A DNA stretch of 64,000 bases. Source: Eledone cirrhosa (lineage: Eukaryota). A program made the position numbers and the translations under genes. How positions within the stretch are numbered: position 1 is the first letter of the stretch; the number at the start of each line of letters is the position of its first letter. The stretch is from assembly GCA_964016885.1 (NCBI GenBank), contig OZ024742.1, positions 66,712,001 through 66,776,000 on the forward strand. Direction: 5' to 3'. Shown here in pieces: positions 1-64,000 of the stretch. The notes beneath the pieces were generated by a model. The model did not search any database. It saw only the letters and a list, made by a program, of their open reading frames with translations, and had not been told where the DNA came from.

Positions 1-491
1 TATGTGAGTTTATTGTTTTCTACTAGGAGTCTTGTCTATGCTAGGGCAAAAACAGCTCATATATGTTGATTATTATCTAGAAGGCACACTACATGTGTTG
101 TGAAAGTATATAGCGCATGTGATGTGTAGTAGTCTATAATGGGTATTTACTATATGCGTAGTGAACTGTACAGCTTCAATCCCACATTATTTAGTACGTA
201 GTATACAATGTGCCTCATATGTGCAGTGTACTGCATATGTTTATCATCTTAGTCTAATTTTCTATTACAATCGCATCCATATGCATTTCATTCATTTTTA
301 TTTAGTATTCTTTATCTTCAGAAATGTTGGCGACAATATTCTACTCATATTAATGTTGATCTGAAATTCTTACAGCAAAAAAGAGAATTATATGTACATA
401 TGTCCCCAGTGTTCTATACAATATCAAGTTATTGAAGTGACAAGCCCGCACACGCACACACACGCACACACGTGCGCGCATACACACACAT

Positions 492-538
<47 letters not shown>

Positions 539-745
539 TTTGTAAAATGTAAGGAAAACATCTGCCTCACTTTTCTTATAAGATCACCAGATAGTGTTTA
601 TGAGATGCAAATATATGTAAGGAAACCTATACAAGCTAACATACGTATAGTTACAATGATATGGACAAAGTCCAACATAAGAGACTAAGGAAATTTGAGT
701 ATTATTTCCCATGAGAAGGAAATAAATCATTGATAAATATAACAT

Positions 746-932
746 AATTGTTTCTACTTTTGGCACAAGGCCAGAAATTATTCCAGTACATTACTGGTAC
801 TTTATTTTATCGGCCCCTTAAGGATGAAAGACAAAGTTGACCTCGGCGGGATTTGAACTCAGACCATAAAGGGCCGTAACTCATTGCTGTAATGCATGAT
901 GTTAGACCCTCTACCGATACTGCCAATCCACC
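746..932 (-). mobile_element. tRNA-derived SINE (family A), near full length
   Basis: Reverse complement of GGTGGATTGGCAGTATCGGTAGAG..GTTCAAATCCCGCCGAGG..GATAAAATAAAGTACCAGT..CTTGTGCCAAAAGTAGAAACAATT; A/B-box-like head; about 15 copies in the window. Confidence 0.9.
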
Positions 933-2059
933 AATAAGCTGATATATTATAAGGACTCTACTATTTCGGATTCTATGACACAGAACGCCATATAAATAGA
1001 TATAGTTTGGTTGTTCTTGTTGATTACGCTATTGTTTAACCACAGGCGAAAATCTATTCAGCAGGGGTTTGAAGAGAAGCTCTCGCATATATACTCAATT
1101 TGCTCTAGGTGTATCTTGAACACGATCACTGTATGTGATTCTATTTTAAGCCGTTAATTAATGACTTTAGATGAATTTTGCTGTTGTGATAACTAGTACG
1201 GTTTATAACTCGACGGGGAATCATTATTTTTGTGCCATTAATAATATCCCATCAATATCTAGGGAAAAATTGAGTTTTAATGGACAAGTCCTCTAAATAG
1301 TGTGCCAGCTATAACATTATTTATTTCAGTTGATACTCCAACAATTGATGGGTTCTTGTATCTCAGCAAGCGTGTATACATTTAACGTAATAAGCTGGAA
1401 TTGTTAGGAGACAGATGCCACCGGAAATTCAGGAAAGCAATATAAATTAATATCACAATCTTCCAAACGTGTTGGAACAAGTGAGAAATTCAAAACTTCG
1501 GTGAAATCCAGTACATTTTATCTACAACCTCATTATCATTTCATTTAGTATCAATACTGAAGATAAATTAACTTGCAAAATGCGAAGAATGTATATAACG
1601 TGTTAACAAAGGTTGTTGTTGGCTCTACACAGTCATTCAATATGATAGAAATAAAAGTCAAATATCCCTTAAGTGGATTAATATGTTCTTCAAAATACTA
1701 AATGCTACAATGTAACACATAGCATAAACAGCAGGATCACCATGGTAAAACTTCCTTCATTCATATGACTAATCTAATCATACATGGTGCTATCGTAAAC
1801 AATAAAAAGTTCAACAAGAACAAATTTTACTTTCAAATTTAATCTAAATGCAGAGATTACGAGGCAATCTCTTAAATCTCACTCTAAAGTCTTTAAAATG
1901 AGAATATATAAGATGTCCACGCTAGTGTAGATGGTTGGAACACTTTTGAACGATGTCCTTCCAGATCAGAAAATTTTAGATCACAGAGAGAGGTAATAAA
2001 GTAAATAGATCTTGATTATGTATATATATATATATATATATATATGCGATATCGTATTT

Positions 2060-2145
2060 TTGCTCCAATTATTTGTTAAGTGCTTTATATCAGTTATAAA
2101 AATATTTGCTTGTTGTATCCCAACAATTTAAATAGAACTTTTACA
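2060..2145 (+). mobile_element. 3' tail fragment of the HHR-bearing PLE-like family (related to 26615-26810 and 59858-60107)
   Basis: GCTCCAATTATTTGTTAAGTGCTTTATATCAGTTATAAAAATATTTGCTTGTTGTATCCCAACAATTT matches the reverse complement of 59860-59940; lies between (TA)n runs. Confidence 0.65.
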
Positions 2146-2349
2146 TATATATATATATGTATATAGACCAACATTAAATAAGGTTTAATATACATTATGT
2201 CAACACCACAATATGACATACACACACACACATAACACCTTCTACTTTAGAAAATAAAAACCCGAACTAAATAAACCTTAACATACGTTTGCACTGGCAA
2301 TACAACAGCAAACACGAAAAAGTAAGGAAAATATGTTCATTCAAAAATA

Positions 2350-2661
2350 TTCCTACTAAAGGAATCACTTTCCTACACACACATACACACACACACACAA
2401 TATATATATATATTCTCTTCATCTTAACATGCTAACCATACTCCCACACACATAACACCCATACACACACATAACAACCCCACACCTACAACTCCCTCCC
2501 CATTTCTACTAATAGAACCACTTTCCTACACACATGTATATATACACACACACAAAATATATATTCTCTCCATCTTAACATACTCGCACACACACATAAC
2601 ACCCATATACAAACACACACACAACTCCCTCCCCCATCTCTACTAATAGAATCATCTTCCA

Positions 2662-2698
<37 letters not shown>

Positions 2699-2740
2699 TA
2701 CACATACACACACACAAGCACACACATAAACATACATATC
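2350..2740. repeat. Degenerate CA-rich minisatellite, period about 150 bp
   Basis: Recurring CACTTTCCTACACAC, ATATATTCTCTYCATCTTAACAT and ACAACTCCCTCCCC blocks. Confidence 0.6.
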
Positions 2741-3392
2741 TTCACTTCAATAGAAAATCTGAACTCTGACACCTCGGCGAGCTGGCCATATTCACTGAAC
2801 CAGAACATTTCTTCCAATCCCTTTTCTCTTGACCACTATCTCTCCATTGTCATAACATTCACTATAAAGACTACAGAATAGTTTTCCAAATAAGGGCGCA
2901 AAAATGTAATGAAAACTTGTTCACGTGACAGCCAAATTTCATTTATAACCAACCAAAAAAAGCCTTCGTGAGCCTCCTTTTTTCAAGTAAAATGAAATTC
3001 AAACACTCATATGTGAAAAAACAACCTGTGACAACCCCCCCCTCTCTTATTTGAAGAACTATTGTAACGCGAACTGGCGCGAAATTTATTATAATTATTG
3101 ACAAACCAATCAAATTACTTCTCGAAAAACCTGGCATTTCGAGCCACTTTTTCCATATAAAACAAGTAACATTCAGAGACCAACTAGATGTGAGAAAAAC
3201 CACAGACCCTCCATCTCAACTCACCTTTTGAAAAGCAGAAGAACTGCGAAACCGGTAAAGGAACCAAATAAATATATATATATTTTTTAAAAATAAGACT
3301 CCAGTTGCATTTTCGATTTCATCTCTTTTTCTTTATACTTTCACTCGTGTAGGACACCTCGGTTATTTTTCATTTTGTAAAAGAAACCTCAC

Positions 3393-3434
<42 letters not shown>

Positions 3435-3439
<5 letters not shown>

Positions 3440-3648
3440 GAAGGAAATGTGGTAAGGAACCAGATGGACCATAACGCACCAAAGTACTCAATACTTAGCG
3501 TAGTAGAGTGGGTAATAGGAACGAGTAGGACTCCGACGGCTGAGCTCAAGCCGTTTCGACGGCTAATTCTGGACTCAGAATTAGCCGTCGAGTCCAGAAT
3601 TAGCCGTCGAAACGGCTTGAGCTCAGCCGTCGGGGTCCTACTCGTTCC

Positions 3649-3651
<3 letters not shown>
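3435..3651 (-). mobile_element. Non-autonomous PLE-like end with half-hammerhead and 62-bp fold-back inverted repeat
   Basis: Arms 3515-3576 and 3590-3651; stem II-GAAA-CGGCT(tgagctc)AGCCG-TC motif; flanked by (TA)n on both sides; homologous to 38144-38340 and 36440-36530. Confidence 0.75.
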
Positions 3652-3684
<33 letters not shown>

Positions 3685-4201
3685 AATACTGCAGGTAGCG
3701 CATGGATAACATGTAATAAAATGAGTACCTCATCAGTGATTTGCCGAAGATCATAGATATTTCATTGCATTAAAAATCATATACCTCACGTCGGTGCAAT
3801 AATATTGCTATAAAATGGATGATCGCATTTAAAGTCCGTTAACGGTTCTTGGCACTACCATTGTTACCATTGCTTTCCTCTAGCCATTGTTCCTGAAGAC
3901 ATGAACCGAATGCTACCATTTATTTTATATCAATGTGAACTGCTATTTCTAATGGCCATCTTTTCAGCCCTTGATAATTTGTGTGTGAGACACGTTGACT
4001 GAGGGCTTCTGACAGGAACGAAAAGATTGATTCTTTATAGCTTCCCGTCCCCACGTAAAATTTGTAAATCAGTGGCTAGTTGAGAGATAAAGTCCTATCG
4101 GGTGCCAGTTGCTAATAGCTTTACCGTGTCAGTCGTCACAGTCATGGCCGGTATAGACTGGTCTTAGGATTCTGTCGATCGATTGGTTATTGATTAGGCG
4201 A

Positions 4202-4315
4202 TACCCGCTGATGAAGCCACATGAGCCGATTGTGCATTGTTGCATAATATATGCAGACAGATGGGGCAGTGCCCCTTACTGCTGCATTAGTGCGGCAGAA
4301 ACTGGAGTCCGGGTA
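4202..4315 (+). ncRNA. Type I hammerhead ribozyme with extended stem II
   Basis: Stem I TACCCG/CGGGTA, CTGATGA 4208-4214, GAAA 4298-4301, minimal stem III, GTC triplet 4307-4309. Confidence 0.75.
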
Positions 4316-4458
4316 CCATTATAGGCACCCGTTTTACGTGTGTTGTGTTGAAGCAAATAACTTTGTGTATACTCTGGGAATGTATCTTACATTGCCCATG
4401 GAGTGCGCTGAGATACAACCGGTACTGGCATTGATAAATATGGTGGGTCCGTCAACCC

Positions 4459-4511
<53 letters not shown>

Positions 4512-4513
<2 letters not shown>

Positions 4514-4627
4514 GGGTTCAAATCCCGACGGGGTTATCTTTGCCTTTCATCCTTACGGGGTCGATAAAATAAAGTACCAGTAATGTACTAGGTAATTGCT
4601 GGCCTTGAGCCAAAAGTAGAAACAATT
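4512..4627 (+). mobile_element. SINE family A, 5'-truncated
   Basis: GGTTCAAATCCCG..GGGTCGATAAAATAAAGTACCAGT..AGTAGAAACAATT. Confidence 0.85.
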
Positions 4628-4628
4628 T

Positions 4629-4668
<40 letters not shown>

Positions 4669-4741
4669 CGTGAGAAATTATAGCGGAATTGGCAAATATT
4701 AATGTTTGGTAAGTAGAGAAAAGCTCAATTTGAGGTAGGTA

Positions 4742-5232
4742 GGTAGAGAGGCTGACAGTATATTTCTCGCTGTTTGGCGTTTTTCAAAGCCACGCACTCC
4801 CCTGCCTTTGCCGAACATTATAGAAGCTGGATTCTTATAGGATTCCAGTAATAATCAGGAGCTGATAACACAGAGCGATTTTCGGTCCCGCAAAAATTAG
4901 GTATTAGTGTTGGTGCTCTGAAATAGCGATGTATGCATGTATAGTGTATTTGGCAATATACCGTATGTTTACTTAATAACATTAGAAGACCATTCGCTAT
5001 CAGTTTTAAAGTAGTGACTATCTCACTTTCTTAATTTCGCCAATGGTAGGGAGAGAGGCTGACAGTCTGTTTTTTTTTATTTTGCTGGACCGACAATCGC
5101 TCTGTGTAAGCAGCTCCTGATTATTACTGGAATTCTATAAGAATTCAGCTTCTATAAGTTTCGGCAAAGGCAGGGAGTGCATGGTTTTGATAAACGCCAA
5201 ATAGCGAGAAACAGACTGTCAGCCTCTTTCCT
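4742..5232. mobile_element. MITE/foldback element with about 140-bp imperfect terminal inverted repeats
   Basis: 4742-4882 (AGAGGCTGACAGT..CCCTGCCTTTGCCGAA..CAGGAGCTG..ACACAGAGCGATT) is the reverse complement of about 5093-5232; a partial third TIR start sits near 5050. Confidence 0.8.
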
Positions 5233-5563
5233 GACATTCAAGGTAGCTATACACTTCCGATTAAAGATGCCACATTTCTATGATTCATATGACAGATATG
5301 GTATAACATACTCGATAATAATTATCTGTAGTTTATTACTGTTTTCATTGTCATCTGTATGGAAAATGCTCTCGTACATCTCTTTTGTATTCTTTCACTA
5401 ATTGTCAACTACTCAGCAATGGCGATGCTCTTTTCCTTAAACTAATGTTTTCGCCGTATATTATATAATCACGCTTCATTCTTTCTCACTTCCATTTTGT
5501 GAGAATATTTTAAAGAGAAATTATTAGAAATTGGATACGTCACTCTGGTCCGTTATACAGCAG

Positions 5564-5663
5564 AGAAGAAGAAGAAGAAGAAGAAGAAGAAGAAGAAGAA
5601 GAAGAAGAAGAAGAAGAAGAAGAAGAAGAAGAAGAAGAAGAAGAAGAAGAAGAAGAAGAAGAA
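5564..5663 (+). repeat. (GAA)n microsatellite
   Basis: About 100 bp pure GAA run. Confidence 0.98.
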
Positions 5664-6422
5664 GGAGGAGGTGCGAAAAGAAATAAGCGGGAGAATACAA
5701 AGAATAGGGCAACAGTATCAACGACATAAATAATAATAATGATAAATATTTTTTTTTTCTCTAGTGTAGTGTAGATTAGAGAGCTGTGTTATTAGGTGAA
5801 CTTTCAAGGTGGCTATACACTTCCGATCAAAGATGCCACATTTCTATGATTCATGTGACAGACATGGTATAACATACTCCATAATAATTATCTGACATCG
5901 ATCTGAAAGCAAAGAGAAAAACAAAAACAGGAAACATTTTACTACTTCTTTTTTTCATTCCCAATTTTATTTTTTTATATGTAACTTTCCATAATTGTGT
6001 TTGCTAGAATAACTCTGAATTCGTTAGAAAAGACATACATATTAATGTTTATTATTTCTTCAGACATATTTCTAACGTGTTTTTCTGCTCTTGTGTAAAT
6101 TCTGAAAAATATAATTCTCGTTCAGTATGTATAGGGATTGCAAGATGATATATTACAAATATGTAAGCACATACACACAAACATAGCCCCCCCCCCCACA
6201 CACACACACTGACACAGAAGCGCGCACACACTCACAATCACCCACAGACATGTAAATATATATATGTATAATAAAATATAACGGTTACACATACGTTTTC
6301 AACATTTTGGTTGCTCCAATCCGTCGGTAGTATCACCAAAAAGGTGAAACTTATAATAACGGTAATCCTTATCATTATATTTTCCAAATTATTGCAGAGC
6401 AATTATTGCTTACCCTATATAT

Positions 6423-6590
6423 AATTGTTTCTACTTTTTGGCACAAGGCCAGCAATTATCCCAGTGTATTACTGGTACTTTATTTTATCGACCCCGTAAG
6501 AATGAAAGGCAAAGTTAACCTCGGCGGGATTTGAACTCAGTCCGTAAAGGGAAGTAACTCTTTCCTGCAAAGCATGGCGTCCAACCCTTA
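6423..6590 (-). mobile_element. SINE family A
   Basis: Same consensus, reverse strand. Confidence 0.88.
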
Positions 6591-6918
6591 CCCCATATAT
6601 AATATATGATGGACAACTTCAACAAACCTATATGTCATGGCAATGTAGATAAGGAGTTTATTTCGGAACCACGCAATTGTGGTTTGGGTCCCATTGGGCA
6701 TATATTGCTTACTATAATATAGAATTTACCTTGCTGTTGGAACTTGGTACATGAAACTTCAGAAATCCGTCAGAGACATACATATACACAAAAAAACAAA
6801 CCACACATGCACATAAATACAAAAGCATATAATTTTGCATCCCTGTGTTTCTTTTGATTTATTTGTTAAATTATATAAATATATACACACGCAAGCATAT
6901 ATATATATATGTATATAT

Positions 6919-7097
6919 AATTGTTTCTACTTTAGGCACAAGGCCAGCAATTAACCAGTACATTACTGGTACTTTATTTTATCGACCCCGTAAGGATGAA
7001 AGGCAAAGTTAATCTCGGCGGGATTTGAACTTAGACTGTAAAGGGACGTAACTATGCTAGAAAACATGGCGTCCAACCCTCTACCGATACTGCCAAT
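6919..7097 (-). mobile_element. SINE family A
   Basis: Same consensus, reverse strand. Confidence 0.9.
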
Positions 7098-7737
7098 AAT
7101 GTACGTATGTATGTATACGTACATACATATATGTATAAAGAAGTACAGTACTATGTATATATATACATACATGCACACATATGTATATGTACGTATCGGT
7201 TTACTGAACATTTATTATAATGTTCGGTATGTTTTTAAACAAACAGCCCGAATTACGCCGTACAGTGTTTAGCAAACACGTCATCTTTTTGTTCAACATT
7301 GACACAGGAACGATGTACTAGTTTCAAGCTTATTAGCTATCGTCAGCATCGTATACTTTCCTGCCAGATGTTTGAGCGTCTGAAAGTATATACTTTCCTT
7401 ATGCATATTAACGGCTGAGCAGCCTAATTTGCATATCGAGTGAGTTTAGTCGCCCGGGCGCATCGAAAACGATAAATGGAAAAGAATGAAACGAAATTTC
7501 ATTTCTAACTCTGAGTACGGCAGTTACTTAAATGTAAGTATGTATGTATACGTACATACATATATATATATACAGACGTACAATAGTATGTATATATATA
7601 CATACATGCACACATATATATATGTACGTATCGGTTTACCGAACATTTATTATAATGTTCGGTTTGTTTATAGTAATGATATACTGATCTTTCCTGTTTA
7701 TAATTATATATAGTGTATATATAAGTATAAATAATAA

Positions 7738-7812
<75 letters not shown>

Positions 7813-7820
<8 letters not shown>

Positions 7821-10800
7821 GATCGAGTATCGAAAAATCGGCGCACGAGTTCACGAAAAACGAAATTCGATATGAGCGGCAGAGGGCTCAATAATTCAGA
7901 TGAATCAGAGCTATAACTATCGTTAAAATACCGTCACATATAGAACAAGTCTACAATCAACCATACGATTTAAAATCGATAAAGGAAGATTCGGGCCAAA
8001 CAGATAAAAAATATCAATAAAACAATACGTCAATAATTTAAATGAATGTAAAATCATACCCGGACCCACTAGAAAGGTGTTAAATCTAGCTTCATGGGTT
8101 TCTGTAAATCCTTAGACAGTACTCTATCAGCTCACATATAAATATAAAAGCCTACTAGAATAAGTGGAACGGAGTTTACGTTGTCAACGAGTTTTATCCT
8201 GGCGGCAAAGGAGTCAACTAGCGGTGAAAAACGCACATGGCATTAGACAAGGGAGATGACCCCTATATCCGCGAAAATAATTCGAGTGAATGTGGAAATA
8301 CACATATCGAATTAGAGTGCTCAATAGACATGTTAAAATAAAACAAAAGCTATTCATCACTCAATAGAATCGACAAAAAATGAGCAATAAAATTAACTGG
8401 TGGATAGCTATGTCCAGAGCTAAATATATTAGAAAGATCGAGTATCGAAAAATCGGCGCACGAGTTCACGAAAAACGAAATTCGATATGAGCGGCAGAGG
8501 GCTCAATAATTCAGATGAATCAGAGCTATAACTATCGTTAAAATACCGTCACATATAGAACAAGTCTACAATCAACCATACGATTTAAAATCGATAAAGG
8601 AAGATTCGGGCCAAACAGATAAAAAATATCAATAAAACAATACGTCAATAATTTAAATGAATGTAAAATCATACCCGGACCCACTAGAAAGGTGTTAAAT
8701 CTAGCTTCATGGGTTTCTGTAAATCCTTAGACAGTACTCTATCAGCTCACATATAAATATAAAAGCCTACTAGAATAAGTGGAACGGAGTTTACGTTGTC
8801 AACGAGTTTTATCCTGGCGGCAAAGGAGTCAACTAGCGGTGAAAAACGCACATGGCATTAGACAAGGGAGATGACCCCTATATCCGCGAAAATAATTCGA
8901 GTGAATGTGGAAATACACATATCGAATTAGAGTGCTCAATAGACATGTTAAAATAAAACAAAAGCTATTCATCACTCAATAGAATCGACAAAAAATGAGC
9001 AATAAAATTAACTGGTGGATAGCTATGTCCAGAGCTAAATATATTAGAAAGATCGAGTATCGAAAAATCGGCGCACGAGTTCACGAAAAACGAAATTCGA
9101 TATGAGCGGCAGAGGGCTCAATAATTCAGATGAATCAGAGCTATAACTATCGTTAAAATACCGTCACATATAGAACAAGTCTACAATCAACCATACGATT
9201 TAAAATCGATAAAGGAAGATTCGGGCCAAACAGATAAAAAATATCAATAAAACAATACGTCAATAATTTAAATGAATGTAAAATCATACCCGGACCCACT
9301 AGAAAGGTGTTAAATCTAGCTTCATGGGTTTCTGTAAATCCTTAGACAGTACTCTATCAGCTCACATATAAATATAAAAGCCTACTAGAATAAGTGGAAC
9401 GGAGTTTACGTTGTCAACGAGTTTTATCCTGGCGGCAAAGGAGTCAACTAGCGGTGAAAAACGCACATGGCATTAGACAAGGGAGATGACCCCTATATCC
9501 GCGAAAATAATTCGAGTGAATGTGGAAATACACATATCGAATTAGAGTGCTCAATAGACATGTTAAAATAAAACAAAAGCTATTCATCACTCAATAGAAT
9601 CGACAAAAAATGAGCAATAAAATTAACTGGTGGATAGCTATGTCCAGAGCTAAATATATTAGAAAGATCGAGTATCGAAAAATCGGCGCACGAGTTCACG
9701 AAAAACGAAATTCGATATGAGCGGCAGAGGGCTCAATAATTCAGATGAATCAGAGCTATAACTATCGTTAAAATACCGTCACATATAGAACAAGTCTACA
9801 ATCAACCATACGATTTAAAATCGATAAAGGAAGATTCGGGCCAAACAGATAAAAAATATCAATAAAACAATACGTCAATAATTTAAATGAATGTAAAATC
9901 ATACCCGGACCCACTAGAAAGGTGTTAAATCTAGCTTCATGGGTTTCTGTAAATCCTTAGACAGTACTCTATCAGCTCACATATAAATATAAAAGCCTAC
10001 TAGAATAAGTGGAACGGAGTTTACGTTGTCAACGAGTTTTATCCTGGCGGCAAAGGAGTCAACTAGCGGTGAAAAACGCACATGGCATTAGACAAGGGAG
10101 ATGACCCCTATATCCGCGAAAATAATTCGAGTGAATGTGGAAATACACATATCGAATTAGAGTGCTCAATAGACATGTTAAAATAAAACAAAAACTATTC
10201 ATCACTCAATAGAATCGACAAAAAATGAGCAATAAAATTAACTGGTGGATAGCTATGTCCAGAGCTAAATATATTAGAAAGATCGAGTATCGAAAAATCG
10301 GCGCACGAGTTCACGAAAAACGAAATTCGATATGAGCGGCAGAGGGCTCAATAATTCAGATGAATCAGAGCTATAACTATCGTTAAAATACCGTCACATA
10401 TAGAACAAGTCTACAATCAACCATACGATTTAAAATCGATAAAGGAAGATTCGGGCCAAACAGATAAAAAATATCAATAAAACAATACGTCAATAATTTA
10501 AATGAATGTAAAATCATACCCGGACCCACTAGAAAGGTGTTAAATCTAGCTTCATGGGTTTCTGTAAATCCTTAGACAGTACTCTATCAGCTCACATATA
10601 AATATAAAAGCCTACTAGAATAAGTGGAACGGAGTTTACGTTGTCAACGAGTTTTATCCTGGCGGCAAAGGAGTCAACTAGCGGTGAAAAACGCACATGG
10701 CATTAGACAAGGGAGATGACCCCTATATCCGCGAAAATAATTCGAGTGAATGTGGAAATACACATATCGAATTAGAGTGCTCAATAGACATGTTAAAATA

Positions 10801-13732
10801 AAACAAAAGCTATTCATCACTCAATAGAATCGACAAAAAATGAGCAATAAAATTAACTGGTGGATAGCTATGTCCAGAGCTAAATATATTAGAAAGATCG
10901 AGTATCGAAAAATCGGCGCACGAGTTCACGAAAAACGAAATTCGATATGAGCGGCAGAGGGCTCAATAATTCAGATGAATCAGAGCTATAACTATCGTTA
11001 AAATACCGTCACATATAGAACAAGTCTACAATCAACCATACGATTTAAAATCGATAAAGGAAGATTCGGGCCAAACAGATAAAAAATATCAATAAAACAA
11101 TACGTCAATAATTTAAATGAATGTAAAATCATACCCGGACCCACTAGAAAGGTGTTAAATCTAGCTTCATGGGTTTCTGTAAATCCTTAGACAGTACTCT
11201 ATCAGCTCACATATAAATATAAAAGCCTACTAGAATAAGTGGAACGGAGTTTACGTTGTCAACGAGTTTTATCCTGGCGGCAAAGGAGTCAACTAGCGGT
11301 GAAAAACGCACATGGCATTAGACAAGGGAGATGACCCCTATATCCGCGAAAATAATTCGAGTGAATGTGGAAATACACATATCGAATTAGAGTGCTCAAT
11401 AGACATGTTAAAATAAAACAAAAGCTATTCATCACTCAATAGAATCGACAAAAAATGAGCAATAAAATTAACTGGTGGATAGCTATGTCCAGAGCTAAAT
11501 ATATTAGAAAGATCGAGTATCGAAAAATCGGCGCACGAGTTCACGAAAAACGAAATTCGATATGAGCGGCAGAGGGCTCAATAATTCAGATGAATCAGAG
11601 CTATAACTATCGTTAAAATACCGTCACATATAGAACAAGTCTACAATCAACCATACGATTTAAAATCGATAAAGGAAGATTCGGGCCAAACAGATAAAAA
11701 ATATCAATAAAACAATACGTCAATAATTTAAATGAATGTAAAATCATACCCGGACCCACTAGAAAGGTGTTAAATCTAGCTTCATGGGTTTCTGTAAATC
11801 CTTAGACAGTACTCTATCAGCTCACATATAAATATAAAAGCCTACTAGAATAAGTGGAACGGAGTTTACGTTGTCAACGAGTTTTATCCTGGCGGCAAAG
11901 GAGTCAACTAGCGGTGAAAAACGCACATGGCATTAGACAAGGGAGATGACCCCTATATCCGCGAAAATAATTCGAGTGAATGTGGAAATACACATATCGA
12001 ATTAGAGTGCTCAATAGACATGTTAAAATAAAACAAAAGCTATTCATCACTCAATAGAATCGACAAAAAATGAGCAATAAAATTAACTGGTGGATAGCTA
12101 TGTCCAGAGCTAAATATATTAGAAAGATCGAGTATCGAAAAATCGGCGCACGAGTTCACGAAAAACGAAATTCGATATGAGCGGCAGAGGGCTCAATAAT
12201 TCAGATGAATCAGAGCTATAACTATCGTTAAAATACCGTCACATATAGAACAAGTCTACAATCAACCATACGATTTAAAATCGATAAAGGAAGATTCGGG
12301 CCAAACAGATAAAAAATATCAATAAAACAATACGTCAATAATTTAAATGAATGTAAAATCATACCCGGACCCACTAGAAAGGTGTTAAATCTAGCTTCAT
12401 GGGTTTCTGTAAATCCTTAGACAGTACTCTATCAGCTCACATATAAATATAAAAGCCTACTAGAATAAGTGGAACGGAGTTTACGTTGTCAACGAGTTTT
12501 ATCCTGGCGGCAAAGGAGTCAACTAGCGGTGAAAAACGCACATGGCATTAGACAAGGGAGATGACCCCTATATCCGCGAAAATAATTCGAGTGAATGTGG
12601 AAATACACATATCGAATTAGAGTGCTCAATAGACATGTTAAAATAAAACAAAAGCTATTCATCACTCAATAGAATCGACAAAAAATGAGCAATAAAATTA
12701 ACTGGTGGATAGCTATGTCCAGAGCTAAATATATTAGAAAGATCGAGTATCGAAAAATCGGCGCACGAGTTCACGAAAAACGAAATTCGATATGAGCGGC
12801 AGAGGGCTCAATAATTCAGATGAATCAGAGCTATAACTATCGTTAAAATACCGTCACATATAGAACAAGTCTACAATCAACCATACGATTTAAAATCGAT
12901 AAAGGAAGATTCGGGCCAAACAGATAAAAAATATCAATAAAACAATACGTCAATAATTTAAATGAATGTAAAATCATACCCGGACCCACTAGAAAGGTGT
13001 TAAATCTAGCTTCATGGGTTTCTGTAAATCCTTAGACAGTACTCTATCAGCTCACATATAAATATAAAAGCCTACTAGAATAAGTGGAACGGAGTTTACG
13101 TTGTCAACGAGTTTTATCCTGGCGGCAAAGGAGTCAACTAGCGGTGAAAAACGCACATGGCATTAGACAAGGGAGATGACCCCTATATCCGCGAAAATAA
13201 TTCGAGTGAATGTGGAAATACACATATCGAATTAGAGTGCTCAATAGACATGTTAAAATAAAACAAAAGCTATTCATCACTCAATAGAATCGACAAAAAA
13301 TGAGCAATAAAATTAACTGGTGGAAAGCTATGTCCAGAGCTAAATATATTAGAAAGATCGAGTATCGAAAAATCGGCGCACGAGTTCACGAAAAACGAAA
13401 TTCGATATGAGCGGCAGAGGGCTCAATAATTCAGATGAATCAGAGCTATAACTATCGTTAAAATACCGTCACATATAGAACAAGTCTACAATCAACCATA
13501 CGATTTAAAATCGATAAAGGAAGATTCGGGCCAAACAGATAAAAAATATCAATAAAACAATACGTCAATAATTTAAATGAATGTAAAATCATACCCGGAC
13601 CCACTAGAAAGGTGTTAAATCTAGCTTCATGGGTTTCTGTAAATCCTTAGACAGTACTCTATCAGCTCACATATAAATATAAAAGCCTACTAGAATAAGT
13701 GGAACGGAGTTTACGTTGTCAACGAGTTTTAT
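7813..13732. repeat. Tandem array of a 615-bp non-coding unit, 9 full copies plus about 0.6
   Basis: TAGAAAGATCGAGTATCG recurs at 7815, 8430, 9045, 9660, 10275, 10890, 11505, 12120, 12735 and 13350; only two substitutions noticed (10194, 13325); no ORF in the track. Confidence 0.98.
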
Positions 13733-13825
13733 TGTTGTAATAATATTGCCAGAATTAATAACAGAAAACCAACCAAACAGTGAGTGTGTTCTGTTATTAA
13801 TTCTGGCAATATTATTACAACAATA
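13730..13825. repeat. Perfect 37-bp inverted repeat terminating the 615-bp array
   Basis: 13730-13766 versus 13789-13825, followed by a short tail and (TA)n. Confidence 0.9.
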
Positions 13826-13842
13826 TGACCCTCCCCAAGTAT

Positions 13843-13954
<112 letters not shown>

Positions 13955-14661
13955 ATATTATTATTTATACTTATATATACACTATATATAATTATAAACA
14001 GGAAAAGTCAGTAATTCATTACTACCTTATTAACGTAAGAAAAATAGCTCAATGTAAATACATCAGGTGTGTTTCAGAGCTGGAATACCAATGTATTGGA
14101 AAAGAATGGAAAAGAATACATTAATAATAATACTCTCAATACATTTGAACATTACAGGAACAATTATCACACTACATCCACCATAAACTTCATAGAAACT
14201 ACTTTTAATACACAAACATCTTTGTCTGCTTAATATGTATGTAAACCTGTGTTATATTTTGTGATACCTTTGCCATACTGTAATATATATGCCTAGTACC
14301 ATTGCTTGTTTCCTACCTAGCTATCATATATATTCCCAACACTTTTGCACTCTCTATACTATGTACTGGTAATGTCCTCGTTTAGCGAGTAACTTTCTGC
14401 CTTAATGCCTCTTTAATTGTTATACTATTATTTTGTAATCTCTGTCACATACACTGACACTGACCTCAGCATCTCCACTCTGCAAATATGAAACTGTTGG
14501 TGACAACCTTAATATCTATGTACCTATATGTTTGTTCTGTCGAATAGCAAGTTAATTATATGTTTAAACTTTGCTAGTGCTCCGATGAATCCAAACTTTC
14601 GTTTAAAAGAAACCATTGTCCTCAATATAATGTTTTGAAGATAGTTTTGATTATTGTGTAA

Positions 14662-14700
<39 letters not shown>

Positions 14701-14703
14701 CAA

Positions 14704-15163
14704 TCTAACCTATAATAAAGGAAGGTCTGCGGGATTGCGTACGGTTTATTTTTTTTTAATCCGGTTTGTAAAATAAGTTGGATTACTTTGAATAAATAAT
14801 GAATGAATATTACATAATTTATCTACTAAATTTCCTGGCTGTTGATTAAATATATTTTGTTTATTTAAAGATTCACTTCTTTAAATTTTCTGCAATGTCA
14901 ACACTTCCGCTTAAATAAACATACTAATTTTTTCCTAATGCAGTTTATATATAATATCGTCTTTTTAATGTATCATGGATTAGGTTACTGATTAAATAAG
15001 ACAGTGTAACGCTGTCTTCGTTCAATTTATATGTATTATATAGTGTCAATTACGATTTTATTTGATGTATCATAACTAAATGTAGATATACTTGCGTTTA
15101 ATATCAATATACACACTACAGATGCTAGCACAAAACCAACCGAAGGGGTGTTTTTTCTGCTAG
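14704..15163 (+). mobile_element. Non-autonomous Helitron
   Basis: 5' TC, subterminal hairpin, 3' CTAG; homologous to 49476-49946. Confidence 0.75.
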
Positions 15164-15263
15164 CAATATTAAAAAATGGAAGCTATCAATTTGAATAGTC
15201 AAATAGAACTCACAACATTAAGTTCTAGTCAGAATATATCAATATCTGTAAACCAACTTTTTT

Positions 15264-15443
15264 ATTTTATCTTATGAAAGGGTACCAACATTTTGGAACC
15301 CTTGAAATATATAAAATAAAATAAATATGATTTTATAAAGATAGCTTCCATTTATTAATATTATAGATATTATACTCCAGATGAAAATTGTTCAGTGCTT
15401 CTAATCTGTTGTACACAAAATTTGTTGAATAATCAACTTATTG

Positions 15444-15445
<2 letters not shown>
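15264..15445 (+). mobile_element. Degenerate HHR plus 3' tail (same family as 26615-26810)
   Basis: CTTATGA (mutated core)-AAGGGT..ACCCTT-GAAA-TATATA; downstream TACTCC..AGTGCT..GTTG..CAAC tail ending at (TA)n. Confidence 0.65.
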
Positions 15446-15500
<55 letters not shown>

Positions 15501-15544
15501 AAGTTAAATAAAAGTCAAATGATTAAAATTTAGCTTCGTTTATT

Positions 15545-15599
15545 ACTGCTATATATATTTCAGTGACAGCCATCTTTGGCTGTGACCTCTTCAGGCAGT
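15545..15599 (-). ncRNA. Minimal type I hammerhead ribozyme
   Basis: Minus strand ACTGC-CTGAAGA-stem II ACAGCCA/TGGCTGT-GAAA-TATATA-TA-GCAGT; within a 15495-15935 module whose segments AAAATAAAGTTAAAT and ATTTAACTTTATTTT are inverted. Confidence 0.8.
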
Positions 15600-15933
15600 T
15601 TGAATTAGTATGGTATAGACAAGTACATATGTTGTTTAGGTGTATGATATTGTCAATACTCTGATATGCCCAGTTCCTTGTTGGGTTGTTAATTCACTGG
15701 GGAACTGGAGTCATATGAATTCAAACAAACGAATTTCAGTGTCACAGGTCTCCTTCTCCTCTCATTGGTCAGTTATTAGAACATTCCTCATTCTAAGTGT
15801 TGTTATTGTTGGAGTTAGCTTAAAAATTTAACTTTATTTTACACTACTCCGGAGTAACCAAACCAACCTGCGCACTTCGTCGAGTGCTGCAGCCTGCATG
15901 CAAGAGGTGTTGGTATACAACCAACATAAACTC

Positions 15934-16023
<90 letters not shown>

Positions 16024-16120
16024 TAAAATAACACATTAAAGTTTAAGCAAAGAATCGCTGCTTTCACCCTTGGATTTTAGTCTTCAATTTCATTATTATT
16101 ACTATTATTATTATTATTAT

Positions 16121-16156
<36 letters not shown>

Positions 16157-16160
<4 letters not shown>

Positions 16161-16357
16161 GTTATTCCGGGTTGAATCGGAGGTAACCACAGTAAGTAAG
16201 GTACTCAATACATAGCAGAGTATAACAGTTTTAATATAGATGAGATTCTACAGGACTAGAACTGTTTCATTCATTTGAAATCATCAGGAATCTCTGATTC
16301 CTGATGATTTCAAATGAATGAAACAGTTCTAGTCCTGTAGAATCTCATCTATATTAA

Positions 16358-16361
<4 letters not shown>
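16157..16361 (-). mobile_element. PLE-like end with a 66-bp palindrome carrying a complete HHR on each strand
   Basis: Arms about 16227-16292 and 16296-16361; GATTC-CTGATGA-TTTCAAATGAAT-GAAA-CAG(ttctagtc)CTG-TA-GAATC; flanked by (TA)n. Confidence 0.85.
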
Positions 16362-16437
<76 letters not shown>

Positions 16438-16551
16438 TCTGAATATTAAAAATGTATTAGTAAAATATATTAAAAGAGGTAGATGTAATGTTGTAACATG
16501 TGCGGAATGATAACCGAAATGAAGAAACAACGAATTGGAAGGTACACAGCA

Positions 16552-16647
16552 TAATTAGAGAGTGCGAATATCACTGCATAACTAGGAAATCTGCACCTGC
16601 AGGTGCAGATTTCCTAGTTATGCAGTGATTTTCTCACTCTCTAATTA
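16552..16647. repeat. Near-perfect palindrome of about 95 bp with no spacer
   Basis: ATCACTGCATAACTAGGAAATCTGCACCTG/CAGGTGCAGATTTCCTAGTTATGCAGTGAT, centred at 16599/16600. Confidence 0.9.
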
Positions 16648-16901
16648 AGATTAGTAGCTATCATTGTTCTCTCTATGTGTCACATGCTTTGTGCTTTTGT
16701 CTACATATGTTAACCGACCCTCTTCTTCGCATATTGTTCGAATATATGTCATATACTTAATATGTAATTCTTGTACGTCCTGTTTGGCCACTGTTATAAG
16801 GATTTGACCAGAGTACCATCCTTAGGTGTCGTGGCTGTATACCTTCCAATTCGATAGCCAGTGACTACAGGAGTGTTTTCACCTGTAGCTTATTTTGCAA
16901 T

Positions 16902-17004
16902 ATCCCGCCGAGGTTACCTTTGGCTTTCATTCCTACGGGGTCGATAAAATAAAGTACCAGTAATACACTGCGTAATTGCTGGCCTTGTGCCAAAAGTAGA
17001 AACA
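16902..17004 (+). mobile_element. SINE family A, 5'-truncated
   Basis: CCCGCCGAGG..GGGTCGATAAAATAAAGTACCAG..AGTAGAAAC. Confidence 0.85.
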
Positions 17005-17093
17005 AGTATCTGTGACGCATGTGGACCCCCTCTTCTTGTTTTGCTAATTTGCACTATACACACACACATACATACATAATACAAACGCACACG

Positions 17094-17210
<117 letters not shown>

Positions 17211-17710
17211 TTATGTATATATATATTTATGTATATATATATATATATGTGTATGTGTGTGTATATGTATGTGTTTGTGTATGTGTGTGTATATATGTAT
17301 ATATTTACATCCTTCAAAATTTAGGCATTAGTGCAACAGACCAGGTTTAAACTGGGTAGAAGTGCCAGTGTTTAAAATATACTCGAACACCTCACAGAAT
17401 AATAAAATGCAACGTTCGTAATCTGCGTGTTGTAGATTTATCATGCGTTAGAGAGTTACAAAGACTGATCTCACGTACAATGAATGTTGTCAAACAACGC
17501 TTTTAAAAACCAAGTTTTGTGATGTAAGACAAAACATATATCAGACCAAGACCTTCAGCCATCCCTGTACAAAGTCCATGTCACACGTGCCATAAATATT
17601 TCAAGATATTTAGGGTGCAGTAGTCATCTAAGTGTTCATAGCAAAGAAACTCACGTATGATACAGGCTAAAGACTTTGCGTCATAGTGTGTGTGTGATTA
17701 TGAGTGATAG

Positions 17711-17741
<31 letters not shown>

Positions 17742-18444
17742 GCGCTTTGGGTGTGTGTATGTGTATGTGTGTGTTTCCTTACGATTGTGTCAGTGTCTCA
17801 AACAGAAAGAGATCGATGAAATAAGTTACAGGTTCGATATCAAATATACTGGGGTCGATATAATCGAGGAAAATCTATTGAAAGCTTGGTTCTAGCATGG
17901 CAACAACTAATGACGGAAATCAATAAAACTATAAAAAATAACATGTATTAACACACCTAGATAAACACACACACACATACACACACATACGCACACACGC
18001 ACACAGAAATACACACAGAGACATTCACACGCGCACAAAGACAGGCATATATATATTTTCAGGTTGAATAATAAGCCTAAAATATTCAGCCTGAAAATAT
18101 GTAAGCTGTTTATTTCCAGAACCCCTGTAGGTTACAAAGTGTTGAATTGAAAGTTTGTAGCTTCAAGGACTATGGAAAATACTTTAGTAAGTTATAGACA
18201 TAATTTCTACAGCAATGTTAATTCGCAGTAGAAGTCTAACAAGCTCCCCTCCGAAAGCAACGCTCAACCCGGGGTATAGGACTGAACCTGGGATGGTTGC
18301 GAGTCAAACACCTTACCCACACAAATTTGTTGGGCCATATATTATATATACGTTGAAATTAACTTCCGTGTTGCTGATTATTAAACTGGCACATACATTT
18401 AACGTAGTTCTCAAGCACTTTTCCCGTGACGTAGTCTATCTATC

Positions 18445-19713
18445 CATCTACTACCGCTTGACCGTCGTACCTTGTCCAGCCAAACCGCTCGCCAAAATGG
18501 AGCGCCACTCTTCTAATTCCTTTGGAAGATGCGGGCTCCTATGGGGAGAATATCCATCTGCTGCCAACGCCCTTCCAACGGAGGGCTGGGGATGCCGTGG
18601 CTGATGATGCGCAAACACGCGCTCAGGCGTCGGCATCTCTACGTATTCCTCACCGGACAATCGGTGTGAGCCCCGTTCGTGAGGCGAGCCTTCCACGACT
18701 CGTCTCGCTGACCGAGCTGCAGTCCTGGGTCAAGAAAAGACCGAGGAAAATGGGCGACTGGCACATCGAATGTGCTCAGGCGCTCACAGCCATCTGACTG
18801 GCGGACCCGGCGATCAGTGGAGACGTCACTTCGTCATTCTATAGAGGGTTGATCCGCAGCAAGTGCGACGACGTGTTCGGTGAAACTCTAGGCGTAGAGG
18901 AAGACGAACTGGCCAGTCTGTTCAGTAGGACCTTCCGCCCGGGACCGATGGACAACTTTTAAAAGTCCCTGGCCTGGCAGTGCTACCGAGGAGCTCTACC
19001 AGTTCGAGACAAGCTCTACAGACATGGGCGCTCGGGAAGGGACGCTGCAAAAAAGATCTGTCCAAGGTGCGTGCGAGACGAAGAAACCGTCGCGCACGCA
19101 TTCATACACTGCCCGGGCGTCACTGACTTGTGGTGCTATGTAGAACGACTATTGTCGTGGATTGGACCAGTCCGGTTGACCACCGAGCCAATTGTCATGA
19201 TCAAACCGCCACCCTCCTTCAAAAACGAAGGAGAGGCGGTTTTCCTTTGTGTGATAGCTATGGCGAAAGAGGTTGTATGGTGGATAAGGTTGAAAGGGCT
19301 GAGGTCAGACACCTTTCTCTCCGGCCAACAACTGATTCTTTTTTTCAAATACCACTTTGGAAGAAGAATCAGGATTGAGAGAGAGGTGCTGTACCCCAGC
19401 AAGTTTTATGAAAGTTGTGTGAAAGTGGCGAGAATGGCCCGAGTGAATGGGCCTTCTCTCTATATCAGCCTGTAGTTTGAGGAAAAGGAGGAGGAGAGGA
19501 AAGGAGTACAAACTCTTCGTACTCCTGGAGATGAGGGTTGTACATTTTTTCGGGGGTATGTGTTACCCATATGAACTGTCTCCCCCATATTGGGGAAAAT
19601 CGACTAATTTTTAAATTGCTTTTGTGATAATATTTTACACGTTTTTATTGTATGTAAACTTCCCCCTTTGTATTTGTACCCTTCTTTTGTGCTCCTGTGG
19701 CTAATAAAGAAAC
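18445..19713 (+). mobile_element. 5'-truncated Tx1-clade LINE (ORF2 C-terminus plus 3' UTR)
   Basis: IYYRLTVVPCP, CPRC..HAFIHC zinc finger, AATAAA then (TATC)n; TCTATCTATC at the 5' junction. Confidence 0.9.
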
Positions 19714-19714
19714 G

Positions 19715-19750
<36 letters not shown>

Positions 19751-19965
19751 CCTGGGATGGACACACGCGTATAACTTGCTGAGTAAGTTCTGTTTAAATT
19801 TCTATAGAAATTCTTGTCTGTAAACTTTAATTTTTGTACCATTTTGTAGAGGGACTGCCAGGTCAAACTTTGATCTGGTCAGTCTCTCAAAATATTCTAC
19901 GCCTTTAGGCGAAATAGTTAAACAAAAAAAGTTTTTTTCTTGTTGAAAAGTTAAGATTTTTTTAA

Positions 19966-21752
19966 ATGGCTGAAGCTCTTCACCAAAATTCGAAGGAGGA
20001 AAGGGGAAGATAAACTTACAGCTTCCTCCTGCCACTGTCACAGTAGCAGAGGTCAAAAACAAAGGTCAGCCAGAGGAAGGATTTACTCCACCTGCTGACC
20101 GGCAACGTGACGTTGCCATGGCAACAAACCAAAGAACCAGCGACACCAGCAACAACAACAACAACAATGCGACGGACGAAAACAACACCAATAACAAAAA
20201 CAACAACAACAAGACCAATAACTGTGATAACAACAACAACGATAGCAACAACACCACCAACTACAACATCAACACAAGCAGGGAAAGGGTCCCCTTTGCC
20301 CAGACGGCAAGACAAACCCTCGACTATCTGCCAGTAGATATAACCAAAGCGAAGGAGCTATTGGCATATGCCAAAAAATATATAGTGTACGGGGACAATG
20401 GTTCATTCAAGATCCATTCCCCCCCGGAACTAAAAAGCCAGAGACTCCTAAACACTGTCATGTTTAGGACAATCTCAAATAAAAGCAAAAAACCAGCTCA
20501 CCATCACAGAGTGAGATAGAGCTGGTTTTAAAAGACGTCATGAAGGACATCACCTTCATTCAGAAGGATAGACTCTACGGGAGTCTATCCATTCTCATGA
20601 AGGACAGGGACACAGCAGTGAAACTGTCCATCAAACCAATCATATCCACCGCATACACCTTCTACTCTACGTACATGGGTAGAACACAAAAAATAAAAAT
20701 CCACACCATCCTGCCGATTATGGACATATGGTGGGTTTTGACAGGTTTCCTGAACCTGGATGATGACACGCTGGTGTCCATGGGAAAGGCATCGGGTGAC
20801 GCGTTCAGTGGAACGAGTCTCGAACTTGTAGTTCAAATGAGGCCCGAAAGGATCGCCCAGATCCCTGAACGCGTCATACTGGATGATCAAACTTTCATCA
20901 ACATTACCGTTGAGCGTAGGCGGCCCTCGTGTTACCTCTGCGGAACCAGAGGTCACCTGAGGGCTGTCTGTCTCCAACTTAATAAGAAAACCCCAATCCT
21001 GCCTACACCACCAACAACTGCACAACCAACACAATCACCACAACTACCACTACAAAAACAACAACCACAGCTCAAACCAAAACAAAACAATGTCCAACCC
21101 ATCCTCCGCACTAAAAAAAAAAAACATTTCCAAAACACCCGCACCGCAAACACAACCCGAAAATATACCCCTCCCCTCCAACGTGGAAGATGACCCTAGT
21201 TCGTCGACAGACGAGGAGGAGCACTTCCACACAATCAAAAGAAAAAAAAAAGAAAACACACCTCAGACACACAAATGAAAACAACCCCTCCCCAAAACAT
21301 AACACTGACACCAACACAAAAGAGCTCACAACAACAGCAAACAAAAAACACCACACAAAAACAAAAACATGCATACACATACATAAACACAAGAAACAAA
21401 AAACTGTTAAACATTGTGTACAACAACAATGTAATAAAAACCCAAGGGCCGAACTTCACCGAGGCAGGGGATTCCCCCCCCCCTCAAAATGATTAAGGCC
21501 CCACAGGATACTTATAAAACTTTAAAAAACTACTTTAAAGAGGATGTGGGTCCCCCCTGCGTCGGGCCCATTAACGGCGTCCTTCTAAAAAACTACCCCA
21601 CCCCCTCCCCAAACACCCACACAACTCCAAACGCCCCAACCACACAACACACTGATGCCCCTACACTTCCACAAACCACCACCCCACCCAACAACCCCTC
21701 CCCCACCCTAATAGAAATTGTGCAGCCCGATACCCGGGACGCAGAGAGGTAA
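19966..21752 (+). pseudogene. LINE ORF1 (gag-like, CCHC knuckle), frameshifted
   Basis: CYLCGTRGHLRAVC knuckle in ORF 20540-21193; low-complexity N/T/P segments; ATG at 19966. Confidence 0.8.
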
Positions 21753-21782
21753 GTGCCTTTTCTCTTCACCACCAACAAGGCT

Positions 21783-24700
21783 ATGCTAAGAGTAGGCTGT
21801 TTAAATGCGCGTGGCCTGGGCTCAACTTGGAAGCAAGCAATGCTTCTAAATGACCTCAGGTCACAACGTATAGATGTGATGGTTATTTGCGAGGCCCGGA
21901 TCAGCAACGTGCGACAGCTGGCCCCCACCTTTGATGACTTTGAGATGCACGCATCTCTCTGTCAGCCCGGAGGTGGGGGTGGGGTTGTCGTTCTGCTGCA
22001 AAAAACATCTGGGTCCCGCAACACAGATGGTACATTTGGACCCGGGGGGTCGACTAGTGGTTCGGGACCTTGGCAGTGGTGAAGGCGGAGCGTTTAGGTT
22101 GGTAGCCGCCTACGGCCCTTTCGGGTCAATGCGGCCGGACTTCTTCCATCGTCTGGAGACTTTTCTAGGGACGTCCCGCTCCTTACTATAAGTGGGGGCC
22201 TGGAATGGTATCCTAGATGCACGCTGGGACTACGTAGGGGCCTGTCCCGATAGAGAGGAGTGTAATAGCCTCAAAGGGTTAATCGGTCGATTTGATCTGG
22301 CCGATAGATATCGACTAGATTTTCCGACTGCGCCAACCTGGACTTGGCCAAATCGTAACGGATCATCTAGGTCGTACCTAGATAGGTTCTTAGTTAGTAT
22401 TAAGGATAAGGACATTTTAAGTTGTCCAAAAATGCGCATGGTTGGCTATTCAGACCACAATTTAGTGACCTGCATGGTCAACTTTGACAGAACTCATAGA
22501 CAGGGATCCGGTTACTGGAAGCTCAACTTGTCCTTACCGGCAAGTAAGGCTTACAGGGACCGGATTAGCAATTTAGTTAAGGAACAGTTGACGGGCGCCA
22601 TCGTCAACAGCATGTGGTGGGGATCTCTCAAAAGAGAGATTAGAGAAGTCTCTATAGAATTTAGTAAGGAGTTAGCCTCACATAGAAATAGGAAGGAAAG
22701 GGAGTTGGTAGATAGTGTAGAAGAGGCAATTAGAATCGGCGACGTGGCCAGAGTGCTACGGCCCTGGGTCATTTCTTCGACGCGAAACACGAAGTCTGCA
22801 TCGTCCGAAGCAAAATACGTGCTCTGGGAAACAAGGGGACCAAAGCTGTTACCTGGGCCCGCGTGACAGAAGCCAAAAGGGGGAGCAGATCCACTATCCG
22901 GTCTTTGCGAGACCAGGATGGACGGGTGATCCTTGAACCTAAGCAGATGTGCGAGGCTTTTCAAAAGCACTTTGCCGGATTGTTCGGAAGGGGCGGGAAG
23001 CCGGTTGGGGATGTGGACTTCGGTCCATACCTCGACGGCCTGCAGCGTCTCTCGGACAGGGAGGCGAAGTCCTGCGAGGAGCCGATTTCAGCCGCTGAGA
23101 TAGAGGACGTGCTGAGCCAATGCGGCAAACGCAAATCCCCGGGTCTCGATGGTCTTCCATACGAACAATATCTAGCTACGCCGGACGCCGGACTTGTTCC
23201 CCGATCTCCTCGAGGTGGTCTACTGCAACTGGCAACAGAATGGGAGAATTCCCTGTGCTGTGACCAAGGGCGTAGTCACGCTAGTGAGGAAGGACCAGAA
23301 CAAGGGGGAAGATATAAATAATTTCAGGCCCATAACTCTGCTAAATACAGAGTTACAGATTTTGAGCAAGGTGCTAGCAAAGAGGTTGGCGCTTGTCGTG
23401 GCAACCTGGTGGGAGATGCGCAGACATGTGCTATCCCGTCCAGGTCCATCCACGACAACCTCCACCTCATGCGATACATCATAGAGAGGGTTGGGAACGA
23501 ACCCAGCTTTGGTGGGGCCCTGATCAACTTGGATCAATCTATGGCATTCGATAGGGTCGACCATGGTTACCTGGATGCGGTGTTAGCGGCGGCAGGCTTC
23601 GGACCCGTTTTCAGGGGCTGGATCAATGCCATGCACAGCAGCCGCATCTGCTCTATGGTCAAGGTGAACGGCTACCTCTCGGAGCCGTTCGAAATCGCGC
23701 GGTCCATCCGACAGGGGTGCCCTCTCTCCTCCCTTCTGTATGTAATGACTCTAGAGCCACTGCTGAGGAAGTTGGAGTTGTTGCAGGGCATCCCGTTGGA
23801 ACCGGGATTGCGGAAAGAGGTGTCGGCCTACGCCGACGACGTAACAGTAATGGTGTCTACGGCCTCGGAAATCGGGGCGATCGGCCCCTTACTGGAGGAG
23901 TACGAAAAGTTTACAGGGGCTAAGCTGAACCGGGACAAGTCGATCGGTCTGCAACTCGGCACGTGGAGGGGCAGATTGATGCCCTCCGATACGTCGTCGG
24001 GCGCTGGACAGAGGGCCCGGTGAAGTTGCTCGGGGTCTGGTTCGGACCAGACCTCCAGGTGGAGAAGAACTGGGGTGAGGTAACGAACAGGGTGTTTGCA
24101 CTGACCCATAAGTGGGCCGAGTGCAAACTGTCCCTGAAAGGTCGGGCGGAGGTGGTGAACACTTATATAGCGTCCGTCATCTACTACCGCCTGACCGTTG
24201 TGCCTTGCCCAAGGGAAACGCTCGCCAAAATGGAGCGCACACTCTTCCAATTCCTTTGGAAGAAGCGGGCTCCTATGGTGAGGAGATCCATCTGCTGTCA
24301 ACACCCTTCGAAAGGAGGGCTGGGGATGCCGTTGCTAATGATACGTAAACACGCATTAAGGCTACGGCACCTCCAGGTATTCCTCTCCGGTCAACCGGTG
24401 TGGGCCCCGTTTGTGAGGCGAGCCTTTCCCAGACTCGTCTCACTCACCGAGCTGCAATCCTGGGTCAAGCAAAGACCGACAAAACTGGGCGCCTGGCACA
24501 CGGAGTGTGCCCAGGCGCTCACGGCTCTCTAGCAGGTGGACCGGCCTGTCAGTGGAGAATCCACCTCGTCATTCTATAGAGGGCTGGTGGTTAGCAGGTG
24601 CGACGACGTCCTCGGAGAAGCCCTAGTCATGGAGGAAGACGAACTGGCCAACCTGTTCGGTAGGACATTCAGCCCGGGACCCATGGATAACTTCCAGAGG

Positions 24701-25209
24701 TCCCTGGCCTGGCAGTGCTACAGAAGGGCTCTGCCCGTTCGAGAAAGGCTCTACAGACACGGGCGTCCGGGTAGGGACCCCTCGAAAAAGATCTGTCCCA
24801 GATGCGTGTGCGACGAGAAAACCGTTGCACACGCATTGGTACACTGCTCGGGCATTGCTGATCTGTGGGGCTATGTCGAACAACTGCTGTCAAGGCTGGG
24901 ACCGATCCGGTTGACCACCGAGTCTATTGTAACGATCAAGCCGCCTCCCCTCTTCAAAAACGAAAGAGAGGCGGTGTTCTGTGCGTAATAGCCATGGCGA
25001 AAAAGGTTGTATGGTGGACGCGTCTGAAAGGACTGAGGTCAGACACCTTTCTCTCTGGCCAACAACTGGTCCGTTTCTTCCGATATCATTTCGGAAGAAG
25101 GATCAGGAGGGAGAGAGAGGTGCTGCACCCCAGCCGTTTTTATGAAATATGGGTGAAAGTGGAGAGAATGGCCCGTGTAAATGGGCCTTCACTCTACATC
25201 AGACTATAG
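21783..25209 (+). pseudogene. LINE ORF2: APE endonuclease, reverse transcriptase and C-terminal zinc finger, frameshifted
   Basis: LNARGL, SYLDRF, SDHN (APE); KSPGLDG, NFRPITLLN, AFDRVDH, QGCPLS, YADD (RT); GGLG; CPRC..HALVHC. Confidence 0.93.
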
Positions 25210-26614
25210 GTGAGGAAGATGAAAGACCAAGGGAGCACCCCTTCTCTGTGCTCCTGAGGAAAAGGGTTGCACACTTTTTTTCGGTGTGTGCGACCCTCCA
25301 ATGCGCCTCCTCTCTCTTGAGGATTTTGTTATAAATTTTATTCTGTTATATTTTATTTTATTTTTATATTTTGTTATTGCCTCCTCCTTATTGAGGACGC
25401 CTTGTTTCATAAACTACCCCCATTGTACTTGTCCCACTTTTGATGCCCTGGTGGCAAATAAAAGAAACATATCTATCTATCTATCTATATATCTATGATC
25501 CTATTTTCTTTAAAAATTTAAATGTAAATTTTTTTAAATGATCTTCCTTCTTAATTTTTAAATATTTCTACTATTTTTACCTTTTGACATTAATTTTTTA
25601 ATTTTGTTAATATATATTTTTCATATATTTTTTAATTATTTTCCTAAGGATACCCCTCTGAATATATTTTTTTTAGATGTAGATTGATAATCTTTTATTG
25701 ACATTCTGAAAATGTATCCTCTTTACGATAGTTCTTCGAATTGCACATTACGTTTTTCCTCTCCTTTTGATCTTCAAACTTTCACATATCTTTTGACTAA
25801 AATAATTAATCTCACACGAAATAATATATCATTTTCTCAATATATTTTCTGAGTAAATCATTCATCAAATTTAACGGTTAACAAACAAGTTTGGAGTTAT
25901 CTTTCCATTTTCAATCGTGCAAACATAAACATTATATTATAATATAATATGTACGATATTACTATATAACTTCGCTAAAATAACAATATTCTGAAAACAT
26001 TTTCAATGTTGGAACAAAATATTCAAATCTACAAATTGTTCTCCTCTTACAAATTGAACCAACTGTTTTTTATGTAAAATGCAAAATCAACTTCCTTCGT
26101 AACTCATATTAGAAATGTAAACAACTAATAATTGTAAATTATTTCTATTTCTATAATACTTATACATGCACAATTATTAATCTATATAGATATTTATATA
26201 CTTATAACCTAATGTAATAAGATAAAATATACTTACAACCATAAATCTTCACATAATATAATTGATTATATATACAATATTATAACTCATAATATAGCTA
26301 AATAAATTTAAATTCTGGAATCATATTCCACCATTCCCCAAAATTGTTAATTCCTTTTAAATTAACGTAAATACAAGCGTTTCTTTCTTTTTGCTTCTTC
26401 CTACTCATGCATACATATATCCTAATTATTTAAATTCTGCATAGCGTCTAAGATAACGTTTTTCCAGCCCTATACCTCAACCTCATTTGCATACTCATCT
26501 TAATAATTTGAAATATCTGACTTTTCTTCTCTTATTCCTTCACTATCCAAAGAAAACTTGAACAATTAAGGTATCTTTTCTTGGTTATGTCAAAATTTAT
26601 GAAACAAACTTTGT

Positions 26615-26673
26615 ATTTTATCTGATGAAAACGTACCAAAGTTTTGGTATCCTTGAAATATATATAATAGAAT
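26615..26673 (+). ncRNA. Minimal type I hammerhead ribozyme
   Basis: ATTTTAT-CTGATGA-stem II TACCAAA/TTTGGTA-GAAA-TATATA-TA-ATAGAAT; followed by TACTCC..GAGTGCT..GTTG..CCAAC tail and (TA)n. Confidence 0.8.
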
Positions 26674-26810
26674 AAATATGGTTTTATAAATATAGTTTCC
26701 ATTTATTTAATATCATTGAATATTATACTCCAAAACTTGTAGAGTGCTCTGAATCTGTTATAAACATTTATATTTGTTGAATTACCAACACATTGAATAT
26801 CCCTTTTTCT

Positions 26811-26826
26811 TATATATATATATATA

Positions 26827-26910
<84 letters not shown>

Positions 26911-26911
26911 C

Positions 26912-26981
<70 letters not shown>

Positions 26982-26985
26982 GTAT

Positions 26986-27027
<42 letters not shown>

Positions 27028-27028
27028 G

Positions 27029-27100
<72 letters not shown>

Positions 27101-27101
27101 C

Positions 27102-27175
<74 letters not shown>
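26811..27175. repeat. Long (TA)n microsatellite
   Basis: About 360 bp interrupted TA; many other (TA)n tracts occur across the window. Confidence 0.97.
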
Positions 27176-27177
<2 letters not shown>

Positions 27178-27770
27178 ACTAGAAATTGACATAAATATAT
27201 ATATATATATCAACTAGAAATTGACATAAATATATATCTAAAATAAACATATGAAACAATCACAGAGAATAATTTGTAAAAGTGTGTAAGCATACATAGC
27301 CAGGTAGATAACTAATTAAAGTTTAACTAGAACTTCAAAAATAGATACCTTATAAATTGATTAATCTTCCTTCGTATATATTTCATTAATGAGATATATT
27401 TCAGCATTAATAGATCGATAAACCACAGTAGCCAAATCCCGCATTTTCAGCAAGGGAGAAGATCTAACTATCTGTCTTTACACAGCAAATTCATATCTGT
27501 GAATGACTAGCAGCACGTGATGCATTTTTTTTTTAAATACACACATCGTACCAGCTTCATACCCAGTTGCGTGAATAGGGTTATCGACAACTAGAAACAG
27601 CAGCCGAGTGCTTTCAACTTAGTTAGCTCTACAATTAAGGGGCTGTGTATATATCCAAAATTAAATTAAGGGTGTCATGTCGGAGAGACATGCGCCATAT
27701 CCATGGTAGAATATGCTCCAACATTCCAATGAATAGATCCGAGCATTTTATATCAACTAGAAATTGATTG

Positions 27771-27839
<69 letters not shown>

Positions 27840-27919
27840 ATTGTTTCACATGTTTATTTTACATATATATATATATATATTTGATTGTTTCATATGTATG
27901 TGATTGTTTCATTATTTTA

Positions 27920-28100
27920 GGGCGGTGGATTAGCAGTATCAGTAGAAGGTTAGGCGCCATGCTTTGACGCATAGAGTTACGGCCCTTGCCATTCAAAGTT
28001 CAAATCCCGCCGAGGTAAACTTTGCTTTTCATCCTTACGGAGTCGATAAAATAAAGTACCAGTAATAATTGCTGGCCTTGTGCCAAAAGTAGAAGCAATT
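27920..28100 (+). mobile_element. SINE family A, full length, TSD ATTATTTTAG
   Basis: Consensus match; duplication on both sides. Confidence 0.9.
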
Positions 28101-28149
28101 ATTTTAGATATGTATATATATATATATATGTGTGATTGTTTCATATGTT

Positions 28150-28190
<41 letters not shown>

Positions 28191-56622: not shown

Positions 56623-57699
56623 TTGTTTTTGATGGATTAAATGTATGTGGGTGTGTATGTGTGTGTGTGCGTTTGTGCATATATAAATTTACTGATCTAC
56701 ACGTTTAGATTACATTTAGCCCAGTGGAGATCCCCTCATTCAATGAATTTACAAGCATCGCAGGTTGTAATTTCGATTCTGCAAACCAAAATGGACATTT
56801 TGGATAAACGGTTTAGTTTGAGAACAAATGTACAGCTCTGAGCGTCATATATCCAGTGGGTGTACTTGCAAGTACTAAAAATAGAAGACATACAATGTTT
56901 CCAGATATTAGAAATGCCCCACGACTAAGACTAACTGAGTAAATTATTGGTGAAATTTAGTTTTAATACTAACGAGAGAGTTCATCCGAGAGACTGCCAA
57001 AATCAATATTCATAGTGGTAGTGGTAGCAATTTCAAATTGTGGCAGAATCCCGTTACTTTCTAAAGAGGAGGGCAAGTAGAATTCAACCGTTAGGAATAA
57101 GCACGCTGTCGGCAGTAACATTCGAAATCTTGAATAAAAACCGAAGCACTCAACCGGGCCAATTATGCTTATAACAAAGACAAAAATCAAAAATATGTAC
57201 AAATCTAACTAACATAAAAATATAGTGTTCAGTTACTATTATATAATGGCACTCTGACTAAGTCGTATCAATTAGATAATTGATGCCATTGAAATGGGTT
57301 TACCAGAAATTATATAATTAATAAATTGATATAGTGTTTCAGAATAATGCCGTATTCTTTAAGTATATATATATATAAGGAAATACTAGGATATGCATAG
57401 ATCATATAAATAATTATGTCAACAACTCTAGCATCTCCAACACACACATGCTCACTCCATCAACAAGAACATGAACATGAACCGCAACAGCAACAACACC
57501 CCAATTAACAAATATAACATCAACACAACAACATCAAACTTACAAGTACTTATAACAATATCACAACCTTTACCAACAGCATTATAACCACCAGCATCTA
57601 AAATAGTACAATCAAAGGCAACAACTATACCACCGTCAATAACGATGGAACACTTTTACTTTCCACACTATCAAAATATATTTCACAACACTCCCAATA

Positions 57700-57882
57700 A
57701 TGTTTTCTTATATAGGCACAAGGCGAATAATTTTAGGGACTGGTATTTTATTTTATCGACCCCGTAAGGATGAAAGGCAAAGTTAACCGCGGCGAGATTT
57801 GAACTCAGATCATAAAGGGCCATAACTCTATGCTACAAAGCATGGCGTCCGACCTTCTACCGATACTGCTATTCCACCGCCC
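57700..57882 (-). mobile_element. SINE family A
   Basis: Consensus match. Confidence 0.88.
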
Positions 57883-58618
57883 AATAATAAAACCAAAAAG
57901 GACACTACATGCAAACAAGAAAAAAAAACGCTCTACCAAACAACTTTCATCGCCACAGAAAAGCTAAATCCCCCAGAACTAGCAAAAACACAATATTCAA
58001 CGCCACTCACAGAATACAGAAAGAAGGATAATTCCCACTAGCGGAATCAAAAAGAAAACAAATCTCTTCACCACATTTAAAACAACGTCACTACAAAATA
58101 CATCACCAACAACAATAATAATTCCGCATCACTTCCATTTCGAACTTCAACACAAAATGCTTAACACAGACAGCAGCAAACATATAACCTAGTGTACGAT
58201 AATGGTTTCATTATTGGATTTTTTTTCTTCAATTTATTGTTTGTGCAATGGAGACATCCACAGAAACGAGAGCCATATAAACCTTCAATATCACCCAGAT
58301 AGAAACTCAACAAATATCATAACTAGAGCAAACAGTAACAAACAACAATGAAAACTATATAAACCATAAACAACATTATGACAACACGCATAACTGCAAC
58401 AGCAACGCGTAAATTAAGTAGCGCCAGAATGAATGAAAGAAAAACTATGACCATAAGAACATTAACGCTAATAATAAGAGCAAAAGTATATATATATTAA
58501 TAAATATAAAAATAAGCATCTCAGCACGAAGCAATATTTCAAATGAAATGTAAAAAGAACAGTTGCAAATGCACACTCCTACTTCTACACATAATAAATA
58601 CACGCATAAACACTCAAA

Positions 58619-58665
58619 CATAAACATACTGACGTACATAATATGAATTATACACATGTATATAC

Positions 58666-58762
<97 letters not shown>

Positions 58763-58793
58763 TATAATATATATATACATATATATATATATA

Positions 58794-58842
<49 letters not shown>

Positions 58843-58865
58843 GTATATATATATTATATATATAT

Positions 58866-58900
<35 letters not shown>

Positions 58901-58904
58901 TATA

Positions 58905-58975
<71 letters not shown>

Positions 58976-59021
58976 GTATATACATGTGTATAATTCATAT
59001 TATGTACGTCAGTATGTTTAT
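58619..59021. repeat. About 400-bp quasi-palindrome: 50-bp unique arms around (TA)n
   Basis: CATAAACATACTGACGTACATAATATGAATTATACACATG versus CATGTGTATAATTCATATTATGTACGTCAGTATGTTTATG. Confidence 0.9.
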
Positions 59022-59031
59022 GTTATGTCAC

Positions 59032-59088
<57 letters not shown>

Positions 59089-59125
59089 TATAATATATAT
59101 ATACATATATATATATATATAATAT

Positions 59126-59160
<35 letters not shown>

Positions 59161-59857
59161 GTATATACATGTATATGAATGCATAAACATAGTGATGTAA
59201 ATATATATATATATATATGCATTCGTATATAAAGTTTACATGAAACAAAGAGAAAAACGAGAAAAAGAAGAGAAAAAGCTCAATTTGTTCTAGTTTAATT
59301 CTCGTCTTCTTCAGCCATTTGTTTTTATCAGTAAAGCTTTTCCACCGACTTAACGTTCCACGTGATATTGTAAACGAGTGTTTTAGCTCATTCAAGCAGA
59401 ATATTCTCTAAGAATAGCCATGACAAATATTCATATGTAACTATTGATTCGCCCTCAACAAGAAGAATTCTAACGCTAGTATTTCTATCCCGTTCTTATT
59501 CAACTCGTCTTTCTCACATACTCTCGCATGTTATTTCTAACAGTGATACACTTTTTCTTTCATTCTTTTAATAACTCAGTTTTCCTCACTGGTGTTTTCA
59601 GTCTTTCCATCATGTTGGAACCATTACAAAATATCCAACATAACTACAGAAAGAAAGCATTTACACAATTGCAAATGTCGGTAGTGTAGATATATCTAAT
59701 ATTTTCTGATTATGACGCTGTGAATATTGTTTAACATTTTTGTTATTGAGTGAAGGTAGGTTCGTTTCGCACTCTCGTTTTATCTCTATCATATATACAT
59801 ACACAGCACGCACATATATATAAATAAATGAATATATATATATATATATATATATAT

Positions 59858-60101
59858 GTAAAGTTATATTTAAAATTGTTGGGTTACAACTAGTAAATAT
59901 TTATAACTGATATAAAAGCACTCGACAAATATTTGGAGTATATTTACAATATTAAATAAATGGAAAACTATATTTATAAAACCATATCTATTTCATTATA
60001 TATATTTCGGGGATATCATATTAACAATATGTTATATATCCCCGAAATATATATAATGAAATAGATATGGTTTTATAAATATAGTTTTCCATTTATTTAA
60101 T

Positions 60102-60107
<6 letters not shown>
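59858..60107 (-). mobile_element. PLE-like end with half-hammerhead fold-back (26615 family)
   Basis: Inverted repeat 59945-60107 centred on GGGGATAT..ATATCCCC stem, followed by GAAA-TATATA-TA; tail homologous to 26675-26800. Confidence 0.8.
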
Positions 60108-60136
<29 letters not shown>

Positions 60137-60139
<3 letters not shown>

Positions 60140-60860
60140 TATAAATTAGCGAGAACCGAATTTCAGCTGAGGAATTAACGAAAAACACTTCCGAGTTGTG
60201 TGGCAAGCGCTCGATAATTCATATGAATCAGAGCTACAACATAACGTTAAAGGCCAAATACACTGAGATGGTGGTTAAACTAATCATCCGCACAGCGAAA
60301 AAACGATCAAGTAATTCGGGTCAAGCAGATATAAAAATATAAAAATATAAAAATATATAAAAATATATATGGTTGAAAATTTACCCGGACCCCTGGAGAG
60401 ATGGTAAAATCCAGTATTTGGGTTTCTGCGGCTCCATAAGTCATTTACTGTCCGCTTACATAAAGGATGTTAGGCTTCTGGCAATATGACCGAACAAGGA
60501 AGACGCGTTATCAACGGGATTTAGCTCAATAGTATACATAAGTTTGTCTGTTACTGACCCCACGTGGAGTTCAGCAAGGGAGGCAACACTTATATTAGGC
60601 GAATGAATTCAGTTGTGTAAAATACTGCGAAAATGCAAAATATCACAAATCGAATAAAGCTCTCGACAGAGTGGTTAAATATAACAAAGCTATTCAACAG
60701 TCAATAGAATAAACCAAAAAAAAATCGATAAAATTAACTGGCCAATAGCTGGACTCTGGAGATTAATACAAGTATAAATTAGCGAGAATCGAATTTCAAC
60801 TCAGGAATTAACGAAAAACACTTCCGAGTTGTGTGGCAAGCGCTCGATAATTCATATGAA
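60137..60860. repeat. Diverged 633-bp relative of the 615-bp unit, 1.14 copies
   Basis: Shared ordered blocks ACGAAAAAC, ATAATTCAnATGAATCAGAGCTA, TTCGGG, ACCCGGACCC, GGGTTTCTG, CGTTnTCAACG, CAAGGGAG, AAGCTATTCA, TCAATAGAAT, ATAAAATTAACTGG; unit restarts at 60770. Confidence 0.85.
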
Positions 60861-60937
60861 CCATTCAATGGCTATCATCGAAATATATATAGCAGTAAAT
60901 AAAGGATTATGAGTTCATGCAATTGACTTATGTTTCG

Positions 60938-60968
<31 letters not shown>

Positions 60969-62371
60969 GAGTGTGTGTGTGTATGTGTGATAACAGAAAA
61001 GTAACCGAGAGATAAATGACCGGAAGGAACCATATTTTGTCCCGGAGGAACTACCAACTAAGCAACCTGGAAAATGATTCAGAAAGAGGACCTCACCCAA
61101 ATATATTAATGTAGTTCTGCAACATAATGTTTAGACAAACTATGTCAATAATGGAAATTATATGCATTACATTTTTTCCAGTAAAACAACAAAAGCACAA
61201 AAAGGCAAAATACATGTAGATAGAAATGTGCATATTGTGCGAAGGAAAAATATCGTAAATATATATATATATATGTGTATGTGTGTGTATGTGTGTGTAG
61301 GTGTGTGTGTGGGTGTGTACGTGTGCGTGTGTGTGTATGTGTGTGTGTATTTGTGAGTGTGTGTGTACATATTGCTATATACCTAACTGTATGTTTGAAT
61401 AATATGTACGTCTGGAAAATCACATGCCATTTATTAGCAACACAATTAATCAGAAGTAACACCCTTTCAACCTCCGTTAAGAACATCTTACTTCCGATAT
61501 TCATTTCTCAATATAGAATATACAGCAAAACAACGACAATATTAATCCTTTCCTCCAGGTAAGAGTGGGGTTAGTTAGAATCACTGATGAATCCTGAAGA
61601 TTATGGCAAGTAATTAACATAAGCAGCTACTGAATAAATATAAATGCTCATTAATAGGATATATCACAAACGGACACCGTTGCGATTGGAATATAAAGTC
61701 TACATACACACACGTAATCACATAAACACAATGTCTCACAAAAACACATACACACAAACAGATATATTTACATACATACATATATATATATATACATATA
61801 TTTATATGTGTGTGTGTGTACAGAGAAAAAGAGAGAAAGGCAATGAAAGAAGGCAACTTGATGCAAAATGAAGTATATTTGCTTGTTACTCACCAGTAAA
61901 TAAAGGAAAATACGTATTTCATATGTATGAGAATAATTCATCAAAGAATATGTTAAATATTCAAATCCTTTATCCACTTATGTAAATAGGTGTACTACAT
62001 TATCTAGAACTTTTACCAAATTTCCACAAAATTCTTTCATATCTGTCACATGAAAGACTTTAAAAGTTTTAACGCCAATGTAAGATAATTTAAGACTGTA
62101 AGAATATCAGCTAAAAATATTTTCAATGAAGTATTGAGTCGATATATATGTTAATCTTTTGAGGAACTCTATAATTATTTTCTCTTTGTCATTGAAATTA
62201 CATTATCGTTGGCATGCGTGAAACTCTGAGTATTAACAGAATGTAATATCAGCGATATACAGTGAGTTTAGTAGCACATAGCTATTTATATTCTATATGA
62301 ACTAGAACTCAACTAAACAGGACAGAATCGAACTATACGATAGTGAATTAACATAGTAATAATAATAACAC

Positions 62372-63070
62372 CTATTTTTTTATTGGTCACAGAGTCCTAC
62401 ATATGGGGAACAATAGAAAATGAAAGGGACAGTGGGGTTTTACAATAAAACCAAGTAAAGAATACATACAACAAAAACAATTAACAATAAAATTACAACA
62501 ATAAAATGTTCCCAATAGTGGGAGAACCCCCCAGGGGCGATTCCAGAACAACCCGATGCTTCAAGGGCTCCCGGGAAGGGCACCGCTCTCCTACTCAAAT
62601 CAACTAGCCTACAGGCGCATACTTAGAGTAGGCCCATTTACACGGGCCATTCTCGTTACATTCAGCCACCTTTTAGCAAATGTACCGGGCTGCAGCATTT
62701 CTCTCTCCACCCCCACCTTCCTTTCCAAGAGAAATTTGAAAATATTTATGAGAGATTGGCCGAAGTGAAAAGTATCCCTCTTCAGGAATTTCAACCTGGT
62801 CCAATACGCAACCACTTTTGCAACGCCCCCATACAGACGAAAACTGTCTGCCCTTCCCAGCCAAAACAAGGCGGCGGGCGATCTTTAATATGGACTTAGT
62901 CGAAAGCCGGATCGCTTCCAGAGCCTCTCAGAGTGCATCGTCGCAATTTCCCACCATTAATCTTGTATAGAACTCGAGAGTGGAAGTTTAACTGACCGTA
63001 TTGCCCACCTGGTAGAGGAAAGTGAGCACCTGGTAACATTCCAGATGCCTGGCGCCCAGTCTCGTTTCGT
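62372..63070 (-). mobile_element. Diverged Tx1-clade 3' fragment
   Basis: AKVVAYWTRLK..EREML..RMARVNGPTLSMRL, homologous to the ORF2 C-terminus at about 25000-25209; AATAAA. Confidence 0.8.
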
Positions 63071-64000
63071 TCATGACACATAATTTGTTAATTAGTTTTT
63101 TGTTTACTCGATGTTTTTTTGGAAACAACCACTCTCCCTGTGGCGAATAAAAAAAAAACACTATTATTATTTTTATTATTATTATCAGTATTATCCGAAT
63201 TATTTCGAAAACATTGAAGTACCTACTGAGCCAAGCAATCATTGATATTGTATATGTCTGCCGTGCACTTCGTTTCTTACTGAACAACGCACGGAAACGT
63301 TTGTAAATACATTGAAAAGTGCCTGTTATTTGGACAAAGGAAACAAATCCAGAGGCAATAGTTATGCTTAAATAAAAGGGAGTGATCATTCTAAAGCATT
63401 AAGCCTTCTGATTACAGAAAATCCTTCGCTTGAGGTTGTAATCTGATATACATTATCAAGCGAAACAATACGCAAGATCCCCGTAACATGTAATCGCATT
63501 AATCACAGTGTGACATTAATATGGGAATCAAAGTGTGTAGATCATTTCATTTGCATATTACTAAACGGCTACAAACATTCAGACAACTGGTCGGTAGGAT
63601 CCTGAGGATAATTTGATTATAATTTGATAATACCTAGATAAAGTGTTGAACATTTGGCATATATTACATTTCTATCATCTATTTTACTGGTCTTAAATGT
63701 GGTCGCCATATTATATTAATCTGAGTGCGGAAAAGGAGAACATTTAATGAACATAAACACATTAGATTATCTTTATCTAACAGAAATAATATGGGTTCCT
63801 CAAGAGGGATAAGGCAACAATTTTAGTGAAACTGGTATTAAATATAATAATGTTTTTCTTGCGGTCTTTGAATTAATTATATTAATACCCAATAATGTGT
63901 GCGTTATATATGACATATTGTTTACAATAACTCCATGACATATTCCTTTTTAATTTGTCTCGGTTCTACATCAACTTCCGAACATTTCATCAATTTGTGT

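Follow-up and report, generated by a model that had tools for sequence, protein, structure and literature searches.

The 615-bp tandem repeat described here from Eledone cirrhosa works like an animal non-LTR retrozyme, and most likely is one. We propose, with a probability of roughly 0.7, that it belongs to a young retrozyme family in which a minus-strand hammerhead RNA would cut itself into monomers, close into circles and be copied repeatedly into (TA)n by the enzymes of a Penelope-like element (PLE). The array is most likely the insertion of a mobile multimer rather than an ordinary satellite, and reverse transcription of circular RNA is its likely source. The original prediction is supported where it, too, called for a structured mobile element that arrives as ready head-to-tail multimers and has one end fixed at (TA)n.

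Within the window (the whole stretch of 64,000 nucleotides that was analysed), the array and its surroundings comprise the following features.

7815..13732, minus (inferred RNA sense): tandem array
7705..7814, no strand: left (TA)n target microsatellite and inferred RT primer; 751 exact (TA)n-unit junctions genome-wide
13730..13847, minus: end of an unrelated TA-primed repeat with its fold-back hairpin, meeting the last array unit at a short AT microhomology
13935..14024, minus: left flank 7671-7760 repeated in inverted orientation at 92%, beyond the right (TA)n
60138..60863, minus: older subfamily copy, a 633-bp unit plus 93 bp, with the same hammerhead variant at about 60383-60519

Near-identical units starting after (TA)n were correctly recognised at the outset: with a 615-bp period they begin at 7815, 8430 and so on to 13350, giving nine full units plus 383 bp, and only two substitutions occur among the nine. 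The partially tandem homolog is also real, its unit (60138-60770) and 93-bp partial repeat keeping the phase of the array at 70% identity over 596 aligned columns. The hairpin at 13730-13825, once read as the end of the element, is instead the fold-back of a different TA-primed repeat. No stop-free frame of at least 150 aa, the size looked for, occurs in the array. The unit has no ORF for reverse transcriptase (RT) and GIY-YIG, as an autonomous Penelope-like element would, and the LINE ORFs of the window show no homology to it. The array is therefore non-coding at this frame size, dispersed (751 junctions) and mobile, and its ten complete hammerhead motifs give it the retrozyme arrangement of at least two consecutive tandem units with a type I hammerhead in each.

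The minus strand of every array unit holds a variant type I hammerhead motif, marked by a U3-A8 core pair, extra nucleotides beside stem II, which is 76 nt long, and an extended stem III that is stable. Its parts in unit 1, with one further segment that may restrain it, are as follows.

8058..8192, minus: whole variant, recurring every 615 bp in 10 complete copies, the last at 13593-13727
8192-8188 with 8062-8058, minus: stem I
8187-8181, minus: core U3 U4 G5 A6 C7 A8 A9
8180, 8179-8104 and 8103, minus: extra C, stem II and extra A
8102-8099, minus: GAAA, followed by stem III (8099-8096 with 8067-8064)
8065-8063, minus: GUC, with the predicted cut between 8063 and 8062
7992..7996, minus: conserved segment that could pair with the 3' strand of stem I (94/100 cells Watson-Crick), a predicted ribozyme block in the full RNA

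A descriptor of this motif, derived from the very sequences on which it was scored, matched the minus strand of 64 of 85 sampled units (reduced from 189 at 97% identity), the plus strand of none and 1 of 850 shuffles, which argues against the earlier choice of the plus strand as the RNA. These 64 units show the type I core YUGANRA ... GAAA ... NUH with positions 3 and 8 paired (UA in 57 and UG in 5, or 62 of 64). A9 is kept in all 64, GUC in 63 and G10.1-C11.1 in 62, and N7 is free (G33, C17, U11, A3). Three helices surround the core, with G10.1-C11.1 and A15.1-U16.1 in place and stem II is flanked by a single extra nucleotide at either side. The pattern written for this variant matched 2,778 times against 0 in the control, even when this subfamily is left out. 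In 21 diverse copies, 93.9% of hammerhead cells pair, against 24-55% with slid partners, and the G-U pairs fall on the minus strand; one shuffle control of this test ignores the relatedness of the copies, and for pairs with a double change significance came with some measures and not with others (61/500 and 155/500 for two of them). All 38 distinct array-fixed substitutions leave the 16 invariant core positions untouched, and positions 7, 8 and the extra nucleotide vary.

Folding predictions qualify this picture. The isolated region is predicted to form a three-way junction, and to fold well in some copies only, whereas in the context of the full unit stem I is predicted to be unformed (0.00-0.02 in 9/9 natural dimers); cutting would therefore need kinetic or protein help. 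A co-transcriptional on/off switch of stem I was rejected, having gone from 0.7 to 0.02 in one context and failed in others. The earlier statement that no canonical hammerhead is present holds to the letter: CUGANGA-GAAA was absent from both strands by inspection, and Rfam gave no credible match on the unit (E up to 10; microsatellite miRNA matches swamp the 150 of 388 matches listed in the multi-locus scan), but the minus strand carries the variant. HDV-like ribozymes have a 7-bp P1, a 3-bp P3, an L3 consensus and a catalytic C in J4/2; alignments judged by eye did not fit, nor was there a credible Rfam match. Hairpin, twister, back-splicing and IRE1-type sites were dismissed on inspection by eye, and a CUGAUGA inside the long hairpin lacks both conservation and a GAAA partner. 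The different self-processing fold once suspected gives way to a hammerhead variant with published precedent (excerpts of PMC4209133), which is no new ribozyme class.

The marks of insertion point to Penelope-like machinery. Two start sites recur.

8424..8436, plus: internal copy of the 13-nt priming site 1, with the same sequence and register as the junction of a young PLE family
7920..7932, plus: second fixed start site, lying 105 bp inside site 1 as the 'tail' boundary; in 3/3 inverted insertions the second arm begins here

A fixed start base after TA-rich DNA was found in 33 of 34 sampled insertions, so homologs share the fixed (TA)n end that had been foreseen. Copies and subfamilies differ by up to about 15 nt in where they start, and microhomology is used. 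At the other side, TA repeats follow 42 of 70 far ends, at scattered points of the unit; the 70 exclude stretches cut within an array or lacking a readable end. Far ends show no clear excess at the predicted cut site (1/70; by pattern 2 versus 0, not significant), and arrays continue over it without a seam. All three inverted insertions have one arm from site 1 and the other from site 2, both arms multimeric, and the two inverted PLE insertions examined likewise have one arm per start site. The family thus shows the features of Penelope-like insertion: a 3' end fixed at a microsatellite, opposite-end truncation, an inverted copy and a tail between two start sites. Such a tail with two RT start sites has already been published for PLEs (excerpts of PMC11167929 and PMC8557442). 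Between the two rolling-circle routes originally offered, reverse transcription of circular RNA is most likely, and DNA replication is not supported, the junctions being microhomology-primed and matching PLE insertions.

Other RNA structure is conserved beside these sites.

7886..7911, minus: covarying hairpin beside start site 2 (7886-7889 with 7908-7911; 7892-7897 with 7902-7907)
8348..8409, minus: long conserved hairpin adjoining start site 1

Among the stems first noticed, the ATTCA/TGAAT hairpin is confirmed and covaries better than any other helix, with 6 double changes on the tree against a null maximum of 2-3 in 50 randomisations. The CTAGA/TCTAG stem, CTGGA/TCCAG in the homolog, is also genuine and proves to be the extension of hammerhead stem III. 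The supposed change from TGAGC/GCTCA to CGAGT/GCTCG is out of register: TGAGC aligns with TGTGT, and the partner of the conserved GCTC is GAGC at 7908-7911. CGTT-nnn-AACG occurs in this subfamily and in part of the homolog's, but is not family-wide and overlaps the hammerhead core, and for the TGTG/CACA stem the consensus fold favours a long-range partner instead. G-U pairs had been said to favour the plus strand, yet the best helix stays intact only with minus-strand G-U pairs, and the folding z-score is lower for minus than for plus in 9 of 11 units. Raw A.C and G.T counts (98 versus 56) approximate base composition and are uninformative on strand.

Genome-wide, the repeat is represented by about 750 young insertions (751 TA junctions and 1,426 internal junctions), which belong to a larger, older family whose subfamilies, 50-60% alike, form a ladder. 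No description of it was found in the literature searched. Horizontal transfer to 14 organism labels lacks support and was dismissed: the runs concerned also contain several subfamilies or the host SINE, and raw DNA reads of one label contain neither unit nor SINE. None of the public runs listed with the unit is on record as RNA, and one guessed to be RNA contained only a 144-nt piece of the unit at depth 2.2. Array composition was compared across 51 multi-unit stretches holding 252 units, a set from which an error-rich contig array, a chimeric array and three stretches that overlapped had been removed. The mean difference between stretches is 6.4 per unit, 22 are fully homogeneous, and 23 haplotypes are present. 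Some arrays of 15-18 units have no polymorphism, and array-private variants are fixed in all units. That each array has a single haplotype suggests that one monomer was copied again and again. Changes private to an array show a strand bias (A>G 12 and T>C 0 on the plus strand; p about 0.004, post hoc), as dG opposite template U would produce. Family-wide substitutions on the tree show no A-to-I strand bias.

The likeliest helper is P0001, a young Neptune/Nematis-type PLE encoding RT and GIY-YIG, with at least 30 near-full copies at 98-99%. Its terminal repeat carries a U3-A8 hammerhead, and its junction shares the 13-nt priming site with the unit, a post hoc match with 7-8 informative bases that 2 of 3,570 terminus pairs equal. 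Retrozymes of this kind are proposed to stem from a PLE pLTR; a family profile (nhmmer) found no homology to the PLE terminal repeats sampled (58 GIY-YIG loci of 10,596 candidates).

In the proposed cycle, multimers would be transcribed from the minus strand and cleaved after GUC, as predicted, into monomers, which would be ligated into circles by an RtcB-type activity (by analogy with excerpts of PMC7229834). The GIY-YIG domain would nick (TA)n, priming would use the ATATAT segment that lies some 250 nt downstream of the predicted cut, RT would make repeated passes over one circle, and the far end would be joined through short AT microhomology. We also speculate, as an idea to be doubted sooner than believed, that the RNA may be a long-lived, protein-free circle whose monomer-competent hammerhead silences itself once circular. 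The youngest lineage would then have acquired stepwise (three changes, all toward the helper's sequence) a site matching exactly the one at which the currently active PLE primes. It would thereby have expanded explosively into arrays with as many as about 19 units, every one of these arrays recording directly the passes of RT over one RNA, polymerase errors included.

Retrozyme circles are not the only way to such arrays. A PLE could mobilise the element without a circle, RT starting internally on uncleaved multimeric or redundant linear RNA and re-copying by strand transfer, with the hammerhead weak or acting elsewhere. For a Poseidon PLE, RT has been shown to start inside unprocessed RNA whether or not the hammerhead is active (excerpts of PMC11167929), and the blocked stem I and absence of an end pile-up at the cut site agree with it. 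We consider this route unlikely, however, because array-private variants that are fixed across 5-15 units require every jump to pass through a single unit, which plain copying of a long linear donor does not fit, and because a catalytic core strictly kept across such divergent subfamilies argues for function. Single or 1.x-unit retro-insertions followed by satellite-like amplification in place, through unequal exchange, would also yield one haplotype per array. This seems quite improbable even though a few variants are common to neighbouring units within an array and some older arrays are long and heterogeneous or have higher-order periods (C1 near 150.1 Mb and near 81.7 Mb). The longest young arrays are monomorphic and carry the youngest haplotypes, whereas older subfamilies mostly have 1-2 units; both arms of inverted insertions are multimeric, and the private changes are strand-biased.

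More improbable still is a viroid-like RNA with RNA-to-RNA replication, captured into the genome by PLE enzymes. The highly structured 600-nt unit and the subfamily ladder would suit it, as would a public run of unknown kind in which a head-to-tail monomer contig reaches depth 12.8 against only 3.5 for the host SINE, the opposite of the ratio in another run. However, circular contigs also come from the assembly of tandem DNA arrays, multi-organism matches behave like trace host nucleic acid, and no ribozyme match was found on the plus strand (0 of 85). A Helitron-like rolling-circle DNA transposon with a single-stranded DNA intermediate is the least probable of all. Helitron-like elements have a nucleotide-precise conserved 5' end and a conserved 3' end. 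Tandem multimers, AT targets and a copy that is fixed at its 5' end and variable at its 3' end are compatible with one, but here the start shifts among copies and subfamilies with use of microhomology and the far end is scattered, inverted arms arise from two sites as in PLE insertions of this genome, and the conserved ribozyme lies on the strand that would serve as RT template.

The closest known systems compare as follows, as far as excerpts of the cited papers describe them. Animal non-LTR retrozymes of coral, mussel and axolotl (PMC7229834; bioRxiv 10.64898/2026.07.22.740005) have the same non-coding tandem units with one type I hammerhead each, low GC and dispersed multimers, likewise co-occur with PLEs, and have been given a proposed cycle of circles and RT. 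Units here are 540-630 bp, against 170-400 nt in the former source and 51-972 bp in the latter. Differences from animal retrozymes are the U3-A8 core, the extra nucleotides flanking stem II and its 76-nt length, and a stable 4-bp stem III with a long extension in place of a palindromic one of 1-2 bp. The predicted block in the circle is described for plant retrozymes and viroids, not for most animal ones (PMC7229834). Minimal U3-A8 hammerheads occur in the pLTRs of Cercyon PLEs in Schistosoma mansoni; these motifs are mostly single and thought to act as dimers (PMC4209133), whereas stems II and III here are far longer and the motif lies in a self-contained tandem unit. PLEs such as Poseidon of Anolis (PMC11167929) and Neptune and Naiad (PMC8557442) share AT-rich or (TA)n targets, partial tandems, the inverted truncated copy and a tail between two RT start sites with the hammerhead upstream of them. 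They differ in having an ORF and a tail of 30-40 bp rather than 105 bp, and sampled PLE terminal repeats resemble the unit only at the 13-nt junction. In one PLE, insertion in vitro proceeds without hammerhead cleavage (PMC11167929).

Abundant retrozymes with a U3-A8 core and long stems thus evade both Rfam and canonical descriptors. Excerpts of PMC4209133 and PMC7229834 put forward, as a proposal, that PLE enzymes reverse-transcribe retrozyme circles in rolling-circle fashion. P0001 provides a named candidate helper with an intact-looking ORF and, together with a young template and predicted positions for the cut and for both start sites, makes the proposal directly testable.

The array spans 7815-13732 and comprises nine complete 615-bp units, which differ by two substitutions, together with 383 bp of a tenth. 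It lies directly after (TA)n, and its extent agrees with the original prediction of about 9.6 near-identical units. The prediction of a non-coding unit is borne out, with no stop-free frame of at least 150 aa in the array, and the proposed diverged relative at 60138-60863 is a genuine homolog, in the same phase and at 70% identity. Among the stems proposed earlier, CTAGA/TCTAG and ATTCA/TGAAT both stand; the apparent covariation of TGAGC/GCTCA with CGAGT/GCTCG is a product of misalignment. The hairpin assigned to the end of the unit is the fold-back end of another TA-primed repeat and matches another genomic copy at 100% identity across 85 bp; after it comes the array's left flank, copied in inverted orientation. 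A further repeat of like architecture, consisting of (TA)n, a 291-bp unit present 2.2 times and an inverted arm, lies at 30243-30968. Near-perfect fold-back hairpins occur at 59978-60105 (before the homolog), 3515-3651, 16227-16361, 16552-16647 and 38144-38262, some adjoining (TA)n, and are possibly scars of insertion of the Penelope-like element (PLE) type. The window also holds degenerate LINE copies (RVT_1, zf-RVT, endonuclease), which are not homologous to the array:

18445-25496, degenerate LINE copy
32551-33900, degenerate LINE copy
45742-48740, degenerate LINE copy

Near-identical arrays are dispersed over many contigs of the 3.0-Gb genome. In the young subfamily, genome-wide exact-pattern counts come to 751 for the (TA)n junction and 1,426 for the internal junction. 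A motif common to this subfamily and its relatives matched 5,212 times (control, 0), and a second, independent motif 870 times. The 85 representative units fall into a ladder of subfamilies whose lowest rungs are about 50-60% identical to the unit of the window. Older subfamilies mostly have arrays of 1-2 units, and the young subfamily reaches 16-19. Searches of the literature returned no description of the family.

Insertions share a strongly constrained architecture. Among those sampled as best matches, 33 of 34 share a single starting base, preceded by TA-rich DNA, and the starts of the older homolog at 29 distinct loci all fall within 8 bases. Far ends are scattered, with 42 of 70 leading into TA repeats. 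In all three inverted insertions, one arm starts at the fixed array start, its partner at a second site (7920), 105 bp inside; both inverted PLE insertions whose ends were inspected show the same two-site asymmetry. The genome contains 10,596 GIY-YIG candidates (150 scored), and a TA run lies downstream of the endonuclease domain in 27 of the 30 examined. Two studies describe published PLEs with partial tandems, a truncated inverted copy, a tail and a bias towards microsatellites (PMC8557442), and with RT starting at two internal positions that delimit the tail (PMC11167929). The repeat insertions share this end pattern. The fixed end is therefore taken as the priming end, which would make the plus strand the first cDNA and the minus strand the RNA. 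The idea of a mobile structured element holds; its placing of the RNA on the plus strand is not supported.

A candidate source of helper enzymes is P0001, a young PLE family encoding RT and GIY-YIG domains, whose insertions share their first 13 nt, register included, with the young subfamily. Older repeat relatives differ at three of these 13 positions, at each of which the young lineage has changed toward the PLE sequence. Among 3,570 pairs of termini next to TA, only two agree over 8 bases, besides one same-family pair at 11, which makes the match suggestive rather than proof. No homology between repeat and PLE was found beyond the junction. A hammerhead with core positions 3 and 8 paired as U-A (U3-A8) occurs in the terminal repeat of P0001 and of two other PLE families in the genome, and in the PLE terminal repeat it lies upstream of two start sites, an arrangement that the 615-bp repeat shares. 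A PLE family with terminal repeats at loci L166, L177 and L179 has a U3-A8 hammerhead with GCAA replacing GAAA. The PLE terminal repeats of L165, L177 and L181 carry E2F-like and CCAAT-like boxes.

The minus strand also carries the structural signal. When 20 subfamily consensus rows were scanned with account taken of the tree, one helix stood out, 7892-7897 with 7902-7907. It shows 6 double changes where the null reaches at most 2-3, and only a minus-strand reading leaves it intact. Folding was more significant on that strand in 9 of 11 units. Where a different self-processing fold had been suggested, reading the subfamily alignment points instead to a type I hammerhead variant:

8192-8058, minus strand, predicted type I hammerhead; in order, core UUGACAA, extra C, 76-nt stem II, extra A, GAAA, stem III ACCC/GGGU with hairpin extension, GUC, stem I

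A descriptor of the motif fits the minus strand of 64 of the 85 units and the plus strand of none, and among 850 shuffles it fits one; positions 3 and 8 are paired in 62 of the 64 matches. Position 7 is free to vary between fixed neighbours, and all 38 array-fixed substitutions fall outside the 16 invariant core positions. Pairing held in 93.9% of cells in 21 copies, against 24-55% with slid partners, in an alignment trimmed to the motif and with a shuffle control that takes no account of kinship. In isolation the region is predicted to fold into the junction (z only -1.1); within the full unit stem I is predicted to be unformed, which counts against activity. The U3-A8 swap and an extra nucleotide after A9, both shared with the repeat's motif, are already published for PLE hammerheads (PMC4209133). 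In two distant subfamilies (8176-8188 and near 60505-60515), an extra C creates a small hairpin over the core, through convergence or recombination. One subfamily (L102, L136) has C3 facing A8, an unpaired core position, and is possibly less active as a ribozyme.

Each array carries one haplotype. Twenty-two of 51 multi-unit stretches (252 units in all) lack any internal difference, and stretches differ from one another by a mean of 6.4 bases per unit. Where a variant is private to one sampled array, all of that array's 5-15 units carry it, and the order of within-array variants did not recur between sampled arrays. Insertion is one unit in, many units out, and in-place amplification is a possible origin for some old arrays. 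RT would halt at about 250 nt on a linear monomer after cleavage, and arrays cross the predicted cut site seamlessly, which together point to a template that is either an RNA circle or uncleaved RNA copied again via strand transfer. Private within-array changes on the plus strand are biased (12 A>G, 0 T>C), which fits dG misinsertion opposite U, in small numbers and post hoc. Within single arrays, one substitution can reappear in units that do not adjoin (L270 units 5, 9, 10, 12 and 13; L059 units 1, 4 and 6), which could come from gene conversion or from one damaged template base being misread repeatedly.

None of the public runs containing the repeat is on record as RNA. Matches filed under 14 organism labels resemble traces of host nucleic acid and were excluded as evidence. 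In one run of unrecorded kind, a head-to-tail monomer contig is deeper than a far more abundant host SINE, a weak hint of enrichment as RNA or as a small circle.

Judged by its sequence, the repeat works like an animal non-LTR retrozyme, all of whose testable sequence-level features were found in it. The novelty is the ribozyme architecture, not a new class of element.
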